This document shows, piece by piece, positions 1-64,000 of a stretch of DNA of 64,000 nt. The notes below the pieces were generated by a model. The model saw nothing but the letters and a program-made list of their open reading frames with translations, ran no database searches and was not told the DNA's origin. The position numbers were made by a program, and so were the translations under genes. This stretch comes from Escherichia phage phiC120, in sequence record KY703222, one strand, 5' to 3'. The number at the start of each line of letters is the position of its first letter. Positions within the stretch are counted from its first letter, which is position 1.

Positions 1-22
1 CCATCAAAAAATGTAAAGCATA

Positions 23-274
23 TTAGAACTTAATTTCTATCCAATGTCCATCACGTTGGTCGTGATTAATTTTATACTGAAAGCCGTTATCACGAAGCCA
101 TTGACCGACTTGTTCAGTTATAGTTAAATCATTCTTTGACGGATAGTACGTGAATTGTGTCTGGCCTTTGTCAGCGGCTTTCTCTGCCATCACAGAGAAG
201 TTAGTAATAAAATCACTCAACAAATTGGCTTTAGTGGCCAGGGCCCTTTCTCTTAATTCCTGTGCAAAACTCAT
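23..274 (-). CDS. hypothetical small protein (83 aa), downstream of hoc
   Basis: ORF in six-frame track; compact spacing with neighbouring minus-strand ORF; no recognisable motif. Confidence 0.4.
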   Translation of the reverse strand: MSFAQELRERALATKANLLSDFITNFSVMAEKAADKGQTQFTYYPSKNDLTITEQVGQWLRDNGFQYKINHDQRDGHWIEIKF

Positions 275-471
275 TTCTTCACCTTTTTGTTAATCAAACG
301 TTTACGGTATACAACTTTTTCTTTTGCTTTAAACTTTGACCGAGCTGTCTCGGCTTTAGTCCATAGTAATCCAACTTCTTTAGGTTGTAAACCGATTTTT
401 TGAGCAATTTCTACGAATGAAAATCCCGCCTCATGTAATGTATAAACTTCAACTTCAGCTCTCATAATCAA
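271..471 (-). CDS. hypothetical small basic protein (66 aa), possible helix-turn-helix
   Basis: ORF with 4-nt overlap to downstream ORF; segment FSFVEIAQKIGLQPKEV resembles an HTH; lysine-rich C-terminus. Confidence 0.4.
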   Translation of the reverse strand: MIMRAEVEVYTLHEAGFSFVEIAQKIGLQPKEVGLLWTKAETARSKFKAKEKVVYRKRLINKKVKK

Positions 472-544
472 TCCAGTGTTATTTGGTTTGTGCCATTATA
501 TACATCAATCTCAAGTTGTGTTTTATATGCTTTAAAAACGAAGA

Positions 545-562
545 AAGGGGCCGAAGCCCCTT
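545..562 (-). terminator. stem-loop (GGGGC-CGAA-GCCCC) followed by T-run on minus strand, downstream of hoc
   Basis: Perfect inverted repeat with CGAA loop; T-rich tract follows on minus strand. Confidence 0.5.
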
Positions 563-566
563 ACGA

Positions 567-1982
567 TTATGGATATGTATAGATGATACCGGTTTCCAAA
601 GCAGTTTTATGGATGACGTATCCATTACGTGATTCTTGAACATCAACTTCCGGATAGTCTTTCATCATCTTCTGAAGAGTGTAACGATGCAGGTAGTATT
701 TACTATCTGGATCTTCAGTTTTCCAATCTTTACCTTCTTCAGTCATTTTTTGTATTTCATCCATAACCCACCAACCGCACCAGATGTAAGCTGAAGTACG
801 ATGTGGAAGAGGATGAACATAAGGTAGTTCACCTTCTGGTTCAATTGGAGTCCGTTCAGCAATAACAACTTCAGCGGTTGAACTAATTGTCTTTGAAGTA
901 TAGTTATCTTTAGTTAATACTGCTTCAACTTTAATTGTATGAGTACCAGCTGAGGAGGTATCAATACTGTAAGTATTAGTAGAATTACTTTCTGCTACGT
1001 TGTCTTTCTTCCAAGAATACACAATATTAGTATCACCTGGAGCACCAGTAACAGATGCTGTTAAAGTTGCAGTTCCACCAACAGTAGTATTAACTGATGG
1101 GGGAGATAAAGAAATGGTGGCACTATTAAATGTAGCATTATTAGTTACTACTGTTGCTTCTGCTGAAATTTCTTTTGTAACATAATTTGATGCAGAAACA
1201 GATACGGTGCATTTAAGAGTTTTACTTCCGACCTCGGTTGGAGTGAATTTATACGTAGCAGAAGTTGCATCTGGAATATTACTGTCATCCATTGACCACT
1301 GGAATGATGTAGTAGCACCTGAAGGTGCACCAGAGACATTTGCAGTTAAAGTAATAGGAACACCAAAGACTGTAGTCGGAGACTCAGGCGTAATTTTTAG
1401 TGTTGAAGAATTAGCCTTTTTATTTACAGTCAAAGAAACCGCTGATGATTCTACTGTTTTATCAACGTAATCAGTTGCAGTCACTGTGACGGAGCAAGTT
1501 ATAGACTTAGTTCCTTCAGATGTTGGCGTATATTCAAAGGTTGATTGCTTTTGACCATCAACAGCAACCCCGTCAACTTTCCATGTATAAGCAATAGCAG
1601 CACCACTAGGTTGATTGCTTACATTAGCAGTGAATGTTGTTGCTGTTCCAATTTCTACCGCCGCCGGAGAAGCCGGAGTAACAGCGACGGTAGAATTATT
1701 TTCTTTCTTATTAACAGTGATAGTTGTTGACGCTTCAGCTATTTCCGGATCTCCTGCGGAAAGTGTATTAGTTGCAACCACTTTAATTTTTTTTGTTCCT
1801 GCTGGAGAAGCAAGAGTATAATCCATTGTAGCAGCCGTAGACTCCTGTGCTATATCATCTACAGTCCAGACGTATGTAATAGTACCATCTGGAGTTTCAC
1901 CTGCAGGTGTAGCAGTGAATGTTTGTGAACCTCCAATAACCCCTGTAGGAGTTAAAGGAGATAACGTGACAGTGAATGTCAT
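567..1982 (-). CDS. hoc: Hoc outer capsid decoration protein with four tandem Ig-like domains
   Basis: 471 aa; four ~90-aa repeats with recurring TxT...YxW...KxI motifs; C-terminus YVHPLPHRTSAYIWCGWWVMDEIQ...GIIYTYP matches remembered T4 Hoc capsid-binding domain; position next to inh/uvsW. Confidence 0.8.
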   Translation of the reverse strand: MTFTVTLSPLTPTGVIGGSQTFTATPAGETPDGTITYVWTVDDIAQESTAATMDYTLASPAGTKKIKVVATNTLSAGDPEIAEASTTITVNKKENNSTVAVTPASPAAVEIGTATTFTANVSNQPSGAAIAYTWKVDGVAVDGQKQSTFEYTPTSEGTKSITCSVTVTATDYVDKTVESSAVSLTVNKKANSSTLKITPESPTTVFGVPITLTANVSGAPSGATTSFQWSMDDSNIPDATSATYKFTPTEVGSKTLKCTVSVSASNYVTKEISAEATVVTNNATFNSATISLSPPSVNTTVGGTATLTASVTGAPGDTNIVYSWKKDNVAESNSTNTYSIDTSSAGTHTIKVEAVLTKDNYTSKTISSTAEVVIAERTPIEPEGELPYVHPLPHRTSAYIWCGWWVMDEIQKMTEEGKDWKTEDPDSKYYLHRYTLQKMMKDYPEVDVQESRNGYVIHKTALETGIIYTYP

Positions 1983-1991
1983 AAGTTATCC

Positions 1992-2660
1992 TTATTTTAA
2001 TGTTATGAAAGAAGAATTACGAGTTTCACGAATTAGAACTGATCCATCGCGATTAATATAATAAATTAAGCTAAATAATGTTTGGTGAGCAGAAGCATGC
2101 ACAAAACTCGTTGGGCGAGATTTCCAATCAGGTGTTTCGGCTATCCATTGATAAATCCACCAAGGAACAGTAACATATCCTGGGCCTTTGCCTAATTTAA
2201 CGAGTGTAGGACTAAAATTTTCAGGCAGAACAAATTTTACTTCTTTATTTACCTCTGTCTCAGGCTCTTTTTCAGATTCAACAACCTGAGTAATTGCTTC
2301 TTCAAATTTATCATGGTCGAATTCTTTTTCTTGTTCGACAACTTCTAATACTTCAACTTGTTCTGTTGGAGAATCAAACAACAGAATAGCTTCTTCTTTA
2401 ACCTCTTCGTTGGTGAAATTAACACCGTCCACATCATCTGCTGCAGTAATTAAATCGGTGATAGATAATCCATCAGTTTCAGGTAATGGTTCATCAGCCA
2501 GTGCGTTAAGAGCTTCTTCGATATCAATAACAATATTATCGAATGATTTTGTTTTCTTAACACTAATGCCAAATTGTTTCGCATATTCGAACAGTTTAGC
2601 TTTGGCTTCCTTTTTATCAGAAAGAGCACGTAACTCTTCAATATAGTCTTTATCGATCAT
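1992..2660 (-). CDS. inh: acidic protein at the position of Inh (prohead protease inhibitor)
   Basis: 222 aa, acidic; lies between hoc and uvsW as inh does in T4; assignment by position and size only. Confidence 0.45.
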   Translation of the reverse strand: MIDKDYIEELRALSDKKEAKAKLFEYAKQFGISVKKTKSFDNIVIDIEEALNALADEPLPETDGLSITDLITAADDVDGVNFTNEEVKEEAILLFDSPTEQVEVLEVVEQEKEFDHDKFEEAITQVVESEKEPETEVNKEVKFVLPENFSPTLVKLGKGPGYVTVPWWIYQWIAETPDWKSRPTSFVHASAHQTLFSLIYYINRDGSVLIRETRNSSFITLK

Positions 2661-2673
2661 GGTATTTCCTCAT

Positions 2674-2681
2674 TATAAATA
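2674..2681 (+). promoter_or_regulatory. late promoter TATAAATA upstream of uvsW
   Basis: Exact TATAAATA about 30 nt upstream of the uvsW start codon. Confidence 0.6.
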
Positions 2682-2710
2682 TAACTATATTTATTACATG
2701 GTAATTTGAC

Positions 2711-4225
2711 ATGACTGACATTAAAGTACATTTTTATGATTTTAGTCACGTTCGCATTGAATGCGACGAAAGTACGTTTTACGAACTTCGTGACTTTTTT
2801 AGCTTTGAAGCCGACGGGTATAAATTTAACCCAAAATATCGCTATGGGCAATGGGATGGTAGAATTAGACTTTTAGATTACAATCGTTTGTTACCATATG
2901 GACTTGTAGGTCAAATAAAAAAGTTCTGTATCAATATGAGTTATTCTGTATGGATTGACCCTAAAATCTTTGAGACTGAAGACCTTACCAGGGAAGATTT
3001 TGACGCATGGCTTTCTAAACAAGAAATTTATTCGGGCAACACCAAAATCGAACCACATTGGTATCAAAAAGATGCAGTATATGAAGGACTAGTTAATCGT
3101 CGTCGAATTTTAAACCTTCCGACATCAGCAGGTAAATCACTAATCCAAGCACTTTTAGCTCGGTATTATCTAGAGAACTATGAAGGTAAAATTCTCATTA
3201 TCGTCCCTACAACAGCATTGACAACCCAAATGGCTAATGATTTTGTTGATTATCGCTTGTTTAGTCATTCGATGATTAAGAAAATTGGTGGTGGTGCTGA
3301 TAAAGCAGACAAATCTAAAAACGACGCTCCAATTATTGTTGGCACATGGCAAACGGTAGTTAAGCAGCCTAAAGAATGGTTCTCTCAGTTCGGTATGATG
3401 ATGAACGATGAATGCCACTTAGCAACAGGCAAAAGTATTTCTTCAATCATCTCAGGATTAAATAATTGCATGTTTAAATTCGGTTTATCTGGCTCATTAA
3501 GAGACGGAAAAGCCAATGTAATGCAGTACGTAGGTATGTTCGGCGAAATCTTCCGTCCTGTTAGCACGTCTAAATTAATGGAAGACGGACAGGTAACTGA
3601 GCTTAAGATTAATAGTATTTTCCTTCGTTATCCAGACGAATTCGCCACCAAATTAAAAGGTAAAACATACCAAGAAGAAGTTAAAATTATTACCGGACTA
3701 AAACGTCGTACAAAGTGGATTGCTCAACTTTCAGTCAAATTGGCTAAGAAAGACGAGAACGCCTTTGTAATGTTTAAACACGTTACACACGGTAAAGAAA
3801 TATTTGAAGCTATTAAAGAGCTTGGATACGAAAAAGTTTATTACGTATCAGGTGAAGTTGATACTGAAACACGTAACGCGCTTAAAGTCATGGCAGAAAA
3901 TGGTAAAGGCATCATTATTGTCGCATCATATGGAGTATTCTCTACCGGTATTTCAGTCAAGAATCTTCATCATGTTATTTTTGCCCATGGTGTTAAATCA
4001 AAAATTATCGTACTTCAAACAGTAGGTCGTGTGCTTCGTAAGCATGGTTCTAAAGCTGTTGCTACAGTTTGGGATCTCATCGATGACGCAGGTGTAAAAC
4101 CTAAATCATTAAATACTAAAAAGAAGTATACTCATCTTAATTACTTGTTAAAACACGGTATTGATCGTATCCAACGTTACGCTGATGAGAAATTTAACTA
4201 TGTAATGAAAACAATTAATTTATAA
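2711..4225 (+). CDS. uvsW: UvsW RNA-DNA/DNA-DNA helicase (SF2)
   Basis: 504 aa; N-terminus MTDIKVHFYDFSHVRIECDES close to remembered T4 UvsW; Walker A-like LPTSAGKS and DECH box. Confidence 0.95.
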   Translation: MTDIKVHFYDFSHVRIECDESTFYELRDFFSFEADGYKFNPKYRYGQWDGRIRLLDYNRLLPYGLVGQIKKFCINMSYSVWIDPKIFETEDLTREDFDAWLSKQEIYSGNTKIEPHWYQKDAVYEGLVNRRRILNLPTSAGKSLIQALLARYYLENYEGKILIIVPTTALTTQMANDFVDYRLFSHSMIKKIGGGADKADKSKNDAPIIVGTWQTVVKQPKEWFSQFGMMMNDECHLATGKSISSIISGLNNCMFKFGLSGSLRDGKANVMQYVGMFGEIFRPVSTSKLMEDGQVTELKINSIFLRYPDEFATKLKGKTYQEEVKIITGLKRRTKWIAQLSVKLAKKDENAFVMFKHVTHGKEIFEAIKELGYEKVYYVSGEVDTETRNALKVMAENGKGIIIVASYGVFSTGISVKNLHHVIFAHGVKSKIIVLQTVGRVLRKHGSKAVATVWDLIDDAGVKPKSLNTKKKYTHLNYLLKHGIDRIQRYADEKFNYVMKTINL

Positions 4226-4240
4226 GGGCTTCGGCCCTTA
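4223..4240 (+). other. intercistronic stem-loop (TAAGGGC-TTCG-GCCCTTA) between uvsW and uvsW.1
   Basis: Perfect inverted repeat with TTCG loop overlapping the uvsW stop, immediately followed by the RBS GGAGA of the next ORF. Confidence 0.5.
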
Positions 4241-4250
4241 GGAGATAAAA

Positions 4251-4481
4251 ATGGTACTTGAATTTAAACAATTTTTATACGAAGCATCTATTGACGAATT
4301 CATGGGTAAAATTGCTAGTTGTCATACCCTAGAAGGGCTTGAAGAATTGGAAGCTTATTATAAGAAACGTATAAAAGAAACGGAATTAAAAGATACAGAT
4401 GATATTTCTGTCAGGGATGCCTTAGCAGGTAAGCGTGCCGAACTTGAAGGCGACGATGAGGATGAGGAAGAAGACTTCTAA
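4251..4481 (+). CDS. uvsW.1: UvsW.1-like small acidic protein
   Basis: 76 aa ORF directly downstream of uvsW with its own RBS; acidic C-terminus; size and position match T4 uvsW.1. Confidence 0.65.
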   Translation: MVLEFKQFLYEASIDEFMGKIASCHTLEGLEELEAYYKKRIKETELKDTDDISVRDALAGKRAELEGDDEDEEEDF

Positions 4482-4486
4482 TTAAA

Positions 4487-4520
4487 AAAAGGCCCGACCT
4501 TTTTGGAAGGGCCAAAAACC
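4487..4520. terminator. bidirectional terminator between convergent uvsW.1 and minus-strand uvsY-side ORFs
   Basis: GGCCC...GGGCC inverted repeat flanked by A-run upstream and T/A-runs on both sides. Confidence 0.45.
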
Positions 4521-4540
4521 ATAGGCAAAAAAAGGTAACA

Positions 4541-4708
4541 CTATAGTAAAAGTTGGGTTTCGTTCAATTGCTCTTCTGAACTTTCTGAAACCGGCAATTG
4601 TTGTACATAATTATAACAAGGACCAGGATGTGCTGGACCTTTGTCTGTTTCAACAACCAATGCAGAATCGATTGGAGTTTTACAGACAACACAAATCTTA
4701 TCTGACAT
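4541..4708 (-). CDS. small Cys-containing protein (55 aa), possible zinc-binding; uvsY.-2 position
   Basis: Hand-translated: MSDKICVVCKTPIDSALVVETDKGPAHPGPCYNYV...; RBS GGAGG upstream; below the 60-aa cutoff of the ORF track. Confidence 0.4.
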   Translation of the reverse strand: MSDKICVVCKTPIDSALVVETDKGPAHPGPCYNYVQQLPVSESSEEQLNETQLLL

Positions 4709-4740
4709 GATTGCCTCCTAAGTTGAAATTACATATCTAT

Positions 4741-4965
4741 TTATACCACTCGCATGCACATATCGATACCCATATCTTTTGTATAAAAATACTCGTCGAT
4801 GTACCCAGCAAACTTCCCTTTAATATAAAGGACGTCTTCACCACAAGGGTGGTCTGCCAGGATACGAATATCCTGACGTCGTAGACGATACTTTTCCATT
4901 AAGAATTTAATTTCTGTTTCAAATTCTTCATCATTATTAAAGGCATCTTCAATTGAATAACGCAT
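4741..4965 (-). CDS. hypothetical protein (74 aa), uvsY.-1 position
   Basis: ORF immediately downstream of uvsY on the minus strand, abutting its stop. Confidence 0.5.
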   Translation of the reverse strand: MRYSIEDAFNNDEEFETEIKFLMEKYRLRRQDIRILADHPCGEDVLYIKGKFAGYIDEYFYTKDMGIDMCMRVV

Positions 4966-5378
4966 TATTGCCCCGCTTCAAATTCTCGCATATCTTGAAT
5001 ATGTTTAAGTGCAAAACTACGAGACTTAACTGCATCAAGTGCACCACTACAGAACTCAAGTAAAATTCCCCAGTATTGTAAAGTAGTCTCTATTTTAAGC
5101 ACATCTTTATCTGCAGCCAGGACAGTTTTCATTTCAGATTTTTCGTATCGGTCCATACTGAATTCATCACCGTCACCTCGTCCCGAGTAGTAGTCTAATC
5201 TTGCTTTTAGAGCAGTTTTCTTCTGAGTCTCTATACGCAACATTTCTTTACGAATAAATGAGTGCTTACGTAGCCATTTGCTGTATAACTTAACATTATT
5301 CGCCGTCTCATATTGCAACTTTGTCGTATCAATAGCTAAGTCTGCGTCTAACTCTTCCTGTAAATCTTCCAGCTTCAT
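4965..5378 (-). CDS. uvsY: UvsY recombination mediator (137 aa, start at internal Met of the 164-aa ORF)
   Basis: Sequence from MKLEDLQEELDADLAIDTTKLQYE...DMREFEAGQ matches remembered T4 UvsY; a middle promoter lies inside the upstream ORF extension, supporting the shorter start. Confidence 0.9.
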   Translation of the reverse strand: MKLEDLQEELDADLAIDTTKLQYETANNVKLYSKWLRKHSFIRKEMLRIETQKKTALKARLDYYSGRGDGDEFSMDRYEKSEMKTVLAADKDVLKIETTLQYWGILLEFCSGALDAVKSRSFALKHIQDMREFEAGQ

Positions 5379-5433
5379 AATGTTCTCTCTTTTAACTAAT
5401 AATCTCCCGGCTGTATCGGAAGGACCTAAAACC

Positions 5434-5458
5434 ATTATACATAGGTTGCCTTGAAGCA
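5434..5458 (-). promoter_or_regulatory. middle promoter (MotA box TGCTTCA plus TATAAT) for uvsY
   Basis: On minus strand: TGCTTCA, ~12-nt spacer, TATAAT; matches T4 middle-promoter architecture. Confidence 0.7.
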
Positions 5459-5857
5459 TTACACTCTATTGCTTGACGCTAACTGAAGTTTAATTTGTTC
5501 AATATCGTCAGGGTTGTCTACGACCGAAAATCTAATCTCTACTATAACTGTATAGTCATCATATACTGGCGTTACACTTACAGAAAGTTTGTCGATGCGT
5601 GGCTCATAGTTACGAACAGCTGCTTGGATATTACGCTCAATAGTATCGGCTGTAAGTGGTGTCATGTTCTCGAAAAGTTCATCGACCAAATCGCATCCAA
5701 ATTCAGGGTCGAAGGGGCGTGAGCCTTTTCTAGTTGTCACTATGCCAAGAAGACTATTTTTAATAGAACGAAGTCCTACAGAACGAGCAACGTCCTTGTT
5801 CCAATCCATACGCATTTCTGGGTCGATATCTGAATAAAGTTTATTGATATTAGACAT
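5459..5857 (-). CDS. 25: gp25 baseplate wedge subunit
   Basis: 132 aa; MSNINKLYSDIDPEMRMDWNKD...IEQIKLQLASSNRV close to remembered T4 gp25. Confidence 0.95.
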   Translation of the reverse strand: MSNINKLYSDIDPEMRMDWNKDVARSVGLRSIKNSLLGIVTTRKGSRPFDPEFGCDLVDELFENMTPLTADTIERNIQAAVRNYEPRIDKLSVSVTPVYDDYTVIVEIRFSVVDNPDDIEQIKLQLASSNRV

Positions 5858-6483
5858 TATAATAACTCAAAGAATTCTTTGAGGCCTCGTATTGTGTGAA
5901 CGTGTGACGCCCCACATTTGGGACATTTAATAGGGGTTGCCAGATAAATTGATGGCGACACCAAAAGATTTTTAATATTGATCATGTCATCTTCTGTTAT
6001 AAGACCATAAAGGTCGTTTATTTCTGCTTCAGTTAAATCTTCAACAGGGATGGACTCTCCATTGACAAAAACAGCCTCAATACATGAAGCAATCATTAAC
6101 GCGATATTTTTATCATCAAATAATTTAGGTTGACGGAACTTAATTTTAATACCACTGAACGAATACCAGGGATCGGCCTGTTCATCTAATTGAGTGTGCA
6201 ATAAATTCATATAGACTTGAAATGAATGCCCACAGGAACAATTCCAGGTGTGTTCTTGATTCACTTCACCCAATGAATGTGCCCACAGATTTACCAACAA
6301 TAACTCGGCTTCTTGTTTAGTCAAGTTTTTAGCGTTAGAGCAATTAGTGATAATATTGTTCACTGCTGATTCAATAGTACCGGTAGCCCGCGCACCTATG
6401 AGTCCTAAATATTCTTTTAAAGTAAAGGCTCTACAATTCACTTCTTTATCGCCTAAACGTACGGTAAACGTATATTTGTACAT
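5857..6483 (-). CDS. 26: gp26 baseplate hub subunit
   Basis: 208 aa (T4 gp26 is 208 aa); gene order 25-26-51. Confidence 0.8.
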   Translation of the reverse strand: MYKYTFTVRLGDKEVNCRAFTLKEYLGLIGARATGTIESAVNNIITNCSNAKNLTKQEAELLLVNLWAHSLGEVNQEHTWNCSCGHSFQVYMNLLHTQLDEQADPWYSFSGIKIKFRQPKLFDDKNIALMIASCIEAVFVNGESIPVEDLTEAEINDLYGLITEDDMINIKNLLVSPSIYLATPIKCPKCGASHVHTIRGLKEFFELL

Positions 6484-6501
6484 GTTAACTCCTTTATTGT
6501 G

Positions 6502-6513
6502 TATTTATAAATA
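6502..6513. promoter_or_regulatory. palindromic divergent late promoter TATTTATAAATA between genes 26 and 51
   Basis: 12-nt palindrome containing TATAAATA on both strands, in the 47-nt gap between divergent late genes. Confidence 0.65.
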
Positions 6514-6530
6514 ATAGAAAAGGAGTAATT

Positions 6531-7283
6531 ATGGCTAATATAATTCGTTGTAAATTACCGGATGGTGTTCATCGTTTTAAGCCGTTCACTGTGGCGGATT
6601 ATAGAGACTTTTTACTAGTTAGAAATGATATCGAACATCGTTCGCCGCAAGAACAAAAAGAAATAATTGCCGATCTGATTGATGATTATTTTGGCGAGTA
6701 CCCTAAAACATGGCAACCATTTATATTCCTGCAAGTTTTTGCAGGCTCTATAGGCAAAACAAAAGTTCCCGTTATTTTCACTTGCCCTAAATGCTCTAAA
6801 GAAAAAACTGCACCATTTGAGATATATCAAAAAGAACTAGTCGAACCTGAACTTGATGTTGCTGGTATAAAAATACGTTTTTCTTTCCCTGAAAAGTTTT
6901 ATGACAACAAGGCATTAATGATAAGTGAAAACATAAAAGAAATATATTATAATGGCGAATGGTACCCATGGAATGATTTGACTGAAGAGAACCAAATCCA
7001 AGTAATAGAAGCAATAGACATTGACTCTCTCGAGAAGGTTATTGCTTCTATGAACCCTATTAATTTGACCCTTAGATTAGGTTGTTGTGAACGCCATGTT
7101 AAAACATATACTGATATCTTAGAGGTTTTTAAATTGTTAGTTAACCCTGATGAGATTTTTACATTCTATCAGATAAACCATTCACTAGTAAAGAGTCAAT
7201 ACACATTGGATTCTATTATGCAAATGATTCCTGTTGAACGTGGTATTGCTTTAACATTAGTAGAAAAGGACCATAAAAAATGA
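6531..7283 (+). CDS. 51: gp51 baseplate hub assembly catalyst
   Basis: 250 aa (T4 gp51 about 249 aa); RBS AGGAG; gene order. Confidence 0.8.
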
Positions 7284-8452
7284 CAGTATTCCAACGTCCA
7301 GGATATCCTAACTTAAGCGTTAAATTATACCAAGATTATTCGGCTTGGCAAGAAAATAGATATGTTGAACTCGCAGCAACAATAACAACTTTAACCATGC
7401 GAGATTCACTATATGGAAGAAATGAAGGGATTCTTCAATTTTATGACACTAAAAACATCCACACTAAAATGGATGGTAGACAGATAGTTCAAATCTCTGT
7501 TTCAAATTCAAACACACCTCTTCAAGTTAGAACTCGAATTTATGGATGTAGACATTATTCTGTGTCTGTGGACTCAAAAGGTGACAATATTATCGCAATT
7601 GAGCTTGGAACAATACATTCTATAGAGAACCTTAAATTTGGGCGACCATTCTTCCCAGATGCAGGCGAATCTATACGTGAAATGTTAGGTGTCATATACA
7701 AAGACCGTACGTTAATTACTCCGCCAATAAACACTATTAATGCTTATGTTCCTGATATTCCTTGGACAAGCACATTTGATGATTATTTGGCATATGTCAG
7801 AGAATTAGGACTTGCTACAGCGAGTGATAAGTTCGTATTCGTATGGCAAGATATTTTAGGCGTAAACATGATTGACTACGATACTCTTATTGGCCAGGAA
7901 GGCATTAAGATGGTTGTAGGCGAGCCAAATACCGTAGGTCAGTATATTCAAGAGCTTGAGTATCCATTAGTATGGGATTTTACCTGGATGACTAAAGCTA
8001 ACCAATTTACAAGAGACCCTATTAAAAACGCCACGGTATTCGCCCATTCATTTTTAGATACATCTATTCCGGTTATTGTTACAGGTGATGGTGATAACGC
8101 TATTGTTGTGTCAAGATCTGGTGGATATTCCGAAATGACCTATCGTAATGGATTTGAAGAAGCAAGTCGTCTTCAGACAATGGCTCAATATGACGGATAT
8201 GCTAAATGCACTACTACAGGTAATTTTAACATAACGCCTGCTACTAAAATTATATTTGTTGACCAAAAGAACCAATTCAAATCCGAATTTTACGTGGATG
8301 AAGTTATTCATGAGTTATCAAATAACAACTCACAAACTCATCTGTACATGTTTACCAACTCAATGGTGTTAGAACCTGTTAACCCAGTTAAGGTTAAAAA
8401 TGAACTTAAATCTGATTCTACCTCTAAAGAAAATAATTCTACCACAGTCTAA
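7280..8452 (+). CDS. 27: gp27 baseplate hub subunit
   Basis: 390 aa (T4 gp27 is 391 aa); ATGA overlap with gene 51; gene order. Confidence 0.85.
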
Positions 8453-8933
8453 TAAAAAGGTAATGATTCCTAAATTAGGGCTCAAACATTATAATCTTTT
8501 AAAGGACGTTAAAGGCCCTGATGAAAACATGAAAATCTTAGCTGATTCTATTTGTAAAAATATGAGTCCAGCAGATTTTGATTTTGCATGTCTACACATA
8601 TTGGAATTTAATAACAAACTTAAGTCTGAAGTTGAAAAAGACAGATTCACATATAAACTAGATGACGTCTATGTATGCCAACGAACAGAATTCCAATTCC
8701 AAGGCAATACTTTTTATTTTAGACCTCCAGGCAAATTTGAACAATTCGCTACAATCAGTGAAATGTTATCAAATTGCTTAATAAAAGTTAATGACGAAGA
8801 GAAAGAAATTTCTTTCCTTGAGATGCCTGCTTTTGTAATCAAATGGGCAGAAGACCTTTCGACAACTATTGCTATTCCAGGCCCTAATGGTCCTATTAAG
8901 GGTATAGCAGAAATTATTGGATTGCTTGAATGA
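8400..8933 (+). CDS. 28: gp28 baseplate distal hub subunit
   Basis: 177 aa (T4 gp28 is 177 aa); gene order. Confidence 0.8.
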
Positions 8934-10703
8934 AACCTGAAGAAATGAAATCCATGCGTAGAAATAAGGTCATTGCCGATAATAAACCACAAAAAGTAGC
9001 TGCAACAGCAGCTACCGATTCATTAGAAGCATTGAATGATATTTCATCAAAACTAGACGATGTCCAAGCCGCGTCTGAACTCACATCGCAAAGTGTAGAA
9101 GATAAAGGCAACGGAATTATTGAATCAATTGGAGACTTAAAGAATTCTACAGATAATACTGCTGAAGGCACAGAGCTTATCGCAGAAGTTATTGAAAAAC
9201 AAACTGAAGTCACTAAAAGTATAAACGAAGTTTCTAGTGCAATAAGCTCTAAGTTAGACCGATTAGCTACATTATTAGAGCAAAAATTACAAACATCCAC
9301 CGCTATTCAAAATACAGGAGGCACCTCTCTTGAAGTAATTGAGAACGCAATACCTGTTAAAGTGGTTGAGAACGAAACTTCTGATGAGTTGTTTAAAGCA
9401 TTACCTACACCTGAAAAGATTGATAATAAGCCAGACGAAGATTTCTTCCCAGCACCGGTTCAAGAAAGTGCTAATTCTACTTCCGATTCTAAAGGCGGAA
9501 TTAGCTTTAAATTGAGTGATAAAATTGCAATGCTCACCAAAACAGTTCAAGCCGGGTTTAATAAATCAATATCAATTTCAGACAGAATTGCTGGAATGCT
9601 TTTCAAATACACTATAACGGCTGCTATTGAAGCAGCAAAAATGGCCGCACTTATTCTTGGTATTGTTATCGGTATTGATTTATTGATAGTCCATTTCAAA
9701 TACTGGACAGACAAGTTCACTTCTGCCTGGGATTTATTTGATGAAAACTTTACTAAATTCTCCGACGAAGCTAAAGAGTGGGGTAAATTCTTAAGCGATA
9801 TATTCACTTCTATTGACTCGATAAAACAATTGTGGGAAGCTGGAGACTGGGGTGGTTTAACCGTTGCTATTGTCAAAGGTGTAGGAACAGCATTAATGAA
9901 CTTAGGTGAACTAATTCAATTAGGAATGGCTAAACTCTCCGCGTCTATATTGCGTGCTATAGGTTTTGGTGATACCGCGGACGAAATAGAAGGACGTGCT
10001 TTAGAAGGATTCCAAGAAACTACTGGGAACAAATTAAAGAAAGAAGACCAAGAGAAAGTCGCCAAATATCAAATGAAGCGTGACGACGGGGAATTAGGAA
10101 CCGTTTCTAAAGGTCTTGATATGTTACAACGCGGCAAAACATTCGTTACTAACTGGGTTCGTGGTAATGACAATAAAGAAGAGTTTAGTACAAGCGATGA
10201 GCGTGCTGCAGAATCGGCAAAATTAAAAGAGTTACCTGAAGAGGAACGTAAAGAGGCATATATAAAAGCTAATGAAACTCGGGCGGCCTTAGTTAGATTT
10301 GAGGATTATATCGATAAAATCGATATGACTAATCCGGAAAATGCTAAAAACGTTGAGAAGTCTTATGCCGATTTAAGTAAACTTATTAAAGACCCTGAAC
10401 TTAATAAAACTCCTGTTGTTAAAAAGGAATTAGATGCTAGATTTGAAAAGCTAAATAATAAAATGGCTGAAGCAAAAAAAAACTCAGACAACAGTTAAGC
10501 CTGAATCTTCAACTAAATCTCCGGAAGCAAAACAAGTTCAGTCAATAGAGAAAGGACGTGCTTCTGAATCTAAACAACAGCAACCGGTAGCGACGATTAG
10601 TAACACAAATAATGTCGTCAAAAAGAATACCGTAGTCCAGAATATGACCCCTGTAACAAGTACAACGGCTCCTGGAATTTTCCATGCCACCGGTGTTAAT
10701 TAA
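8930..10703 (+). CDS. 29: gp29 baseplate hub / tail-length determinator, interrupted by a frameshift at an A9 tract (522-aa N-terminal ORF plus 73-codon C-terminal frame)
   Basis: 8930..10498 is open; the next frame is open from 10482 to the stop at 10701..10703 just before the gene 48 RBS; removing one A joins them into exactly 590 aa, the length remembered for T4 gp29. Confidence 0.75.
10474..10482 (+). other. A9 homopolymer at the gene 29 frameshift site
   Basis: Nine consecutive A at the junction of the two gp29 reading frames. Confidence 0.8.
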
Positions 10704-10711
10704 GGATTATT

Positions 10712-11821
10712 ATGATTAGTGTAAAAGAAATAGTAGTAGATGCAAAGGATTTAAATAAAGCAATCCCAGTCTCAGAAAGTGCTGGGCAAAGCACTAAAAC
10801 CGAAACAACTACTAAAACTTATGTTGCTCAATTTCCTACAGGAAGAGCAGCCGGAAATGACTCCACAGGAGACTTCCAGGTAACAGACCTTTATAAGAAC
10901 GGATTATTATTTACCGCGTACAATATGTCTGCACGCGATTCAGGATCCCTAAGAAATTTACGTCCGGCATATGCCAGGACTTCATCTAATGGTATCTTAT
11001 CAGATTTAACTGATAACGTGAAAGATGCAGTGACTAAATTCTCAAACGGATTGCTTCCTGCCGGAGCTAATAAATCTACTATAAATAAAACTCCTGTTGC
11101 TAATATCCTTTTGCCGCGTTCCAAATCTGACGTTGATACAACTTCGCATCGTTTTAATGATATCGGTGATAGCCTTATTACTAAAGGTGGAGGTACTGCT
11201 ACAGGTGTTTTAAGTAACATTGCTTCTACTGCAGTCTTTGGTGCATTAGATTCTATTACTCAAGGTCTTATGGCTGATAATAACGAACAGATTTATACGA
11301 CTTCTCGTAGTATGTACGGCGGTGCTGAGAACCGTACTAAAGTCTTTACATGGGATTTAACTCCACGTTCAACTGAAGACCTTATGGCTATTATAAACAT
11401 TTACCAATATTTTAACTATTTCTCATATGGCGAGACCGGTAAATCACAATACGCCCAAGAGATTAAAAGTTATTTAGACGAATGGTACCGTTCAACGTTT
11501 ATTGAGCCTATGACACCAGACGATGCTGTAAAAAATAAGACATTGTTTGAAAAGATTACTGCGTCATTAACAAACGTATTAGTTGTAAGCAACCCTACGA
11601 TTTGGATGGTTAAAAACTTTGGACACACATCTAAATTTGACGGGTTAACTGATGTATTTGGCCCATGTCAAATTCAAAGCGTACGTTTTGATAAAACTCC
11701 AAATGGACAATTTAATGGTCTCGCTGTTGCTCCTAACTTACCATCAACATTTACGTTAGAGATAACAATGCGAGAAATTATTACATTAAACCGTTCTTCA
11801 CTTTATGCGGGGACTTTCTAA
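10712..11821 (+). CDS. 48: gp48 baseplate tail-tube cap
   Basis: 369 aa (T4 gp48 about 364 aa); RBS AAGGA; gene order 29-48-54. Confidence 0.85.
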   Translation: MISVKEIVVDAKDLNKAIPVSESAGQSTKTETTTKTYVAQFPTGRAAGNDSTGDFQVTDLYKNGLLFTAYNMSARDSGSLRNLRPAYARTSSNGILSDLTDNVKDAVTKFSNGLLPAGANKSTINKTPVANILLPRSKSDVDTTSHRFNDIGDSLITKGGGTATGVLSNIASTAVFGALDSITQGLMADNNEQIYTTSRSMYGGAENRTKVFTWDLTPRSTEDLMAIINIYQYFNYFSYGETGKSQYAQEIKSYLDEWYRSTFIEPMTPDDAVKNKTLFEKITASLTNVLVVSNPTIWMVKNFGHTSKFDGLTDVFGPCQIQSVRFDKTPNGQFNGLAVAPNLPSTFTLEITMREIITLNRSSLYAGTF

Positions 11822-12783
11822 TGTACTCTTTAGAAGAATTTAATAACCAAGCTATAAATGCAGATTTCCAACGAAACAATATGTTTAGTTGTGTATTTGC
11901 TACTACACCGTCGACCAAATCGTCTTCACTAATTTCGTCAATTGGTAGTTTTGCTTATAATAACTTAGGGTTGGATTCCGATTGGCTAGGATTGACTCAA
12001 GGTGATATCAATCAGGGCGTAACAACCCTGATTACAGCAGGAACACAGAAATTAATTCGAAAATCAGGTGTAAGTAAATATCTGATTGGAGCAATGAGTC
12101 AACGTACGGTACAAAGCTTGTTAGGTGAATTCACAGTAGGAGCTTATCTGATAGACTTCTTCAATATGGCATATAATAATACAGGTTTAATGATTTATTC
12201 TGTAAAAATGCCTGAGAACCGATTATCTTATGAAACAGATTTCAACTATAACTCACCGAACATCCGAATTACCGGTCGTGAAATGGACCCGTTAGTAATA
12301 AGCTTTAGAATGGATTCCGAAGCATCTAACTTTAGAGCAATGCAAGACTGGGTAAACTCAGTCCAAGACCCTGTAACAGGTCTTCGTGCTTTACCGCAAG
12401 ACGTCGAAGCAGATATTCAGGTTAATTTACATGCACGAAATGGTTTACCACATACCGCTGTCATGTTCACCGGATGTATTCCTGTTAGTGTCTCTTCTCC
12501 TGAGTTAACGTATGATGGTGATAATCAGATAACAGTTTTTGATGTAACATTTGCTTATCGCGTTATGCAATCAGGTGCTGTAAATAGGCAGGCCGCTTTA
12601 GAATGGCTGGAATCAGGACTTATTAGTAGCGTTTCAGGAATGTTTGGGAATAATCAAAATGATTCTGGGCTAGGAAGTGCGGTATCAAGACTTTCTAGAT
12701 TAGGTGGGACTGCTGGAGGTGTGTCTAATATAAACACATTGACAGGTGTGGTGAATTCTGCATCAAGAGTTTTAGGTCTATAA
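11821..12783 (+). CDS. 54: gp54 baseplate tail-tube initiator
   Basis: 320 aa (T4 gp54 is 320 aa); 1-nt overlap with gene 48. Confidence 0.85.
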   Translation: MYSLEEFNNQAINADFQRNNMFSCVFATTPSTKSSSLISSIGSFAYNNLGLDSDWLGLTQGDINQGVTTLITAGTQKLIRKSGVSKYLIGAMSQRTVQSLLGEFTVGAYLIDFFNMAYNNTGLMIYSVKMPENRLSYETDFNYNSPNIRITGREMDPLVISFRMDSEASNFRAMQDWVNSVQDPVTGLRALPQDVEADIQVNLHARNGLPHTAVMFTGCIPVSVSSPELTYDGDNQITVFDVTFAYRVMQSGAVNRQAALEWLESGLISSVSGMFGNNQNDSGLGSAVSRLSRLGGTAGGVSNINTLTGVVNSASRVLGL

Positions 12784-12790
12784 GAAAAAA

Positions 12791-12807
12791 GGGAGACGTT
12801 GTCTCCC
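12791..12807. terminator. bidirectional terminator hairpin GGGAGACGTTGTCTCCC between gene 54 and the alt-side ORF
   Basis: Perfect stem-loop flanked by A-run upstream and T-run downstream. Confidence 0.6.
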
Positions 12808-12816
12808 TTTAGGGGT

Positions 12817-13110
12817 TTATTTACGGAATGAAAGAAATGCTGGTGCTCGGAATGGAGTATCATCTTTAGAGTATTTAACTAATACGACCATTGGTACCTC
12901 TGTTTCTAAATGACCTGTCAGCACACCGATAAAAATTTGATCAGTGTGCTCAGGGTCACGAAAGTTTTTAAGAGGTTCCATAGCAATATGGAATGCACCT
13001 GGGAATACTCGATTCAATTCGTCAATCACAGCTTCGTTAAAAACATCATCCGCTGGGATAACATCTTCAACTACTAGTTCTTGACCATTAAAGCGAAGCA
13101 TAGATTTCAT
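12817..13110 (-). CDS. hypothetical protein downstream of alt (97 aa from internal Met)
   Basis: ORF 12817..13182 in track; start revised to 13110 (MKSMLRF...) because an early promoter and RBS GAGGAAAA lie inside the longer version. Confidence 0.5.
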   Translation of the reverse strand: MKSMLRFNGQELVVEDVIPADDVFNEAVIDELNRVFPGAFHIAMEPLKNFRDPEHTDQIFIGVLTGHLETEVPMVVLVKYSKDDTPFRAPAFLSFRK

Positions 13111-13138
13111 AACGTTTTCCTCATGTTGTTGATAGGAT

Positions 13139-13169
13139 GATAGTATCACACATCCATGTGCTTGTAAAC
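13139..13169 (-). promoter_or_regulatory. early-type promoter (GTTTAC -35, TACTAT -10) upstream of 12817..13110
   Basis: Minus strand reads GTTTAC-N18-TACTAT followed by RBS and ATG; same motif family recurs at 23600 and elsewhere. Confidence 0.5.
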
Positions 13170-15256
13170 TATCCTTGAACAAATTTAAACGGAACCGATT
13201 CCAAATCCATTAAAGATGCTAACAGTTTCAAACCTTTAGGTGCACTAGTTTTTTCTACAAATGAAGAGAATGATACCGGCTCATCTGATTCGATTTCACC
13301 CGTCATAGCAACCACTTCGCCTGTTTCCATGAGAACATCACCATCGTAAATGACAGCTTCGTCCAACTGGTCTGAGGACATGACTTCAGCTTGAATAAAT
13401 TTAAGGTTGGATTCTAAACCTGCACCAGTGTCAGATGACGCATCTGTAATTTTATTTATCTGCAAGAGAATGCCTCTAGGCAAAATAATTTCTTGCTCAT
13501 TAGGGTGATTACTCAACTGTCCTGGATAAATCACGTTAACTTTATGAGCGCCATCAATAGCCCATCCAACGTTAACACGGATTTGTTCTGGTGCATGCAT
13601 AGCTGTTCTTACTTGACTAGGAGAAATAGTAACACCTTCGTCATTATTGTCAATGTTAAGCTCTTTGCGAACTTCTTCAGGAGCAAGTCCAAGGGCAACG
13701 TTTTCTTTAAACCCGCCAAAAATAATAGGAGCTAATGAAGTAGAAACATAGTTTCTGAAGTAGAATACCTTATTTTTAACCATTGCTTCGTAAATAGGCA
13801 TTCTGATAGACTGAGCTCTATACAACGTTAATCCTTCAGGTAAACGGTCTCCATTTAAAAACGCCGAATCAAGACCATCAATAGCGCGTTTAACTTCATC
13901 TTCATCTGCAACATCATAAAAATCCGGTTTATAGCGACCTAACAACATATTATTGATATCGGTATACGCAGAAGAGGCATATTCACGAATAGCTCGTTTT
14001 TCAGCAACAGAGTATTGTTTAGGGTCCCGATTCATTGTTATATTAAAGGTGCCTCTAGCCGATTCTCGTGCATAAGTATACATCACATTAGACAAGAACG
14101 CTGATTTACGTTGTTTCCAAGTTTTTTCAGATACTTCAGCTAAAACGTCATCAGCCAGTTGGAAATTATCTCGTCTAAAATCTTCAAACCATTCGTCTCT
14201 AATAGAGTCTGCAATTTCGTTTGCAGCTTCAACAAAAGCAGCTAATGCTTTAACAGATGTTGTTTTTTCGGTTTTAATTTTCTTAGCAAACTTTTCTAAA
14301 GTCGGCTTAATAACACTACCATAAGAAACTTCATCAGCAAATCTAAAGGATTCATCAATACGATTATAAATCTTATTTTCGATATCAGCAACTAAAGTGC
14401 CTTTTGCTGTGGACGATGCTTGGGCTAGTACGATTTCATATGCTTCAGGAAGTAATTCGGCTGTAGCCGGGCCACTAACTTCTTTAGCAGAATTTTCGTA
14501 TTTCTGGAATAACTCACCTTCTTGTCGGTCAGCTTCTAAAGATTGGCTCGCGGCAATAGCGCGACGAGAAATTTTAGTACGAGCAATAACAGGCTTATCT
14601 TTACGTTTTTCTTCTACAGCAGCAATAGAACCAGCGATAGCCGTTTCTTTGGTGACTTTTTCGCCAGTCTTTTTACTCACATAAACTTCACCAACATCAG
14701 AATCTACTTTCGTGTACAACTCTGTGTTAATGTTAGGGATGCCTTTAATATCTTCAATGTTGGCATTTTTACGAACCATCATCACATATGTGTGTTTACC
14801 TGTGAATTGATACATTGCAGACAATACTTTAAAACGACCACCAGTTTTAGTAGAAACTAAACGAGCAAGAAGAGTTTGAAGTTGTTGTCCACGTCCTTTC
14901 AATTTCTTGGTAGGAAATCGGAACAGAACTGCATCCATACGAAGAGCTTTAACCTGTTCATACACTGTATTGAAAATGGTGTTGATTGCATCAATAGGAG
15001 CAGGACCAAGGCCATTTTTCAATTCAGCGAGATTACCCTTTTCAGATAGACTCATAATAACAACATGAGCGTATTTGTCGCCAAGTTTAACTTGTTTTAC
15101 AGCATCACCTTCGGAAAGGTAAGAGAATAAGCGAACTACAATGTTTGTATCGATATCACCAATTTTCCAGACTTGTGGAACTTTAGCTTTAGGGTTCAAA
15201 TTGACGACAGGAAGACTGCCTTCAGATTCAAACACTTCATTTAATTGTTCAGACAT
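13169..15256 (-). CDS. alt: Alt ADP-ribosyltransferase (virion-packaged, modifies host RNA polymerase)
   Basis: 695 aa (T4 Alt about 682 aa); position between gene 54 and DNA ligase as in T4; ART-like region near FYFRNYVSTSL. Confidence 0.8.
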   Translation of the reverse strand: MSEQLNEVFESEGSLPVVNLNPKAKVPQVWKIGDIDTNIVVRLFSYLSEGDAVKQVKLGDKYAHVVIMSLSEKGNLAELKNGLGPAPIDAINTIFNTVYEQVKALRMDAVLFRFPTKKLKGRGQQLQTLLARLVSTKTGGRFKVLSAMYQFTGKHTYVMMVRKNANIEDIKGIPNINTELYTKVDSDVGEVYVSKKTGEKVTKETAIAGSIAAVEEKRKDKPVIARTKISRRAIAASQSLEADRQEGELFQKYENSAKEVSGPATAELLPEAYEIVLAQASSTAKGTLVADIENKIYNRIDESFRFADEVSYGSVIKPTLEKFAKKIKTEKTTSVKALAAFVEAANEIADSIRDEWFEDFRRDNFQLADDVLAEVSEKTWKQRKSAFLSNVMYTYARESARGTFNITMNRDPKQYSVAEKRAIREYASSAYTDINNMLLGRYKPDFYDVADEDEVKRAIDGLDSAFLNGDRLPEGLTLYRAQSIRMPIYEAMVKNKVFYFRNYVSTSLAPIIFGGFKENVALGLAPEEVRKELNIDNNDEGVTISPSQVRTAMHAPEQIRVNVGWAIDGAHKVNVIYPGQLSNHPNEQEIILPRGILLQINKITDASSDTGAGLESNLKFIQAEVMSSDQLDEAVIYDGDVLMETGEVVAMTGEIESDEPVSFSSFVEKTSAPKGLKLLASLMDLESVPFKFVQG

Positions 15257-15296
15257 AGTGTTTTCCTTTTAGTAATAATTTATATTTATGCCAAAA

Positions 15297-15312
15297 AGAG
15301 CCCGAAGGCTCT
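15297..15312 (-). terminator. hairpin AGAGCCCGAAGGCTCT with T-run on minus strand
   Basis: Perfect inverted repeat with CGAA loop; T-run follows on minus strand. Confidence 0.45.
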
Positions 15313-15500
15313 TAATCCACAATCGGGAGCAAAGTACGATAAACTTCAAAATTAGGGCCTTTTTCGTACCCATTAACGTTATCTACGAAAACCCGATACG
15401 AATTTTCATTAGGAAAATCTAATATAATCTGAGAGCAAGAGGTGGAAACATCTCCACCATCCTTCTTAGCTACAATAACTGTTTCTAAATAAGCTTTCAT
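15312..15500 (-). CDS. hypothetical small protein (62 aa) between DNA ligase and alt
   Basis: ORF 15312..15521 in track; internal Met at 15500 gives a TAATG overlap with the ligase stop. Confidence 0.4.
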   Translation of the reverse strand: MKAYLETVIVAKKDGGDVSTSCSQIILDFPNENSYRVFVDNVNGYEKGPNFEVYRTLLPIVD

Positions 15501-16993
15501 TATAAACCTGTCTGGGACCACGGTCCAAATACGTCTTCAAATGAATCCGCTTCTGTTTTATCAAAACGGAACCCTTTAATAATTGGAAGGAAAATACCTA
15601 CAGTGCCTTCACGTCCTTTAGAATGAACCCAACCATTGCATTCACAATCAGCAATACGTCCAATCAATTTACCTTCACGAGCTTCAGCCATTAATCGTTC
15701 ACGGTCTAAATCATGACGCTCATCTAAAGGAATAAGAACCTTTACACCATCAACTGTTTTATGAGTTGTATCTTTAAACCCTGAACCACAATCGGTTGTA
15801 ATACGACGACAACGTGATACGAGTTCGACACCACCTAATTTGTTAGGGTCTTTAGAGTGTTCATAATATCCCACAACTTCTAAAGCGATATCAATAACTT
15901 CTTTAAATTTAATTAGGTTCTTAGAGCGTTTGTTTTCCCAATATGAATCACGGTTTTTAAGGATAATACCTTCAAGACCTTGGTCAACATATTTTTTATA
16001 AACCACTTTAGCTTCGTCAAGATTACGAACTAACTGATTTTCAATTGGCTCAATTCGCTTAAAGCCTTCAGCCATATTTTCAAGAGCAGCAAAACGAACA
16101 TCGTATTTCTGACCTTTAATTTTGCCATCAGAATAGACTTCATCTAAAGGAACATAGTCCCAGGCTTGAAGAACCATACCTTCAGCTTCTTTAGGAGAAA
16201 TAGTCCCTTGAAGAGATTTATTTGCTAAACCGTTTGAAGTGCTACGGTCTGCAACTTGTACTTCTTCGGATTCTTCATTATCGCCAAATAAGAACGACAG
16301 GTCATTTCCTGAGCTCACAGCCTTTTTAATATCAAATGAATGATAAACTAATTCGCCGTCGATTAAAACCCCATTAGGGTGTCTTTCACGAGCTTCTTTA
16401 GTCATTTCCATTAGTTCATCTGCTAATAGGGTAAGACCATGGTATTCATTACCAGCACGAGAAAAGAATTGAACACCATCATCGCGAACTTCAGCGAAAC
16501 AACGAGCACCATCTGCTTTTAATTGAGCAAATGCAGGCCATTTAATATTTTTAGTAATCAATTTCTCGTCATATGCAGATGCTAACATCTGCGGTTGCAA
16601 TTGAATAAGTCCAGGCCATACCTTATTCGCGATAGACACTGAAGCACCTACTTCAAGGTCGCGCATCATTACACGACGTAGTACTTCAACATCATCAGGT
16701 TTACCGTCAGCGATATAACCCATGAGCTCTTTAATTGCAGCATTACCGGTGAGTTTACGAGTGGCTAATGTGAACTCAATAAAATCCAACATGTCATCTA
16801 ATTCAAGAAGACCATACGCTTGAGACCTTTCACCTGGTCCTGGCCATTTCTTAATATAATACTGGATACCACGTGCATATGTTAAACGATACACACGTTC
16901 AAGTAATTTGTTGTCCTTATTTTTCTTAAGGATTTCCTGTTTTGTTTTAGTAGAACCGATCGCAGCTATTTGGTTTAAAATATCTAAAATCAT
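15500..16993 (-). CDS. 30: DNA ligase (gp30), ATP-dependent
   Basis: 497 aa; MILDILNQIAAIGSTKTKQEILKKNKDNKLLERVYRLTY... close to remembered T4 DNA ligase; KADGAR adenylation motif. Confidence 0.95.
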   Translation of the reverse strand: MILDILNQIAAIGSTKTKQEILKKNKDNKLLERVYRLTYARGIQYYIKKWPGPGERSQAYGLLELDDMLDFIEFTLATRKLTGNAAIKELMGYIADGKPDDVEVLRRVMMRDLEVGASVSIANKVWPGLIQLQPQMLASAYDEKLITKNIKWPAFAQLKADGARCFAEVRDDGVQFFSRAGNEYHGLTLLADELMEMTKEARERHPNGVLIDGELVYHSFDIKKAVSSGNDLSFLFGDNEESEEVQVADRSTSNGLANKSLQGTISPKEAEGMVLQAWDYVPLDEVYSDGKIKGQKYDVRFAALENMAEGFKRIEPIENQLVRNLDEAKVVYKKYVDQGLEGIILKNRDSYWENKRSKNLIKFKEVIDIALEVVGYYEHSKDPNKLGGVELVSRCRRITTDCGSGFKDTTHKTVDGVKVLIPLDERHDLDRERLMAEAREGKLIGRIADCECNGWVHSKGREGTVGIFLPIIKGFRFDKTEADSFEDVFGPWSQTGL

Positions 16994-17259
16994 TTGATAT
17001 CCTCGATTTTGGTTACGGTTCTATTATAAGCCACTTCATCTAGAAGCGATTTCAGCGTTTTCTGATAAGTGGTAATCCGTTTACCGAGTCCTTCAACATA
17101 ATATTCTGAAATGTAGATAAACCCTTGTTCAACACACTCTTTAAATATTTCTGCGTCTTTTACTGAACGAAACATTGGCCAGTCTCGAAAGAACATGTTA
17201 ACGTGACCGTAGTCACGCGTTGTGTTTTTGCCATCTGTAATATCATGAACTACAAACAT
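16990..17259 (-). CDS. hypothetical protein (89 aa), 30.1 position
   Basis: ORF with ATGA overlap to the ligase gene. Confidence 0.45.
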   Translation of the reverse strand: MFVVHDITDGKNTTRDYGHVNMFFRDWPMFRSVKDAEIFKECVEQGFIYISEYYVEGLGKRITTYQKTLKSLLDEVAYNRTVTKIEDIK

Positions 17260-17268
17260 AATTAACCC

Positions 17269-18093
17269 TTAACAATTTATAGACCAAGTCCATTTAGACG
17301 AATCTAAAGGAAAGTTTTGAATCGTCCACCATGGCTGCATATCGGTTGGTCCTGGGGTTCGCCAGGTATATGGAGTACGTGTTGTCGAGGGGCCACCAAT
17401 TTGATTAGGCCATGCACCTGGACTTGTTGCACCAGATTCTTTAAGCAAATCCGCCAATCGTTTTAAAAGGTCTTCACGATCTGAATCTGAATTATGCTCG
17501 GGTGGAACCAAACGAGATTCAATATCATCCCACGTGTGTACACGTTGTGCAGTACGAGGAATATCATCACGTTCACCACGGGCCAACCAATAAATCGGTA
17601 CATTAAGAATTTCTGCCGCATGGTCACAATGATGAGCTAAATCGTCAACATAACAAATCACGTTATATTTTGTTTTAGCTAGTTCGAATAATTGTTCTTT
17701 TGAAGAATCATGACCACACATCATTACTTCAGAGAAAGCGCCTGGGAACAAAGCGTTCAAATTAAATTGTCTATTCAATCGAGCATCAATTGAATCACCT
17801 AGCGCCGTCACGGCTACAAAATTATAGTCTTCTTTTAGTTTATTGATAACTCGAAGAGCATCTGAATAAGGCGCTAAGTAACGAATAAAATCAGAGCGAT
17901 TATATTTTTCTATTAATTGTTTACCGAGGTTATCGTCGGTATTGAATAGTTTACCAGGAGAAATAAATTTTTCGTCCTGAATCATTTTTAAAATATGTTC
18001 TAATGGAAGATTATATTTTTGGGCAAAATAAGGAAGTCCAGATTGCCAGCTTAAACATACACCATCAATATCAGTCAAAATAGTAGGCTTCAT
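17269..18093 (-). CDS. HAD-like hydrolase motif protein, 30.2 position
   Basis: 274 aa; N-terminal ILTDIDGV resembles HAD motif I (DxDG); later ICYVDD resembles motif IV. Confidence 0.5.
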   Translation of the reverse strand: MKPTILTDIDGVCLSWQSGLPYFAQKYNLPLEHILKMIQDEKFISPGKLFNTDDNLGKQLIEKYNRSDFIRYLAPYSDALRVINKLKEDYNFVAVTALGDSIDARLNRQFNLNALFPGAFSEVMMCGHDSSKEQLFELAKTKYNVICYVDDLAHHCDHAAEILNVPIYWLARGERDDIPRTAQRVHTWDDIESRLVPPEHNSDSDREDLLKRLADLLKESGATSPGAWPNQIGGPSTTRTPYTWRTPGPTDMQPWWTIQNFPLDSSKWTWSINC

Positions 18094-18557
18094 AAAGAGT
18101 CTCTTAATAGGTTTAACACATCGATAAATTCAGCTTCAGTTAGTATTGTATCATCTTTTGTTAGGTGGCTGGCCATGCTATGCTTCAAAATTTTTCCTTT
18201 AGAGGCTTGTAAGGCATCGCGAAACCCCTTGTTTTGGATCGCTGCTTCAAAATATGCATTTGTGTATAATTCTTTCCATGCTTCAGAGTATCTTGAAAAC
18301 GGAACTCCTAACCAGAAGAGAGTTCCACGGTCCTGAGCTCTTGCATAAGACCTTCCGGCTTGCTGTGCAACCAATCCAGATAACCCAAATATACGTCTTT
18401 GTTGTTCAACATTTTTCACCTTACATCCTTGGAGAAATCCTTCAAGACCTCCGAATTGAATACCATCCATAACAAAAGGCCATTGAGCAAAGTTACTTAG
18501 TGCACATGACGGCCACTTGAAATTGCTTCTTATCTCTAACTCAGACATCTTTAACAC
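18090..18557 (-). CDS. NADAR/YbiA-like (DUF1768) domain protein, 30.3 position
   Basis: 155 aa; SNFAQWPFVMDGIQFGGLEGFLQGCK parallels the E. coli YbiA core FSNFAAWPIKVDGKTWPTSEHYFQAQK as remembered. Confidence 0.6.
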   Translation of the reverse strand: MLKMSELEIRSNFKWPSCALSNFAQWPFVMDGIQFGGLEGFLQGCKVKNVEQQRRIFGLSGLVAQQAGRSYARAQDRGTLFWLGVPFSRYSEAWKELYTNAYFEAAIQNKGFRDALQASKGKILKHSMASHLTKDDTILTEAEFIDVLNLLRDSL

Positions 18558-18759
18558 TTATAATTTCAACATCAGCCCAATGGCCGTATCCTGGTATACG
18601 GTCTTCGATAGATAAATTTCCGTCATTTTTAGGCATTTTAATTGACGTAACGTATGGTTCTAAACGGTTTTCTGCATAATATGGAAAAACGTCCGTCACA
18701 CGATAAGTAACTTCAATCATTTCTGTACCAAACAATTTCTGGATTAATTTTTTAAGCAT
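18541..18759 (-). CDS. hypothetical small protein (72 aa)
   Basis: ORF in a tightly packed minus-strand early cluster. Confidence 0.4.
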   Translation of the reverse strand: MLKKLIQKLFGTEMIEVTYRVTDVFPYYAENRLEPYVTSIKMPKNDGNLSIEDRIPGYGHWADVEIISVKDV

Positions 18760-18763
18760 TTTA

Positions 18764-19051
18764 TTAGAACCTCATCTGAAAGCCGTGTGATTTAACATTA
18801 CCGCCGCCAATATCAGAAATGTTAATTTCACTTGCAATCGAAGGATCGATGTCAATTTCACGATTAAGTTTAGTGATAGCTAAAGTATCATGTCCATTTA
18901 CTGTACGAAACTCCAAAGGACATACTACGTTGACATAGTGTTTAATTGACTCGCTAGTAGGTTGCAAATGGGCCGGAAGGTCTTTAGGTGCTTTAGAGAA
19001 AACAACTTCACAAAAGTTTTTGCGGGTATCAAAATAAGTGGTCATAAACAT
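18764..19051 (-). CDS. hypothetical protein (95 aa)
   Basis: ORF in a tightly packed minus-strand early cluster. Confidence 0.4.
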   Translation of the reverse strand: MFMTTYFDTRKNFCEVVFSKAPKDLPAHLQPTSESIKHYVNVVCPLEFRTVNGHDTLAITKLNREIDIDPSIASEINISDIGGGNVKSHGFQMRF

Positions 19052-19067
19052 AATATTTTCCTCAATT

Positions 19068-19083
19068 GGGAGCCGAAGCTCCC
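19068..19083 (-). terminator. hairpin GGGAGCCGAAGCTCCC (intercistronic)
   Basis: Perfect inverted repeat with CGAA loop between two ORFs. Confidence 0.45.
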
Positions 19084-19090
19084 AGTTAAA

Positions 19091-19456
19091 TTAGATATCG
19101 AATTCATTAAGAACTACATCAAAGATTGCTTCGAGATGTTCAGGTTTAGCTCGGTTACTCAGGATATGACGAATCCAAGTTTTAACCAAAAGTTTACGAT
19201 TGACACCGTTCCAGCAAGGATGAGTACCTAAATCACGCTGACGGAAATCATCATCTAATGCAATTTTGAAGTTGGAACCTTCCATCGTGATTGAAACCGT
19301 GATGCCATTTTCAAATCGCATATAAACGTAATTAGGAGTCATGCACTGTTCGATTTCACAAACTGTACCGTTTTTGTGTTTCCATAAGCAAATAACTTCA
19401 GAAGAACCAGCGATACCGTTAGAAACATATTTACGTTCGAAGTTGATGTAGTTCAT
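19091..19456 (-). CDS. hypothetical protein (121 aa)
   Basis: ORF preceded by early-type promoter and RBS GGAGAATAAA. Confidence 0.45.
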   Translation of the reverse strand: MNYINFERKYVSNGIAGSSEVICLWKHKNGTVCEIEQCMTPNYVYMRFENGITVSITMEGSNFKIALDDDFRQRDLGTHPCWNGVNRKLLVKTWIRHILSNRAKPEHLEAIFDVVLNEFDI

Positions 19457-19497
19457 TTTATTCTCCAGATGTTTAAGTTGTTTGTTGGTACAGGTCT

Positions 19498-19526
19498 ATA
19501 ATAACATAACCTGTACCAAAGTAAAC
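19498..19526 (-). promoter_or_regulatory. early-type promoter (GTTTAC -35, TATTAT -10) with -10 inside inverted repeat GGTACAGG/CCTGTACC
   Basis: Minus strand GTTTAC-N17-TATTAT; the -10 is bracketed by an 8-bp perfect inverted repeat. Confidence 0.5.
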
Positions 19527-19530
19527 TGTT

Positions 19531-19899
19531 TTATGCAACTTTAATCCAATTGTCTAAATTTAAAACACCTTTGGCTTTCATTTTTTCGATCAGGTTATCT
19601 GCTGTAATGCGTCCATTTTGATACCATGTAACATCTTCAGAGTAACCAGTTTCTTCGTCAACATATGTTTCTGAACGAATTTTACCTGTAATAATAGTTT
19701 TTAATTCGTATGTGTCACCTGTGAAAAAGTTTGCTAACACAATTTTCCAAGAGAAATCATTTGAAGGACCTTCAGGAGTTGTACAACCTACGATCTCAAA
19801 TTGCTCTTTGTATAACATCCACTGGAATTCTTTAATTTCGATAGCTTTATAACCGTCGTGGTCTTTACATTTGATGTATGAGTTCAGATTGATTTTCAT
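19531..19899 (-). CDS. hypothetical protein (122 aa)
   Basis: ORF preceded by early-type promoter and RBS. Confidence 0.45.
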   Translation of the reverse strand: MKINLNSYIKCKDHDGYKAIEIKEFQWMLYKEQFEIVGCTTPEGPSNDFSWKIVLANFFTGDTYELKTIITGKIRSETYVDEETGYSEDVTWYQNGRITADNLIEKMKAKGVLNLDNWIKVA

Positions 19900-19941
19900 T
19901 TTGTTCTCCAGTTTGTTTTATTGATTAGGTGGTACAAGTCT

Positions 19942-19970
19942 ATAGTAACACATCCTACAGGAGAGTAAAC
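19942..19970 (-). promoter_or_regulatory. early-type promoter (GTTTAC -35, TACTAT -10)
   Basis: Minus strand GTTTAC-N17-TACTAT upstream of ORF 19531..19899. Confidence 0.5.
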
Positions 19971-20006
19971 ATCTTTTTAAACTTTTTCTGCCCTAAACGC
20001 ACAAAA

Positions 20007-20024
20007 GGGAGACCGAAGTCTCCC
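20007..20024 (-). terminator. hairpin GGGAGACCGAAGTCTCCC with T-run on minus strand
   Basis: 18-nt perfect stem-loop; the identical element recurs at 35112. Confidence 0.55.
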
Positions 20025-20029
20025 TAAAA

Positions 20030-20206
20030 TTATGCAACAACCTTTCCAAAACGAGAAGCATCATCTCGAAGAACTGCACGTGCTCTGCGCATGATCTTCT
20101 CAACTGTTTGATTAATACGAGAGTTCGACCCACGCTTGTATCCAGCGCGTTTAGAATCACCGACTTTCTTTTCAACTGCTTTCTTTGCTTTAGTTTGTTT
20201 TGCCAT
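20030..20206 (-). CDS. small basic protein (58 aa)
   Basis: Hand-translated MAKQTKAKKAVEKKVGDSKRAGYKRGSNSRINQTVEKIMRRARAVLRDDASRFGKVVA; lysine/arginine-rich; below the 60-aa cutoff. Confidence 0.4.
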   Translation of the reverse strand: MAKQTKAKKAVEKKVGDSKRAGYKRGSNSRINQTVEKIMRRARAVLRDDASRFGKVVA

Positions 20207-20578
20207 TATAAATTCTCTTTAAATGAAAATGCAGGACTTATTGACATTGCCTGCTCAAGCCCTCAAGGGGAACATAGGTTTTTGGATATTTAACGACCAG
20301 GATAACCATAAACCCGTCATCATACCTTATAGCTCTTATCTGTTGCACACCGTTAGCTTAAAGGTTCCGGGTTCGATTTCTCGAGGATAAGATATATACT
20401 GATGGATATATAGGCCTTGAGGCGTACTCCCGATTAGCCATCACCTCGGGGTAGCATGCACTTACCGCTATAAGAACAACATTCAAGAGGTACACCGTAA
20501 AATTGTCGGGGCGGTACTTCTAAAACATACCGATTCGCAAATCGATAATCAGACAATTCGACGGCTCCTCGATTTAAC

Positions 20579-20827
20579 TTACTTCAGGGTAATAACAAAA
20601 TGACGAACTGCTTTACGAGCTGCTGAAGCCAGAGGCTTAGCATATTTCAATTCATCTTTCTGAGCCAGTACATCACGAAGATCGGCCTGTGCTGGATTCA
20701 GATGTTTGAAATACTGTAAGATTTCCAGTGCTTCGGCTTCAACATCAATTGACGCACCGTAGTTTTCGTGACCATTATTCCATGCATGGCGTTGCAGTTC
20801 AAGAGCGTGTTGTAATTGTTTAATCAT
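20579..20827 (-). CDS. rIII: RIII lysis-inhibition accessory protein
   Basis: 82 aa; MIKQLQHALELQRHAWNNGHENYGASIDVEAEALEIL... close to remembered T4 RIII. Confidence 0.9.
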   Translation of the reverse strand: MIKQLQHALELQRHAWNNGHENYGASIDVEAEALEILQYFKHLNPAQADLRDVLAQKDELKYAKPLASAARKAVRHFVITLK

Positions 20828-20951
20828 TTTAAATTCTCAATTCGAGATAATATTTAGTAGCCACGTTCGTCTGAATTTCACCTTCTTTCGACAAGTCTCT
20901 CAGTTGTAGGCTACCGCTTAGAAGAGTGTTCTCTTCATATAGTTATTTATA

Positions 20952-21284
20952 TCACTTATAAAGACACGGAATAGCTTTATAGTGGCATGTTACGAATTTC
21001 TGTTTAATTTCTTTAGGTTGTTTAAGACCTAAAGCCACAAATGGATGTGGAACATTTCGAATTTGTCCAACTGGTAGTGGAGTCAAATCACCGGCTTCAA
21101 CAAAACCTTCAGGAACATCAGGACCTACAGAATGAACTACACATAGTTCAGGAACTTCACCTTGAACACGTTTACCAATCACAAGTCCTGATTCGGTAAC
21201 TTCTTCATCACCTGCTTGAGCGGGTTCAGAAACCAGAATGACATATTCACCAACAGCACGAATTGGGAGTTGTACTTCAGACAT
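20952..21284 (-). CDS. 31: gp31 co-chaperonin (GroES-like)
   Basis: 110 aa; [34 protein letters not shown]... close to remembered T4 gp31. Confidence 0.9.
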
Positions 21285-21314
21285 CTTATTTCCTTGTTGT
21301 TTGACGATAGATTA

Positions 21315-21339
21315 ATAATACCATACTATTCGTAAAGCA
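21315..21339 (-). promoter_or_regulatory. middle promoter (MotA box TGCTTTA plus TATTAT) for gene 31
   Basis: Minus strand TGCTTTA, 12-nt spacer, TATTAT, then RBS and the gene 31 ATG. Confidence 0.55.
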
Positions 21340-21341
21340 TA

Positions 21342-21650
21342 TTACATAAGAAGCAAACGTTCGACCGGAGTACCATCAACCGAAATTACTTTATCAAGGC
21401 GGAAAGAACGCCACTGACCTAACTCGGTATCGAATGCTCGAACTGATTCACGAGGTTCAGAACGAACTTCTGTTGATGGGTTACTATTTTCATATTTGAC
21501 TTCAAGTTCATCGCGCGAAGCAAACATAGTGCGTACATCACCGTTAGCCTTTTCAAATACAACACAATGAACGCCTACAGACAGAATAGTTTTAATACGT
21601 TCACGAAGAACCATAGTTTCTTGTTCAGTTAAAATCATATTATTCACCAC
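21342..21650 (-). CDS. hypothetical protein (102 aa), 31.1 position
   Basis: ORF between cd and gene 31. Confidence 0.45.
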   Translation of the reverse strand: MVNNMILTEQETMVLRERIKTILSVGVHCVVFEKANGDVRTMFASRDELEVKYENSNPSTEVRSEPRESVRAFDTELGQWRSFRLDKVISVDGTPVERLLLM

Positions 21651-22221
21651 AAAAGTTTCGGATTTGTTCCCAATTCAGAGAACGAAGATTATTACGAGAG
21701 TACTGAATTACTTCAATACCAGCTTGTTTTAGAATATCTGCCCAATTTTCAGGAGATCGGTCGTATAATTCTGCGTATACGACCTTTTTAATACCTGACT
21801 GCGTAATAGCTTTAGTACAATCAGGACATGGAGAAAGCGTCGTATATAACGTAGCACCTTCAATAGAATTACCTTTACGAGCTGCAAACAAAATTGCATT
21901 CAATTCTGCATGGATTTCATTATTAGCAGACCATGCACTATGAGCAGCTCGATGTTCTTTGGCTAAAACAAAATTATCTACTCGTCCAAATGCTGTAGTG
22001 CCTTCTTTATGTCCAGCAACGATGACTGGGATTGGTTTATTCTTCAACCAACCATTTTCAGATGCATGTTCGCAACAGTTAACGCCACCTGCAGGTGAAC
22101 CGTTATATCCAGTAGAGATAATGCGTCCATCTTTTTCAATGACGGCACCAACTTTCCATGAACAACATTTTGATTCTTGAGAAATCAGATATGCAATCTG
22201 AAGGTATGTGCTAGCTTTCAT
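21640..22221 (-). CDS. cd: dCMP deaminase
   Basis: 193 aa; zinc-binding HAE...PCxxC motifs (HAELNAILFAA, SPCPDC); close to remembered T4 Cd. Confidence 0.9.
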   Translation of the reverse strand: MKASTYLQIAYLISQESKCCSWKVGAVIEKDGRIISTGYNGSPAGGVNCCEHASENGWLKNKPIPVIVAGHKEGTTAFGRVDNFVLAKEHRAAHSAWSANNEIHAELNAILFAARKGNSIEGATLYTTLSPCPDCTKAITQSGIKKVVYAELYDRSPENWADILKQAGIEVIQYSRNNLRSLNWEQIRNFCGE

Positions 22222-23213
22222 TATTGAACCTTATTAATATAAGTTAACAGCTCTTTAGTTTGTTCCCAACTGATGCACGCATCGGTAACGGAAACGCCAT
22301 AGGACATATTATCAGAAATTTTTTGATTTCCTTCATGTAGGAACGATTCTATCATAATTCCTTTGACCAAATCATTAGCTGCTAAATTTTTACCAATACC
22401 AATTTGATTGCTATAATGCCCATCAGCGTTTGCATGGCTACAGTCAACCATTACATAATGATTCAGACCTACTGCCCTTGCTTTGTTAGAAGCTTCTTGA
22501 ATATCAGAAGAATGATAGTTCGGGCCGTTGGTCCCGCCACGCAATACGATATGCGTATTCTGATTACCTTCAGCTTCAACAATGCCTACAGTACCATCGA
22601 CGTCCATACCCATATACCGATGAGGCCAGGCGGCACTATACATCGCGTCTGTAGCTACTTTAATAGAACCATTGGTTGCGTTCTTGAAGCCTACGCACAT
22701 CGGTAGACCTGAAGCAATTTCACGATGTGTCTGACTTTCAGTCGTACGGGCGCCAATAGCAACCCATGAGAAAATACCAGAAAGATACTTAATCGTGAAT
22801 GGGTCTAATACTTCAGTTGCTAATGGAAGTCCCATACGTAGAAGTTTACGACACAATGTTCGTGCAACTATAAGACCGTGGTTCATATCAAAACTTCCGT
22901 CAAGATATGGATCATTTACAAGACCTTTCCAACCTACGGTAGTTCGAGGCTTTTCAAAATAAACGCGCATCACTAACAGAACATTAGGAAGACGAGTTTG
23001 AAGTTCAGCCAGACGTTTGCCGTATTCAACAGCAGCAATAGGGTCATGAATTGAACAAGGACCTACAACAATAAGTTTGCGTGGGTCTTCACCGTTCATA
23101 ATCGAATTAACTTGTTCGCGATGAGAAGCCACTTGTGATGCGTAAGCTTCCGACAAAGGAATAATCTCAGCCAGTTCTTTTGGAGAAATAAGTTTTCCGA
23201 CGACAGGTAACAT
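22221..23213 (-). CDS. class I DAHP synthase (3-deoxy-7-phosphoheptulonate synthase, AroG/AroF-like)
   Basis: 330 aa; VMRVYFEKPRTTVGWKGL, IGARTTESQTHRE, GFKNATNGSIKVA, LRGG..PNY, VMVDCSHAN and IESFLHEGNQ align with remembered E. coli AroG motifs. Confidence 0.85.
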   Translation of the reverse strand: MLPVVGKLISPKELAEIIPLSEAYASQVASHREQVNSIMNGEDPRKLIVVGPCSIHDPIAAVEYGKRLAELQTRLPNVLLVMRVYFEKPRTTVGWKGLVNDPYLDGSFDMNHGLIVARTLCRKLLRMGLPLATEVLDPFTIKYLSGIFSWVAIGARTTESQTHREIASGLPMCVGFKNATNGSIKVATDAMYSAAWPHRYMGMDVDGTVGIVEAEGNQNTHIVLRGGTNGPNYHSSDIQEASNKARAVGLNHYVMVDCSHANADGHYSNQIGIGKNLAANDLVKGIMIESFLHEGNQKISDNMSYGVSVTDACISWEQTKELLTYINKVQ

Positions 23214-23333
23214 AACAATCCTTAGGAGATATAAACAGATTCTGATTCAACAATACCTTTAACCGGATTAGACAGGCTAAGTTGGTAGTGCTCAGATTTA
23301 TGACCATTCTCAATAGTAATGAGATAGCTCTCA

Positions 23334-23570
23334 TTATAGTGTTCCATATACTCGAGTTGCTTCAACAAGACCATCACTGCCTAATTTAAGGCTAGTAATC
23401 TGGTCACCATCTTTAGGATTAACGATTATGAGAAAAGAACGTGGAGATTCTTGAATAACTCGTAATGTTGCATCCTGGAAACGTTCAGACACTTTATTGA
23501 TGAGTGCTTGAGCAAATTCTTTTACTTTAATCTGAAATTCGTGTACTGTAATTGGGGTTTCACTTAGCAT
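23334..23570 (-). CDS. hypothetical protein (78 aa)
   Basis: ORF preceded by early-type promoter and RBS GAGGAAA. Confidence 0.45.
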   Translation of the reverse strand: MLSETPITVHEFQIKVKEFAQALINKVSERFQDATLRVIQESPRSFLIIVNPKDGDQITSLKLGSDGLVEATRVYGTL

Positions 23571-23599
23571 TTCGATTTCCTCATTGTGTTGGTAGAGTT

Positions 23600-23629
23600 A
23601 TAGTATCACAACTCCACCATGTTGTAAAC
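23600..23629 (-). promoter_or_regulatory. early-type promoter (GTTTAC -35, TACTAT -10)
   Basis: Minus strand GTTTAC-N18-TACTAT; shares the TAGTATCACA core with the element at 13141. Confidence 0.5.
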
Positions 23630-23905
23630 TTAAATTGCAAAACATTTAATTTCTTGTGAATCGAAATCAACTTCACACTGAATTACTAGTTCGGCATCAA
23701 GACCAAACACAACAATCGCATGAGCCGAGCTGGGCAGCAATGTAACAGACACAGAATCCACTTGGTCAGGCACCAGAGTATTCAAAACGTAGAGTAGTTC
23801 AGAGTGGACCTTAAGCTCAGTAGCAGTATCCAGCTTATCAAAGAAATGATTTGCGATAATCTGGCTAAAAACTACCTTTACAATTTCAGAATATTTAGGG
23901 AACAT
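23630..23905 (-). CDS. hypothetical protein (91 aa)
   Basis: ORF in the cd-pseT accessory cluster. Confidence 0.45.
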   Translation of the reverse strand: MFPKYSEIVKVVFSQIIANHFFDKLDTATELKVHSELLYVLNTLVPDQVDSVSVTLLPSSAHAIVVFGLDAELVIQCEVDFDSQEIKCFAI

Positions 23906-23912
23906 AATTACC

Positions 23913-24137
23913 TCAGTGCACAGTATTTACTTTAACTCGAACAACAAATTGCTCGGTCGGTTCACCTACAGGAACAAACTCTACATGATATTCGCCTTTG
24001 TAACGAGTATTCAGGTCGTTACGAATTTCGGTAAGCTTGTTGATTAATGTAGAACTCATATTAAGTCCTACTAGTTTACGAAGCATTTTGTATGCTTCAT
24101 CTTCGATTTCATGATGTTTATCGTACATAATTTTCAT
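23913..24137 (-). CDS. hypothetical protein (74 aa)
   Basis: ORF in the cd-pseT accessory cluster. Confidence 0.45.
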   Translation of the reverse strand: MKIMYDKHHEIEDEAYKMLRKLVGLNMSSTLINKLTEIRNDLNTRYKGEYHVEFVPVGEPTEQFVVRVKVNTVH

Positions 24138-24308
24138 TTAACCATTCAATTGCCTGGTCGACGTTATCAAATATACCACCGTCCAAACGTTCTTCATGCT
24201 CATAGTCCAGCACATCAATACCGAACTGTCCATTTACTAAAGGCCAGGCTACAAACAAATATTCTTTATGCTGTTCGATGGCCTCAATCACTTCATATAA
24301 TCGTTTCA

Positions 24309-24309
<1 letters not shown>
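24118..24309 (-). CDS. hypothetical protein (63 aa)
   Basis: ORF abutting pseT. Confidence 0.4.
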
Positions 24310-25395
<1,086 letters not shown>

Positions 25396-25396
<1 letters not shown>

Positions 25397-25695
25397 TATT
25401 TTATTCCTAAGAAAGTTTCAAGAATACGAATGTTATGCTCGCGCCGGTCTTTATTAATTTCAGCAACGTTTTTATTAATTGACGTACTTCTAACGTTTGA
25501 AGAAATAAATTTAATCATATGACTTTTGAGTTGTTGCAAATCCAACCCTTTTTCTTTAGCAGCTTTACGAAGAGCTTTACCTGCTTCATCTAGTGCCTTT
25601 GCAGCATCTTTGTCATAATTGTCAAGTGACGTTCCACGGCAGATATCAATATACTCATCAGACCGTTTTATGTAATTCTCTAGTAATGTTTTCAT
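25396..25695 (-). CDS. hypothetical protein (99 aa)
   Basis: ORF preceded by early-type promoter. Confidence 0.4.
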
Positions 25696-25718
25696 TTAGA
25701 TTTCCTCAATTATCCATA

Positions 25719-25753
25719 GGAGCATTATACTCTGCTCCCGAGAGTTTGTAAAC
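25719..25753 (-). promoter_or_regulatory. early promoter (GTTTAC -35, TATAAT -10) with -10 inside inverted repeat GGAGCA/TGCTCC
   Basis: Minus strand GTTTAC-N18-TATAAT; element GGAGCAGAGTATAATGCTCC recurs near 54006. Confidence 0.55.
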
Positions 25754-25977
25754 TATTTTACTAAAGATTCGATATACTCATGAAGAGCTTTAGTCGCTAC
25801 TGCCCACTTGTTTTGGTATTCATTTTTCAGATTAGCACGAGACTGAACTAACAAGCGGTCATTAGTCGGAGGCAAAGATTCTAATCGTTGAATCTGGCGC
25901 CCATAAATCATAGCCGCCATTTCAGATTCATAGATAAGCCCTTTAATGTATTCATGCTGTTCTTTAGTCATTGGCAT
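25753..25977 (-). CDS. hypothetical protein (74 aa)
   Basis: ORF between the spanin pair and pseT. Confidence 0.4.
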   Translation of the reverse strand: MPMTKEQHEYIKGLIYESEMAAMIYGRQIQRLESLPPTNDRLLVQSRANLKNEYQNKWAVATKALHEYIESLVK

Positions 25978-26258
25978 TTTTCCTCTTTTAAACCACTACG
26001 ATAATAACATAACATAGTCTTCTGGTCATGTACATATCTTTTTACGTCGTTTAACCAGATACGAAATTCTTGAGAGTCTTCAAATGGCATTCCAACCCAT
26101 GGATTACCATCAATAACCTTTACTTGCCATTTCTGGTTATATTCAGCAATAGATTCAGGCCATTGCGGATGTAAAGTTTCTTTAGGGCTTAAGGGCACAT
26201 CCTGGGCACATCCGGCCAAAATGCCAATAGATAATACAACTGCGGTTAATTTAATCAT
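25968..26258 (-). CDS. outer-membrane spanin (lipoprotein), pseT.2-like
   Basis: 96 aa; signal peptide with lipobox LAGC; immediately downstream of the i-spanin candidate. Confidence 0.7.
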   Translation of the reverse strand: MIKLTAVVLSIGILAGCAQDVPLSPKETLHPQWPESIAEYNQKWQVKVIDGNPWVGMPFEDSQEFRIWLNDVKRYVHDQKTMLCYYRSGLKEEKCQ

Positions 26259-26611
26259 TCTGAGAGCTTCCTGAGGTCTTCTGCAAAGGAATCGAAGGAC
26301 CTGTTGATTTGTTTTTCGACCAATCCTGGCTTACTTGCCACCACGTTCTTCTTCTTCGAATCCTTACGGAGCTTTTCATTTTCAGCCTTAAGTTGGTCAA
26401 CTAAAACACGGTTCTTATAAGTCATTTCTTCGATTGACTGATATTGAACTTTGAAGTCGTCTAATACTTTAGCATTGTTTTTAGCAGCCTCTTTAACAGA
26501 AGCTAATTCAGTATTCAACGAATCAACTTTGTTGTTTAAGACAACTATTGTTACCGTAGAAACTAGAGCAAAAGCTGCTACTATAGCGTAAATCGGATTT
26601 ACTTTAAGCAT
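26255..26611 (-). CDS. inner-membrane spanin, pseT.3-like
   Basis: 118 aa; N-terminal transmembrane helix IYAIVAAFALVSTVTIVVL then coiled-coil-like region; 4-nt overlap with the lipoprotein ORF. Confidence 0.7.
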   Translation of the reverse strand: MLKVNPIYAIVAAFALVSTVTIVVLNNKVDSLNTELASVKEAAKNNAKVLDDFKVQYQSIEEMTYKNRVLVDQLKAENEKLRKDSKKKNVVASKPGLVEKQINRSFDSFAEDLRKLSE

Positions 26612-27099
26612 GTTTTAATAATCTCAATGATTTCATCTCGGGATAATCCATTGATAAGAACGGTTTTCAAACCATCACACTGGATTTTGTACGATTCAAA
26701 CAATACACACAACTCTTCTGCTGTATGATACGGGCTTGAAATTCCGAGGCGGTTGAATTTGTCGGTAAGAGGGTCGCAAATAATGTAGAATTTTATACCT
26801 GCGATATGTACGTTTGGTTGACTAATATTAATGAACACATTAGCGTCATATTTAGTCAAATTGTTTTGAAGAAATTCAACCATGGCATTAACCGCTTCCG
26901 GCATTGCTTCACGTTTTTCTTCAGCGTATCGAGTAGAATACTCTTTTTGTTTTACTTTCTTTTTAAGATTTTTGGCCAGTGTAACACGGAGGTCAGTAAG
27001 ATAACCAACTGGACGGCCTTTCTTAAAGACTCGGATTCCATCTGTAGAATCACCAAATGCTGCCACAACCATATCGTTAGTAATCAATTGCATATTCAT
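26599..27099 (-). CDS. alc: Alc, inhibitor of host (cytosine-DNA) transcription
   Basis: 167 aa from internal Met (MNMQLITNDM...), the remembered T4 Alc length; early promoter and RBS GAGGAGAAAA lie inside the longer ORF version. Confidence 0.75.
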   Translation of the reverse strand: MNMQLITNDMVVAAFGDSTDGIRVFKKGRPVGYLTDLRVTLAKNLKKKVKQKEYSTRYAEEKREAMPEAVNAMVEFLQNNLTKYDANVFINISQPNVHIAGIKFYIICDPLTDKFNRLGISSPYHTAEELCVLFESYKIQCDGLKTVLINGLSRDEIIEIIKTCLK

Positions 27100-27129
27100 A
27101 ATTTTCTCCTCGTGTTGTTGATAAAAGCC

Positions 27130-27159
27130 ATAGTAACACCTTCCTTGGTGTTTGTAAAC
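27130..27159 (-). promoter_or_regulatory. early-type promoter (GTTTAC -35, TACTAT -10) for alc
   Basis: Minus strand GTTTAC-N18-TACTAT followed by RBS and ATG. Confidence 0.5.
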
Positions 27160-27161
27160 CA

Positions 27162-28295
<1,134 letters not shown>

Positions 28296-28341
28296 TCAGT
28301 TAGTTTTTTTAAATTGTACCACAATCCTTGTGGTATGTAAA

Positions 28342-28752
28342 CTACTTTTTCTTATGTTGGATATTCCAAGGCGGGTTGAACTTTTTGATAAAAAGCGGTT
28401 CTTCAAGGTCCATTGTTGCGATGGTCATTGAACCAAGTTCGTTGGTGACTGAAAGGTCAAAACATTGGCGGGCCCAGAATTCAACCTTTTTACCTTGCAT
28501 TAAGGCATCCAAAATCATAAGTGATTTTCTTGAATCTGAAGTCTGGTCTTTTCGATTTATGGCTGTTCGATAATAGTTAATGCGTTTCTTTAAATTCTTG
28601 GTTTTACCAATATACACAAGTTCGTCATCTATAGCAATAGCGTATATGACATTTTTCTTATTAGGGGCATCAATGGTTTTAATTGTTGCATCTTCTAATA
28701 GCTCCAATTCTATATATTTAATAAAGGAATATTCGGCGGCAATATCTTTCAT
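28342..28752 (-). CDS. denA: endonuclease II (GIY-YIG-like)
   Basis: 136 aa; VIYAIAIDDELVYIGKTKNLKKRINYYRT (GIY-YIG-type) and C-terminal FNPPWNIQHKKK close to remembered T4 EndoII. Confidence 0.85.
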   Translation of the reverse strand: MKDIAAEYSFIKYIELELLEDATIKTIDAPNKKNVIYAIAIDDELVYIGKTKNLKKRINYYRTAINRKDQTSDSRKSLMILDALMQGKKVEFWARQCFDLSVTNELGSMTIATMDLEEPLFIKKFNPPWNIQHKKK

Positions 28753-28759
28753 AATAAAG

Positions 28760-28773
28760 TGGGACCGAAGTCC
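28760..28773 (-). terminator. hairpin GGGACCGAAGTCCC
   Basis: Perfect inverted repeat with CGAA loop between nrdB and denA. Confidence 0.45.
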
Positions 28774-28778
28774 CGTCC

Positions 28779-29954
28779 TTAGAAATATTTTTTGTATGAA
28801 TTGATTACATTTTGGTCTACATCATTATCAATTTGTGCAACAAGATAAGAACTGATTTCAACTTCCTGAGGAGCTGCTTGAACTAAATCAGAGTTCAGAT
28901 ATTCACGAATCCAAGGATAAGGATGTTTGGTCGGAGCATCAGTAATTGGACACGGTAAACCACATTGTTTCATACGAGACACAGTCAAGTAATCAACAAA
29001 AGCACACATACTCTGTGTATTGATACCTGGACATGTACCGTCTTTAAAGAGGTGTGCAGCCCATTCCTTCTCTTGACTATTTACTTCCATAAAAATGTCA
29101 ACTGCTTCTTGTTCACATTCTTTAGCAATTTGGACCCACTCATCGCCATCAGTACCAGATTGAAGTTGACGGATAATGTACTGAGTACCCTTGAGATGGA
29201 GTTGTTCGTCACGAGCAATGAACTTCATAATCTTTGCATTGCCTTCCATAATTTCCATATTTTTATGGAAGTTGAAAGTACATGCAAATGATACGTAAAA
29301 ACGAATAGCTTCTAAGGCGTTGATAACATGCAAACAGAGATAAAGAGACTTCATTAAATCACGCTTGGCGTTAAACATTATTTCTTCGTACATCTCAATA
29401 TCATTCTGCTGGCATGAGCCTATTGAACACTCATAAACTTCCTTAGCATTTTCCCAATGGCGGGTCTTGACTAGAACATCATCGTAATATTTACCTATTG
29501 ATTCGGCTCGTTTCATGATTGCTTCGTCTAATACAATCTCATCAAATACCTTAGATGGATCGGTATAAAGATTTCGCATAATATGAGTATACGAACGAGA
29601 GTGAATAGTTTCACTGAATGTCCATGTTGCAACCCACGTATCTAATGAAGGGTCGGAAAGCAGTGCCATAAGTACCGCAGATGGGGCCCTGCCTTGGATA
29701 GAATCCAATAATGATTGATACTTAAGATTGTTTGTAAAGATGTCCTGTTGGAACTGAGGAAGCTTATTGAACTGTGCGGAGTCCAACATCAAGTTTACCT
29801 CTTCTGGGCGCCAGAAAAACGACAATTGTTTTTCAATAAGTTCTTCGAAAACTTTATGACGCTGAATATCATACCGCGCGAGGCCAAGACCAGAACCAAA
29901 GAACATCGGTTCATTCAAAACATCGACTTGTTGTGTGTTAAAAACTGTACTCAT
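28779..29954 (-). CDS. nrdB: ribonucleotide reductase small subunit (uninterrupted)
   Basis: 391 aa continuous ORF with di-iron/tyrosyl radical features; gene order. Confidence 0.9.
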   Translation of the reverse strand: MSTVFNTQQVDVLNEPMFFGSGLGLARYDIQRHKVFEELIEKQLSFFWRPEEVNLMLDSAQFNKLPQFQQDIFTNNLKYQSLLDSIQGRAPSAVLMALLSDPSLDTWVATWTFSETIHSRSYTHIMRNLYTDPSKVFDEIVLDEAIMKRAESIGKYYDDVLVKTRHWENAKEVYECSIGSCQQNDIEMYEEIMFNAKRDLMKSLYLCLHVINALEAIRFYVSFACTFNFHKNMEIMEGNAKIMKFIARDEQLHLKGTQYIIRQLQSGTDGDEWVQIAKECEQEAVDIFMEVNSQEKEWAAHLFKDGTCPGINTQSMCAFVDYLTVSRMKQCGLPCPITDAPTKHPYPWIREYLNSDLVQAAPQEVEISSYLVAQIDNDVDQNVINSYKKYF

Positions 29955-30009
29955 TATATTTTCTCACTTAGTTATTAACTCATCCATGAGTAAATTATAA
30001 TCAAAAGTC

Positions 30010-32265
30010 TTAAAGCTTACAAGCAGAACAATCTTCAGCTTTAGGTGTTTCTAATTCATAGTCATCTGTACCTGACCCATCACGAGTGTTATGATAGTAG
30101 AGATTTTTTCCGCCAAAGTACCAGAAGTAAAGCAGATCGTCAAGCATTACCGACATTGGCACTTTACCTTTCTCAAATACTGCAGGGTCATAGTAAGTAT
30201 TAGCAGAAGCAGATTGGCACACCCATTTCAACATGATAGCAACTTGTGTCAAATAAGGTTTATTACCTTTCTTAGCAAGTTTCCACGCATAGTCGTAAAG
30301 ACTCATATTATGTTCGATATTAGGAACAACCTGACGGAAGTTGCCTTCTTTAGATTCTTTAATACTTACAGGTCCACGAGGTGGTTCTATACCGTTTGTG
30401 CTATTTGAGACTTGACTGCTTGATTCGCATGGCATGAGAGCACTAAGTGTACTGTTACGAATTCCGTGTTCTTTGAGTTCAGCTCGAAGTTCTTCCCAGT
30501 CACAGACGTAGTTCGGGGCTGCGATTTGGTCAATCTTTTTATTGTACCAGTCGATAGGTAATTCGCCTCTAGACCATTTAGTGTCTGAATAATACTCACA
30601 AGGCCCTTTTTCTTTGGCGAGTTTGATTGAAGCTTTGATAAGGCCATATTGTAATCTCTCGAACAATTCATGAGTCAAATCGTTAGCGTCTTCATATGAA
30701 GCAAAGTTAGAAGCTAACCATGCAGCGTAGTTCGTCACACCAACACCGAGATTTCGACGCTTTTTAGCTTTTAAAGCTTCTGGAACCGGATAATCTTGAT
30801 AGTCTAACAGGTTATCAAGTGCACGTACTTGTACTTCAGCAAGTTCATTAATTTTATCTTGGTCTTGCCAATCAAATTTATCTAATACAAAAGCAGATAA
30901 CGTACATAAACCAATTTCAGCATCAGGACCATTCACATCATTAGTTGGAATAGCGATTTCACAACATAAGTTACTCTGACGAATTGGAGCTTTTTCACGA
31001 ATAAACGGAGTGTAGTTATTCGTGTTATCAACAAACTGTGGATAAATTCGAGCAGTACCAGAACGTTCAGTCATGAACAATTCAAAGAGTTCTAGTGCTT
31101 TGATTCTTTTCTTTCTGATTGTTGGGTCTTTTTCAGCTTTCTCATAAAGCTCACGGAATTTATCTTGATCTTCAAAGAATGAGTAATATAGTTCGCCTGA
31201 CATTTCGTGAGGGCTAAATAAAGTAATATAATCATTTTTACCAAGGCGTTCCATCATGAGGTCATTAATCTGAATTCCGTAGTCCATATGTCGAATACGG
31301 TTTTCATCCACGCCTTTGTTATTTTTCAGAACTAATAGGTTCTCTACTTCTAAGTGCCACATCGGATAATACGCTGTAGCAGCACCACCACGAATACCAC
31401 CTTGAGAACAAGATTTTACTGCAGTTTGGAAATGTTTCCAGAATGGAATAACACCTGTATGTCGAACTTCACCCATACCGATCTTAGAACCTTCTGCACG
31501 AAGCATACCAACGTTGATACCGATACCAGCTCGTTTAGAAATATATTCAATAATTGATGCTGAAGTTTTGTTAATAGATTTTAACGAATCGCCGGCTTCA
31601 ATAACTACACAACTAGAGAACTGGCGAGTTGGAGTACGAGCACCTGCCATAATTGGAGTAGGCAATGAAACTTGATGAGTAGAAACGGCATCATAAAAAC
31701 GAATAATATGTTTCAAACGGTCATGAGTTTCGTCTTGATGTAAGGCCATACCGATAGCCATGATAGCAAACTGTGGAGTTTCATAAATCTTCCCAGTTGT
31801 TTTATCTTTAACCAGGTATTTTTCTTTAAGCTGCATAGCACCAGCATAAGTCAAATCAAAATCTCGCTCATGTTTAATCCGAGAATCAAGATAAATGATT
31901 TCTTCTGCAGAATATCTAGACAACAACTCAGGATCGTATTTGCCTTCATTAACACAATACGAGATATGGTCGATAAAAGCAGGAGGTTCAAACTGTCCGT
32001 ACACATCTTTACGAAGTGCAAACATTAATCCTTTAGCGGCAACATATTGATAATCAGGTTCTTCGACAGAAATCGAGTTGGCTGCAACTTTAATACAAAT
32101 CTTCTGAATATCTTTGGTGCTCATCCCGTCAACAAGATGGGTCTTAATTTCTTCGTACAATTCATATGGGTCGATTTGTGTTCCTTCACATTGCCACGTT
32201 AATACTTGAATAATTTTCTGTGCATCAAAATTTTGGGATACCCCACTGCTCTTAGTTACTTGCAT
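30010..32265 (-). CDS. nrdA: ribonucleotide reductase large subunit
   Basis: 751 aa; ATP-cone N-terminus and C-terminal redox cysteine pair CSACKL. Confidence 0.95.
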   Translation of the reverse strand: MQVTKSSGVSQNFDAQKIIQVLTWQCEGTQIDPYELYEEIKTHLVDGMSTKDIQKICIKVAANSISVEEPDYQYVAAKGLMFALRKDVYGQFEPPAFIDHISYCVNEGKYDPELLSRYSAEEIIYLDSRIKHERDFDLTYAGAMQLKEKYLVKDKTTGKIYETPQFAIMAIGMALHQDETHDRLKHIIRFYDAVSTHQVSLPTPIMAGARTPTRQFSSCVVIEAGDSLKSINKTSASIIEYISKRAGIGINVGMLRAEGSKIGMGEVRHTGVIPFWKHFQTAVKSCSQGGIRGGAATAYYPMWHLEVENLLVLKNNKGVDENRIRHMDYGIQINDLMMERLGKNDYITLFSPHEMSGELYYSFFEDQDKFRELYEKAEKDPTIRKKRIKALELFELFMTERSGTARIYPQFVDNTNNYTPFIREKAPIRQSNLCCEIAIPTNDVNGPDAEIGLCTLSAFVLDKFDWQDQDKINELAEVQVRALDNLLDYQDYPVPEALKAKKRRNLGVGVTNYAAWLASNFASYEDANDLTHELFERLQYGLIKASIKLAKEKGPCEYYSDTKWSRGELPIDWYNKKIDQIAAPNYVCDWEELRAELKEHGIRNSTLSALMPCESSSQVSNSTNGIEPPRGPVSIKESKEGNFRQVVPNIEHNMSLYDYAWKLAKKGNKPYLTQVAIMLKWVCQSASANTYYDPAVFEKGKVPMSVMLDDLLYFWYFGGKNLYYHNTRDGSGTDDYELETPKAEDCSACKL

Positions 32266-32352
32266 ATATTCCTCGGTATAGGTTGATAGACATTACTCCA
32301 AACGGGATAGTATTTATCCCGTTAATTTATTATACACTTTTAAACTGAAGCG

Positions 32353-32607
32353 TTAATTATTCTTAGCAATAATTTCTTTGTATTCTTTAGGAGTCAAGAC
32401 CGTGATATTGAAATAAACCAACGGTTCTTTTTCCATACCGTAACCACCACAAAATTCACGATATTCATAAATTCGTTCATGTGAATAACAAACGAATCGT
32501 TCACCTTTAACTGTGATTTCACTATTTGGTGAAGGGATATCCAGTTCACTTGGATTTTTCATTTCAAAAATTGTGGTGCCATATGAATTAATAAAACGTA
32601 AAATCAT
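32353..32607 (-). CDS. hypothetical protein (84 aa), nrdA.1 position
   Basis: ORF between td and nrdA. Confidence 0.4.
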   Translation of the reverse strand: MILRFINSYGTTIFEMKNPSELDIPSPNSEITVKGERFVCYSHERIYEYREFCGGYGMEKEPLVYFNITVLTPKEYKEIIAKNN

Positions 32608-32608
32608 T

Positions 32609-33469
32609 TTATACCGCCATTTTAGCTTTGATAGCTGGATGTGATTCGTAATTTTTAAGAACGAAATCAGAATGTGTCATCGTTCCAGTAACCCAGTCCA
32701 TTTGGATTTTTGTAGGCCAATTCTCAAAATTACTAGGCCAATTAATTTCAAGAGAACACAACTCTTTAGGTTCACGACGAAGAACTTCTTTGCATTGCTC
32801 TACGTGGTTGCTGTAGATATGCGTATTGCCGCCTGAGAATACTAAATCACCCGGGATAAGATTACACATCTTAGCCACAATATGCGTCAAGGCAGCGTAC
32901 GAGGCAATATTGAATGGCAAACCCAAGAAAACATCAACACTTCTTTGGTACCATTGTAAATCAAGATAACCATTACGCACATTGAACTGATAGAACATGT
33001 GGCAAGGAGGAAGAGCCATTTGATTTATTTCGGCTGGATTCCAGGCAGAAACAATTTGACGACGATCAGTTGGTAATTTTTTAATACGGTCGATTGTTTC
33101 AACTAATTGGTCCACACCGCCGAAATCACGCCATTGTTTACCATATATAGGACCAAGTTCACCACTATGATAACCAAGGTCTTTTGCCTGATTTTCGTAG
33201 TTATCGTCCCAAATAGTTTTACCTTCAATTAGACTACCATGAGTACGAAGTCGTAATTCATTAACATTAGTAGAACCAGACATGAACCATAGTAACTCGG
33301 CAATACAAGCTTTCCATGCTAATTTCTTAGTTGTTACTGCAGGGAATCCTTTAGTCAGATCCCAACGTAATTTAGTTCCGAATAGGGCAATAGTGCCTGT
33401 GCCTGTACGGTCGTCTGTTTCGTAGCCATTTTCTAGGATGTCATTAATCAGGTATTGGTATTGTTTCAT
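32609..33469 (-). CDS. td: thymidylate synthase (uninterrupted)
   Basis: 286 aa continuous ORF; active-site ALPPCH and LGLPFNIASYA motifs; no intron-like interruption. Confidence 0.95.
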   Translation of the reverse strand: MKQYQYLINDILENGYETDDRTGTGTIALFGTKLRWDLTKGFPAVTTKKLAWKACIAELLWFMSGSTNVNELRLRTHGSLIEGKTIWDDNYENQAKDLGYHSGELGPIYGKQWRDFGGVDQLVETIDRIKKLPTDRRQIVSAWNPAEINQMALPPCHMFYQFNVRNGYLDLQWYQRSVDVFLGLPFNIASYAALTHIVAKMCNLIPGDLVFSGGNTHIYSNHVEQCKEVLRREPKELCSLEINWPSNFENWPTKIQMDWVTGTMTHSDFVLKNYESHPAIKAKMAV

Positions 33470-34053
33470 TTATACACGCTCTCAGTAATTTCGGTGAGTT
33501 CATCGATTCTGTAGTAATGAGATTCTACCATAGAACGTTGAAGCATAATATCTTGGATGAAATCTTTATCAAGTTGAACGTCTGAATTAACACGACATTT
33601 CTTAATGATTTTAGTCATAACAATTTCATCAGCATAAGGCAATGCTTGTTTAAGTAGAGCAGGACCGCCGATAACCGAGACATCGACATGTTCAGTAGAA
33701 AGTTTAAACGGTACGTCTGTTGAAGGGCTGAACAAGTTAATTTCACTACCCATTACCAAGGTAATAAATTCTGCTTGGGTGATATAGAAATGTGCAAGTT
33801 CGTCGGCTTTAGTCCTAGGCAGTTTTCTGGCCATATCAATGACAACCACATGAGTACGATCTGGGAGTAGACGAGGTAATGATGCAAATGTCTTAGCACC
33901 CATAACCATTACAGTGTTTTTAGTGCGAGCAACAAAGTTACTCATATCTTGTTTGATATGCTTCCATGGAAGTCCATCACCTAATCCAAAAGCATATTCT
34001 AGTTTATCATCAACTGTTTTAGACGGAGCACATGCGAACACTAATTTAAGCAT
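33466..34053 (-). CDS. frd: dihydrofolate reductase
   Basis: 195 aa; ATGA overlap with td; AFGLGDGLPW motif close to remembered T4 Frd. Confidence 0.85.
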   Translation of the reverse strand: MLKLVFACAPSKTVDDKLEYAFGLGDGLPWKHIKQDMSNFVARTKNTVMVMGAKTFASLPRLLPDRTHVVVIDMARKLPRTKADELAHFYITQAEFITLVMGSEINLFSPSTDVPFKLSTEHVDVSVIGGPALLKQALPYADEIVMTKIIKKCRVNSDVQLDKDFIQDIMLQRSMVESHYYRIDELTEITESVYK

Positions 34054-34055
34054 TT

Positions 34056-34367
34056 TTATTTCCTCAGATTTTTCTTAACAACTTTCCAATCAGCTTTAAA
34101 CGATTCAACGTCAGAGTGGTGAATCCAGAATCCTGCACTTTCGCCGTCTTCGTAGAGTGGACATCCGTCACATTCTTCGTTCCAACCCATTTCACGTAAA
34201 GCTTCTTCAGCTTGTTCAAGGAGTTCAGCATCTTTACCAACGACGTTGAAGTACCATTTACCTTTAACTTCAGAATCTTTGATGCTCTGACGTTGTAATC
34301 TCATTTTATTCTCCTTCACTTTTGATTTGATAGGGCTACTATAACATAACCCTATCTGTTTATACAC
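34056..34367 (-). CDS. hypothetical protein (frd.1 position; start uncertain, 103 or 82 aa)
   Basis: ORF; an internal Met at 34304 is preceded by RBS GAAGGAG. Confidence 0.4.
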   Translation of the reverse strand: MYKQIGLCYSSPIKSKVKENKMRLQRQSIKDSEVKGKWYFNVVGKDAELLEQAEEALREMGWNEECDGCPLYEDGESAGFWIHHSDVESFKADWKVVKKNLRK

Positions 34368-34813
34368 TACTTTTTAAAAGTTTTTTGCAAAAGTTTGATG
34401 ATTTCGTCGACGTTGGTTTCATCTACGATACAATGGATTTTTGTTACACCTAAAGTTATACCTTCGTTAGTAGGTTGAGGCTTTACTAAATCTACCTCAG
34501 TAAAGTATTTGAACTCGTCAGGATAAATCTCAAAATAAGTTTCAATTTCACCACCGGCAGAACATACAGTACCATCTTCCATAGTTACACTTACTACGTT
34601 TGGCGTATCGTTATCATAATCAGGTTCCATTCCGTTTACAACAAAACTAGGCCCATGGAGTTCAATCAATTTTAACATCTTAGCGTTATTGTGTGGTGCT
34701 TCTTGAACAAAGTCGTCTTTAAATAAAGGGTTAATGATATAAGATTTTCCGATTTCCATTTTGATTTCCTCATTTGTTGATGTGTTGTAATAAAGATTCC
34801 GCAAACGTCTCAT
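34367..34813 (-). CDS. hypothetical protein (148 aa)
   Basis: ORF in the frd-32 cluster. Confidence 0.4.
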   Translation of the reverse strand: MRRLRNLYYNTSTNEEIKMEIGKSYIINPLFKDDFVQEAPHNNAKMLKLIELHGPSFVVNGMEPDYDNDTPNVVSVTMEDGTVCSAGGEIETYFEIYPDEFKYFTEVDLVKPQPTNEGITLGVTKIHCIVDETNVDEIIKLLQKTFKK

Positions 34814-35021
34814 ATGATTCCAGGTGTTCTTCTTTAATGCGAACTACATGATTATCACCCGAAGAATAGAACATCTGTACGATAAGAGCTTCGTAATCAG
34901 ACGAAATACATGCTACGTTTTCCGGCTTCAGGCATTCATTGTATGTCGCAACTGGGTCAGTGAAAGCTGCAACGTTTTTGCTACCGCAGTAATCCATACT
35001 TCTTTGAATAATAAAAATCAT
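34770..35021 (-). CDS. hypothetical protein (83 aa)
   Basis: ORF preceded by early-type promoter and RBS GAGAGGAAAA. Confidence 0.4.
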   Translation of the reverse strand: MIFIIQRSMDYCGSKNVAAFTDPVATYNECLKPENVACISSDYEALIVQMFYSSGDNHVVRIKEEHLESYETFAESLLQHINK

Positions 35022-35051
35022 TTTATTTTCCTCTCATTTGTTGATAAGTCT

Positions 35052-35080
35052 ATAGTATCATGTTTAAATGAAAAGTAAAC
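35052..35080 (-). promoter_or_regulatory. early-type promoter (GTTTAC -35, TACTAT -10)
   Basis: Minus strand GTTTAC-N17-TACTAT upstream of ORF 34770..35021. Confidence 0.5.
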
Positions 35081-35111
35081 AACTTTTTCGGTAATTTACA
35101 GATACTCAAAA

Positions 35112-35129
35112 GGGAGACCGAAGTCTCCC
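35112..35129 (-). terminator. gene 32 terminator hairpin GGGAGACCGAAGTCTCCC
   Basis: 18-nt perfect stem-loop followed by T-run on minus strand, just downstream of the gene 32 stop. Confidence 0.65.
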
Positions 35130-35135
35130 GATTTA

Positions 35136-36038
35136 TTATAGACCAGCTAACAGGTCATCGAGGTCACCATCATCAGAGGATGAGGTAGAGCTCATGAAGT
35201 CATCTTCAGTTTTTGCAGAACTAAAGGCTTCCATGTCTTTATCAAAATCGTCAAGGTCAGAAGCAACTTTATCTGCAACAGAAGCTGCTGCGGCTGCTGC
35301 ACCACCAAGAGCGGCAGTACCAAGAACCTTAGCGAAAGATTCATTTAATTTTTCAAAAGATTTGAACTGGTCTTTAGCCGTCAAAGTAGTAAGGTCTACC
35401 ATCTGGTCATACAGTTCTTTCTGGAATGCTTCGTCATTAATACGAGGAATTTCAGATTGACCCAAGAATTTAGATTCGTCATAGTTGCTAAAACCGGAAA
35501 CCTGCTTAGCTTTCAGAACAAAGTTAGCACCTTCAAACGGACAAGTAACGTCAACTGGAGTTTCACCCATTTCGGTATCAACAGCAATCATTGCATTGAT
35601 TTTGTCCCAAATCTTTTTACCGAAACGATATTTAAATACTTTACCTTCGTTATCTGGAGCTTGAGGGTCTTTAACAACCAGAATATTAGCCCAATAAGAA
35701 GTTTTACGTTTCAGTTGAGAATATTCAGTTTTGTTGGTATTGTATAGGTCATTTTTACTAATGTACTGACATACAGGACAAGAGTCGTAATCACCGTGTG
35801 TAGAAGAACAATTTTCAATATACCATTTACCATTTTTCTTGAAACCGTGGTTAACAAGAATTGCAAATGGTAGTGCATCATCAGTTTTTGCTGGCAAGAA
35901 ACGAATTACCGCTTGACCATTACCTGATGCATCTAGCTTCAGCTTCCATTCGCCTTTATCTTCTGAAGAGAAACCTTTGTTACCGTTCAGTTTAGCCATT
36001 TGAGCAGCGAGGTCAGCAGTAGATTTACGTTTAAACAT
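35136..36038 (-). CDS. 32: gp32 single-stranded DNA-binding protein
   Basis: 300 aa; [36 protein letters not shown]... close to remembered T4 gp32; acidic C-terminal tail. Confidence 0.95.
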
Positions 36039-36154
36039 TATATTTACCTTTATTTAGATTATTTAATTTATTTACAGTTGGTTGCTACGACACTTATACC
36101 TCGTAGCTGGTATGATTTATTTATAAAGTAATTTTAACACACAAGAAATAAAGC
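36039..36154 (-). promoter_or_regulatory. gene 32 leader: A/U-rich translational operator, upstream hairpin, late- and middle-promoter-like motifs
   Basis: Minus strand reads ...GCTACGAGGTATAAGTGTCGTAGC (hairpin)...AAATAAATTAAATAATCTAAATAAAGGTAAATATAATG; also TTTATAAATAAAT and AAGCTTTA motifs. Confidence 0.55.
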
Positions 36155-36808
36155 TTAATACTTACATGATTTGATTGTTTCTATGAACAATTTCTTAGCA
36201 GCATTTCCATCGATTTGAAGTATTTTTCGATATGCCTTTAATTTGGTAGAATAATTTTGCCAGACTAAATTGTCGGTGAGTTCGTCGTGCTTATCTATAA
36301 TATTCAAGAATGAATCCAACAACAAGAAGGTTTCAAACGAAATTATATTGCTTTGTAACAATTTAAATATGTAGCTCGACTGAACTTTATTATTATAATC
36401 AAATATCTCTTGAAGCGCACTAACTTCCACTTTCTTACTGAAATAGTAGATGTTACGTACGTCTTCAGCAAACGTCTCCTTGGCCTGTTTGAGACGTCCA
36501 ATATATTCCCTATAGAAAACTAATGCATCAGCGTCCGATATCTCACCAATCCATGCATCTTGGTTAGCAACTAAGTTACTGATGAATATCAAAGTGAGTT
36601 CCTTTAACTTATATTTCTCTGATAGTTTCTCAAAGAAATATTTATCTCGGCGTTTTTGATACGCATTATCCGAAACACGCATGCACCAGTTATATTTGAT
36701 TACGTCATACCGACCATTAAAATGTTGTTTGCACATCAAGTATAGTTTGTATACCGATTTTCCATTAATATAACGTTCTCCATCAGGAGGCATGCGTATT
36801 TTAATCAT
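36155..36808 (-). CDS. 59: gp59 helicase loader
   Basis: 217 aa (T4 gp59 is 217 aa); gene order 32-59-33. Confidence 0.8.
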   Translation of the reverse strand: MIKIRMPPDGERYINGKSVYKLYLMCKQHFNGRYDVIKYNWCMRVSDNAYQKRRDKYFFEKLSEKYKLKELTLIFISNLVANQDAWIGEISDADALVFYREYIGRLKQAKETFAEDVRNIYYFSKKVEVSALQEIFDYNNKVQSSYIFKLLQSNIISFETFLLLDSFLNIIDKHDELTDNLVWQNYSTKLKAYRKILQIDGNAAKKLFIETIKSCKY

Positions 36809-37143
36809 AATAAGAAATCTAACGTATTAGTTTTTTCACCACGAGCAACTGATGGGCGAAGCATATTTTCGTCAATTGCTTCACTTGTAATTTTTTCAAC
36901 AATTCCTGTAGGAATAAATTTAGCAAATTGTGTTTCTGGAATAGAATTTTCTTCCAAGAAAGCAGTTGTTGCTTCTAAATAAGACATACCAAATTGTTCA
37001 ACCATGGATTCGATAATGAATCCGTTTTCTTGACGGTCAAGCAATTTAGCGATATCATCTTTATCGTGTTTTACTGCTAATTCTTGTTCAGATAAACCGG
37101 CCTCATCAACCGGTTTAATATCACTTAGTGAAAACTGTGTCAT
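36805..37143 (-). CDS. 33: gp33 late-transcription co-activator
   Basis: 112 aa (T4 gp33 is 112 aa); acidic; gene order. Confidence 0.8.
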   Translation of the reverse strand: MTQFSLSDIKPVDEAGLSEQELAVKHDKDDIAKLLDRQENGFIIESMVEQFGMSYLEATTAFLEENSIPETQFAKFIPTGIVEKITSEAIDENMLRPSVARGEKTNTLDFLL

Positions 37144-37390
37144 AAAGCTCGACTACCTCTTCGTTTTCAGCTTCAAATTGGTCACGAGCATCTTTATGAT
37201 AAAGAGCTAACAAACGATTAAACATTTTTCCATCAACGCCAAGCTCTTCTTTAGCACGAGTACGAATGTCTTTAATCAGTTCATTATAACCAGAAATTTT
37301 AAGTTTGTTATCGGAAGCTTCCTTGACTAGTTTAGCCAGTTCTTCACCATGCACATCTTGATTAAATTCAACTGCTTCTTTCTTAGCCAT
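37121..37390 (-). CDS. dsbA: DsbA double-stranded DNA-binding protein (89 aa from internal Met)
   Basis: ORF 37121..37408 in track; Met at 37390 gives 89 aa, the T4 DsbA length; basic helical protein. Confidence 0.65.
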   Translation of the reverse strand: MAKKEAVEFNQDVHGEELAKLVKEASDNKLKISGYNELIKDIRTRAKEELGVDGKMFNRLLALYHKDARDQFEAENEEVVELYDTVFTK

Positions 37391-37397
37391 GTTTACC

Positions 37398-38315
37398 TCA
37401 GAATTCATTAATTACACTTGTTAATTTAGAAAGACCCGATTTTACAAAGTATGAATAAATCTTGCCTTTAGGTTGTTGTTTATACGAGTTATAATACTCT
37501 ATAATGGTTGAAGCAATATTATCAGGGATATAATCAAAATCAATGAGAACCAAATTTTCTTGATACCGTTTATATTCTTCTGCACTTAATAATACTTCAG
37601 CTTGAGAACGGTCATTAGCAATTGCTTCAATAATTGATGTTTTCATGCTTGGAGTTCGTTCACCTTCAACTCGAGTAAACCAGAAGTCACCACGAACTCG
37701 AACAGATGCAACACCATCTTTACGGTCGCCTTTAAGAATTTTAGTCATGCAATCAATTTCGGCAGAACCATTCTTAATTTTAACCCATTTTTTCTGTGGT
37801 GGCGACCACTGTTTAACGTTAGGATATTTGTGTAATTGTGTAAAGTCACCATCTGATGCAACAATACACACCTTATGACCAGCTAATGACAAATATTTAG
37901 TTAATACACCGATATGGTCATCCGCTTCGTATTTGTCAATATCCATTACAACATATGGCATATATTTCTTAATCTCATCAACAACTTGATGAAGTGCAGT
38001 AAAATATCCTTCCCAATCCCACTTTGAAGCTTCACGATCGGTTTTACGATTTTTCTTATAATAATAAGCAAAGTCACGACGCCAATATCCAGAAGTAGCG
38101 TTATCCATGCACAATACAAATTTTGTATAACCTTGCTTACGGAACATCACTACGTTTTTACGAATTGAATTCAAGACTACGTGACGAACCATCGGAACAG
38201 TAATTTTATCACCCTCTTCAAAGTTGTTTAATGCAGCTGCCAATGCAATGTTACTAAAGTCTGCAAGCGCAATACCTTCTTTGTAATCTTCATCCAACAT
38301 CATTTCTAAATCCAT
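37398..38315 (-). CDS. rnh: RNase H (5'-3' exonuclease / flap endonuclease)
   Basis: 305 aa (T4 RNase H is 305 aa); FEN-family acidic residue clusters; gene order. Confidence 0.9.
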   Translation of the reverse strand: MDLEMMLDEDYKEGIALADFSNIALAAALNNFEEGDKITVPMVRHVVLNSIRKNVVMFRKQGYTKFVLCMDNATSGYWRRDFAYYYKKNRKTDREASKWDWEGYFTALHQVVDEIKKYMPYVVMDIDKYEADDHIGVLTKYLSLAGHKVCIVASDGDFTQLHKYPNVKQWSPPQKKWVKIKNGSAEIDCMTKILKGDRKDGVASVRVRGDFWFTRVEGERTPSMKTSIIEAIANDRSQAEVLLSAEEYKRYQENLVLIDFDYIPDNIASTIIEYYNSYKQQPKGKIYSYFVKSGLSKLTSVINEF

Positions 38316-38393
38316 ATGAACCTCTTGTTCAGTTAGTCAACTTAGACCATAGTAACATACTAGTTCGAAAGCGTAAATAGTCTTTTACTCATT

Positions 38394-38401
38394 TATAAAT
38401 A
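38394..38401 (+). promoter_or_regulatory. late promoter TATAAATA for gene 34
   Basis: Exact TATAAATA about 35 nt upstream of the gene 34 start. Confidence 0.65.
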
Positions 38402-38435
38402 GTAAAATAGAACACATAATGATAAGAGGACTACC

Positions 38436-41400
38436 ATGGTTGACATCAAACGTAAGTTCAGGGCCGAAGATGGTCTTGACGCAGGCGGTGATAAGATAGT
38501 TAACGTTGCGCTTGCTGACCGCACAGTTGGCACCGATGGCGTGAACGTTGACTTTTTGGTGCAAGAAAACACCGTACAGAATTATGACGATACGCGCGCG
38601 TATACAAAAGATTTTATTGTTCTTTATGATAATCGTTTTTATCAAGCTTTAAGCGATATTCCAGCTCCGGCAGGCCCTTTCTCTTTGGCTAAATGGAAGG
38701 CAACTCGTACAGATGCAGAATGGATTACAGTTCAAGGCGGAGATTTCCAATTATCAGTAGGTAACTCTATTGCGGTTGATACTTCAGCTGGCACTGATAT
38801 TAATTTCACTTTGCCTCAAAATCCTTTAGATGGCGATACAGTTATTTTGTCTGATATTGGCGGTAGAGTAGGCTATGTAAAAGTTCAAATTACTGCAGCG
38901 GCTCAAAGTATTGTAAACTTTAGAGGACAGCAGGTTCGTTCAGTTTTAATGACGCACCCAAAATCTAAAATGGTCTTCATTTTTAGCAACCGCCTATGGC
39001 AAATGTATGTTTCTGATTACGAACGTAATGCAGTCACAGTAACTCCTGCTAAGCCATATCAGGCGCAACCTAACGATTTTATCATTCGACGTTTTACATC
39101 AGCCGCTCCTATTAATATTACATTGCCTCGCAATGCTAATAATGGCGATATTATTAATTTAGTTGTTTTAGACAAATTAAACCCATTATATCACACAATT
39201 GTCAAAACTTACGATGATACAACTTCTATACGAGAAGCCGGTGTTCATGTAGCAGAAGGACGTAATACTGCGGAAGCATTCTTTGTTTATGATTCTGCTA
39301 ATAGCTTATGGCGTGTTTGGGAAGGTGACCAGAAATCTCGTTTACGTATAGTTCGTAATGATACTGATTTACACCCTAATGAAGAAGTTCTTGTTTTTGG
39401 AACTAATAATGATACAATCTCGACGGTAAATCTTACTTTGCCTACAGATATTTTGTCTGGTGATACTGTTAAAATATCGTTGAATTATATGCGTAAAGGG
39501 CAAACTGTAAAAATTAAAGCTGCCGAAGGCGATACAATTGCTAGCAGTATTTCTTTATTACAGTTCCCAAAACGTTCAGAGTATCCACCTGATGCACAAT
39601 GGGTTTCTGTTAATGAGTTGGAATTTAATGGTGATACTTCGTATGTACCTGTACTTGAGTTAGCTTATATAGAAGATTATTCATCTGAAACAAAATATTG
39701 GGTAGTTCAACAAAACACCGTAACCGTCGAACGAGTCGATGCATCGAGCAATACAACTCGAGCTCGTTTAGGTGTTATTGCTCTTGCTTCTCAAGCGCAA
39801 GCAAATGTTGATTTAGAAAATGCTCCTGGTAAAGAACTGGCTATTACTCCGGAAACATTAGCAAATCGTACAGCAACTGAAACTCGTCGTGGTATTGCTC
39901 GTATTGCAACAACTGCACAAGTTAACCAGAACACCGATTTTGCATTCCAAGACGACTTGATTATTTCTCCTAAGAAATTGAACGAACGTACAGCAACTGA
40001 AACCCGTAGAGGTGTTGCTGAAGTTGCAACTCAGGCTGAAACTAATGCTGGCACAGATGATACCACTATTATTACTCCTAAGAAATTGGATGCTCGTCAA
40101 GGTTCTGAAGTTTTATCTGGTATTGTAAAATACACATCTACGACTGGTACTACAGCTGCTACTATTCGTGGTAATGCTGGGACTAACGTTTATAACAAAG
40201 CTGTAGATAATTTAACTATTTCTCCAAAGGCTCTTGACCAGTATAAAGCTACCCCTACTCAACAGGGCGCAGTAATTCTTGCTATTGAAAGTGAAGTTAT
40301 CGCTGGCGAATCACAAGCCGGTTGGGCTAATGCTGTAGTGACTCCTGAAACTCTGCATAAGAAAACTTCTACTGATGGACGTATTGGTTTAATTGAAATT
40401 GCTACGCAAGCAGAAACTAACACTGGAACTGATTATACTAGAGCAGTAACGCCTAAGACGTTAAATGATAGGAAAGCTACGGAAGGATTATCCGGCATAG
40501 CCGAAATTGCTACGCAAGTTGAATTTGATACTGGAACTGACGATACTCGTATCTCGTCTCCACTGAAAATTAAAACTCATTTTGATTCTTCTGACCGTAC
40601 CAGTGTTAATTCTGATTCCGGACTTATTGAAGAAGGAACCTTGTGGAACCATTATACTCTTGATATTTCTAAAGCAAATGAAACACAACGCGGTACACTT
40701 CGCGTAGCGACCCAAGCAGAATCTAATGCAGGAACTTTAGATGATGTTCTTATTACTCCTAAAAAGCTTTTAGGGACTAAGTCCACTGAAACATCTGAAG
40801 GTGTAATTAAGGTTGCTACTCAAGATGAAACTGTAACGGGAACTTCTGCTAATACTGCTGTATCTCCTAAGAATTTAAAATGGATTGTTCAATCAGAACC
40901 AACATGGGCTGCTACTACGGCAATTCGTGGATTCGTTAAAACTTCATCTGGTTCTATTACATTCGTTGGTGACGATACTCAAGGTAGTACCCAGGACCTG
41001 AATCTTTACGAGAAAAATAGTTATGCTATTTCTCCATATGAATTAAACCGTGTACTTGCTAACTATTTGCCATTGAAAGCTAAAGCCGTAGATAGTAATC
41101 TGTTAGATGGTCTAGATTCTCTTCAGTTCATCCGTAGAGACATCGACCAGACGGTTAATGGTTCTTTAAGTCTTACTAAACAGACCAACCTGAGTGCTCC
41201 TTTAGTATCTACAAGCACTGCTTCTTTTGGGTCCGAAGCATCTGTTACTCGTAGATTAACTCTTAATGACTCTAGCGGTTCCGAAATAGTTTTCACTAAA
41301 GGAACTCAATCTCTTAGTAATAAAGAGAATTTCGTTGTTAGAGCATGGGGTAATAGCGCTACAGATGGTGCCCGTGATACAATATTTGAAGCTGGTGACG

Positions 41401-42269
41401 AAACCGGATACCATTTCTATTCTCAGCGCGCTTCTGATAATAAAGTATCATTTAATATTAATGGAACACTTTATTCAACAGGTATTGTTTCTACAAATGG
41501 ATTAAATGTTACAGGTGTTTCTACCTTTACCGGGCCTATTAGTGCTACAGGTGAAATTGTTTCTAGTTCTCCTATTGCATTCAGAGCTATTAACGGTAAC
41601 TATGGTGTTATGCTTTATAATGCTGGTGACAGTTCTTATATTGCATTAACTAACTCAGGTGACCAGACAGGGACGTTTAATAACTTACGCCCGATCACGA
41701 TTAACAATGCCACAGGATTAGTTCGTCTTGACAATGGTGTTCAAATCACAAGTGGTGCAACAATAACTACCGGTGGGTTAACTGTAAATAACAGGATTAT
41801 TTCTAATGGCGTTAAAACTGCCACTGTTTATACCGATAAACCAACAGCTTCTACTGTAGGTTTTTGGTCTATTGACATTAACGATTCTGCTGTATATAGC
41901 CAATTCCCTGGTTACTGGACACGTGATAACAAAGGTAACCGTGACCAAGAAATTAAATATCCTGGTACTTTGACTCAATTCGGCAATAGCTTAGATTCGC
42001 TTTATCAGGATTGGATTTGTTATCCTACAGGTGCAAATGGTGGTAGTATTCGTTATACTCGTACCTGGCAGAAAAATAAAGATGCTTGGACTTCATTTGC
42101 AATGGTATTTGATAGTGGCAACCCACCTTCACCTAGCGATGTCGGTGCTATCCCATCTGATAATGCTGTTATTGGAAACCTTACTGTTCGAGACTTCTTA
42201 CAATTAGGAAATGTGAGAATTGTTCCAGACCCGGTTAACAAAACCGTTAAATTTATATGGGTTGAATAA
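38436..42269 (+). CDS. 34: gp34 long tail fibre proximal subunit
   Basis: 1277 aa (T4 gp34 about 1289 aa); internal tandem ~35-aa ATxAE...GTDDT..ITPKKL repeats; gene order 34-35-36-37-38. Confidence 0.9.
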   Translation: MVDIKRKFRAEDGLDAGGDKIVNVALADRTVGTDGVNVDFLVQENTVQNYDDTRAYTKDFIVLYDNRFYQALSDIPAPAGPFSLAKWKATRTDAEWITVQGGDFQLSVGNSIAVDTSAGTDINFTLPQNPLDGDTVILSDIGGRVGYVKVQITAAAQSIVNFRGQQVRSVLMTHPKSKMVFIFSNRLWQMYVSDYERNAVTVTPAKPYQAQPNDFIIRRFTSAAPINITLPRNANNGDIINLVVLDKLNPLYHTIVKTYDDTTSIREAGVHVAEGRNTAEAFFVYDSANSLWRVWEGDQKSRLRIVRNDTDLHPNEEVLVFGTNNDTISTVNLTLPTDILSGDTVKISLNYMRKGQTVKIKAAEGDTIASSISLLQFPKRSEYPPDAQWVSVNELEFNGDTSYVPVLELAYIEDYSSETKYWVVQQNTVTVERVDASSNTTRARLGVIALASQAQANVDLENAPGKELAITPETLANRTATETRRGIARIATTAQVNQNTDFAFQDDLIISPKKLNERTATETRRGVAEVATQAETNAGTDDTTIITPKKLDARQGSEVLSGIVKYTSTTGTTAATIRGNAGTNVYNKAVDNLTISPKALDQYKATPTQQGAVILAIESEVIAGESQAGWANAVVTPETLHKKTSTDGRIGLIEIATQAETNTGTDYTRAVTPKTLNDRKATEGLSGIAEIATQVEFDTGTDDTRISSPLKIKTHFDSSDRTSVNSDSGLIEEGTLWNHYTLDISKANETQRGTLRVATQAESNAGTLDDVLITPKKLLGTKSTETSEGVIKVATQDETVTGTSANTAVSPKNLKWIVQSEPTWAATTAIRGFVKTSSGSITFVGDDTQGSTQDLNLYEKNSYAISPYELNRVLANYLPLKAKAVDSNLLDGLDSLQFIRRDIDQTVNGSLSLTKQTNLSAPLVSTSTASFGSEASVTRRLTLNDSSGSEIVFTKGTQSLSNKENFVVRAWGNSATDGARDTIFEAGDETGYHFYSQRASDNKVSFNINGTLYSTGIVSTNGLNVTGVSTFTGPISATGEIVSSSPIAFRAINGNYGVMLYNAGDSSYIALTNSGDQTGTFNNLRPITINNATGLVRLDNGVQITSGATITTGGLTVNNRIISNGVKTATVYTDKPTASTVGFWSIDINDSAVYSQFPGYWTRDNKGNRDQEIKYPGTLTQFGNSLDSLYQDWICYPTGANGGSIRYTRTWQKNKDAWTSFAMVFDSGNPPSPSDVGAIPSDNAVIGNLTVRDFLQLGNVRIVPDPVNKTVKFIWVE
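39840..40880 (+). repeat. tandem ~35-aa coding repeats within gp34 (fibrous repeat units)
   Basis: At least six copies of T-ETRRG-A-IATxAxxNxGTDxTxxITPKxL-like units in the translated sequence. Confidence 0.6.
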
Positions 42270-42277
42270 GAGGTTAT

Positions 42278-43402
42278 ATGGAAAAATTTATGGCAAGGTT
42301 TGGACAGGGATACGTCCAAACGCCATTTTTATCGGAAAGCAATTCAGTTAGATTTAAACTAAGTATAGCGGGTTCATGCCCGCTTTCAACAACTAATCCG
42401 TATATTTTGTTCCAAAATGAGCCTTTAGGGTTGCAGTCTTTTGGTATTGGACTAAATGTTAGGGTAATAAATCCGGAAAATGGAACTATAGTTGATAGTA
42501 AATTATACAATTTTGCGCCTACAAATAATGCAACTTCAGCTGCATTTATTTCGTTTGTTAATACATACGCAGATAATTTCATTTTCGCATTTATTTCTAA
42601 TAACAAATTTAATTTGCCGCCAGAAATAATTGAATGGTTTAAAGCTGCCGGGAGTTCAGTTATACCGTCAATTGAAGTTGCTAGTCTTGTTGATATTTCA
42701 TATTCAGCGTTTTATGTTTCAGGTAAAAATACTATTGCATTAGAACACATAAAATACAGTAATAAGAAAACAATTTCGGATTACTCAACTCCATTAGATA
42801 TTGTATATGACTCTATTGCTGATATAGGTGCTACCGGCTATCCTAGACGTACATATGAAGCTCTAGAAACGTTTTTATCTCCTGTTGGAAGAACTAACAA
42901 TGAAATAAAAAGGATGCCTACATCATCCCTTGTTACTCCTATCGCAAACTATGGATTAAAGCCTACAGATTTTCTTTATTTGAAATTTCAATTAATGGCT
43001 GATGAAGCATTACTAGAGGAAGGAACCACAAGACTTTCAATTCGTTTCTTTAAGTCTCCATCTAGCTCTCCTATATTGTCTAAAGATATAAACTTTGACG
43101 GAACTGCTGGTGAATGGAAGCTATATGAAGAATACGTTGAAATACCAGCTGAAGCCGATGGCTTTACAGTATATTGTTACCGTACGGCCCCAGTCGGTCA
43201 AGGTGGACTAAGAAATGTTATTTTCACTGAAGTATCATGTAACGGAAGTATAGCAAAACCTGCCGAGTTTGGCCTAAACGGTATTCGTGCTAATTACATC
43301 GATGAATCATTAATCGGTAATGATATAATGGACTTGCCTACTCAGTTATCTAACGACACAGGTAAGGTATTTGGGCAGGAATTTAAAGAGTACACAGAAT
43401 AA
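42278..43402 (+). CDS. 35: gp35 long tail fibre hinge (knee) protein
   Basis: 374 aa (T4 gp35 about 372 aa); gene order. Confidence 0.8.
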   Translation: MEKFMARFGQGYVQTPFLSESNSVRFKLSIAGSCPLSTTNPYILFQNEPLGLQSFGIGLNVRVINPENGTIVDSKLYNFAPTNNATSAAFISFVNTYADNFIFAFISNNKFNLPPEIIEWFKAAGSSVIPSIEVASLVDISYSAFYVSGKNTIALEHIKYSNKKTISDYSTPLDIVYDSIADIGATGYPRRTYEALETFLSPVGRTNNEIKRMPTSSLVTPIANYGLKPTDFLYLKFQLMADEALLEEGTTRLSIRFFKSPSSSPILSKDINFDGTAGEWKLYEEYVEIPAEADGFTVYCYRTAPVGQGGLRNVIFTEVSCNGSIAKPAEFGLNGIRANYIDESLIGNDIMDLPTQLSNDTGKVFGQEFKEYTE

Positions 43403-43403
43403 A

Positions 43404-43419
43404 GGAGACCGAAGTCTCC
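43404..43419 (+). terminator. terminator hairpin GGAGACCGAAGTCTCC plus T-run after gene 35
   Basis: Perfect stem-loop followed by TTTT. Confidence 0.6.
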
Positions 43420-43427
43420 TTTTCGCG

Positions 43428-43435
43428 TATAAATA
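43428..43435 (+). promoter_or_regulatory. late promoter TATAAATA for gene 36
   Basis: Exact TATAAATA about 27 nt upstream of the gene 36 ATG. Confidence 0.65.
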
Positions 43436-43461
43436 CTTTAATATTAATAAGGAGACACGAA

Positions 43462-44118
43462 ATGGCCGATTTAAAAGCCGGAAGTACAGTTGGTGGTTCC
43501 GTCATATGGCATCAAGGCAATTTTCCTTTAATGCCAGCTGGCGATGACATCCTATATAAAACATTTAAATTATACACTGAATATAACAAGCCAAAAGCGG
43601 CTGATAACGATTTCGTATCTAAAGCAAACGGCGGGACATATCTCAAAAAGGTAATCTTTAACGAAGGTGTTGCAGTCAAAACAGCAGATGACCAAACGAA
43701 TGGTATTTTTTCTGGTGGTGGTGACGCCGCGACATTCGACCAAACAAACATGGATATTGTTTCGTGGTATGGTATTGGGTTTAAATCATCTCAAGGTACC
43801 GGTGAAAGAACTGTTGTAATTGATACTCGCACCGGTAATATAAGTTCTAAAGGCGTTATTGAAGCATCTCAATTCAGAGCCACAACGTTAGCACCTTTAA
43901 ATAATTACGACCTTACTCGCAAAGATTATGTTGATAGTCAAATAAATACAGTTAATGCTAATGCAAACAGTCGCGTACTCCGTTCAGGAGATACGATGAC
44001 CGGCGCTCTAACAGCCCCAAACTTTTTCTCACAGAATCCTGCATCTCAACCCTCGCATGTTCCACGATTTGACCAAATTGTTATTAAGGATTCTGTTCAA
44101 GATTTCGGCTATTATTAA
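43462..44118 (+). CDS. 36: gp36 long tail fibre distal connector
   Basis: 218 aa (T4 gp36 about 221 aa); gene order. Confidence 0.8.
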   Translation: MADLKAGSTVGGSVIWHQGNFPLMPAGDDILYKTFKLYTEYNKPKAADNDFVSKANGGTYLKKVIFNEGVAVKTADDQTNGIFSGGGDAATFDQTNMDIVSWYGIGFKSSQGTGERTVVIDTRTGNISSKGVIEASQFRATTLAPLNNYDLTRKDYVDSQINTVNANANSRVLRSGDTMTGALTAPNFFSQNPASQPSHVPRFDQIVIKDSVQDFGYY

Positions 44119-44126
44119 GAGGACTT

Positions 44127-47100
44127 ATGGCTACTTTAAAACAAATACAATTTAAAAGAAGCAAAACTGCAGGAGCACGTCCTGCCGCTTCAGTATTAGC
44201 CGAAGGTGAATTGGCTATAAACTTAAAAGACCGTGTACTTTTTACTAAAGATGACCAAGGAAATATTATTGATCTGGGTTTTGCTAAAGGCGGTAGTATT
44301 GACGGGAATGTTATTCATACAGGTAATTATAACCAAACTGGCGATTATACTTTAAATGGTGTCTTCACTCAGACTGGTAATTTTAATTTAACTGGTATTG
44401 CTCGAGTAACTCGTGATATTATCGCCGCTGGGCAGATTATGACTGAAGGCGGAGAACTTATTACAAAAAGTTCAGGTACAGCACATGTTCGTTTTTTCGA
44501 TAACAATAGCCGCGAACGTGGAATCATTTATGCCCCGGCTAATGATGGTTTAACTACACAAGTACTTAATATCAGGGTTCAAGACTACGCCGCTGGTGGT
44601 GAAAGCACCTATGCATTTTCGGGCAGTGGACTATTTACTTCACCTGAAGTATCAGCATGGAAATCTATTTCGTCTCCACAAATTCTGACCGACAAAGTTA
44701 TTACAAATGGGAAGAAGACAGGCGATTATGATATCTATTCATTATCAAATAACACTCCAATGGCAGAAGGCGAAACGGCTATTAACCACCTCCGTGTTAT
44801 GCGAAATGCTGTAGGAGCAGGTATTTTCCACGAAGTTAATGTTAATGACGGAATAACCTGGTATTCCGGAGATGGCTTAGACACTTATCTTTGGTCGTTT
44901 AACTGGGCCGGTGGATTGAAAGCGGGTCATTCTATTTCTATAGGTATCCCAGGCGGTCCAAAAGGACATTCTGAATTAGGAACTGCTTCGATTGCTCTTG
45001 GTGATAATGACACCGGGTTAAAATGGCATCAAGATGGATATTTCTATACAGTAAACAACGGAACAAAAACTTTCATCTATGGTCCAGGAGAAACGCAAAG
45101 CCTTAGAAAAATGGTTATGGCTTATTCTCCAGATGGGCTTCTTATGACAACGCCACCGACAGAAAACTATGCTTTGGCCACTGTTGTTACTTACCATGAT
45201 AATAACGCGTATGGTGACGGTCAAACTCTTTTAGGTTATTACCAAGGCGGTAACTATCATCACTATTTCCGCGGTAAGGGTACTACAAACATTAATACTC
45301 ATGGCGGTTTGTTAGTTACTCCAGGTAATATTGATGTTATTGGCGGTTCTGTTAATATAGATGGTAGAAATAATTCTTCTACACTAATGTTTAGAGGCAA
45401 CACAGCAGGATACAGCTCGGTTGATAATATGGATATTAAAGTTTGGGGTAATACGTTTGTTGATCCAAGCGGAGGTATCCGTAAAAACATTATGGAAATT
45501 TCTGATGCAACTAGCTGGATGAGCTATATTCAAAGACTTACTACTGGCGAAGTAGAAATGAACGTTAATGGTTCATTTGAATCATCTGGTGTTACTGCTG
45601 GAGATAGAGGAGTTCACACAACAGGTGAAATTTCATCTGGAGCAGTGAATGCTCTTCGTATTTGGAACGCAGATTATGGAGCCATTTTTAGACGTTCAGA
45701 AGGAAGTCTTCATATTATTCCAACTGCTTATGGCGAAGGCAAAGATGGCGATATCGGTCCACTTCGCCCGTTTAGTATGGCTTTAGATACCGGTAAAGTT
45801 ACTATTCCAGATTTACAATCAAGTTACAATACGTTTGCTGCGAATGGCTATATTAAATTTGTTGGTCATGGAGCGGGTGCCGGCGGTTATGACATTCAAT
45901 ATGTTCAAGCGGCTCCTATTTTCCAGGAAATCGATGATGACGCTGTAAGCAAATATTATCCTATTGTTAAACAGAAGTTTTTAAACGGTAAATCCGTTTG
46001 GTCTTTAGGTACCGAAATTGAATCAGGTACATTCGTTATTCATCATCTGAAAGAAGATGGTTCACAAGGCCATGCGTCTCGTTTTAATCAAGACGGTACT
46101 GTTAACTTCCCAGATAACGTTCTGGTCAGCGGCGATATTAACATGAAAGGCGTGATGACTTTTGACCCCGGACGTTTAGGATCACGAGATTATTTTAAAT
46201 TTAACCATTGGGGTGATAGTAATAATGGTCGTGATAACATCATCCAGTTAGAAGATAGTCGAGGCGCTCATTTTTCCACTGAACGTACTTTAGCGACAGG
46301 TGCAATTAAAACTCGTTTCTTTGGCGAAACCTTCACTGACGGTACATTATACCTAAATCAGATGAATAATAGCTCTGAACGATTCTCTATCAACAATTGG
46401 GGAAATTCAGAAGTTGGTCGCGCGGCAGTATTGGAAGTCGGCGATTCAAAAGGTTATCACTTCTATGCTGAACGCAGGACAGATAACAGTTTGATGTTTG
46501 ATGTTGCTGGTGCTTTGACCGTGCATGGACCTAACGGAATAACCATCAAAAACTCAACTGGTGCACGACATATCTGGTTTAGAGATGATAGCGATGCAGA
46601 AAAGGCTGTTATCTGGGCTACAGATGATGGTATTTTACATATACGAAATAATTATGGGGGTTCATTTAGTCATCACTTCCGGGGTGCAATGATTCTAGCG
46701 GGAGAGCGTGTTCCATATAATAGTGAATACGCTCTTATCCGTGGTAATATTTCCGGTGGTGCATGGGTAGACTGGCGAGATCGTCCGGCTGGATTATTGG
46801 TAGACTGTCAGGACTCACGAAATCAAGCATATAACATTTGGAAAGCTACTCATTGGGGCGAACAGCACCTTGCGGCGATGGGTGTTCATGCTGGCGGTGG
46901 TAATCCTCATGTTGTATTGCATGTGGGTGGGAATGATTATGCATTTGCATCTAACGGTGATTTTACTGCTGGTGCTGCTGTATATTGTAACGACGTTTAT
47001 ATTCGTTCTGACCGTCGTCTGAAAATTAATGTTGAAGACTACGAAGAGAATGCGGTGGATAAGGTAAATAAACTCAAAGTTAAAACCTATGATAAAGTTA

Positions 47101-47360
47101 AATCTCTTTCTGACCGCGAAGTTATCGGCCATGAGATTGGTATTATCGCACAGGATTTGCAAGAAGTATTACCGGAAGCTGTTAGCACTTCTAGTGTCGG
47201 ATCTCAGGATAACCCAGAAGAAATTTTAACAATTTCAAACTCTGCTGTGAACGCGCTTTTAATTAAGGCCATTCAGGAAATGAGCGAAGAAATTAAAGAA
47301 TTGAAAACGCCTCTCTTTACTAAAATTGCTCGCAAAATTAGTAAATATTTTAAATTCTAA
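44127..47360 (+). CDS. 37: gp37 long tail fibre distal subunit with C-terminal intramolecular chaperone-like domain
   Basis: 1077 aa; N-terminus MATLKQIQFKRSKTAGARPAASVLAEGELAINLKDR typical of gp37/gp12-type fibres; C-terminal ~110 aa (DKVNKLKVKTYDK...GIIAQDLQEVLPEAV) resembles self-cleaving chaperone domains. Confidence 0.85.
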   Translation: MATLKQIQFKRSKTAGARPAASVLAEGELAINLKDRVLFTKDDQGNIIDLGFAKGGSIDGNVIHTGNYNQTGDYTLNGVFTQTGNFNLTGIARVTRDIIAAGQIMTEGGELITKSSGTAHVRFFDNNSRERGIIYAPANDGLTTQVLNIRVQDYAAGGESTYAFSGSGLFTSPEVSAWKSISSPQILTDKVITNGKKTGDYDIYSLSNNTPMAEGETAINHLRVMRNAVGAGIFHEVNVNDGITWYSGDGLDTYLWSFNWAGGLKAGHSISIGIPGGPKGHSELGTASIALGDNDTGLKWHQDGYFYTVNNGTKTFIYGPGETQSLRKMVMAYSPDGLLMTTPPTENYALATVVTYHDNNAYGDGQTLLGYYQGGNYHHYFRGKGTTNINTHGGLLVTPGNIDVIGGSVNIDGRNNSSTLMFRGNTAGYSSVDNMDIKVWGNTFVDPSGGIRKNIMEISDATSWMSYIQRLTTGEVEMNVNGSFESSGVTAGDRGVHTTGEISSGAVNALRIWNADYGAIFRRSEGSLHIIPTAYGEGKDGDIGPLRPFSMALDTGKVTIPDLQSSYNTFAANGYIKFVGHGAGAGGYDIQYVQAAPIFQEIDDDAVSKYYPIVKQKFLNGKSVWSLGTEIESGTFVIHHLKEDGSQGHASRFNQDGTVNFPDNVLVSGDINMKGVMTFDPGRLGSRDYFKFNHWGDSNNGRDNIIQLEDSRGAHFSTERTLATGAIKTRFFGETFTDGTLYLNQMNNSSERFSINNWGNSEVGRAAVLEVGDSKGYHFYAERRTDNSLMFDVAGALTVHGPNGITIKNSTGARHIWFRDDSDAEKAVIWATDDGILHIRNNYGGSFSHHFRGAMILAGERVPYNSEYALIRGNISGGAWVDWRDRPAGLLVDCQDSRNQAYNIWKATHWGEQHLAAMGVHAGGGNPHVVLHVGGNDYAFASNGDFTAGAAVYCNDVYIRSDRRLKINVEDYEENAVDKVNKLKVKTYDKVKSLSDREVIGHEIGIIAQDLQEVLPEAVSTSSVGSQDNPEEILTISNSAVNALLIKAIQEMSEEIKELKTPLFTKIARKISKYFKF

Positions 47361-47366
47361 CAACAA

Positions 47367-47381
47367 GGGGGAAATGCCCCC
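47367..47381 (+). terminator. hairpin GGGGGAAATGCCCCC after gene 37
   Basis: 5-bp G/C stem followed by TTT. Confidence 0.4.
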
Positions 47382-47396
47382 TTTGGAGTATAAATT

Positions 47397-48176
47397 ATGG
47401 CAGTAGTTGGAGTTCCTGGCTGGATTGGAAGTTCAGCCGTAAATGAAACGGGCCAGCGCTGGATGAGTCAAGCAGCTGGTCAATTAAGATTGGGTGTTCC
47501 TTGCTGGATGAGTCAATTTGCAGGTCGCTCAAGAGAAATTATTCACACTCTTGGAGCAGACCATAACTTTAATGGTCAATGGTTCCGTGACCGTTGTTTT
47601 GAAGCCGGTGGCGCTCCTATAGTGTTTAATATCACAGGCAACTTAGTATCATATTCTAAAGACGTTCCTTTATTCTTCATGTATGGTGATACTCCTAACG
47701 AATATGTTACTTTGAATATTCATGGTGGTGTTCATATGTGGGGCCGAGGTGGTAACGGTACTGTAAACGGAAACCCAGGCACAAATGGCGGCGATGTAAT
47801 CCAAAATGATATCGGCGGAAGACTTCGTATTTGGAACTATGGCGTTATTGCATCAGGCGGTGGTGGTGGTGGTGCAGTGTCATTACAGAATAGCTGGGCG
47901 CCAAATGCTACAGCAGGTGGCGGTGGTGGTAGACCATTTGGCATCGGCGGAGGCGGCGTTAATTGGCCGGGTGGTAATGCTAGTTATGACGCCCCGGGCG
48001 GCGCCGGTTACACTTCCCAATTCGGCGGAGGCAATGGCGGCGATGCTGGAGGTCGGGGCGGAGATGGATGGGGTAATCACTTATCTAGATCTGGTGGCGG
48101 TGCTCCTGGCAGAGCAGTATTCGGAAGTTCACCGTCATGGGGTGCTACAGGCACAATCTACGGCTCCTGGATTTAA
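47397..48176 (+). CDS. 38: gp38 tail-fibre adhesin of the T2 type (glycine-rich motifs)
   Basis: 259 aa; C-terminal half has poly-glycine islands (GGGGGGA, GGGGGR, GGGG) separated by short variable segments, as in T2-type receptor-recognising gp38. Confidence 0.8.
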
Positions 48177-48194
48177 ACGATAATACCTCTCAAT

Positions 48195-48202
48195 TATAAA
48201 TA
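48195..48202 (+). promoter_or_regulatory. late promoter TATAAATA for holin gene t
   Basis: Exact TATAAATA upstream of RBS GGGAGG and the t start codon. Confidence 0.6.
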
Positions 48203-48209
48203 TTGATAA

Positions 48210-48881
48210 ATGGGAGGTAATATGGCAGCACCAAAAGTATCATTTTCGCCTAGTGATATTTTATTTGGGTTGCTAGACCGCATTTTCAAAGATAACGCCT
48301 CTGGAAATATTCTTATTTCAAGAGTTGCTGTTGTAGTTCTTTTGTTCCTAATGGCACTAATATGGTACAAAGGGAGTATTTTTATGGATTATTACGTGAG
48401 GTCGAAATATGATACTTACACAGAAGTAATTCAAAAAGAAAGAAATACACGATTTGAATCTGCGGCTTTAGAACAACTACAAATAGTCCACGTCACATCA
48501 AGGGCGGATTTTAGTTCGGTGTATTCTTTCAGACCTAAAAATCTAAATTATTTCGTCGACCTTATTGCGTATGAAGGTAAGTTACCTAGCACAGTAACTG
48601 AAAAATCTATGGGAGGATTTCCTGTCGATAAAACAACAGCAGAATATTCGGTCCATTTAAGTGGACTTCACTTTACTTCTAAAACAGATTTTGCTTTCTT
48701 ACCTACCAAAACAAAAACTCCGGAATTAGCATATATGTATAGTTGTCCTTACTTCAATTTGGATAACATATATGCTGGAACTGTTTCTATGTATTGGTAT
48801 AAGGGGTCGGACGTGTTAAATGAAGAACGCTTGGCTGCAATATGCAACCAAGCAGCAAGGATATTAGGGCGAGCTAAATAA
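48210..48881 (+). CDS. t: holin T
   Basis: 223 aa; single N-terminal transmembrane segment; C-terminus AICNQAARILGRAK and PKNLNYFVD motifs close to remembered T4 holin. Confidence 0.9.
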   Translation: MGGNMAAPKVSFSPSDILFGLLDRIFKDNASGNILISRVAVVVLLFLMALIWYKGSIFMDYYVRSKYDTYTEVIQKERNTRFESAALEQLQIVHVTSRADFSSVYSFRPKNLNYFVDLIAYEGKLPSTVTEKSMGGFPVDKTTAEYSVHLSGLHFTSKTDFAFLPTKTKTPELAYMYSCPYFNLDNIYAGTVSMYWYKGSDVLNEERLAAICNQAARILGRAK

Positions 48882-49154
48882 TTAGTTGTTAGAATACATC
48901 GTCAAATGGCGATAAATATTTTCAAAACCTTCATTGAATTCACTAATCAGTGTTTTCTTTTCTTCGGCAGTTAAATTTGTAATTAGTTTTCTGAACGAAT
49001 TCTGATTTAGCTGTCGACCATCTTTTTTAATTCCAATCTCATTCAAGAATCCGATGAAATTTGCTCGGTCTTCAACAATATCTTCCCTAGAGAATTTAAT
49101 CAAAATAGAAGCAATAGTAATAATTTCACGTACAATTTCGATATCTTTATTCAT
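48882..49154 (-). CDS. asiA: AsiA anti-sigma-70 factor
   Basis: 90 aa; MNKDIEIVREIITIASILIKFSREDIVEDRANFIGFLNEIG... close to remembered T4 AsiA. Confidence 0.9.
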   Translation of the reverse strand: MNKDIEIVREIITIASILIKFSREDIVEDRANFIGFLNEIGIKKDGRQLNQNSFRKLITNLTAEEKKTLISEFNEGFENIYRHLTMYSNN

Positions 49155-49200
49155 AACGTTTTATTCATTCCACTTAATTGTTAGGAGTATAGTACCATTA

Positions 49201-49401
49201 TCAGTGTTGATTGTAAACGGCTTTTTCTACGCTTTTAACGTAATCAATGTAGTCTTCCTGTTCATACGAGTGTAAGGCCAAGAACGTGGCTAATAGTTCA
49301 TTATAGACTAAAGCCTCACGCTCACGTTCTGCCTCTACTACGTTCTGAAGATTATGGCTCATATCATTCCTTATAACTATCAATGTAGTCCTGTATGTCA
49401 A
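49201..49401 (-). CDS. hypothetical small protein (start uncertain)
   Basis: ORF overlapping the next ORF by 38 nt; an internal Met at 49362 would remove the overlap. Confidence 0.35.
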   Translation of the reverse strand: MTYRTTLIVIRNDMSHNLQNVVEAEREREALVYNELLATFLALHSYEQEDYIDYVKSVEKAVYNQH

Positions 49402-49651
49402 AGAATGACATTTCGTATTCTAGGACATTAAGAGCCCGTTCTTCAGTATAGTCAGAACCAAATACGATAGTGATTTCACCAGGCTTCATATGATTGAAAT
49501 CGACACTAAAAGGAATACGAGAACATACTTCGTCTGCCATATCGGCAACAACACTACGATATACTTTTCGGTTAACCTGATAAAGCTCTGCAAGTTCTTC
49601 ACATCGAATAACAAGTTCAGTGGCAGGATTTTCTTTGATTTTAGTAAGCAT
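49364..49651 (-). CDS. acidic protein (95 aa); possible Arn-like anti-restriction protein
   Basis: Net acidic composition; sits in the asiA-motA interval where T4 encodes Arn; no sequence motif confirmed. Confidence 0.4.
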   Translation of the reverse strand: MLTKIKENPATELVIRCEELAELYQVNRKVYRSVVADMADEVCSRIPFSVDFNHMKPGEITIVFGSDYTEERALNVLEYEMSFFDIQDYIDSYKE

Positions 49652-49725
49652 AGTCTTTACCCTTATGTTTTTGTTTACGTTTAGATTGAAGTTCTGATTT
49701 CTTCTTGTCCTTATGGACAGAAGCT

Positions 49726-49953
49726 TTATTGAAATCGTGTTTTGCTACAAGATTGTTCATAATGATTTATAACCTCATTTAAACATTTATCAGTAAAGGA
49801 AAACTTTTTAGCCACAGAACATTCGATAATGTGTTCTTTCAAATCTTTAGAGTCGGTATAACCCATCTCAGTAATAAAGTGGCGAATTAAAGCTTTATTC
49901 TTATCATTAACAGAATTAAAATAATCTGCTTTAGAATCAATTATTCTCATCAT
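49726..49953 (-). CDS. hypothetical protein (75 aa)
   Basis: ORF in the asiA-motA accessory cluster. Confidence 0.4.
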   Translation of the reverse strand: MMRIIDSKADYFNSVNDKNKALIRHFITEMGYTDSKDLKEHIIECSVAKKFSFTDKCLNEVINHYEQSCSKTRFQ

Positions 49954-50218
49954 CTAATTTCCTTAATTGATATTGCAACGAGCTAATAATTTCTTCGTTC
50001 ATTTTAATATACATGTCACGCAAGAAAGGTTTTAACCCTTCACGAATAATTGCTAATGTATCACCTTTACATAAATTAACCAAATAAGGATGATCTAAAG
50101 CGTCCCAACCAGGCTGATTAGCATACATACCATAGTTTTCTTCCATCATATGATTAAGACGTTTGATATCTTGGATACGTGATTCAATAGCATCTTTCTG
50201 GAGTTGTTTAATATTCAT
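49937..50218 (-). CDS. hypothetical protein (93 aa)
   Basis: ORF in the asiA-motA accessory cluster. Confidence 0.4.
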   Translation of the reverse strand: MNIKQLQKDAIESRIQDIKRLNHMMEENYGMYANQPGWDALDHPYLVNLCKGDTLAIIREGLKPFLRDMYIKMNEEIISSLQYQLRKLDDENN

Positions 50219-50679
50219 TAATAAAGGTCCTCTGAATAAAGTTCTTTCTCACTTCCGCCACGTTCAATACGTACCTGTCCAGCATACGTTGCAATAATCA
50301 TTGCTTCTTCACGCGTCCAGTAATTAGAATATTGGTCAATAAAGCCTTGGTCGTCACCACAAACTTGTTGCGAGACTAATTGAGGACCAACTATATCAAG
50401 TACTTCAGCCATATCTTTGGAGTAATGACGAACTCCAGGAATAACCAGAGTTCTACCACTCTTCAATTTAAACCTATTAGCTGCACATACTATAACACGT
50501 TGAACTTTTTGGTCATTGTTCCAATAGCACGTTTGCCAACAGATTTCAGGAACTTCATTCATTATATCATCAGCAGAATAATTATAACCGTAGGACTGGA
50601 ATTTTTCTGCTAGACTTTCAGGAGTCTCACGAGACAAGGCCAAATCTAATAGCTCTAAGCGTTCTTTAAATGATTTCAT
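50218..50679 (-). CDS. hypothetical protein (153 aa)
   Basis: ORF abutting neighbours. Confidence 0.45.
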
Positions 50680-51020
50680 TTAAACCATTCCTTAATACGT
50701 TGCCAAATAGATTTTTGTGCTTGTTTATTTACACCAATCGAACGAATAACCGGTTGTGACTGCTGATATTCTTTATAATCTTCTTTATAGATTTCGTAAG
50801 CTGCATCAACAAATGAACTGATCGCTGCCATGTAGTTTTTACGTACACCGCCTGGAGCTACTCCATTAGGAAATTCAGAATTTTCGCGAATAATTAAATA
50901 TAACCCAGCTCTAACTTTAACGATAGTTCCAAGATAAGCTCCATGGTACCAAATATCCCATCCTTCCTGAGTAGGTTCTGCACATTTACGAAGTTCGTTA
51001 ATAATATTCAGCTTATTCAT
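50676..51020 (-). CDS. hypothetical protein (114 aa)
   Basis: ORF with ATGA overlap to the downstream ORF. Confidence 0.45.
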
Positions 51021-51030
51021 TATGTATTCC

Positions 51031-51663
51031 TCACAGTACGTTAGTTACAAGGGTAATGATTTCTTTGGACACATTAGGGAAGTCAATGTAAGTATATTTA
51101 CCACCGATCTTAATCTTAACATCATTTTCAAGAGAAGTAAACAGCTTTGATTCAGTTTCTGACATGTTGTATGCAAAGATTCTAAGAGCGCCATCTCGTC
51201 GAATTTCAATTTGGCGAATGCCTAGAACTCGTTTAGCGAATCGAACTTCTAAGTTACTACGGTTTTCACCAATTTCTTTAACTTCAACTTTATCTTTAAT
51301 ATTTTCAAAAACAAAGTTTGCTAATTCATGCATTTCAGGAGTAACTCCACGTGCTTTTCTAGTGTTACGTTTCTGAAGAAGTTCTGGAGCATTTTCTTGA
51401 GCAAATAGGTCTGCAGCTTTTTGGATAATATCCATTGCTTCGCCGGTTGCCACAAGTCCATCACCAGATTTTTCGACTAAACCTTTCTTAATCAATACAC
51501 CAATGTTAGAGTTAACAACTGATGCATTGTATTCTGCTTCCAGAGCTTCACGGACATTGGCAGCAGTGGTGAAGTTGTTCTTAATGATATAAACCATTAT
51601 TGCCGCAGTTTTTTCATTCAGAGCGTTTTCAGAAGCTTTGATGATGTAAGTAACTTTAGACAT
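51031..51663 (-). CDS. motA: MotA middle-transcription activator
   Basis: 210 aa (T4 MotA is 211 aa); N-terminus MSKVTYIIKAS... close to remembered T4 MotA; preceded by early promoter. Confidence 0.85.
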   Translation of the reverse strand: MSKVTYIIKASENALNEKTAAIMVYIIKNNFTTAANVREALEAEYNASVVNSNIGVLIKKGLVEKSGDGLVATGEAMDIIQKAADLFAQENAPELLQKRNTRKARGVTPEMHELANFVFENIKDKVEVKEIGENRSNLEVRFAKRVLGIRQIEIRRDGALRIFAYNMSETESKLFTSLENDVKIKIGGKYTYIDFPNVSKEIITLVTNVL

Positions 51664-51701
51664 TTTATTTCTCCAATTTGGTTGTTTTGTTTTGATAGGT
51701 C

Positions 51702-51731
51702 TATAATATCACGTTTGAAGCACATGTAAAC
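51702..51731 (-). promoter_or_regulatory. early promoter (GTTTAC -35, TATTAT -10) for motA
   Basis: Minus strand GTTTAC-N17-TATTAT followed by RBS GGAG and the motA ATG. Confidence 0.5.
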
Positions 51732-51760
51732 TGTTTTGTGAGAAAAAAAAAATGCACAAA

Positions 51761-51776
51761 GGGAGCCGAAGCTCCC
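51761..51776 (-). terminator. hairpin GGGAGCCGAAGCTCCC with long T-run, between gene 52 and motA
   Basis: Perfect stem-loop followed on minus strand by TTTGTGCATTTTTTTTTT. Confidence 0.6.
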
Positions 51777-51852
51777 TAATCGTGATTGTCCAACCAATAC
51801 AGCCAAATCACTAGTGCGGCTATTGCACCGAGAAATCCTAAGGCTAGGGCAC

Positions 51853-53178
51853 TCAAAGTGCCTCCAAGTCTTTAGTGTACTCTGTCACAACATCAGTAGA
51901 CTTCCAATACTCATTTTCTTCTTTCTTAGCTTTAGCTTCTTCTGCTAGTTTACGTGCTTCATCGGAAGTGATATGGAAGATGTTAAGACCTACCAGTTTA
52001 TCGACATGTTCTTTATACATTTCGATTTGTGCTAGCTCTTCAGTCAAAGCTTTACGAGTCTTGCCCTGAATCACAATTTCACCACTGATAACTTTTTTGA
52101 TGAAGTGTGCCTTAGCAAAAGCCAGTTTAAATGCTTTTTCAGATTCAAGGATTTTGTTGTCAATACGTTTCTGAACGTAAGTCTTACGGACTTCAACAAA
52201 ATCTTTGATTAAGTCTACTACATTATCGTAGACCGCTAATTTACCTTTTTCATTAATCACTGTGATGTTTTGTGAACGACGTTCGATGAGACTAAAATCT
52301 TTCATGATTTTTTCATGACGTAGCTCTTCATTATCAGGAAGCGAGTACTCTTTACGGAACTTCACCTTAAACCCAAAGCCGTGTTCACCACAATCATCTT
52401 CCCATGAGATTAGACCTTTGTCTTCCAACGGGTCAAGAACCTTACTCACATACGTTTCACGGTCGAATTTATATGGGATTTCAGTTATCTGCATTTGAGT
52501 ACGAGATGTGAACTTATATGTTCCATGAATCTCATATCGCCCATCAACTTCATGCACTTCACCACGGAATTCCGGGAATTCAACTTTTGGCTTAGTGACA
52601 TTTTTACCTTGAAGAGCTTGTAATACAGCCTTTTTGACTGATTTAAAACTATGAGGCAGAATATTTGTTGCGTAACCGGTTGCAATACCAGAGACACCAT
52701 TCAAAAGAACTGTCGGAATAATAGGAAGATAGAATTTTGGTGGAACGTGTTCTTTATCTTCATGAGCTGGAGCATATTCAGTATCTTTATAGACATTATA
52801 GAAATTTTTACTTACACGAGCAAAAATATAACGAGATGCTGCAGCTTTTTGGACTGTTCTAGAACCAAAGTTGCCTTGGCCATCTAACAGTGGATAGTTG
52901 TTGTTCCATGTGTTAGCCATCAATGCACCTGCATCTTGTGCAGAAGATTCACCATGGTGATAACCTAAATCTGCAACACCACCCGCAATTGACGCAAGTT
53001 TATGAAATTTTTCTTTATTACCACGAGCCAAATCTAATGCACGATGAACCACAAAACGTTGAACCGGCTTAAATCCATCAATCATATTTGGGATTGCACG
53101 GTTTTCAACGGTGTACATCGCGTATGCTAAGGCTTCGTTATCAATAATACTTTTTAGATTACGAGAATTCAATTGCAT
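51853..53178 (-). CDS. 52: gp52 DNA topoisomerase II medium subunit (GyrA-like cleavage subunit)
   Basis: 441 aa (T4 gp52 is 442 aa); GyrA-like N-terminus NEALAYAMYTVENRAIPNMIDGFKPVQRF. Confidence 0.95.
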   Translation of the reverse strand: MQLNSRNLKSIIDNEALAYAMYTVENRAIPNMIDGFKPVQRFVVHRALDLARGNKEKFHKLASIAGGVADLGYHHGESSAQDAGALMANTWNNNYPLLDGQGNFGSRTVQKAAASRYIFARVSKNFYNVYKDTEYAPAHEDKEHVPPKFYLPIIPTVLLNGVSGIATGYATNILPHSFKSVKKAVLQALQGKNVTKPKVEFPEFRGEVHEVDGRYEIHGTYKFTSRTQMQITEIPYKFDRETYVSKVLDPLEDKGLISWEDDCGEHGFGFKVKFRKEYSLPDNEELRHEKIMKDFSLIERRSQNITVINEKGKLAVYDNVVDLIKDFVEVRKTYVQKRIDNKILESEKAFKLAFAKAHFIKKVISGEIVIQGKTRKALTEELAQIEMYKEHVDKLVGLNIFHITSDEARKLAEEAKAKKEENEYWKSTDVVTEYTKDLEAL

Positions 53179-53182
53179 ATTT

Positions 53183-53323
53183 TCACCATATTAATGAACG
53201 AATAATCATTATAACATCTGAAATGAAAAGCACTACTTGGATTAGTCCAAACATCACACCGTAGTACAGAACCGTAAGCAACAACAAGAGCCCGAAGGCT
53301 CCTGCTAAGATGTTCTTAATCAT
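53183..53323 (-). CDS. small hydrophobic membrane peptide (46 aa)
   Basis: Hand-translated MIKNILAGAFGLLLLLTVLYYGVMFGLIQVVLFISDVIMIIRSLIW; TAATG overlap with upstream small ORF; below the 60-aa cutoff. Confidence 0.4.
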   Translation of the reverse strand: MIKNILAGAFGLLLLLTVLYYGVMFGLIQVVLFISDVIMIIRSLIW

Positions 53324-53469
53324 TACTCGCCTTTTAACACGTTAATAAGAGCTAAGACCGCTAAGGTACCTTGTGATACTGCCTGTTGAAATACTGTTGT
53401 TTCGCCCGTAACTAAAGTGTTAACGAATAAAAACGACCAACACAGCAATGCAATAATCCATGCTACCAT
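53323..53469 (-). CDS. small membrane peptide (48 aa)
   Basis: Hand-translated MVAWIIALLCWSFLFVNTLVTGETTVFQQAVSQGTLAVLALINVLKGE; RBS AGGTAATTAAAATG; below the 60-aa cutoff. Confidence 0.4.
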   Translation of the reverse strand: MVAWIIALLCWSFLFVNTLVTGETTVFQQAVSQGTLAVLALINVLKGE

Positions 53470-53521
53470 TTTAATTACCTCAAAAATAAATTAAAGGCCT
53501 AACTTAATAGGTCCGTATAAA

Positions 53522-53968
53522 TTAGTAACTCTGCAGAATGAATTTGAAATTATCAGCCAGAAGACGGTTCATTTCAGTGAGTGTTTGATATTCTGACGTA
53601 TGGTTGCGAGTGAATGCCAGAGCCAATTGACCTTTACCATAACCAGTAGTCAGTGGTTTCATGTTCTTAGCTGCAACAAAGATTACATCATATTCAATAT
53701 TGTTAGTGGCCATGGTACGAGCTAGTTGTGAACGGCCTTGACGAATGTGAGAAAGAATTGCATCTAACCCTTGTTTAGAACGTTGACGTCCTACAAAGAA
53801 TCGTGCTGCTACTTGACGCCAGTCAGATGAACCTTTAACGAAGAAGTAAAAACCTTCACGAGAACGAAACTCTTTAGAAACTTCAGAACCGTATTCGCCA
53901 TTACGAACTACTGCAACAACTTCACCACCGACTGCCAGAAGGTCTTTACGAGTTAAATATTTGGTCAT
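53522..53968 (-). CDS. ndd: Ndd nucleoid-disruption protein
   Basis: 148 aa; ...[31 protein letters not shown]...[22 protein letters not shown]...[12 protein letters not shown] matches remembered T4 Ndd pattern. Confidence 0.75.
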
Positions 53969-54005
53969 GCTAATTTCCTCAATTGATTAATGTTTTTGTA
54001 ATCCA

Positions 54006-54040
54006 TGAGAGCATTATACTCTGCTCTCAAGAGTTTGTAC
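54006..54040 (-). promoter_or_regulatory. early promoter-like element with TATAAT inside 8-bp inverted repeat TGAGAGCA/TGCTCTCA, upstream of ndd
   Basis: Core AGCAGAGTATAATGCT is the same as at 25719; followed by RBS GAGGAAA and the ndd ATG. Confidence 0.5.
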
Positions 54041-54044
54041 AATT

Positions 54045-54245
54045 TTATTCGGCCATATCAGAACGTTCAAAAAGCTCTTCAACAGTTAAACATTCAGTGT
54101 CATCCTCGATAAAGAATCGGGTCCAACACGTTGGGGCGATGCAGTTATGAGTTTGTCCAGCTATAGAAGCTACACGAATAAGCTGCTGTCCATTATTCAG
54201 GACAAATTTTTCACCAATTTCAACATCTTTAAAAAGCTTAGCCAT
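54045..54245 (-). CDS. hypothetical protein (66 aa)
   Basis: ORF preceded by early-type promoter. Confidence 0.4.
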   Translation of the reverse strand: MAKLFKDVEIGEKFVLNNGQQLIRVASIAGQTHNCIAPTCWTRFFIEDDTECLTVEELFERSDMAE

Positions 54246-54259
54246 TTTGTGTTCCTCAT

Positions 54260-54300
54260 GTTTAAGTAGGACTACTATACCATAATCCTACTGTGTTGTA
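54260..54300 (-). promoter_or_regulatory. early-type promoter (GTTTAC -35, TATAGT -10)
   Basis: Minus strand GTTTACAACACAGTAGGATTATGGTATAGTAGTCC; near-identical to the element at 54775. Confidence 0.5.
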
Positions 54301-54495
54301 AACAATTAAATTACATTAAGATATGTTAAAGCCAACCATGTTCCAGTGAACGAGCATGCAATGTAAAAAACCGTATCACAAAATGTTCTTAGTACAATAA
54401 GAAGTGCATTTTTCATAAGTACCTCAACACAATTGAAAATATTATACAAATCATTGGGATACTAAGCAACCATATTCCTATCCACATTTTAGAGC

Positions 54496-54759
54496 TCATA
54501 TCTCAACTTCCGTGAGTTCCATATATCCTTTGTTGATAACCTCTTTAAGGTCTTTAGAAAGAATAACACCAAAATGGTCATTCATATGTCCATTAACTAA
54601 ACGAGTTATTTCGGCTTCGGATGACATATAAGGCACGTCTGAGTCCCAATGAGATAGACCTAAATGAGTATAAATCATCCCTTCGTCATCTGCAGTGTTG
54701 TACATTGAAACAAACTCACCAGTCACTTTATGTTTTGCGTAGAAAAATTTAAATTTCAT
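54496..54759 (-). CDS. hypothetical protein (87 aa)
   Basis: ORF preceded by early-type promoter and RBS. Confidence 0.4.
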   Translation of the reverse strand: MKFKFFYAKHKVTGEFVSMYNTADDEGMIYTHLGLSHWDSDVPYMSSEAEITRLVNGHMNDHFGVILSKDLKEVINKGYMELTEVEI

Positions 54760-54774
54760 GATGTTATCCTCTTT

Positions 54775-54815
54775 TAGATAGGACTACTATATCATAGTCC
54801 TACTTAGTTGTAAAC
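54775..54815 (-). promoter_or_regulatory. early-type promoter (GTTTAC -35, TATAGT -10)
   Basis: Minus strand GTTTACAACTAAGTAGGACTATGATATAGTAGTCC. Confidence 0.5.
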
Positions 54816-54828
54816 ACTTTTTATGGAA

Positions 54829-55449
54829 TTAAAGATGAAGATACCACCCGTTGTAGTTGCTCTTACGAACGATTTTCTTTAGGTCTTCATGGTCTCCCAC
54901 GAACTTTATAGAATAAGAGAAGACGTCAGGTGAGGTTTCTTTGACATTCAATATAATAATACAGTCTGCAACTCGATGATTCAGGAAGGGCCCTATGTTG
55001 ATTCCGTTGCCACCCGGATAATCACCACTGTATCCTGTGGTAACAGAAATCCATTTAGAATCCATCTGATGTGTCTTGACTTCTACACGAATTCCACAAT
55101 ATTTAGGATGGGCTAACACGTCCCATGCATACGTGTACGGGTCTTCTACGTCTTCATTACCTTTATTAACATATCCGTCTAGCCAATTTGCTACTACATA
55201 CTCTGCAAAGACTGCAACCTTACAACGTCGAACTACATCTTCTTTGTTTTGGTCTGGATTTTGGCTCAATGAATATCGAGCAGTGTCAGCAATCTTCACT
55301 TTCATTTCACTAGTCAAAAACTCATTCGACAGGATAAATGTCGGAAGATTCTTCAGTCTCAACAGTCCCAAGTTCGTCTTTACCATAGATACCTCTGATG
55401 TGTAGTTCGCCAAAATAAATGCGGTCTCCTTCTTCAAGATAGTTAGCAT
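54829..55449 (-). CDS. hypothetical protein, possibly DenB-like (start uncertain)
   Basis: 206-aa ORF near rIIB where T4 encodes endonuclease IV (denB); overlaps ORF 55322..55609 by 128 nt, so one start is wrong; no catalytic motif confirmed. Confidence 0.4.
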   Translation of the reverse strand: MLTILKKETAFILANYTSEVSMVKTNLGLLRLKNLPTFILSNEFLTSEMKVKIADTARYSLSQNPDQNKEDVVRRCKVAVFAEYVVANWLDGYVNKGNEDVEDPYTYAWDVLAHPKYCGIRVEVKTHQMDSKWISVTTGYSGDYPGGNGINIGPFLNHRVADCIIILNVKETSPDVFSYSIKFVGDHEDLKKIVRKSNYNGWYLHL

Positions 55450-55609
55450 CTACCGGTGGGATTTCAATAACAACTTCGTCGCATTCTAACCAGCCATAGT
55501 GTGCATCACCAGGATGTTTTACCAATTTAGCACAATAAACTGATTTACACTTATGATGACCACGAAGATTAGCAATTTTGGATTCTGATACGTCAAATGG
55601 ATGAATCAT
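55322..55609 (-). CDS. hypothetical protein (95 aa), conflicting with 54829..55449
   Basis: ORF directly downstream of rIIB; Cys/His-containing. Confidence 0.3.
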   Translation of the reverse strand: MIHPFDVSESKIANLRGHHKCKSVYCAKLVKHPGDAHYGWLECDEVVIEIPPVDANYLEEGDRIYFGELHIRGIYGKDELGTVETEESSDIYPVE

Positions 55610-55629
55610 AATTACCCCTAAAGAAAAAA

Positions 55630-55645
55630 GGGGACCGAAGTCCCC
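55630..55645 (-). terminator. hairpin GGGGACCGAAGTCCCC with T-run after rIIB
   Basis: Perfect stem-loop followed on minus strand by TTTTTTCTT. Confidence 0.6.
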
Positions 55646-55650
55646 AATTA

Positions 55651-56586
55651 TTATTCTGCAAATAATTCAGTAACGTCTGAAATTACTTCATAACGACAAG
55701 TACGCATCTTAGCATCACCATAGTCAACTGGGATGGATACAACATCACGTGGATGAACTTTAACCTTAACAACTTTATCTGAGCTAGAACCAAAGTAACG
55801 AATATATGATTTAGCGCAAACATGTAGACCGCGGGAGCAGGTTTGTGTATCATCATCGTTAACACGAGTACGAGGCATTGAAACAACTTTACCTGGTGAG
55901 TTATCAAATGTACCGCTATAACAATCTAAATAGTCTTTACGAACTACTTTCCACGCATAGAAATACCCATCTTCAGTGATTTCAATATCATTTGCAACCA
56001 AGAAGTCGAATAAACGTTGTACAGCTTTTTCGCTTGGGTTTTCTAACAGGTTTTCAAGGAATGGCAGATAGAATTTAAAGTCTTCGCCTTTTTCCATGGA
56101 ATCAATAATACGATTAACCAGTCCTGAACGAATTTCTATACCTTGATAAAATAAACTACCGCCTTCAATAGTAACATTACCATCAACAAACTTAGTAATA
56201 GCTTTCTTGATGTTAATAAGTTCGACAGCTTTACTAAGGTTTCCTGCGACCAGATTAGCTTTAATTTCTTCAAAATTTGCATGACTTGATGGGGTCGCAT
56301 TGTATGCTACGCGTCCTTCAATGATTGAAATAAATTTAGATGACGCGTTCCATATGATTTCTGGACGATGTCCGCCGATAATAGGTTCATCATTTTCTGG
56401 GACCTGTTCTTCGTCTTCAAATTCAGCTGCTTTCTCTTCAGCTTTAAAATTCTTAACAATCTTACGAAGAGTGTCGGTGGAAATATTGAAGTAATCAGCA
56501 ATTTCCTGACGGGTCCATTGGCCTGATTTAACCAGTCCGTAAGCTTCTAACTGTTCTTCTTGGGACAAGCATTTAATATTGTACAT
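55651..56586 (-). CDS. rIIB: RIIB
   Basis: 311 aa (T4 rIIB is 312 aa); immediately downstream of rIIA. Confidence 0.85.
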   Translation of the reverse strand: MYNIKCLSQEEQLEAYGLVKSGQWTRQEIADYFNISTDTLRKIVKNFKAEEKAAEFEDEEQVPENDEPIIGGHRPEIIWNASSKFISIIEGRVAYNATPSSHANFEEIKANLVAGNLSKAVELINIKKAITKFVDGNVTIEGGSLFYQGIEIRSGLVNRIIDSMEKGEDFKFYLPFLENLLENPSEKAVQRLFDFLVANDIEITEDGYFYAWKVVRKDYLDCYSGTFDNSPGKVVSMPRTRVNDDDTQTCSRGLHVCAKSYIRYFGSSSDKVVKVKVHPRDVVSIPVDYGDAKMRTCRYEVISDVTELFAE

Positions 56587-56595
56587 AATGTTTCC

Positions 56596-58809
56596 TTATT
56601 TGGCCGCTTCCACGGCCTTCATGAATTTAACGATTTGAGCGACCTGTTCTTTGGAAAGAGTACCACGTCGTCCCATGTAGTCTGACACAATATGATAATT
56701 GGTTTCGAATTCAATAACCATTTTATCATCATTATCGTAAGCATTATCTTTAAGCTTATCGAAAATTTTAGCACACAATTCTAACTTCTTATTCAGTTCT
56801 CTGTTAGTAGCACCTGAGAATCGATTCCATCCCCAACGATTATTTACTGTTGAGAGTTTTGCAAAATCTTTACTGATTTCTTTGTTCTTAGAGCTAAAAT
56901 ACTTACTAAGGAAGTTAAGCTCTTCATTACGAGTAATATGATTCAAATAAGGTTGAGCTCTACGACTTGGTGATACATACTCATCATAATCCACTTTATC
57001 GATTAGCGTAATATAGTCATTAATTGATTTTTCGAACAAGCATTCTACTTCACCAAGTTTACGAACTTTCTTAGCAATCTGCGGACGAACTACAGTGAAC
57101 TCTTTAATACCTGACAAATCAGCAATACGGGTCAAGAAATTGGAGTCATAGTTCAACCAACCTTTATCTGCGTCAAGACATTCAGCATTAGAACGATTAC
57201 GAACTATAGCATAACCTTGGATTTCATCTGCTTCACTTGCCGGAATAAAGAGGTCTTCTGATACCCAAACATCGTTTTCATTCTTAAAGAATCGATGAGC
57301 ACTTGGCGATTTAGGACGAGGCTCATTAGTCCGTTTCCTGACTTCAATCCATGGCTTAACGATTTGTAAAAGCTCTGAAGTCTTGTACATGTTAATGTTG
57401 TCGCCATCAAAGATAACTTTAAGGCGTTCCAGAAGTTTCATTGCATCTTCGTCTGTAGGGTCAACGAATATTACGCTTTTACCAAAACCGCGCGGAACTT
57501 TACCAGTTAATTTAACCTCGTCTTTAGACATTTCAATTGAATTAAGAGCTCGCATTAATGGAACGCGTCCCTTAACGTCGTCAATAACAATTTCAACGTT
57601 TTTAATGTTAATGCCAATCAGACTGTTAATTGAAATGGTTGCCGTTGAGCTACCGCTTTCACGAATACGGCGAAGACGAGTGGATTCAACGATATCGTAT
57701 ACTACGCCAAGATTACACCACTCAGGCCCCATTTTAAAACGTTTGTACAACTCAGAATAAGTTAGTTGTTCTTTGGAGTATTTCAGTGATTCAATATTAG
57801 ACCCAGCCTTTTCCATGTATTTACGAGCGGTATAGCCAAGAGAATCAATTTCACGGAACACATGACGTGGGTATTTACAATCAATCCATTTCTTAGAATC
57901 TTCAGCGAACAATTTAGCATCTATTTCTGCAACGCGTTTATGGATATTTGCTACTGTACGTTTATCAAACGACAATGCTTCACGAGACGGGGCTACATCT
58001 AGTTCACCCATAGGGAATTTAATATAAGCTGTAGTGCATCGTGTCATCATCCATGTTTGTTCTTTAATAACACTTCCGATTGGATATACAATACCGCCAT
58101 AAACAGCCATGATATTACCACGTTCACCCCATGGAGCTTCCTTGGCCAAATATACATCGTCAAATTCAGGGAAGTATTTAATATCTTTAACACCACGAAC
58201 TTCTGCAATATCACCTAGAGGACGCATAACATATGCAATTTCGGATGCAAACTTTTCAAAATCTTCCGGGTTAACCGGTACAACTACTTCTACACCCGTA
58301 CGGTCGTCAGGACCCATCTTATCTACAAATGTCGGCTTAATTTGTGGACCTGTGTCATCTTGGTAGATTACGTAACCACGAACTTCACCGTTGTGATAAG
58401 ACGTAAGGTTAAACGTATCAGTATATGCTAATGGAGCTTTAGAACCGAGTCCGAATCCACCGATGAAATCGTTACTCGATGTTTTAGTTGAAGCAAAATA
58501 TGAGTTATAGATTCCTGGCTCTTCGTCATTACCTCGAATGGTGAAATCACTCATACCAGGACCAAAGTCTCGAACTACAAAACGTGGGTCTAAACGACCT
58601 GGAGCCTGAACAATAAACTTATCAGTGCAACCATTAAGAATTTGTCCATCGATACAGTTTGTAATTAATTCACGTACACAAGCCAATTCTTTGTTTGTAT
58701 AAAGGTCATTAGACAAAATCTTATAAACTTTGCTATTGCCTTGAATAGTGAATGCTGTGCTCTTACCACCTGAACCAATAATCGTTTCTTTAGCCGTTTC
58801 AATAATCAT
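56596..58809 (-). CDS. rIIA: RIIA (membrane-associated, GHKL-like ATPase N-terminal region)
   Basis: 737 aa (T4 rIIA about 725 aa); N-terminal ELITNCIDG / GxGxS-like ATPase motifs; order rIIA-rIIB. Confidence 0.9.
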   Translation of the reverse strand: MIIETAKETIIGSGGKSTAFTIQGNSKVYKILSNDLYTNKELACVRELITNCIDGQILNGCTDKFIVQAPGRLDPRFVVRDFGPGMSDFTIRGNDEEPGIYNSYFASTKTSSNDFIGGFGLGSKAPLAYTDTFNLTSYHNGEVRGYVIYQDDTGPQIKPTFVDKMGPDDRTGVEVVVPVNPEDFEKFASEIAYVMRPLGDIAEVRGVKDIKYFPEFDDVYLAKEAPWGERGNIMAVYGGIVYPIGSVIKEQTWMMTRCTTAYIKFPMGELDVAPSREALSFDKRTVANIHKRVAEIDAKLFAEDSKKWIDCKYPRHVFREIDSLGYTARKYMEKAGSNIESLKYSKEQLTYSELYKRFKMGPEWCNLGVVYDIVESTRLRRIRESGSSTATISINSLIGINIKNVEIVIDDVKGRVPLMRALNSIEMSKDEVKLTGKVPRGFGKSVIFVDPTDEDAMKLLERLKVIFDGDNINMYKTSELLQIVKPWIEVRKRTNEPRPKSPSAHRFFKNENDVWVSEDLFIPASEADEIQGYAIVRNRSNAECLDADKGWLNYDSNFLTRIADLSGIKEFTVVRPQIAKKVRKLGEVECLFEKSINDYITLIDKVDYDEYVSPSRRAQPYLNHITRNEELNFLSKYFSSKNKEISKDFAKLSTVNNRWGWNRFSGATNRELNKKLELCAKIFDKLKDNAYDNDDKMVIEFETNYHIVSDYMGRRGTLSKEQVAQIVKFMKAVEAAK

Positions 58810-58821
58810 ATTTTTCTCTCA

Positions 58822-59022
58822 TCACAAGTTACGTTTAAAAATTTCCGCTACTTCAAGAAGTTCTTCTTTAGTAGCTGTATCGGTTTGTATTTTATATCGA
58901 ATTTCTTTAAAGCGTTCTTTAAAGAACTCTGCTGACTCGATATCAAAAAATCTTTGGATAAGCCGGAATTCCCGGAGCACCGCTTTATCAAAAAGTTCCA
59001 AGTTCACGTTATATGTTCTCAT
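58822..59022 (-). CDS. hypothetical small protein, rIIA.1 position
   Basis: 66-aa ORF immediately upstream of rIIA. Confidence 0.5.
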   Translation of the reverse strand: MRTYNVNLELFDKAVLREFRLIQRFFDIESAEFFKERFKEIRYKIQTDTATKEELLEVAEIFKRNL

Positions 59023-59114
59023 AATATTCTCTTCAGTAGATTCCTAGGGCACTATTACTAAAGACCATATAATCTATCATCTTATGTGTAATAGTGCCTC
59101 AGGCGATTCAGGAT

Positions 59115-60215
59115 TTACGCTGTGAAGATTTTATCCCACATCGCAACAACTGCATCTCGGTTATACTTCTTCCATACTGCTTCAGCACGTTTAACTCGAG
59201 CTTCGTACGTGTCAGTGAATTCTAATACAGCTTTTGTGTAAAGCGCAACTACTTCTTTCTTAGGAGTAGAGGAATCAATTTCTACACGCACAGTATCTGG
59301 GTCATATTCGAATGTCGCATGCGGATAATCCTTAAAAACTAACTGAATTACAGGGACACCTTTAGAAATGGCTTCAATAGAACTATTCTCTACCGTACCT
59401 GTGTCAGGACACGTATTAATAAGTGCTTTAGCTGTTTTAAGACGTTCCATAATTTCACTGTGTGGAGCATCAATAATAACAGGATACTTAGCCGGTGGTG
59501 CCCATTTGCTTGGACAATAACCAATACCATTTTCGCCTAGTGCTTTAATCGCTTCAAGAGCAACATCAGTACGACGCATTTTAGTGTCATAACGTTGTGC
59601 ACTAATAATCAGATCAGTCGCCGGAAGAACTTCAGGTTTCTCATTCAAACAAATAACCGGATAATCTTCGGCTTCAAACAACGGATTTGCTCGCCAATAA
59701 TCATAATCAATTTTGTCAGTCAGACCTGAAGTCATATAACAATATTTGCGTTCAAATTCACGGAAGGCTTTAGTAGGAGCATAACTCTTACCACCGTTCT
59801 TATGAATTTGAATAGTCTGGTCCCAAATTTGAACAATGCCACGAGATACCGGTTCAAATGGTGTTGCCATAAAATTCTTATGAACTTTAGAGAGGCCCGC
59901 GTCTTTAATTGCCTGAACAGTTAGTTTGGTCGGTTCCATTGTAACAACGAAATCGTACTCATTAATGCCGGCTAGTTCAACAATCTTACGAGCCATAGTA
60001 TAACTCATACCTAGACTGAATTTAGTCAGATGACCAACAGGATGATGATTAACCTTCCAATCACCAAATGTGTCATTATCAAAACCGATATAATCAATAT
60101 CGGCACCGATAGAAACTAAATATTTCAACACATTTAAATGTACTGCTTCAAGACCACCTTGTACACGTTCAGGATTAAATGGGACTGCACGAGATGGGAT
60201 AAACATAACTTTCAT
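59115..60215 (-). CDS. GT-B fold (GT4-like) glycosyltransferase; candidate DNA sugar-modification enzyme
   Basis: 366 aa; N-terminal PFNPERVQGGLEAVHLNVLKYLVSIGADIDYIGF resembles the GT4 donor-binding motif; C-terminal DTGTVENSSIEAISKGVPVIQ resembles the GT4 E-x7-E region. Confidence 0.6.
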   Translation of the reverse strand: MKVMFIPSRAVPFNPERVQGGLEAVHLNVLKYLVSIGADIDYIGFDNDTFGDWKVNHHPVGHLTKFSLGMSYTMARKIVELAGINEYDFVVTMEPTKLTVQAIKDAGLSKVHKNFMATPFEPVSRGIVQIWDQTIQIHKNGGKSYAPTKAFREFERKYCYMTSGLTDKIDYDYWRANPLFEAEDYPVICLNEKPEVLPATDLIISAQRYDTKMRRTDVALEAIKALGENGIGYCPSKWAPPAKYPVIIDAPHSEIMERLKTAKALINTCPDTGTVENSSIEAISKGVPVIQLVFKDYPHATFEYDPDTVRVEIDSSTPKKEVVALYTKAVLEFTDTYEARVKRAEAVWKKYNRDAVVAMWDKIFTA

Positions 60216-60243
60216 AATTAAGCCTTATTAAAATTAAAATGAA

Positions 60244-60260
60244 GCTCCCGAAGGAGCTTA
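60244..60260 (-). terminator. hairpin AGCTCCCGAAGGAGCT between the HNH and GT genes
   Basis: Perfect inverted repeat with CGAA loop. Confidence 0.4.
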
Positions 60261-61055
60261 GGACATCCAACACATTTTATAACCTTTGCAGGTTCTGTTA
60301 GGATTATTTAATGCTTTCAATATATTAGAAGACCCTATACCTAAATACTCCCTTAATTCATAAAGATAGTTAAAATCAATAGTTTCACCTGTTTTTACAC
60401 TTGTGATTCTTATAGGCCTTCTTTCATATTTAGATTTATACAACTCTCTAGTCTTAGCTTTAGTTTCTTCTGACCTAGGAGTGTATGGTTTAAATCCTTT
60501 TGTTTTAAATGTTTCCATTCTTGATTTAGTTATTTTATCCTGATGTTCTTTTGTTTTTACAGGTGCTTTTCGCCCATTCTCCCAAGATAACTTGTTGGCC
60601 TGTATTATTTTATCTATTGCTTCTTGCGTATGAGTTTTACCATAAAATGGATTTAATTCGCCTATACGTTGTGAAGCAATATGTGACATTAATTCTCTTG
60701 TTGCTTTAGTATGTTTTTTACCTTTAAATGGGTTGCCATTTTTAGCAATCCATTCTTTCATAAATCTAGAGTGCTCTTTAGAGAATTCTTGTTTAAGCCA
60801 ATCATAATCTCTAGAATTTCTAGCTCCTATGTAAAAAGCTCTAATAGCCATAAGCATAGAACGGTTCTTATGAATTTTATAAAGCAATAAATGGGCGATA
60901 AAATGCTCTCTAGGGGTCATTTTAACTAGATTTGATTTAGCATTACTCCCGCCCATAGATTTAGGCAAAATATGGTGAGTTTCAGTATAATTAGGAATAG
61001 TGCTGCGGTTTTTAGCCGCAGCGATAAGTTTATCATAAATTTTACGATAATTCAT
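60258..61055 (-). mobile_element. free-standing HNH homing endonuclease with NUMOD-like DNA-binding repeats (Mob-like)
   Basis: ORF 60258..61070 in track; likely start MNYRKIY at 61055 gives a TAATG overlap with the gene 39 stop; HNH motif ETHHILPKSMGGSNAKSNLVKMTPREHFIAHLL; repeated NPFKGKKHT / NPFYGKTHT units. Confidence 0.75.
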
Positions 61056-62875
61056 TATCCTAGCATCCAATCTTTACGGAGTTCAGGGTCGTTACCCATG
61101 AGCATTTCAAATAGTTCTTTCCAATTTTCAGGAAGTTTAACTACGTCGTACACAGGGTTTTGAATCATTTCTTTATATTCATCTCGCTGAAGTGAGCCCA
61201 ATCCCTTGATGTATCGAATACTATGCTTAGGAAGCGTATCTTTAGCTTCTTCATACTCAGCTACAGTATAAAACCATTTTTGAGATTTGCCAATTTGTGC
61301 AATAATTACAGGTGTTTTAACAAAGCGAATACGTCCTTGTTCAAACAATTCAGGCCAATTACTAAAGAAAGCAAGCAAAGCCGGATAGATACTTCCAAGA
61401 CCGTCATGATCGGCATCGGTCATAATTGCAATATTACGATAGTTCGTATTCTCTGCCTTTTCACCAAGAATAAGACCTGTGATAGCACAGATATCGAATA
61501 ACTCTTTGTTCTTCATCATATCAGCATATGACATACCCCAGCTATTCATCACCTTACCACGTAATGGGAATCCGCCGTGTAGTTCACGGTCACGAACATC
61601 AATGAGATATCCAATTGCCGAATCACCTTCTGTTAAGAACAATGTCGTATCTGCATCTTTACCGCATTGGTTAGCTTTAATATGCTTATGAACCTTAGCT
61701 TTAGTTGCCTTTTTAGCTGCTTTAGTTTCTGCAGCCTTTTCTGCTGCCAATTTACGAGCTAATGCTGCTTCAACAATAGGCATAATCAAGGATTCGTTTT
61801 TAAGAAGTGCCTGAGCAATTTTCTTAGCATCTAATTGGATATGATTACGAATATCACCATACGTTGACGTTAAACGTTCTTTAGTCTGAGAATCAAAACG
61901 CATGTTGCTCATGTCTCTAATAAACATCAACATTGTGAGGCATTCTTTAACACGAGCTTTAGTGACTTCAATACCCTTATATTTCTTTTTAATACCCGGC
62001 AAAAGATGTTCGCAGATATCATCCATTACACATTCAACATGATGACCACCATTTTTAGTATGGATGTTATTCACATAAGTTAAATGACGGAAGCCATCTG
62101 GTGATGTTGTGAATGCTATAGAGACTTTATCATTTTCTTGAATGATGTTATCTTCACCAAATTGTTTAGCAAATCGTTTAAAATTACCATCAACCTTTTT
62201 ACCATTAAATGTGAACTTGATATCAGGATAAACGACTGCCAATGTTTGAAGTCGGTCTAAAGTAATATCTAAATAAATTTGAGATAAATTATGCTCTTCA
62301 AATGAAGTGAAATCAGGAGTGAAGATTACTTTAGTGCCTTTACCTTTAGATTTCTTAGAAGACCATGATTTGTTTTCCATTCCGTTTGAACAGTTAACAG
62401 TGATTTCATTTTCGCCATCTGACGTGATGCCTGTAAACAACGTAGAGAAGATATTAGTTAAACTACTCCCGACGCCGTTCATACCACCAGTCTTGCGTTC
62501 AGAATCATCACCAAAGTTACCACCGGCCTTTGGAATAGTCCAGGCTGCTACAGGACCAGGAATTTGTTCACCTGTTTGGTCGGTAACTAAACCTTGAGGA
62601 ATACCACGTCCGTTATCTTCCACCGAAACTTGATTATTTTTAATTTGCACATCAATTTTATTTGCAAACTTAAATGATGTACGAATAGCTTCATCAACCG
62701 AGTTGTCAATAATCTCATCGATTAATTTAACCAGACCAGGAACATATTCAACTTGTTGATATTTACCAAACAAAAAACGCTCGTGGGCTTCTTTAGCAGA
62801 AGAACCAATATACATGCCACTACGTTTCTTAATATGTTCTACATCTGACAGTACCTTAATTTCATTTTTAATCAT
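61055..62875 (-). CDS. 39: DNA topoisomerase II large subunit (GyrB-like ATPase + Toprim), single fused 39/60-type ORF
   Basis: 606 aa continuous; GHKL ATPase N-terminus and Toprim EGDSA motif in one frame; no internal untranslated gap. Confidence 0.9.
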   Translation of the reverse strand: MIKNEIKVLSDVEHIKKRSGMYIGSSAKEAHERFLFGKYQQVEYVPGLVKLIDEIIDNSVDEAIRTSFKFANKIDVQIKNNQVSVEDNGRGIPQGLVTDQTGEQIPGPVAAWTIPKAGGNFGDDSERKTGGMNGVGSSLTNIFSTLFTGITSDGENEITVNCSNGMENKSWSSKKSKGKGTKVIFTPDFTSFEEHNLSQIYLDITLDRLQTLAVVYPDIKFTFNGKKVDGNFKRFAKQFGEDNIIQENDKVSIAFTTSPDGFRHLTYVNNIHTKNGGHHVECVMDDICEHLLPGIKKKYKGIEVTKARVKECLTMLMFIRDMSNMRFDSQTKERLTSTYGDIRNHIQLDAKKIAQALLKNESLIMPIVEAALARKLAAEKAAETKAAKKATKAKVHKHIKANQCGKDADTTLFLTEGDSAIGYLIDVRDRELHGGFPLRGKVMNSWGMSYADMMKNKELFDICAITGLILGEKAENTNYRNIAIMTDADHDGLGSIYPALLAFFSNWPELFEQGRIRFVKTPVIIAQIGKSQKWFYTVAEYEEAKDTLPKHSIRYIKGLGSLQRDEYKEMIQNPVYDVVKLPENWKELFEMLMGNDPELRKDWMLG

Positions 62876-62924
62876 GTTGTCTCCTCGTTATGAAGGTATT
62901 CTATCATCCTAAATCTAAAGCAAA

Positions 62925-62940
62925 AAGGGCCGAAGCCCTT
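62925..62940 (-). terminator. hairpin AAGGGCCGAAGCCCTT with T-run on minus strand
   Basis: Perfect stem-loop overlapping the stop of ORF 62939..63364. Confidence 0.5.
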
Positions 62941-63364
62941 ATTTAAATTTAATTTTCTGAAGTGCATCAATTGCAGCCAGGCGCCCTTGTTCACTTTTAA
63001 CTGTAATGACCACATCGCCTGATACGATCACCGAACCATCAACAAATTCTATAGAGCCTTTTTTGAAATCAACAGATGTATCTGGTTCCGGAACTTCTTC
63101 AAAGAATTTAAATTCTGCACCATAAAGCAGAATATCACCTTGCATACTATGAATAGTTCGGCCATAATCGCCTACGGCTTCTACAGCAATAACCGAAACA
63201 CCGTAACCAATCATCTCTTCCACAATAAAATCTTTGGACAATAAAGTAGTATGCAGATTAGTATTAAGACGTTTACCAGTCGTATTAAGAATTCTCAAGA
63301 AATTATCTTCCTGTCCTTTGATAATACGATATTTCTTACCAACTTCAAAACCTTTAAAAGCCAT
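62939..63364 (-). CDS. hypothetical protein (141 aa)
   Basis: ORF upstream of gene 39. Confidence 0.4.
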   Translation of the reverse strand: MAFKGFEVGKKYRIIKGQEDNFLRILNTTGKRLNTNLHTTLLSKDFIVEEMIGYGVSVIAVEAVGDYGRTIHSMQGDILLYGAEFKFFEEVPEPDTSVDFKKGSIEFVDGSVIVSGDVVITVKSEQGRLAAIDALQKIKFK

Positions 63365-63366
63365 AA

Positions 63367-63546
63367 TTAACCCTTCTTAAGTAAGTCGTAAAAACCACCG
63401 TTCACATGTTTAGGAGCAGAAACCCGACGAGTAGACAGACGATGACATTCAGGGCAAACATCGTTTTCTCGTTCAGAAATCCTTTTAATTTTTTCATATT
63501 CATGGCCACAATCTTCAGATTGACATTTATAGTCGTATAACGGCAT
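63367..63546 (-). CDS. small zinc-ribbon protein (59 aa)
   Basis: Hand-translated [59 protein letters not shown]; two Cys pairs; TAATG overlap with upstream ORF. Confidence 0.45.
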   Translation of the reverse strand: MPLYDYKCQSEDCGHEYEKIKRISERENDVCPECHRLSTRRVSAPKHVNGGFYDLLKKG

Positions 63547-63977
63547 TATTGTTCCTTAAAATGTGCTTTCAACATTTGATACAAAGACCATGCCTGGTCA
63601 TTATTTTCGATAGTAATCGTCATCACAGGAAATTCAGACAATTCGTCAAGTTCACCAGAATCTTGCTCTTCGGACGCTTGATACGGATTTCCAACTTCAT
63701 CAAAAAACTCTGCTTCACTAGTAGAGAGCCAGATAAAGTTTTCATCAAGAATATCACCACCAGTTGCGTATCCAACCATGCCAGTAGATGTCACAATTTT
63801 AGTAGGTCGTCCAAGATGGTCAACATCTAATACTTTAAATGGTTCCATGCCAAGACGTCGTGCATAAATCCCATTATCAGTGTGGTTTTTAATAAACTCT
63901 TCTTGGGCACGTTTATCTTTAAATTGGTACCATGAGTTAACGCGGAATTTATTAGCCATTAGTAAGTTTCCTTCCAA
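63546..63977 (-). CDS. hypothetical protein (143 aa; start may be at Met 7)
   Basis: ORF at the window edge; acidic C-terminal half. Confidence 0.4.
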
Positions 63978-64000
63978 TAAGTTGTACCATTTTCAGTGAT

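Follow-up and report, generated by a model that had tools for sequence, protein, structure and literature searches.

The stretch of DNA analyzed here (hereafter, the window) comprises 64,000 nucleotides of Escherichia phage phiC120 (KY703222) and carries a block of baseplate-hub genes in the order 27-28-29-48-54, which is the order annotated in RB69 as well. Within this block gene 29, whose product gp29 is the tail tape-measure and baseplate hub protein, is read in two pieces lying in different frames (Table 1). The C-terminal end of the first piece, in the zero frame, reads ...NNKMAEAKKNSDNS* in the list of open reading frames, and its stop codon follows shortly after a run of nine adenines (A9). 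The +1 frame is closed by a stop at 10452-10454, is open from 10455 to 10703 and, taken from 10482, translates as TQTTVKPESSTKSPEAKQ...TTAPGIFHATGVN (complete reading TQTTVKPESSTKSPEAKQVQSIEKGRASESKQQQPVATISNTNNVVKKNTVVQNMTPVTSTTAPGIFHATGVN). In the interval where both frames are open a frame shift at any point would fuse the two parts of the gene, and the A9 run is the sole slippery element of that interval. The AAGGA ribosome-binding site of gene 48, whose ATG is at 10712, overlaps the +1-frame stop. The initial annotation of this DNA had described an ORF of 522 aa stopping at 10498, an A9 run at 10474..10482 and an adjacent frame of 73 open codons ending before the ribosome-binding site of gene 48; every one of these coordinates is borne out by the sequence and the ORF list, and the reading of the adjacent frame by its translation.

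Table 1. Features of the gene 29 locus in the window.
Feature	Coordinates	Strand	Remarks
Gene 28, baseplate hub distal subunit	8400..8933	+	stop overlaps gene 29 start
Gene 29 zero-frame ORF, tail tape-measure/baseplate hub protein	8930..10498	+	522 aa, ends ...AEAKKNSDNS*
Interval with zero frame and +1 frame both open	10455..10495	+	translations
A9 homopolymer, site of the frame break	10474..10482	+	sequence, alignments, survey of other loci
Gene 29 +1-frame continuation, 73 codons and TAA	10482..10703	+	translation, PF25671, DNA identity to ESh27
Premature zero-frame TAA stop of gene 29	10496..10498	+	14 nt past the A9 run
Gene 48, baseplate tail tube cap	10712..11821	+	starts 8 nt past the +1-frame stop; identical spacing in RB69

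The two pieces belong to one protein. The Pfam family T4_Tape_measure (PF25671, 590 positions) is matched by the 522-aa ORF at positions 3-521 (E = 2.9e-193) and by the 73-codon piece at positions 519-590 (E = 7.6e-26), so that together they cover positions 3-590, and from this coverage it follows that the frame break sits within one codon of the A9 run. When one A is removed, gene 29 becomes 1773 nt long and encodes 590 aa, in agreement with the fusion that the initial annotation had proposed. The sequence thus encodes a tape-measure gp29 of the T4 type, split by one surplus A in the A9 run; as written in the record, the gene codes for a truncated member of the family, with the tail motif PVTSTTAPGIFHATGVN lying in the +1 frame, apart from the body of the protein. 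By sequence comparison, the 73-codon piece is the conserved C-terminal hub-binding tail of gp29 (...PVTSTTAPGIFHATGVN) and is intact.

By its sequence the phage is not T4 but an RB69-like Mosigvirus of the T-even type, with 98% identity to ESh27 and RB69. About 150 Mosigvirus genomes match gene 29 and the window's first 25 kb at 97-98.5% identity, the closest being Shigella phage ESh27. The repaired 590-aa gp29 differs by four residues from that of ESh27 and by six from that of RB69; its identity is 98% with the nearest cluster representative and about 59% with gp29 of the T4 type. In the alignment of the fused protein to T4 gp29, a check suggested at the outset, residues 2-590 align end to end (PDB 9mkb, 590 aa, E = 3e-212). 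The length of 590 aa, which the initial annotation had given as that of T4 gp29, is indeed that of the T4 protein and is shared by RB69 and ESh27, the phage itself being of the RB69 and not of the T4 kind. The gene therefore resembles gene 29 of RB69 and T4 (PF25671; PDB 9mkb, 9mog) in the gene itself, in its position between genes 28 and 48, in the repaired length and in the C-terminal hub-binding motif, and differs from it in that the ORF of the record is split by one surplus base into 522 aa and 73 codons.

Several observations bear on how far the phage can do without the C-terminal tail. The initial annotation had set against its own reading the prospect of homologues that end near residue 522 and are dissimilar to the downstream codons; none was encountered (0 of 22), all 22 homologues, from 98% down to 35% identity, being 574-600 aa long, and the 73 codons proved homologous and highly conserved. 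On the same alignment, a natural short isoform of 522 aa is ruled out, the homologues being of 574-600 aa throughout. In the alignment of 23 sequences, the last ~15 residues (PVTSTxAPGxFxAxxVN) are among the most conserved of the family, with P581 and G582 invariant and T578, A580, V589 and N590 nearly so in homologues down to 35% identity. In addition, the 220 nt that follow the A9 run are identical to the DNA of ESh27, so that the downstream part of gene 29 shows no sign of decay. In T4 virions the last 20 residues of three gp29 chains have been resolved bound to the gp27 hub trimer (PMC12929629), gp29 being a hub and tape-measure component present in three copies per tail (PMC3004832), and amber mutants of gene 29 are conditional lethals in T4 (bioRxiv 10.64898/2026.03.06.709160). 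Judged from these comparisons, a 522-aa product would be without its hub anchor. The conserved tail, the length of the homologues and the docking to gp27 in T4 together imply that a plaque-forming phage must make the fused protein.

The A9 run distinguishes this genome from its relatives. In the latter the site is GAAGC-CAAAAAGG-CTCAG or GAAGC-CAAAAAAG-CTCAG, with 8 nt between the flanks, and in the window it is GAAGC-AAAAAAAAA-CTCAG. The sites that were read directly (about 16, from RB69, ESh27, OLB35, LF82-1, two metagenome contigs and 11 contigs; NCBI/GenBank, ENA, Logan; JGI) are all of the form C-A5/6-G(G) and belong to a 590-aa gene 29. Since the relatives carry C-A5/6-G(G) and not A8, the window differs from them by a C>A, a G>A and one additional A; with respect to the ESh27-type allele these are a synonymous change (GCC>GCA), a replacement (GCT>ACT, Ala518Thr) and the inserted base, clustered within 9 nt. 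Each of the 40 full-gene matches listed spans 1781 nt against 1782 in the window, and with a 111-nt probe the 60 hits listed of 149 matching phage records span 110 nt against 111; as the best identity of the probe was 97.3%, no listed match shares the A9 run. Neither the run nor a split gene 29 was found among the matches listed of the 149 phage records, in either of the two metagenome contigs (0 of 2) or in further assemblies (0 of 11), and the A9 tract and the Thr518 codon occur in no sampled relative. Of the scans for the A9 allele or its presumed A8 parent, a pattern scan of IMG/VR gave 0 hits, that of metagenomes returned two contigs, both with the RB69 allele, that of GTDB genomes returned 0, and there was no match in E. 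coli complete genomes or PLSDB plasmids. A synthetic repaired A8 allele, compared with 50,697 phage records, still had two mismatches to its best match. Look-ups of exact proteins found no record of the 522-aa ORF or of gp48. One Logan contig, 98.0% identical to the window, encodes an identical gp28 and has a normal gene 29 allele, and many contigs encode an identical gp54, gene 29 being of 590 aa on every one of them.

Runs of A5 (the majority), A6 (the ESh27 type) and A9 (the window) were observed, and by comparison of these alleles the run may have grown in the series A5 > A6 > A7 > A8 > A9, with A7 and A8 as putative steps. Threonine at the position of residue 518 occurs in a 60%-identical homologue (ELKK-TQ...), which makes an A8 allele (AKKT) plausible as a functional parent. 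No ectopic donor that could template the A9 change was found within the window. Split or shortened gp29 calls occur in other public assemblies of the Mosigvirus type, namely in phage vB_EcoM_MM02 (P0003), with a 446-aa call from residue 145, and in one 10-kb JGI contig (P0056, P0058), with gp29 in pieces of 290 aa and 282 aa; broken gene 29 annotations are thus not unique to the window.

The rest of the window was compared with the same relatives. Between the whole window and ESh27 there are 24 indels, and those whose length is not a multiple of three are all intergenic, except that at 10474 and a self-compensating +2/-3/+1 cluster in a divergent part of gene 34. When 92 genes of ESh27 were mapped onto the window, gene 29 alone was broken by a frameshift, the other flags being two real insertions and one moved stop codon. 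A joint comparison with ESh27, RB69 and LF82-1, over 44,108 shared positions, gave 271 differences private to the window, comprising 212 transitions, 55 transversions (a ratio of about 4:1) and 4 indels; among the 240 private substitutions confined to one gene, third codon positions account for 188, and 192 (80%) are synonymous. In their pattern, these differences have the character of natural divergence under purifying selection and not of noise.

As for homopolymers, an A9 run is not improbable for the composition of the window, in which three overlapping matches of the A9 type were counted against 8.2 expected in shuffled sequences. The run at 10474 is the only one of at least nine bases inside coding sequence. 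The other runs of at least eight are a T8 at 1787, in the coding sequence of hoc, whose length is unchanged from that of the relatives, and an A10 at 51743, and there is nothing further. The A10 (51743..51752), which is a T10 on the minus strand and follows a GC-rich hairpin (GGGAGCTTCGGCTCCC), lies between the gene for the topoisomerase medium subunit (51853..53178, minus strand) and an ORF at 51031..51663 (minus strand), has seven bases in ESh27 and looks like the T-tract of an intrinsic terminator. Single-base additions to runs that are private with respect to ESh27, RB69 and LF82-1 are at 4533, 12785, 20279, 20297 and 10474 (A7, A6, T5, C>CC and A9, respectively), all intergenic save that of gene 29.

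Intergenic homopolymer lengths vary naturally, and at several of these runs the window agrees with RB69 and LF82-1, ESh27 being the outlier; a systematic over-calling of homopolymers is ruled out on these grounds. The private indels cluster in non-coding DNA, a small fraction of the window, as is expected of natural variants filtered by selection. A context artefact converting C-A6-G into A9, for instance at modified cytosines, is ruled out too, similar contexts elsewhere in the window being intact (two copies of CT6G, a CA7G and about 20 CA5G/CT5G sites). With no other broken gene and with these contexts unchanged, the frameshift of gene 29 is a lone event, at the longest coding homopolymer.

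Further differences from ESh27 were recorded in the window. An insertion of ~795 nt, absent from ESh27, holds a 270-aa ORF (60258..61070, minus strand) directly downstream of the gene for the DNA topoisomerase large subunit (61055..62875, minus strand), and this ORF, with an H-N-H-like motif (ETHHILPKSMGGSN...N...H) and two NUMOD3 motifs (PF07460, E = 5e-9), looks like a free-standing homing endonuclease. A second insertion, of ~240 nt and upstream of the gene 32 region, holds an 83-aa ORF (34770..35021, minus strand) with no Pfam match, and the sequence at its junction (...TTTCCTCAT...TTGTTGAT) recurs on either side. The counterpart of a 136-aa hypothetical gene of ESh27 (63549..63959, minus strand) lacks the stop at the ESh27 position, its ORF ending elsewhere, and a 6-nt in-frame insertion is present at 17281..17286, near the end of a gp30.2-like gene.

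The initial annotation had left the break to a sequencing error, a genuine mutation or slippage, and all three still fit the locus; a conserved programmed recoding does not, the run being unique to this genome. For the extra A, a miscounted homopolymer or a mutation of very recent date is the likeliest origin, ahead of a recoding signal shaped by evolution. Both an error and a real insertion fit the sequence, and of the two we infer the artefact: we regard it as somewhat probable that the ninth A is an error of homopolymer length in a lineage-specific A8 tract. Gene 29 would then be an ordinary 590-aa tape-measure gene of the T4 type, in which the A6 of the closest relatives became A8 in this lineage through two run-extending substitutions, GCC>GCA and GCT>ACT. 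The ninth A would have been added as a miscall in sequencing, assembly or polishing, at the longest coding homopolymer, and the phage would really carry GCA AAA AAA ACT and make a normal full-length gp29.

A miscount is favored by the fact that the break falls exactly at the A9 run and that its repair restores 590 aa; the difference is of a single base, confined to the run, with intact coding sequence on both sides. Against it, neither other frame-breaking homopolymer indels nor random-looking substitutions were found in the assembly, and the natural private changes, the unchanged T8 and the lack of any other frameshift show no trace of a sequencing technology prone to homopolymer errors. The rarity of consensus errors at A8 in Illumina assemblies also counts against a miscount, as do the clustering of three changes in 9 nt, which is not a simple +1, and the fact that the presumed A8 parent allele was found in none of the collections searched.

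It is unlikely, if credible, that the extra A is real and that the phage is viable through leaky decoding of the A9 run, either by slippage of the RNA polymerase or by a +1 slip of the ribosome. The fuller version of this account, in which the essential tape measure is made only via non-standard decoding and the tract has grown stepwise by substitutions in its flanks, is a shade more doubtful. Polymerase slippage on A9 would generate a mixture of mRNAs, of which those with A8 would encode 590 aa (...AEAKKTQTT...), those with A11 591 aa with an extra Lys, the templated A9 form the 522-aa truncation, and those with A10 a dead-end product of ~539 aa, while the product of the A8 type would also arise if the P-site tRNA-Lys slipped by +1 from its AAA onto the AAA that overlaps it. 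The junction peptides predicted under such a rescue are AEAKK(K)TQTTVKPESSTK, as AEAKKTQTTVKPESSTK or AEAKKKTQTTVKPESSTK, and with either slip a 522-aa tape measure, devoid of its hub anchor, would be made alongside. In T-even phages the late genes are transcribed by the core RNA polymerase of the host. For slippage at A/T runs the original study is that of Wagner et al. from 1990.

The tract at 10474..10482 is an uninterrupted run of at least nine A/T in a transcribed region, the threshold of nine being taken from reviews (PMC1088944; PMC5009743), according to which bacterial RNA polymerase slips efficiently in vivo on runs of nine, and coding regions show selection against runs from this length. 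In the tssM1 gene of Citrobacter rodentium, an A11 run gives rise to mRNAs that contain 10-15 A's, and the two forms of the protein are both produced (PMC4256274); rescue of interrupted genes has been described for disrupted E. coli ORFs, beside the A9 of T. thermophilus dnaX (PMC1088944), and the poly-A tracts of Buchnera and Blochmannia are among the endosymbiont cases described in PMC5009743. With these systems gene 29 shares a run of at least nine A's before a premature stop, a needed C-terminal domain out of frame downstream and the lack of other recoding signals. It differs from them in that tssM slippage occurs in Yersinia too while the gene 29 tract is not conserved in orthologues, slippage here being putative, and in that restoration of its frame needs -1 or +2 nt and not the commonest +1. 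As only three copies of gp29 are needed per tail (PMC3004832), a few percent of full-length protein could suffice. A real insertion is further consistent with an assembly in which there is no other coding indel and the private changes look natural, with the frequency of real +/-1 changes in A-tracts of T-even phages (PMC12633550) and with the four private indels of the lineage, all of them +1 in homopolymers and three of them intergenic, which look like natural variants filtered by selection.

What weighs against leaky decoding, besides the restriction of the A9 run to this genome among the sampled relatives, is the direction of the slip. At A runs the RNA polymerase of E. coli mostly adds bases, and in a GFP reporter no deletion-type rescue was seen at A runs up to eight (PMC6260861), so that rescue of gene 29 needs the rarer +2 event or a ribosomal slip, which would be of low efficiency given that the zero-frame A-site codon, AAC, is not slow. 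No stimulatory elements were found around the A9 run. In addition, A8 revertants are frequent, and a handicapped parent should lose out to them after a few cycles (PMC12633550).

The last point rests on the hypermutable contingency loci of T-even phages, such as the A9 in agt of T2 and the A6 in rIIA of T4 (Gomez, Barrick and Waters 2025, PMC12633550). Gene 29 contains a simple repeat of at least six bases inside an ORF and resembles these loci in its in-ORF poly-A (A9, as in agt) and in the +/-1 slippage and reversibility to be expected of such a tract. It differs in that agt and rIIA are dispensable genes whose OFF state pays under some host defences, whereas gene 29 is essential in T4 (hub and tape measure, with conditional-lethal ambers) and its OFF state should be dead. 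At the A9 tract of T2 agt, indel reads amount to ~7e-4, and the reversion rate of tract mutants is ~1000 times that of a point mutant (PMC12633550). With an A9 this mutable in a T-even phage, A8 revertants should take over from a phage burdened by a real +1 in a few growth cycles, and with such rapid displacement a stable consensus of A9 is easier to explain as a miscount.

We consider it improbable that the extra A is both real and inactivating, the sequenced DNA not being that of a viable clonal phage. Possible sources are a defective or minority variant carried by a co-infecting wild type, a laboratory mutant, or the consensus of a heterogeneous population. It is established in T4 genetics that tail-gene defects are complemented in mixed infection. 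Gene 29 itself is known from conditional-lethal amber mutants (bioRxiv 10.64898/2026.03.06.709160), every T-even lysate contains variants with A-tract indels (PMC12633550), and split gp29 calls exist in other public assemblies (446 aa in MM02; 290 aa and 282 aa in the JGI contig). However, the frequencies of such variants are ~1e-3, far under the consensus level (PMC12633550), a lethal allele cannot reach majority without strong hitch-hiking, and nothing in the rest of the window points to a mixed or defective genome.

An evolved programmed recoding that yields two gp29 isoforms at a set ratio (an anchorless 522-aa form and the full-length protein), as in G/GT or tssM1, is very improbable: a run of slippage length with a zero-frame stop close behind it and the precedent of tssM1 in a related contractile machine (PMC4256274) speak for it, but the run and the split gene are absent from close relatives (among the matches listed of 149) and from 22 of 22 distant homologues, which have a single ORF of 574-600 aa, the flanking sequence matches that of relatives without the run, and the -1 frame leads nowhere, reaching a stop after 21 codons (LRQQLSLNLQLNLRKQNKFSQ*). 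The productive frame of gene 29 is +1 or -2, so that a -1 shift on the A9 run fails to reach it. Folding of the sequence around the run gave z = +0.44, +1.67 and +0.79 against shuffled sequences, the flanks folding no better than the shuffles and showing no stimulatory RNA structure, and no SD-like or GGAGG-like element precedes it. The uniqueness of the run to this genome, the dead-end -1 frame and the lack of stimulatory elements together rule out a conserved programmed frameshift at A9. The likeness to the -1 frameshift of lambda G/GT consists in the tail-morphogenesis block, adjoining or involving the tape measure. The lambda frameshift, however, takes place in a chaperone gene upstream of the tape measure, on a -1 slippery heptamer conserved across phages, while the break of gene 29 falls within the coding sequence of the tape measure, requires +1 or -2 and is found in one genome only.

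Whatever the origin of the A9 run, the gene is to be read as a single 590-aa gp29. If the ninth A is an artefact, as we favor, the effect is on annotation only: a single gene of 590 aa, or a flag for a probable error of homopolymer length, should replace the entry of a shortened gp29 with a 200-nt gap behind it. If instead the A9 run is real, the phage would offer a natural case of an essential virion gene of a T-even-type phage kept alive by slippage of the polymerase or the ribosome; hypermutable tracts, recently described in dispensable genes of T-even phages, would then be known from an essential structural gene as well, and the phage would provide a simple system in which to measure the minimum of tape-measure protein that a phage needs.

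Follow-up and report, generated by a model that had tools for sequence, protein, structure and literature searches.

An intact orthologue of the T4 anti-DarT gene adfN (30.3) in an RB69-like Escherichia phage, with a predicted role against DarTG1

The stretch of the Escherichia phage phiC120 genome analysed here (record KY703222; 64,000 nucleotides, hereafter the window) carries in its 30.x cluster a small gene that had been proposed, from a reading of the sequence, to encode a NADAR enzyme serving as a counter-defence against DarT toxins. Does this allele specify such an enzyme, and has it been kept intact in this phage? The function of the gene is already known, having been published in 2024-2025 for an orthologue with 96% identity, and the proposed counter-defence role has been demonstrated experimentally for that T4 orthologue (PMC11825919, PMC11125620). 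Our analysis puts at roughly 90% the probability that the minus-strand gene listed first in Table 1 is an intact orthologue of T4 30.3 (adfN), encoding a stand-alone NADAR-fold ADP-ribosylglycohydrolase that counters DarTG1.

T4 gene 30.3 was characterised and renamed adfN, for anti-DarT factor NADAR, by Johannesman et al. (Nat Commun 2025, PMC11825919), who mapped it via recombinants of RB69 with T2 and T4 selected for escape from DarTG1. Phages T4 and T2 deleted for adfN no longer plaque on DarTG1 hosts, adfN expression rescues RB69 on DarTG1, and the purified protein strips ADP-ribose from DarT1-modified DNA, which the E36A variant does not; in vivo, E36A and K43A keep partial rescue, and adfN is without effect on the thymidine-modifying DarTG2 (PMC11825919). 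In vitro, T4 gp30.3 was found to hydrolyse guanosine-ADPr and not thymidine-ADPr (Cihlova et al. Toxins 2024, PMC11125620), and in a T4 transposon screen (HIDEN-SEQ preprint) insertions in 30.3 were lost on DarTG1 with a log2FC of -7.25. In uninfected cells AdfN-T4 fails to neutralise DarT1, its rescue of non-T-even phages is only partial, and its discoverers postulate an additional T-even factor (PMC11825919). Our literature searches on AdfN and gp30.3 turned up no relevant work beyond the discovery report, the 2024 study in Toxins and the HIDEN-SEQ preprint. In this body of work adfN stands as the first described orphan antitoxin-like enzyme of a lytic phage that enzymatically reverses the DNA modification made by a defence system.

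In the 2.6 kb surrounding the gene, the window shares 97.8% identity with Shigella phage Shf125875 and 97.0% with RB69; with Shigella phage ESh27, identity is 97.8% over 24 kb. Because of this high DNA identity we assign the window, on sequence grounds, to a T-even phage of the RB69-like group (Mosigvirus). Its genes follow the order alt, alt.1, 30, 30.1, 30.2, 30.3, 30.4, 30.6, 30.7, 30.8, 30.9, rIII, 31, as do those of RB69 and T4, and the position of adfN between 30.4 and 30.2, upstream of the DNA ligase gene, matches the annotations of both. Genes 30.4-30.3-30.2-30.1-30 form a tightly overlapping string, called early/middle; a scan of 15200..21500 for sigma-70 promoters and terminators returned 21 sites against 18.6 expected, which is no better than shuffled sequence and therefore says nothing on early timing. 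No darT1 toxin gene adjoins adfN, whose neighbours are 30.4 and 30.2, and no Pfam ART domain was present among the seven flanking proteins scanned; adfN is therefore an orphan antitoxin-like gene and not part of a TA module.

A 695-aa open reading frame on the minus strand (13169..15256) lies at the alt position, about 3 kb from adfN, and in records that match this region an Alt-like ADP-ribosyltransferase is annotated. We take the alt product to be an RNA polymerase ADP-ribosyltransferase packaged in the capsid. With an Alt-like frame and adfN in one region, this phage would thus encode both a writer and an eraser of ADP-ribose in a single early region.

Table 1. Coordinates of adfN, its key codons and neighbouring genes in the window, with NADAR loci of other phages and fused NADAR relatives
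Feature	Position	Strand	Remark
adfN (gene 30.3) CDS	18090..18548	-	152 aa, full length; mechanical ORF runs to GTG at 18557
E36 codon GAA	18441..18443	-	catalytic Glu; mutated in AdfN-T4 E36A (PMC11825919)
K43 codon AAG	18420..18422	-	ADP-ribose-contacting Lys; mutated in AdfN-T4 K43A (PMC11825919)
H123 codon CAT	18180..18182	-	last beta-strand, 'LKHS'; marks gp30.3 clade
Residues 138-152 (C-terminal helix)	18093..18137	-	helix absent from truncated RB69 allele
Equivalent of T4 ORF 30.3'	18185..18412	-	interrupted by stop
Gene 30.4	18541..18759	-	72 aa, phrog_2042; stop overlaps adfN start by 8 nt
Gene 30.2	17269..18093	-	HAD-fold phosphatase-like protein; start overlaps adfN stop (ATGA)
NADAR locus in another phage, L038	3001-3450
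NADAR locus in another phage, L040	3001-3450
NADAR locus in another phage, L039	2995-3513
NADAR locus in another phage, L036	2998-4013
Fused NADAR relatives, P0257, P0188, P0199

The open frame runs without interruption over 18090..18557 on the minus strand, just as the original prediction had it, and counts 155 aa from its GTG. This GTG, at 18557, is not conserved in T4. Nine bases 3' of it, at 18548, stands a conserved ATG, which the annotations of both T4 (459 nt) and RB69 use as the start; the true product is therefore almost certainly the 459-nt, 152-aa one, and the predicted length of 155 aa needs correcting. The ATG overlaps the stop of the upstream frame, 30.4, by 8 nt (ATGTCTGA), and the adfN stop overlaps the start of the downstream frame, 30.2, by 4 nt (ATGA). 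Because inspection by eye found no evident Shine-Dalgarno motif before the ATG and the 30.4 stop overlaps it, adfN is probably translated by coupling to 30.4. T4 also has an annotated internal out-of-frame ORF, 30.3' (75 aa); the equivalent frame in the window hits an in-frame stop after 34 codons and is therefore not a conserved gene in this phage, which makes 30.3' a doubtful gene, probably not a real one.

Searched against Pfam with hmmscan, the window protein matches PF08010 (Phage_30_3) over profile positions 1-138 of 138 (E 1.8e-69; 232.3 bits, with a cutoff of 36), and it also matches phrog_652 (E 2.4e-51). The same search gave no match to PF08719, the NADAR model named in the original prediction, at E<=1; read literally, this is the outcome that was to refute that prediction. 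We judge it a false negative that stems from the way Pfam divides the superfamily, with gp30.3 covered by a model of its own, the one matched here at 232 bits; a PF08719 match is a detection criterion for NADAR proteins and not their biochemical definition. The predicted likeness to E. coli YbiA proved real, weak as it is in a pairwise comparison: YbiA (2b3w) is the sole PDB sequence match, at E 0.6, and the match spans 'SNFAxWP..DG....E.f.Q..K', exactly the motif that had been noticed at the outset, with E36 and K43 aligned to a Glu and a Lys of YbiA in the HMMER alignment. When a profile was built from 63 diverse family members, YbiA was again the top match, now with E 0.002.

Structure prediction, which had been suggested as a check, gave a fold that matches NADAR structures only. 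In a profile search, 1378 relatives were retrieved from 1.84 billion representatives; PF08010 was matched by all of the multi-domain relatives scanned (56/56), and eight of these 56 also matched PF08719, the best at E 1.2e-6, below the gathering score. The fold match, the profile match to YbiA and these intermediate sequences hitting both Pfam models together confirm the NADAR fold for this allele. Since the same three lines tie PF08010 to NADAR, we rejected the missing PF08719 match as a refutation of family membership.

The active-site residues expected of the family are retained in the window protein. E36 is invariant and K43 nearly invariant across an alignment of 63 family members, and H123, also invariant in these 63 members, replaces the Glu or Asp of other NADARs. 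This agrees with the published description of gp30.3-type NADARs as having His in the last strand where other NADARs have Glu or Asp (PMC11125620). The predicted model places a strand at residues 120-123 and a helix at residues 138-151. That the best PDB match, by structure as well as by sequence, is YbiA might point to a housekeeping N-glycosidase of the YbiA type, acting on riboflavin-pathway intermediates, but we find this scarcely credible. Where the YbiA family has Glu in the last strand, the gp30.3 clade has His, and this clade reportedly groups closest to those NADARs that are associated with DarT1. The T4 orthologue has ADPr-DNA as a substrate, and it is not evident why a virulent phage should require riboflavin damage control.

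The allele was compared with those of both T4 and RB69. The window protein and AdfN-T4 are of equal length (152 aa) and 96% identical, and the six substitutions between them (K11R, V60A, E89P, I120V, M125I, H128G), described as conservative-looking, leave untouched E36, K43, H123 and all positions that are invariant in the 63-member alignment. In RB69 an extra T after gene nt 411 brings a stop right after T137, and the C-terminal helix is gone. A three-way DNA alignment of window, RB69 and T4 puts the insertion site between window bases 18138 and 18137, where the T is absent (alignment column 425: 'ACTAAC-TGAAGC' in the window vs 'ACTAACTTGAAGC' in RB69). RB69 is the only DarTG1-sensitive phage among the T-even phages tested, and its allele is truncated, which lowers activity; its relatives Bas46 and Bas47, like all other T-even phages tested, have full-length alleles and are DarTG1-resistant (PMC11825919). 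The window allele reads as full length and looks functional, and from its length and its lack of the RB69 frameshift we predict that this phage is DarTG1-resistant.

The opposite reading, that the allele is decaying or inactive as in RB69 and gives no protection, appeals to the frameshifted, non-functional allele of this closest classical relative and to the truncated or fused gp30.3 fragments that are common in databases. It is highly improbable, in our estimate, given that the 152-aa frame is intact and free of the T insertion, that every invariant residue is retained and that none of the RB69-private changes S2P, R51H and R52S occurs in the window protein, and that the full-length alleles of Bas46 and Bas47 correlate with DarTG1 resistance. 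Many natural gp30.3 entries (P0007, P0012-P0017, P0019) are either truncated, to 86-121 aa, or fused to fragments of neighbouring families (PF11097, PF06919 Gp30.7, PF06019 Gp30.8), which suggests that the 30.x cluster has repeatedly undergone frameshifts or deletions and that RB69 is not the only case.

DNA identity to T4 is unusually high (84-93%) over the 30.3-30.7 stretch, window positions 18090..19455, and is 41-75% over the ligase gene, the 30.1 gene and the 3' part of 30.2. Between window and RB69, identity is 93-95% inside adfN and thus lower than in the flanks (97-100%). Together with the RB69-private changes, these patterns fit decay of the frameshifted RB69 allele or past exchange with T4-type phages.

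In the mechanism shown for the T4 orthologue and favoured here for this intact adfN allele, the DarT1 toxin of a host DarTG1 system ADP-ribosylates guanine bases in phage DNA and blocks its replication, and AdfN cleaves the N-glycosidic bond that holds ADP-ribose to guanine, restoring replicable DNA. Catalysis would proceed via E36 and K43, with a putative contribution of the clade-specific H123 in the last strand. Full activity would require the helix at the C-terminus (residues 138-152), and the full-length allele of this phage may thereby confer the DarTG1 resistance that RB69 would have forfeited when a frameshift removed the helix. Gene structure, orthology, fold, residues and intact frame were all observed in this analysis, and it is because of the fold, the residues, the intact frame and the 96% identity that we infer for this allele an activity like that of AdfN-T4. 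What the window adds to the published work is modest: an RB69-like phage that carries an intact allele. This supports the view that RB69 owes its DarTG1 sensitivity to a frameshift of its own and not to a trait of Mosigvirus, and it predicts that this phage, unlike RB69, forms plaques on DarTG1 hosts.

The additional T-even factor postulated for AdfN directs attention to the genes that overlap it. The original prediction had suggested a functional link between the NADAR gene and its neighbour 30.2, which it described as a HAD-motif protein. This description holds, with all four motifs present (I-IV: D8, D10, T96, K132 and D150/D151, invariant or nearly so in 28 homologues) and with the DxD, S/T, K and DD signature of HAD enzymes set on a Rossmannoid core with a cap. 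Residues 1-220 of gp30.2 were modelled with mostly high confidence, and its C-terminal tail (about residues 220-274) is disordered, W/P-rich and highly variable between phages.

A two-enzyme module, in which gp30.2 processes the released ADP-ribose or is itself the T-even-specific factor, would account for the ATGA overlap found here and in all close relatives, for the adjacency of 30.3 and 30.2 even in Acinetobacter phage KARL-1, where gp30.3 is just 45% identical, and for the near-identical phyletic counts of the two genes (1509 phage genome records for 30.3 vs 1437 for 30.2, in the same genera). Two NADAR relatives, P0188 and P0199, are moreover fusions to NT5C, a HAD 5'-nucleotidase, in the same N-to-C order. 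The synteny survey, however, confines the linkage to part of the Straboviridae. Two or three ORFs separate 30.3 from 30.2 in RB43, Proteus Pm5461 and a further locus (L016), and in Aeromonas-type phages, Serratia CHI14, Klebsiella 17-11, Vibrio phages, Pseudomonas Milchi and Ralstonia RSP15 the NADAR gene has another location, and no homologue of 30.2 was found up to 3-4 kb from it; where 30.2 is found in distant phages, it adjoins the DNA ligase gene (Straboviridae) and not adfN. Nor did a gp30.2 HMM detect any fused gp30.2-like domain in 146 representatives of the gp30.3 family, and hhalign of the gp30.2 family against the P0188 NT5C domain gave a marginal result (48% probability over 68 columns).

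Experimental data point the same way, in that insertions in 30.2 were neutral on DarTG1 in the T4 screen (HIDEN-SEQ; log2FC -0.12, p 0.61) and AdfN is active alone in vitro (PMC11825919). The evidence against a link between adfN and 30.2 is thus stronger than the evidence for it. On the synteny, the fusion search, the hhalign comparison and the transposon data we rejected gp30.2 as a partner of AdfN, as unsupported; a two-enzyme module is very unlikely, and the same results argue against gp30.2 as the missing T-even factor. The proposed functional link is not supported, with adjacency lost in distant phages and 30.2 insertions neutral on DarTG1.

The upstream neighbour gives a different picture. 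In the T4 HIDEN-SEQ screen, 30.4 was the only gene besides adfN to be significantly depleted on DarTG1 (log2FC -1.79, adj p 0.014), a result that the authors of the screen leave without discussion. Translational coupling of adfN to 30.4 would explain why 30.4 appears as the other, much weaker DarTG1-conditional gene, and coupling or polarity is the simplest reading of its depletion. If the T-even factor is encoded in the same overlapping gene string, gp30.4 is, on its depletion in the screen, the best candidate, a better one than gp30.2; that AdfN needs it in this capacity is nonetheless quite unlikely, and the available screen data do not separate such a cofactor role from a polarity effect. 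Upstream of adfN, phmmer found homologues of gp30.4 only in close T4/RB69-type relatives, the group in which AdfN is 'domesticated', and none was found near distant NADAR genes by single-sequence phmmer on ORFs, a search that could miss remote homologues. The comparative work thus leaves the HAD neighbour aside as the missing cofactor and 30.4 as a small lead.

Reversal of DarT1 modification may also be one function of the enzyme among others, or a secondary one, its chief substrates being ADP-ribosylated RNA or tRNA, cytidine-ADPr, or soluble ADPr-derived immune signals. Soluble ADPr substrates were predicted for phage NADARs by Iyer et al. (PMC9503650), and the AdfN authors speculate on other defences that ADP-ribosylate DNA or RNA. 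Genes of the gp30.3 type lie within tRNA gene clusters in Serratia CHI14, Klebsiella 17-11 and Ralstonia RSP15; in Pseudomonas phage Milchi the NADAR gene immediately precedes a gene annotated as DprA-like, and one annotated as a metal-dependent phosphohydrolase is close by; by our own reading of the sequences two further loci (L023, L027) have a similar downstream ORF pair. One NADAR relative, P0257, is fused to the RNA 2'-phosphotransferase KptA/Tpt1. We consider a chiefly different substrate rather unlikely for this gene, since the T4 orthologue has a strong DarTG1-specific phenotype and acts directly on ADP-ribosylated DNA, and no substrate beyond ADP-ribosylated DNA and guanosine-ADPr has been demonstrated in the gp30.3 clade. 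Such a broader range is in any case compatible with the counter-DarTG1 reading and not exclusive of it. Relatives of the gp30.3-type NADAR occur fused to KptA/Tpt1, NT5C, ASCH, HD_4 and BspA-type LRR domains, and the fusions and the siting in tRNA clusters hint at RNA-related or soluble-ADPr roles for some members of the clade.

Compared with known systems, the window gene is closest to T4 gp30.3/AdfN, with which it shares the position between 30.4 and 30.2, the residues E36, K43 and H123, and the overlapping start and stop; T4 is a Tequatrovirus, whereas the window genome reads as Mosigvirus (RB69-like). RB69 is the nearest classical genome, collinear with the window in gene order and 97% identical in DNA over the region, and differs in being DarTG1-sensitive and in having, alone of the two, the T insertion, the helix loss and S2P, R51H and R52S. 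The NADAR antitoxins of the DarG1 type (DarT1-associated, BC4488-family), such as that of Geobacter lovleyi (8bat), have an N-terminal extension that the window protein lacks, are encoded beside the darT toxin, which the window gene is not, and carry Asp instead of His in the last strand; in uninfected cells DarG1 is not replaceable by the T4 orthologue. E. coli YbiA (2b3w) and Phytophthora PnNADAR (8bau), both PF08719 proteins, are 17-21% identical to the window protein, and enzymes of the YbiA type, which are linked to riboflavin metabolism, carry a last-strand Glu, in contrast to the His and the PF08010 membership of the window protein. AdfN-Bas32 and AdfN-Bas60 (T5-like, Vequintavirinae) resemble AdfN as orphan phage NADARs with activity against DarTG1 and specificity for guanine-ADPr, but they fall in different NADAR clades, derive from independent acquisitions and do not depend on T-even infection to work.

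Follow-up and report, generated by a model that had tools for sequence, protein, structure and literature searches.

The 147-nt core of the intergenic region between rIII and 30.9 in Escherichia phage phiC120 (positions 20327-20473, minus strand, of the 64,000-nt stretch of record KY703222 that was analyzed here and is called the window) specifies a non-coding RNA fold of six helices, which is maintained by compensating changes among related phages. This core is an optional, single-copy cassette, which occupies one of two loci, either after rIII or after uvsY.-2. The best-supported reading of its role, to which we assign a probability of roughly 0.55, is that of a free-standing and mostly late-expressed small RNA, which would bind a single conserved partner in trans.

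The region came to attention through a sequence-only reading, which had described 20207-20578 as a gene-free gap beside rIII. These bounds proved to coincide exactly with the stretch between rIII and 30.9 in a T4-like phage of the Mosigvirus type; the closest relative of the phiC120 stretch is Shigella phage ESh27 (Mosigvirus), with 98.4% identity over 1 kb. The genes here are carried on the minus strand, in the order gp31 (Cpn10; 20952-21284), rIII (phrog_1457; 20579-20827), the gap, the 30.9 homologue (phrog_1427; 20030-20206, with its AUG at 20206), and, as the next gene downstream, 30.8 (PF06019; 19531-19899). The same reading had found the gap to be less A/T-rich than its surroundings, and its GC content is indeed 0.422 (the mean of the window is 0.377, and only 5% of 372-nt windows reach as high), with 0.449 in the core at 20327-20473. 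The claim that no open reading frame (ORF) exceeds about 27 codons is correct for ATG starts, for which the longest minus-strand ORF of the gap has 27 codons; when GTG and TTG starts are allowed, mechanical ORFs of 45, 40, and 36 aa appear on the minus strand and one of 55 aa on the plus strand, and none of these is conserved. Both of the inverted repeats that had been singled out are present as well: CCCGA-N12-TCGGG (20429-20450) is helix P2 of the core RNA, and GCAGG-N14-CCTGC (20231-20254) forms a hairpin that immediately precedes the ribosome-binding site of 30.9. Read along the transcribed (minus) strand, the gap is a string of three RNA-structure cassettes, which are module A (20575-20479), directly after the rIII stop codon; the core, or element B (20473-20327; 147 nt); and module C (20324-20207), which forms the 30.9 leader.

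The core corresponds to positions 1-147 of its covariance model and contains helices P1 to P6, all formed by the minus strand. In the modeled arrangement, P1 closes a junction that bears P2 and P3, with P4 stacked directly on P1 and carrying P5 and P6. The 5' arm of the closing helix P1 (AUAGC, 20467-20471) pairs with GCUAU at 20329-20333, and all 5 of these pairs have changed on both sides across phages. In phiC120, P1 can be extended to 8 bp spanning 20326-20474 (CUUAUAGC/GCUAUAAG); the 8-bp inverted repeat 20326-20333/20467-20474 is this extended P1. A nearly invariant single-stranded joiner, J1/2 (GGUAAGUGCAU, 20456-20466; consensus GGYAAGKGCAUG), precedes P2 (20422-20455), a long bulged hairpin (GCUAC-CCCGA-GG ... 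CU-AA-UCGGG-A-GUAcGC) with double-sided changes in 6 of its 12 pairs and inner pairs that alternate between G-U and G-C. A second conserved single-stranded joiner, J2/3 (CUCAAGGCC, 20413-20421), in which GGCC is invariant, is followed by the P3 hairpin (UAUAUA-8 nt-UAUAUA, 20393-20412); here every cell (100%) is paired, and double-sided changes occur at 3 of 6 pairs, as in the replacement of U-A by C-G in 11 sequences. The remainder of the core is the P4 domain (20334-20392), in which P4 (UCUUAU/AUAAGA) encloses P5, P6, the P6 loop L6, and the joiner J6/4 (GCAACAG, 20340-20346). Five of the 6 P4 pairs covary (CUUAUC/GAUAAG vs CCGUG/CACGG), and every pair of P5 (UCGA-GAAA-UCGA, 20373-20384) covaries through U-A, U-G, and C-G, with a GAAA (GNRA) tetraloop in most members. 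P6 (20368-20372 with 20347-20352) is the weakest helix, having one covarying pair of 5 and four invariant ones. It is capped by the 15-nt invariant loop L6 (GAACCUUUAAGCUAA, 20353-20367), which together with the GCAAC that follows is nearly invariant. Near-invariance extends to about 45 nucleotides in all, which lie in the joiners and the P6 loop.

Support for this fold comes from 36 distinct core copies, which were gathered from GenBank phages, IMG/VR, and metagenomes and whose sequence diversity is modest (about six clades, with an effective sequence number of 1.42 in the covariance model R1). The hand-refined six-helix model was tested against a MAFFT alignment of the copies (A2) that had not been fitted to it, and here 97.9% of cells were paired and 23 of the 38 pairs had double changes; none of 500 column shuffles of A2 matched the real alignment on any of five measures. 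Realignment by R1, which was built from the six-helix model, gave 98.0% paired cells and 24 of 38 double-changed pairs. In slid controls, where partners were shifted by 1-3 columns, pairing fell to 27-45% for A2 and to 25-49% over the MAFFT and the model-fitted alignments. An independent run of RNAalifold returned a multi-helix fold with compensatory changes in 22 of 40 pairs. Alignment and folding of the same interval in related phages, which had been suggested as a check, thus reveal compensating changes that keep the six-helix fold of the core. The paired cells include 38 G-U cells and 0 A-C cells, which identifies the folded strand as the minus, i.e. the transcribed, strand and argues for RNA rather than a signal in duplex DNA. 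Single-sequence folding of the phiC120 copy was no better than that of shuffles on either strand (z = -0.3 to -1.1), so the case for the repeats and the structure rests on the comparison between phages. Column covariation among the core copies established no tertiary contacts or pseudoknots, because the division into two main clades drowns out any such signal. Two candidate contacts were rejected: pairing of AAGG in J2/3 with CCUU in L6 fails in clades with AUGG, and an 8-nt complement between J2/3 and the C2 hairpin (repeat I4) is without covariation in other phages and is a near-palindrome coincidence.

The core is also more constrained than the genes around it. Its interior is 97.7-98.5% identical among Mosig-, Dhaka-, and Tequatrovirus copies (83-87% for module A), and against the Jiaodavirus and Kanagawavirus copies it is still 92-93% identical, compared with only 67-76% for gp31, rIII, and 30.9. 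Such identity across genera, 92-98% for the core and 67-76% for the proteins, means that the core must have a specific role. That role is not to encode a protein. A conserved protein-coding gene in related genomes, which the sequence-only reading had set against an RNA, was looked for and not found: no ORF is conserved in frame, start, or length across the clades of core copies, the mtp5 copy contains no ORF of at least 25 aa, core lengths (144-156 nt) vary in steps other than multiples of three, and the 45-aa ORF in the gap has no PHROG match. (Some GenBank records annotate small hypothetical proteins across the core.) The earlier proposal of a structured non-coding RNA is therefore strongly supported for the 147-nt core by covariation, by strand-specific G-U pairs, by conservation above that of neighboring genes, and by the lack of a conserved ORF; for the flanking hairpins of the gap it is supported more modestly.

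These flanking modules lie on the same minus strand. Module A (20479-20575; inverted repeat I2) is a 97-nt branched hairpin that starts 3 nt after the rIII stop codon; it is common to T4, JS09, JS98, and VR5 and absent from RB33. In its RNAalifold consensus, GCCGU/ACGGU is compensated as GCCAU/AUGGU and CGAUU/AAUCG as UGAUU/AAUCA, and in a further compensated stem GAAUUGUC/GACAAUUU corresponds to GAACUGUC/GACAGUUU, so that at least 3 compensated pairs separate T4-type from Mosigvirus-type sequences. The C1 hairpin of module C (20292-20324) has the form UAUGAUG-stem-(UUUAUGGUUAUC loop)-stem-GUUAAAUA; its stem covaries among 13 variants (GAC/GUC, GUC/GAC, GUG/CAC, GGC/GCC) and the loop GGUUAUC is conserved. 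C1 is found after the core position in phiC120, T4, COW86c, and EcS1 and before the core in Klebsiella, Edwardsiella, and Serratia phages, which indicates that the cassettes have been rearranged. The 30.9 leader proper (20207-20270), which is conserved in T4, JS09, RB33, and JS98, contains hairpin C2 (CCCCUUGAGGG, 20260-20270) and hairpin C3 (GCAGG-N14-CCUGC, 20231-20254), and then AAAGAG and the AUG at 20206.

The distribution of the core is that of a cassette. A BLAST search of the gap against 50,697 phage records gave matches in 992 records, and these matches are piecewise: T4 and many other phages match the two ends of the gap only, and in Klebsiella, Enterobacter, Edwardsiella, and Citrobacter phages the match is confined to the middle 135 nt, with 90-95% identity. 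The core itself is present in about 400-415 phage records, the number depending on the query copy, with a single copy in each; the hosts of these phages are all Enterobacterales, and the carriers looked up are T4-like myoviruses, mostly classed as Straboviridae. At the junction of modules A and C, where phiC120 carries the core, T4 has no sequence at all and the congeneric JS09 carries 41 nt that are unrelated to it; RB33 has module C only. In the 64-kb window R1 has one match, the core itself, at 171.6 bits. Among 40 rIII loci from IMG/VR, 15 contain the core, always downstream of rIII and on the same strand, and the other 25 have no R1 match even at E = 1; presence is therefore binary, with no decayed copies. 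The core is found at 2 of 11 uvsY loci, again with no weak matches, and all core copies score 118-176 bits with R1, no weak or partial copies having been found. A hidden copy in T4 was sought with R1 in the regions 60-110 kb and 112-134 kb, which include the uvsY/uvsW and rIII regions, and none was detected. BLAST against 5,426 E. coli genomes gave no core match, and by pattern search the core is absent from the GTDB species genomes; on these grounds an origin in, or mimicry of, the host was rejected.

As an optional cassette, the core occurs at either of two loci, the second of which lies after uvsY, uvsY.-2, and a small ORF and faces the convergent gene uvsW.1. Carriers at this locus are Pseudotevenvirus (Citrof4, GWPR59, GAP161), Slopekvirus (mtp5, phiEap-3, CPRSB), and Yersinia phage JC221; their copies have diverged (118-128 bits with R1), and RB43-like relatives are without the core. 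(The small ORF upstream was considered as a co-inserted protein partner and was rejected, being present also in RB43, which is without the RNA.) A T4 late promoter consists of an 8-bp TATA box at -13 to -6, in which -13 is the most tolerant position, with an AT-rich stretch after the box (PMC2988020). Directly upstream of P1, phiEap-3 has a perfect late box (TATAAATA-ctatc-G), mtp5 has CATAAATA-gtatt-G, JC221 has CATAAATA-agata-G, and Citrof4, GAP161, and CPRSB have AGTAAATA-taatt-G; of these four variants, one is perfect, two depart from the box at -13 only, and one departs from it at two positions. If the box occupies -13 to -6, the predicted +1 is the G that opens the P1 5' arm in all four variants of the uvsY clade. 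This phasing of a predicted promoter on P1 is the best sign that the core RNA may form its own transcription unit.

The situation in phiC120 is different in that no promoter motif adjoins P1. The only perfect late box in the window (TATAAATA, 20944-20951, minus strand) lies upstream of rIII and is the nearest recognizable promoter from which transcripts could run through rIII into the core. Transcription of rIII in T4 starts at early, middle, and late promoters (PMC9409239). Scans of the gap (20150-20640, minus strand) for early (TTTACW-N17-TAYWAT), MotA-type, and late patterns, with mismatches allowed, gave no hit, and a consensus scan gave neither a promoter-like nor a terminator-like site inside the gap and no terminator-like site between the box at 20944-20951 and the core. 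Consequently, the core RNA would here be part of the rIII transcript, and in the rIII clade, which is without a promoter directly upstream of P1, a discrete RNA would need to be processed from it; no processing site was identified.

These features suggest how the core might work. In phiC120 the core RNA would be co-transcribed with rIII, and in the Slopekvirus and Pseudotevenvirus relatives it would be made from its own late-promoter box. It would then be released as a discrete and stable RNA and would fold into a compact tertiary structure whose invariant junction and loop may bind a conserved partner in trans. This partner could be a host or core-phage protein or a small ligand, and the result would be an accessory benefit, for example as a decoy or sponge, instead of the regulation of an adjacent gene; it is the optional, cassette-like distribution that suggests such a role. 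Searches for the partner gave no co-occurring gene. The longest run of complementarity or identity between the core and E. coli 16S, 23S, and 5S rRNA or tRNA-Glu is 11 nt, within the shuffled range of 8-15 nt, and the rest of the 64-kb window holds no target of the invariant loop and no complementarity. A bolder version of the proposal, in which the core would be the first of a new functional class of phage RNA, either a new self-cleaving or catalytic fold or a high-affinity aptamer that soaks up a host factor or signaling molecule as a counter-defense "sponge" made of RNA alone, carried as a late-promoter-driven mobile cassette, is rather unlikely.

The foremost competing explanation, which we consider unlikely, is that the core is a cis-acting leader or riboswitch-like sensor, which would bind a metabolite or protein and control read-through into, or translation of, 30.9 and the 30.x genes. 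Every rIII-clade genome examined has the core upstream of 30.9 on the same strand, as is equally expected of a leader; hairpins lie between the core and the 30.9 start, and the near-invariant joiners and loop round a multi-helix junction resemble an aptamer. However, the core of the uvsY clade is the last feature of its operon, facing the convergent uvsW.1, and Pseudotevenvirus has no conserved downstream gene at this second locus. The spacing from core to 30.9 is variable, as are the intervening modules, with C1 either before or after the core, so that no fixed expression platform is tied to the 3' arm of P1; the same 30.9 leader exists in T4, JS09, and RB33 without the core; and no known riboswitch class in Rfam 15 is matched. 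A riboswitch is expected to lie consistently in the 5' leader of one class of gene, with an expression platform, and the core does not. Taken together, the two unrelated loci, the P1-phased promoter, the absence of any one constant gene downstream, the changing distance to 30.9, and the core-less leaders of T4, JS09, and RB33 argue for a free-standing RNA and not a leader of 30.9.

Next in order, and likewise doubtful, is a new self-cleaving or otherwise catalytic RNA, which might cut the polycistronic transcript and so separate rIII from the 30.x genes or generate a 3' end after uvsY.-2. The complex fold and the very highly conserved unpaired nucleotides of the junction would suit a catalyst, as would the position of the core between genes, within operons or at their ends, and its sporadic, cassette-like occurrence in phages. 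Small self-cleaving ribozymes have a similar distribution in phages. Nevertheless, no known ribozyme family is matched up to E 10, the length of 147 nt exceeds that of most self-cleaving classes, and the promoter predicted to start at P1 in the uvsY clade would make processing on the 5' side needless.

Less likely than either the cis sensor or the self-cleaving RNA, and itself improbable, is a passive element of mRNA architecture, that is, a stability or processing barrier or an insulator similar to the promoter early stem-loops (PeSLs), which would matter only as a recombination and transcript-boundary module. The whole gap is in fact a mosaic of hairpin modules shuffled between phages, the flanking modules A and C1 are simple covarying hairpins, and PeSL cassettes mediate shuffling of this kind in T4-type genomes (PMC2839356, PMC4122927). 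For such a purpose, however, a stable hairpin would suffice, whereas the core has six helices and about 45 invariant unpaired bases, with 92-98% identity across genera; furthermore, there is no early, MotA-type, or late promoter and no terminator-like site within 20150-20640.

A DNA-level site (replication origin, packaging, or recombination) or the decaying remnant of a mobile element or small gene is very improbable and, given the strand asymmetry, the covariation, the ORF analysis, and the lack of degraded copies, is essentially excluded, even though the core shows indel polymorphism with sharp edges and a fixed junction, is overlapped by annotated small hypothetical proteins in several GenBank records, and in one clade lies near uvsY, whose T4 homologue carries oriF. 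The constraint acts on one strand (38 G-U cells, 0 A-C cells) and compensatory changes keep the pairing rather than the sequence, and there is neither a conserved ORF nor a PHROG match. Of the other possibilities raised by the sequence-only reading, a replication or packaging site therefore finds no support, the core being dispensable in T4 and many other close relatives; nor does a degraded mobile-element remnant, since presence is all-or-none and every copy scores 118-176 bits, with none weak or partial, as is expected of an element that is not decaying.

Few viruses have been studied as closely as T4 and its relatives. Despite this, the core stretch is unannotated or labeled with spurious small proteins in the records inspected. 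Its all-or-none cassette distribution resembles that of accessory functions in host takeover or counter-defense, and the examples of these known to us are almost all proteins. The comparative signature of the family is unusually clean, and the family is experimentally tractable, for there are culturable phages of the same genus with and without the core (e.g. an ESh27-like phage and JS09) and the start predicted for phiEap-3 and mtp5 can be tested at one nucleotide. If nothing else, modeling the family by covariance would clear false "hypothetical protein" calls from genome records.

Comparison with known RNAs places the core outside the cataloged families. The covariance-model search that the sequence-only reading had proposed came back empty: none of the 4227 models of Rfam 15, which include riboswitches, ribozymes, introns, and sRNAs, matches inside the phiC120 or mtp5 core up to E 10, and the scans, which covered the gap as well as the core by itself, returned only chance-level snoRNA and UTR fragments of <17 bits. 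ARAGORN predicts 0 tRNA or tmRNA genes in the 64-kb window; a tRNA-like reading of the T-arm-like string GGTTCGATT was rejected, as it lies on the non-folded strand. A literature search of full texts, including literal sequence strings, found no description of the core RNA.

In its general architecture, the core is like riboswitch aptamers of about 150 nt and other multi-helix junction RNAs, with a closing P1, a junction, invariant joiners, and a P5 tetraloop that is mostly GNRA (GAAA). Unlike riboswitch aptamers, it is tied to no particular downstream gene or expression platform, is found at two unrelated loci, and has its own predicted late promoter in one clade. In its genomic behavior it is closer to the PeSLs, each of which consists of one stem-loop plus a sigma-70-type early promoter (TTTACW-N17-TAYWAT in the T4/PST group; Arbiol 2010, PMC2839356; Comeau 2014, PMC4122927). 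Like them, the core is a small non-coding intergenic module of T4-type genomes that varies between close relatives and marks modular shuffling; unlike them, it is built of six covarying helices, neither contains nor adjoins a promoter motif in the window, and is far more conserved in sequence. Membership of the gap itself among the PeSLs was rejected, there being no early promoter joined to a stem-loop (scan of 20150-20640, minus strand).

There are two further points of comparison. As a conserved, complex, covarying intergenic fold of narrow taxonomic range, it resembles the orphan "motif" families of Rfam and the DNAVirus_N candidates of a bulk survey, in which 8,495 candidate structured RNAs from IMG/VR, 29-151 nt long, are listed without names (PMC10690425). 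At 147 nt the core would stand at the very top of that size range, and the motif, whole or in part, may already be an unnamed entry of that catalog. It is also like T4 rnaC (species 1, 139 nt) and rnaD (species 2, 119 nt; NC_000866) in being a phage-encoded structured small RNA of similar size on the transcribed strand. These two RNAs have had no assigned function for decades. Unlike the core, which lies after rIII or uvsY.-2 and is absent from T4, they belong to the tRNA cluster, and rnaC has a tRNA-like arm at its end; homology to them was rejected, since a search of T4 60001-110000, where both genes lie, gave no R1 match and the invariant motifs are not shared. We class the core as a new RNA family, uncataloged in Rfam 15, of a known general kind, the phage-encoded structured small RNA.

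The core RNA, a 147-nt structured element of six helices (P1-P6), lies on the minus strand between rIII and 30.9 at the point where two neighboring modules meet. The first of these, module A, is a branched hairpin of ~97 nt (window 20479-20575, minus strand) that begins directly after the rIII stop codon. It is common to T4, JS98, VR5, and JS09 and is absent from RB33, and comparison of its T4-type and Mosigvirus-type sequences reveals compensatory changes. At the junction between module A and the following module C, the window phage has the 147-nt RNA, T4 has nothing, and JS09, a congeneric Mosigvirus, has a 41-nt filler (L050 ~925-965) at the position equivalent to window 20327-20478. Because this filler is unrelated and occurs exactly where the window has the RNA and T4 has nothing, the sequences suggest that the junction is a recurrent exchange point. 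In a 1.5 kb metagenome contig (QZLZ01027750.1, L041), the core RNA (947-1093) is identical to the window copy, and module A differs from that of the window by one base.

Two small hairpins accompany the core RNA. Hairpin C1, which opens module C (window 20292-20324, minus strand), has the form UAUGAUG-stem-UUUAUGGUUAUC-stem-GUUAAAUA; across 13 variants, T4 among them, its stem covaries and its loop is conserved, and it precedes the core RNA in some genera and follows it in others. A shorter hairpin, GU(A/U)CCC-loop-GGGGCUUG (window 20260-20274, minus strand; also near the element in L003, L002, L005, L007, L008, and L042), is a near neighbor of the core RNA in all clades and at both loci, that is, after rIII or after uvsY.-2. 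Most phages have this hairpin 3' of the core, and COW86c and EcS1 have it 5'; it may serve these phages as a shared signal of transcript boundaries.

Within the core itself, the EcS1 copy (L021 527-682; L044 2505-2660) carries a 7-nt insertion in the P6 loop, which is invariant elsewhere. The inserted stretch, CCUAUGGCC, is a near-repeat of the sequence running from J2/3, the conserved joiner of P2 and P3, into P3 (CAUGGCCUAU); the GGCC that it introduces could base-pair with the one in J2/3. This hints at a contact between the P6 loop and J2/3, for which no confirmation was found in other clades.

Several GenBank records have a "hypothetical protein" called across the RNA (ESh27, L004 1650-1787, URY13936.1; KEN39, L003 2004-2129, XHB23452.1; COW86c, L006 1495-1629, COW86c_228). 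Since their frames and lengths differ from phage to phage, these look like false gene calls. In the apical region of P2, the long bulged hairpin of the core, GAGGUGAUGG (window 20438-20447, minus strand) matches the anti-Shine-Dalgarno complement GAGGUGAU over 8 nt, and an AUG comes immediately after; this resemblance is probably incidental, since in other family members GAGGCGAUGG or an unrelated loop takes its place. The AUGAUG at the start of C1 opens mini-ORFs of very unequal length (MMTGLW..., MMWTLLVIPT, MMSWL, MMS), which are probably non-coding, with a leader-peptide role as a possible alternative. In the uvsY clade, a small ORF located just upstream of the RNA (L052 3610-3753; L061 3625-3711; also 5' of the RNA in L007 and L103) has a repeated acidic motif, DERPDL/EDEHPDF, at its C-terminus. 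RB43, which is without the RNA, has a shorter version that keeps both acidic repeats.

Directly upstream of cd (dCMP deaminase), the window contains a 330-aa ORF (22221-23213, minus strand) that is a class I DAHP synthase (PF00793, E = 5e-75), a phage-borne enzyme of the aromatic amino-acid pathway. EcS1 has the same gene at the equivalent position, annotated as phospho-2-dehydro-3-deoxyheptonate aldolase; T4 has cd.1 and cd.2 there instead.

Follow-up and report, generated by a model that had tools for sequence, protein, structure and literature searches.

A DAHP synthase with a rebuilt feedback-inhibition pocket encoded between pseT and cd in T4-like phages

Results

The DNA studied here, a Mosigvirus sequence that matches phages CCU7 and LF82-4 at 99%, was analyzed over a window of 64,000 nt, that is, the whole stretch. 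On its minus strand, positions 22221..23213 hold a single open reading frame (ORF) of 330 aa, which the ORF listing, profile searches and a predicted structure identify as a type I-alpha DAHP synthase (3-deoxy-7-phosphoheptulonate synthase; DAHPS). The ORF opens with ATG, 5 nt behind an AAGGA Shine-Dalgarno sequence read directly from the sequence (23219..23223, minus strand). It cannot be extended upstream, and its start site is common to all homologues in other genera. An earlier note on this DNA had given the same 330-aa frame without stating the strand, and the six hallmark DAHPS motifs that it claimed are all present in the translation (FEKPRTTVGWKGL, AIGARTTESQ, GFKN, LRGGTNGPNY, CSHAN, and HEGNQ).

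In transcriptional order, the DAHPS gene precedes cd, which encodes dCMP deaminase (193 aa; 21640..22221, minus strand; ORF listing and annotation of relatives). The earlier note described a 1-nt overlap with the cd stop codon, but it is the DAHPS stop codon that overlaps the cd start codon (TAATG, with base 22221 common to both). This overlap suggests that the two genes are co-transcribed and possibly also translationally coupled. Further upstream, an intact cd.2 homologue (78 aa; 23334..23570, minus strand) is identical to RB69 Cd.2 at 76 of 77 residues, and a sigma-70-like promoter match (TTTACA-17-TACTAT with a TG; 23600..23628, minus strand), recognized only by consensus match and positional homology, is found between cd.3 and cd.2. 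In T4, the corresponding position carries an annotated early promoter. The promoter-like site is likely to be the source of a cd.2-DAHPS-cd transcript, and a scan of positions 21200-25600, which include the interval from the site at 23628 to cd, returned no terminator-like site on the minus strand. Early transcription of DAHPS as a unit with cd.2 and cd is probable. The conserved pseT-DAHPS-cd neighborhood is bounded upstream by pseT, encoding polynucleotide kinase/phosphatase (24309..25208, minus strand; ORF listing and annotation of relatives), and the genes flanking DAHPS are bona fide phage genes (cd, gp31, rIII, pseT, alc, and rnlA). No companion biosynthetic genes were found near the DAHPS gene, and no structured RNA matched Rfam at the gathering threshold anywhere in the window.

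The "120-nt" spacer between cd.2 and the DAHPS gene (23222..23334, minus strand) was examined by comparison of relic sequences. It contains a relic copy of the cd start, ATGAGAGCTATC (the cd start itself, at 22221, reads ATGAAAGCTAGC), and then the frame-shifted remains of the 3' end of another cd.2-like gene (SYLITIENGHKSEHYQLSLSNPVKGIVESESVY). We read this spacer as a recombination scar that would mark the left edge of a DAHPS cassette; the cd.2 homologue lies directly upstream of it. As the earlier note had stated, the gene is not part of the canonical T4 set, since the corresponding slot in T4 holds cd.1 (112 aa), which is unrelated to DAHPS. The possibility that T4 cd.1 is a degraded DAHPS was considered and rejected, as BLASTP found no similarity (E = 12). 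RB69, the type Mosigvirus, has nothing in this slot and grows well, so DAHPS is dispensable, at least in the laboratory.

The protein matches Pfam PF00793 (5e-75; 252 bits, cutoff 25.5), TIGR00034 (427.7 bits, cutoff 173.2) and NCBIfam NF009395, the generic, AroF-containing model (1e-136; 455 bits, cutoff 343), and its residues 1-330 align with positions 8-337 of the 341 positions of PHROG 5045, the phage family named phospho-2-dehydro-3-deoxyheptonate aldolase (E = 3e-182). The PF00793, NF009395, and PHROG 5045 matches exclude a chance ORF. With the models for single isozymes the scores stayed below the cutoffs, both for AroH (NF009396, 386 against 463) and for AroG (NF006723, 363 against 568). 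The profile comparison proposed in the earlier note, between DAHP synthase and KDO8P synthase, came out in favor of an AroF/G/H-type DAHP synthase, with no KDO8P synthase model at E<=0.01. The phage enzyme is 51% identical to Escherichia coli AroF and 47% identical to AroG, AroF structure 6AGM matches it at 5e-105, and the Tyr-type enzymes are its nearest relatives, with G202 at the position of AroF G212. The GC content of the gene resembles that of the phage, unlike that of the E. coli aro genes (52%). Between genera dN/dS is 0.15-0.21, and the copy of phage p000v differs by 3 synonymous and 0 nonsynonymous changes; judged from these comparisons, the gene is under purifying selection.

All residues expected to be needed for catalysis are in place, which also answers the residue check that the earlier note had suggested. 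In the alignment, the metal ligands C61, H268, E302, and D326 of AroG correspond to C53, H260, E289, and D311 of the phage enzyme, and the PEP/E4P residues R92, K97, P98-R99-T100-T101, G163-A164-R165, K186, and R234 correspond to R83, K88, P89-T92, G154-R156, K177, and R225. These 4 metal ligands and 11 PEP/E4P residues are all identical, and their entropy across 23 members of the phage clade is zero. An AF2 model (pLDDT 90; TM 0.94-0.95 to solved DAH7PS structures) has the (beta/alpha)8 barrel and the beta6a/6b hairpin, with strands at 198-203 and 209-214. In the C-terminal part there are two small deletions (5 and 3 aa) compared to AroF/AroG. The enzyme is predicted to be catalytically competent and metal dependent.

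The regulatory site is different. Only nine alignment columns separate 24 phage sequences from 98 bacterial ones, and six of these nine fall within the 11 positions listed as feedback-resistance or inhibitor-site positions (PMC9529685; hypergeometric p = 2e-8). Every phage member carries the six regulatory substitutions P150I, Q151K, D155G, L175I, S180P, and F209Y (AroG numbering), of which Q151K brings a new positive charge into the pocket; by alignment, the remodelled regulatory positions in phage numbering are I141, K142, G146, I166, P171, Y200, and A214. The phage enzyme therefore departs from the canonical inhibitor site for aromatic amino acids (P150, Q151, D155, S180, F209, and others), which is a regulatory and not a catalytic feature, while D146, P(M147), L179, and V221 of the same list are unaltered. 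I150, K151, P180, and Y209 occur in none of the 98 bacterial relatives. The first three were likewise absent from the 78 nearest GTDB genomes with a readable motif and from every non-T4-like viral contig whose motif was readable. In the nearest bacterial enzymes, Q151 is kept in 98/98 and S180 in 97/98, whereas both are replaced in every phage member; the side chains of these two residues touch the main chain of the inhibitor, and the substitutions P150L and S180F abolish inhibition (PMC9529685). Across the clade, whose members share only 53-98% identity, the remodelled segment (LDPFTIKYLSGIFSW... GLPM) hardly varies. In the phage enzymes, entropy is 0.33 bits in the pocket and 0.91 over the full protein; in bacteria, the corresponding values are 0.76 and 1.19.

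The N terminus has changed as well. In the AroG structure, N-terminal residues supply part of the pocket wall of the neighboring subunit. All 98 bacterial relatives have an N-terminal extension longer by 8-9 residues than that of the phage enzyme, which is modelled as coil. This truncation falls in the region of AroF Ile11, the deletion of which results in a feedback-resistant enzyme (PMC10729320).

By tblastn, the DAHPS gene was found in 211 phage-labelled records. About 14 of these bear the labels "Acinetobacter phage MD-2021a" or human-gut "Bacteriophage sp.," so that the number of phage genomes is about 195-200. The MD-2021a contig that we inspected is a bacterial chromosome (argC, clpS, clpA, fadH) and not a phage, and the human-gut scaffold inspected was marked UNVERIFIED, carried no annotation, and was not counted as phage. 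For several Mosigvirus genomes, GenBank and RefSeq list an annotated protein that is 100% identical, and annotated homologues include YP_010099966.1 of phage p000v and "aroF" of E. coli O157 typing phages 3 and 6. The survey of related phages that the earlier note had called for found the gene at the same position in relatives: the pseT-DAHPS-cd position is kept in at least five T4-like genera (Mosigvirus, Kanagawavirus, Marfavirus, Winklervirus, and Bragavirus) and in a metagenomic T4-like contig.

In a neighbor-joining tree, the phage enzymes form a monophyletic, phage-only clade (200/200 bootstraps) that is sister to an AroF-containing group, with AroF the nearest of the isozymes; the closest cellular proteins, at 52-55% identity, belong to various phyla. 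No recent bacterial donor was identified among 185,579 species genomes scanned, where identity was at most 52% and the FTIK/LPM signature did not occur. The best explanation for this pattern appears to be descent from an AroF-like (Tyr-type) bacterial enzyme that has been inherited and exchanged among T4-like phages only. Viral-labelled type I-alpha DAHPS sequences in giant-virus MAGs and other IMG/VR contigs are 42-52% identical to the phage enzyme. A general viral convergence on loss of the regulatory site was rejected, as these copies keep P-Q(H) and L-S where they can be read. The DAHPS of Aeromonas phage HJ05, which has A-H and a P at 180, is an exception.

Discussion

DAHP synthase is the main control of carbon flow into aromatic amino acid, folate, and quinone synthesis in E. 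coli (PMC9529685; PMC11845039). The presence of its gene in these phages is already known and catalogued, and the DAHP synthase of Kanagawavirus KLB31 was discussed as an auxiliary metabolic gene (AMG) in 2025 (PMC11845039). Published treatments stay at the level of annotation and do not mention the regulatory site; our literature search on any phage DAHPS returned annotation-level mentions only and no biochemical, transcriptomic, or genetic study. What is new here is the phage-only monophyletic clade and the nine columns that set it apart in our alignment, six of them on feedback positions.

We propose, with a probability of roughly 0.6, that the gene encodes an early-expressed, catalytically normal DAHP synthase that is deaf to aromatic feedback and serves the phage as an AMG. 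The gene has the properties by which AMGs are recognized, being of host type, lying among phage genes at a conserved position, and evolving, as far as sequence comparison can tell, under purifying selection. Of the two roles that the earlier note had offered, that of a host-metabolism takeover gene agrees with these data, whereas that of a repurposed aldolase finds no support in them. The enzyme would condense phosphoenolpyruvate and erythrose-4-phosphate to DAHP, the committed entry into the shikimate pathway. After shut-off of host gene expression, it would maintain the carbon supply for chorismate and aromatic amino acids irrespective of pool sizes. Because the feedback site is rebuilt and the N terminus is shorter, the enzyme has most likely lost the response to Tyr, Phe, and Trp of the host.

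Several points speak against an easy acceptance of this proposal. AroH functions without a Pro at position 150, so that substitution of P150 alone proves nothing, and the beta6a/6b regulatory hairpin is retained in the model. The downstream shikimate enzymes remain those of the host, so that any gain in flux may be large or small. The benefit to the phage might lie in a higher demand for aromatic residues, but this argument is weak: 45 coding sequences of a close relative contain 4.2% F, 3.9% Y, and 1.4% W, and the E. coli proteome contains roughly 3.9, 2.8, and 1.5%, respectively, which amounts to a modest Tyr excess only.

The near-invariance of the pocket bears on what the site is now doing. 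The pocket is better conserved than the protein as a whole, which is less what one expects of a site that was simply discarded than of one with a present function, such as binding another ligand or making a structural contact. The pocket may have been re-tuned, so that the enzyme answers another effector. This could be chorismate or prephenate, to which other DAHPS classes respond, or a metabolite characteristic of the infected cell; such control would tie aromatic flux to the phage program rather than to the amino acid pools of the host. The hairpin that forms the pocket is kept, the segment is conserved more tightly than its bacterial counterpart, and Q151K adds a positive charge to the pocket. 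We nevertheless regard re-tuning as doubtful, as the sequence gives no candidate ligand, the shortened N terminus takes away some of the pocket wall that the neighboring subunit provides, and the conservation could equally reflect packing at the tight-dimer interface or a locked active conformation. With similar reserve, one may imagine a phage-exclusive DAHPS subclass in which the pocket was rebuilt before the genera diverged and has been nearly invariant since, giving the phage, through a new effector or a locked-active state, its own government of shikimate entry. A virus would then have rewired, in nature, the allostery of an enzyme that is a textbook case of feedback regulation.

It is unlikely, in our opinion, that the protein is an ordinary feedback-regulated AroF-type isozyme that adds capacity after host shut-off and in which the substitutions are neutral lineage markers. 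Its closeness to the Tyr-type enzymes (in identity, in G202, and in the NF009395 match) and the four unaltered inhibitor-site positions agree with such an isozyme, but neutral drift would not be expected to place six of nine columns on feedback positions, nor to replace in every phage member the inhibitor-contacting Q151 and S180 that bacteria retain (PMC9529685). A changed substrate or product had been raised in the earlier note; it could mean, for instance, a KDO8P-type reaction with arabinose-5-phosphate or a sugar acid for a phage-specific modification, and the PF00793 fold is indeed common to DAHPS and KDO8P synthase. The score far above the aroFGH equivalog cutoff, the lack of any kdsA model at E<=0.01, the KPRTT E4P-binding loop, and the match of every active-site residue to AroG/AroF make this very improbable. 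The locus also has no companion biosynthetic genes, and RB69, which otherwise belongs to the same genus, does not have the gene. A noncatalytic role (decoy, PEP sink, or partner bound to a host protein) has nothing in its favor except that phages tend in general to co-opt proteins, and with all catalytic residues invariant and purifying selection across the clade, we find it scarcely credible.

The feedback-deaf DAHP synthase that we favor can be compared with several known systems. It resembles E. coli AroF (Tyr sensitive; 6AGM/6AGL) and AroG (Phe sensitive; 1KFL/1QR7) in family, fold, metal/PEP/E4P residues, and hairpin, but it differs from both in its shorter N terminus, its six replaced inhibitor-site residues, its location in a lytic phage, and the absence of TyrR control. 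The annotated phage homologues (PHROG 5045; p000v, the O157 typing phages, and KLB31) represent the same gene at the same pseT/cd locus. Closest in expected outcome are the engineered feedback-resistant enzymes used in aromatic amino acid overproduction, AroG P150L, S180F, L175D, F209A/S, and D146N and AroF delta-Ile11, as the phage enzyme is altered at 150, 175, 180, 209, and the N terminus. Unlike the engineered alleles, the phage changes are natural, multiple, and clade-wide, and the residues are I, I, P, and Y instead of L, D, F, and A/S. The DAHPS genes of giant-virus MAGs and IMG/VR contigs are unrelated acquisitions with a canonical inhibitor site where it can be read, and some are probably host or contaminant DNA. 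KdsA has the Pfam superfamily and the PEP-aldolase chemistry in common with the phage enzyme, which, however, has no KdsA profile match and shows the features of DAHPS, namely, the KPRTT loop and a Cys-His-Glu-Asp metal site.

Many of the Mosigvirus phages with this gene are candidates for phage therapy, and it is a metabolic gene, neither a toxin nor a resistance gene. Because its presence is already catalogued, the value of the present analysis rests only on the regulatory hypothesis. If this hypothesis is true, it would be a clear case of a lytic phage that overrides the metabolic regulation of its host at the level of the enzyme, beyond merely adding capacity. Strain engineering could then also draw on the clade for naturally feedback-resistant DAHPS variants.

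Identity of the phage DAHP synthase

The 330-aa DAHP synthase (DAHPS) described in an earlier note was found again at 22221..23213 as a single ORF with an ATG start on the minus strand in the ORF listing of the window, and its translation contains all six of the DAHP synthase motifs quoted there. An AAGGA ribosome-binding site lies 5 nt upstream of the ATG on the minus strand, no upstream extension of the ORF is possible, and homologues from other genera have the same start position. The dCMP deaminase gene cd (21640..22221, minus strand) lies downstream. The two genes do overlap by 1 nt, as had been claimed, but the overlap involves the start and not the stop of cd: in the TAATG junction, the final base of the DAHPS TAA stop is the first base of the cd ATG.

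Profile searches returned Pfam PF00793 (DAHP_synth_1; 5e-75) and, from NCBIfam, the aroFGH equivalog TIGR00034 (427.7 bits; cutoff, 173.2) and NF009395 (455 bits; cutoff, 343), and the scores for the AroG- and AroH-specific models were below their cutoffs. The closest solved structure is Escherichia coli AroF, the Tyr-sensitive isozyme (6AGM; 5e-105). An AlphaFold2 model (pLDDT 90.2, pTM 0.90) gives TM scores of 0.94 to 0.95 against the Neisseria meningitidis and E. coli DAH7PS structures. All four metal ligands of AroG, the Phe-sensitive E. coli enzyme (C61, H268, E302, and D326), are kept as C53, H260, E289, and D311. The PEP- and E4P-binding residues (AroG R92, K97, P98-T101, G163-R165, K186, and R234) are identical in DAHPS and invariant across its homologues in T4-like phages (the phage clade). 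As judged from its sequence, DAHPS is a type Iα DAHP synthase whose active site is intact. The earlier observation is thus confirmed and its interpretation supported; only the suggestion of a repurposed aldolase fell away. Neither that identity nor a KDO8P synthase has support, as no KDO8P synthase model was among the NCBIfam matches and the active-site residues are kept.

Distribution and evolution

The window belongs to Mosigvirus (Straboviridae, Tevenvirinae); across 2.8 kb it is 99.1% identical to Escherichia phages CCU7 and LF82-4. At the annotation level, DAHPS is an already known, catalogued phage auxiliary metabolic gene. The protein is present in many deposited genomes, often at 100% identity, labeled phospho-2-dehydro-3-deoxyheptonate aldolase, aroF, or DAHP synthase I alpha. 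It matches PHROG 5045 (3e-182), which bears the first of these names and the category "moron, auxiliary metabolic gene and host takeover." The Kanagawavirus KLB31 homologue was called an amino acid auxiliary metabolic gene, its role merely hypothesized (2025, PMC11845039), and the phiC120 genome paper notes a DAHP synthase domain (PMC8022965). A full-text literature search for biochemical, expression, or genetic work on phage DAHPS yielded none.

A tblastn search with DAHPS gave 211 records labeled as phage, about 14 of them under two labels for which the inspected examples were unreliable. One example, "Acinetobacter phage MD-2021a" (CAKLQH020000043.1), is bacterial chromosomal DNA in which the neighbors are argC, clpS, clpA, and fadH; the other (MT837410.1) is an UNVERIFIED gut scaffold without annotation. 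Since cd homologues occur in 1,215 records, DAHPS is found in about one-sixth of T4-like genomes. RB69 (NC_004928, 6743-7503), the type Mosigvirus, lacks the gene, and there the cd.2 stop overlaps the cd start; at least 138 other Mosigvirus-level records carry it, so RB69 is a natural knockout comparator.

A search of 5.8 billion proteins showed a sharp break between phage-clade clusters (319 to 343 aa, 55 to 98% identity) and cellular homologues from mixed phyla (341 to 388 aa, at most 55% identity), and none of 185,579 species genomes scanned contained a protein with more than 52% identity to DAHPS. In a neighbor-joining tree of 123 sequences, the phage clade was recovered in 200/200 bootstraps, and its neighboring group includes E. 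coli AroF. Between genera, dN/dS is 0.15 to 0.21, with dS saturated. The GC content (41%, and 32.5% in Proteus phage PM2) follows that of the phage genomes and not that of E. coli aroF/G/H (52 to 53%). Together, the identity break, tree, dN/dS, and GC content indicate that DAHPS was acquired long ago, has been kept by selection, and circulates only among T4-like phages. Within Mosigvirus, DAHPS varies far less than its flanks: compared to phage p000v (3622-4614), 3 of 993 nt differ, all synonymously, versus about 2% across the surrounding 2.8 kb. Either strong constraint or a cassette that recently swept or was exchanged could explain the difference.

Locus organization and probable cassette movement

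Mosigvirus p000v, Kanagawavirus CIP9, Marfavirus PWKp18, Winklervirus X20, and Bragavirus PM2 all keep the order pseT (polynucleotide kinase/phosphatase), small ORFs, DAHPS, zero to two small ORFs, cd, 31.x, gp31, rIII, which a metagenomic T4-like contig shares. In T4 the slot holds cd.1, which is unrelated to DAHPS, in line with the earlier statement that the gene is not part of the canonical T4 set. Between cd.3 and cd.2, the minus strand has a sigma-70-like match (TTTACA-17-TACTAT with TG) at 23628-23600, the position equivalent to that of an annotated T4 early promoter. No terminator-like site was found on the minus strand in 21200-25600, which spans the promoter-like site to cd. For these reasons, cd.2, DAHPS, and cd are likely cotranscribed early.

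We read the 120-nt "spacer" upstream of DAHPS as a recombination scar (23222-23334, minus strand; compare RB69 7180-7330 and CIP9 3240-3491). It follows immediately upon the stop codon of an intact cd.2 gene, the product of which is identical to RB69 Cd.2 at 76 of 77 residues. Its first part, a relic of a cd start, has ATGAGAGCTATC where the genuine start of cd has ATGAAAGCTAGC; the two form a direct repeat of the cd 5' end, though an imperfect one (17/22 by hand count). In the second part, the 3' end of another cd.2-like gene (cd.2') survives as a frame-shifted relic that matches the C terminus of the pre-DAHPS ORF of CIP9 (20 of 39 residues, E = 2e-7). The segment comprising the cd.2' relic and DAHPS is therefore bracketed by the repeat, and it occupies the very place where cd.2 and cd join in the RB69-type arrangement. 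Such a layout indicates recombination with another T4-like phage, through which an RB69-like arrangement gained the cassette. The reverse is equally conceivable, with repeat-mediated deletion turning the DAHPS-containing form into RB69-like genomes.

Elsewhere in the window, td (thymidylate synthase; 32609-33469, minus strand) is one uninterrupted 286-aa ORF. In LF82-4 (32606-34483) the annotation splits it in two, with a homing endonuclease in between (an intron-type insertion). No group I intron match to Rfam was found in the window, consistent with an intronless td.

The inhibitor site

We compared 24 phage-clade representatives with the 98 nearest bacterial proteins, scoring columns with one residue in at least 90% of phages and a different one in at least 75% of bacteria. 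Only nine columns discriminate (AroG positions 73, 150, 151, 155, 156, 175, 180, 209, and 223). Six of them (P150I, Q151K, D155G, L175I, S180P, and F209Y) are among eleven review-listed positions that give feedback resistance or form the inhibitor site (hypergeometric P = 2e-8; PMC9529685). According to that review, Phe inhibition is lost in P150L and S180F, L175D and F209A/S give feedback-resistant enzymes, the side chains of Q151 and S180 contact the inhibitor main chain, and D155 makes a stabilizing salt bridge. I150, K151, or P180 was found in 0/98 bacterial relatives and, where the motif was readable, in none of the 78 nearest genomes and none of the non-T4-like viral contigs. Ahead of the AroG L18 column, phage proteins have 7 to 9 residues versus 15 to 52 in bacteria, which removes the segment containing the AroF Ile11 site; deletion of Ile11 makes AroF feedback resistant (PMC10729320). 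The β6a/6b hairpin is kept in the AlphaFold2 model. As far as our searches show, this residue-level case for a phage-specific, probably feedback-insensitive (or retuned) regulatory site is absent from the literature.

Several other viral homologues were noted. P0022, a divergent phage-clade member on a T4-like contig from crustacean and other metagenomes (2517-3515), has an intermediate site (P-K for I-K, L-P-M-P, and an 11-residue N terminus) and may be a snapshot of stepwise remodeling. The non-T4-like Aeromonas phage HJ05 (79 kb) carries an independently acquired, GC-rich homologue (3899-5062; 388 aa, 38% identity) that has a long extension at its N terminus. Inspection by eye shows the canonical residues of the inhibitor site to be missing here too (A-H for P-Q, P at S180, and P at D155), and this may be a second phage DAHPS whose regulatory site is altered. 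Many putative giant-virus MAG contigs of IMG/VR (GVMAG) encode type I-alpha DAHP synthases (42 to 47% identity), and those with a readable motif retain the canonical P-Q and L-S residues.

Proposed role

We infer, with a probability of about 0.6, that DAHPS is a catalytically normal DAHP synthase that is made early in infection and does not respond to Tyr, Phe, or Trp. That it is an ordinary Tyr-regulated isozyme, as its closeness to AroF might suggest, is unlikely because the universally conserved Q151 and S180 are replaced. The rebuilt pocket shows no decay: across the phage clade it has an entropy of 0.33 bits, compared with 0.91 for the whole protein (bacteria, 0.76 versus 1.19 bits at the same positions). 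Such high conservation would also suit a pocket that binds a different effector or acts as a structural lock, which we regard as the main rival, although a rather improbable one. Set beside the intact active site, an altered substrate and a noncatalytic role are both very unlikely.

If DAHPS is indeed feedback insensitive, it would go on directing PEP and E4P into the shikimate pathway when host transcription is off and the host isozymes are still feedback limited. Virion production would thereby be supplied with aromatic amino acids and, via chorismate, with precursors of folate and quinones. The composition of phage proteins from 45 coding sequences of a close relative (F, 4.2%; Y, 3.9%; W, 1.4%) shows a modest Tyr enrichment, which is compatible with such a supply role but points to it weakly. 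The phage would then use the same principle as engineered feedback-resistant aroG and aroF alleles.
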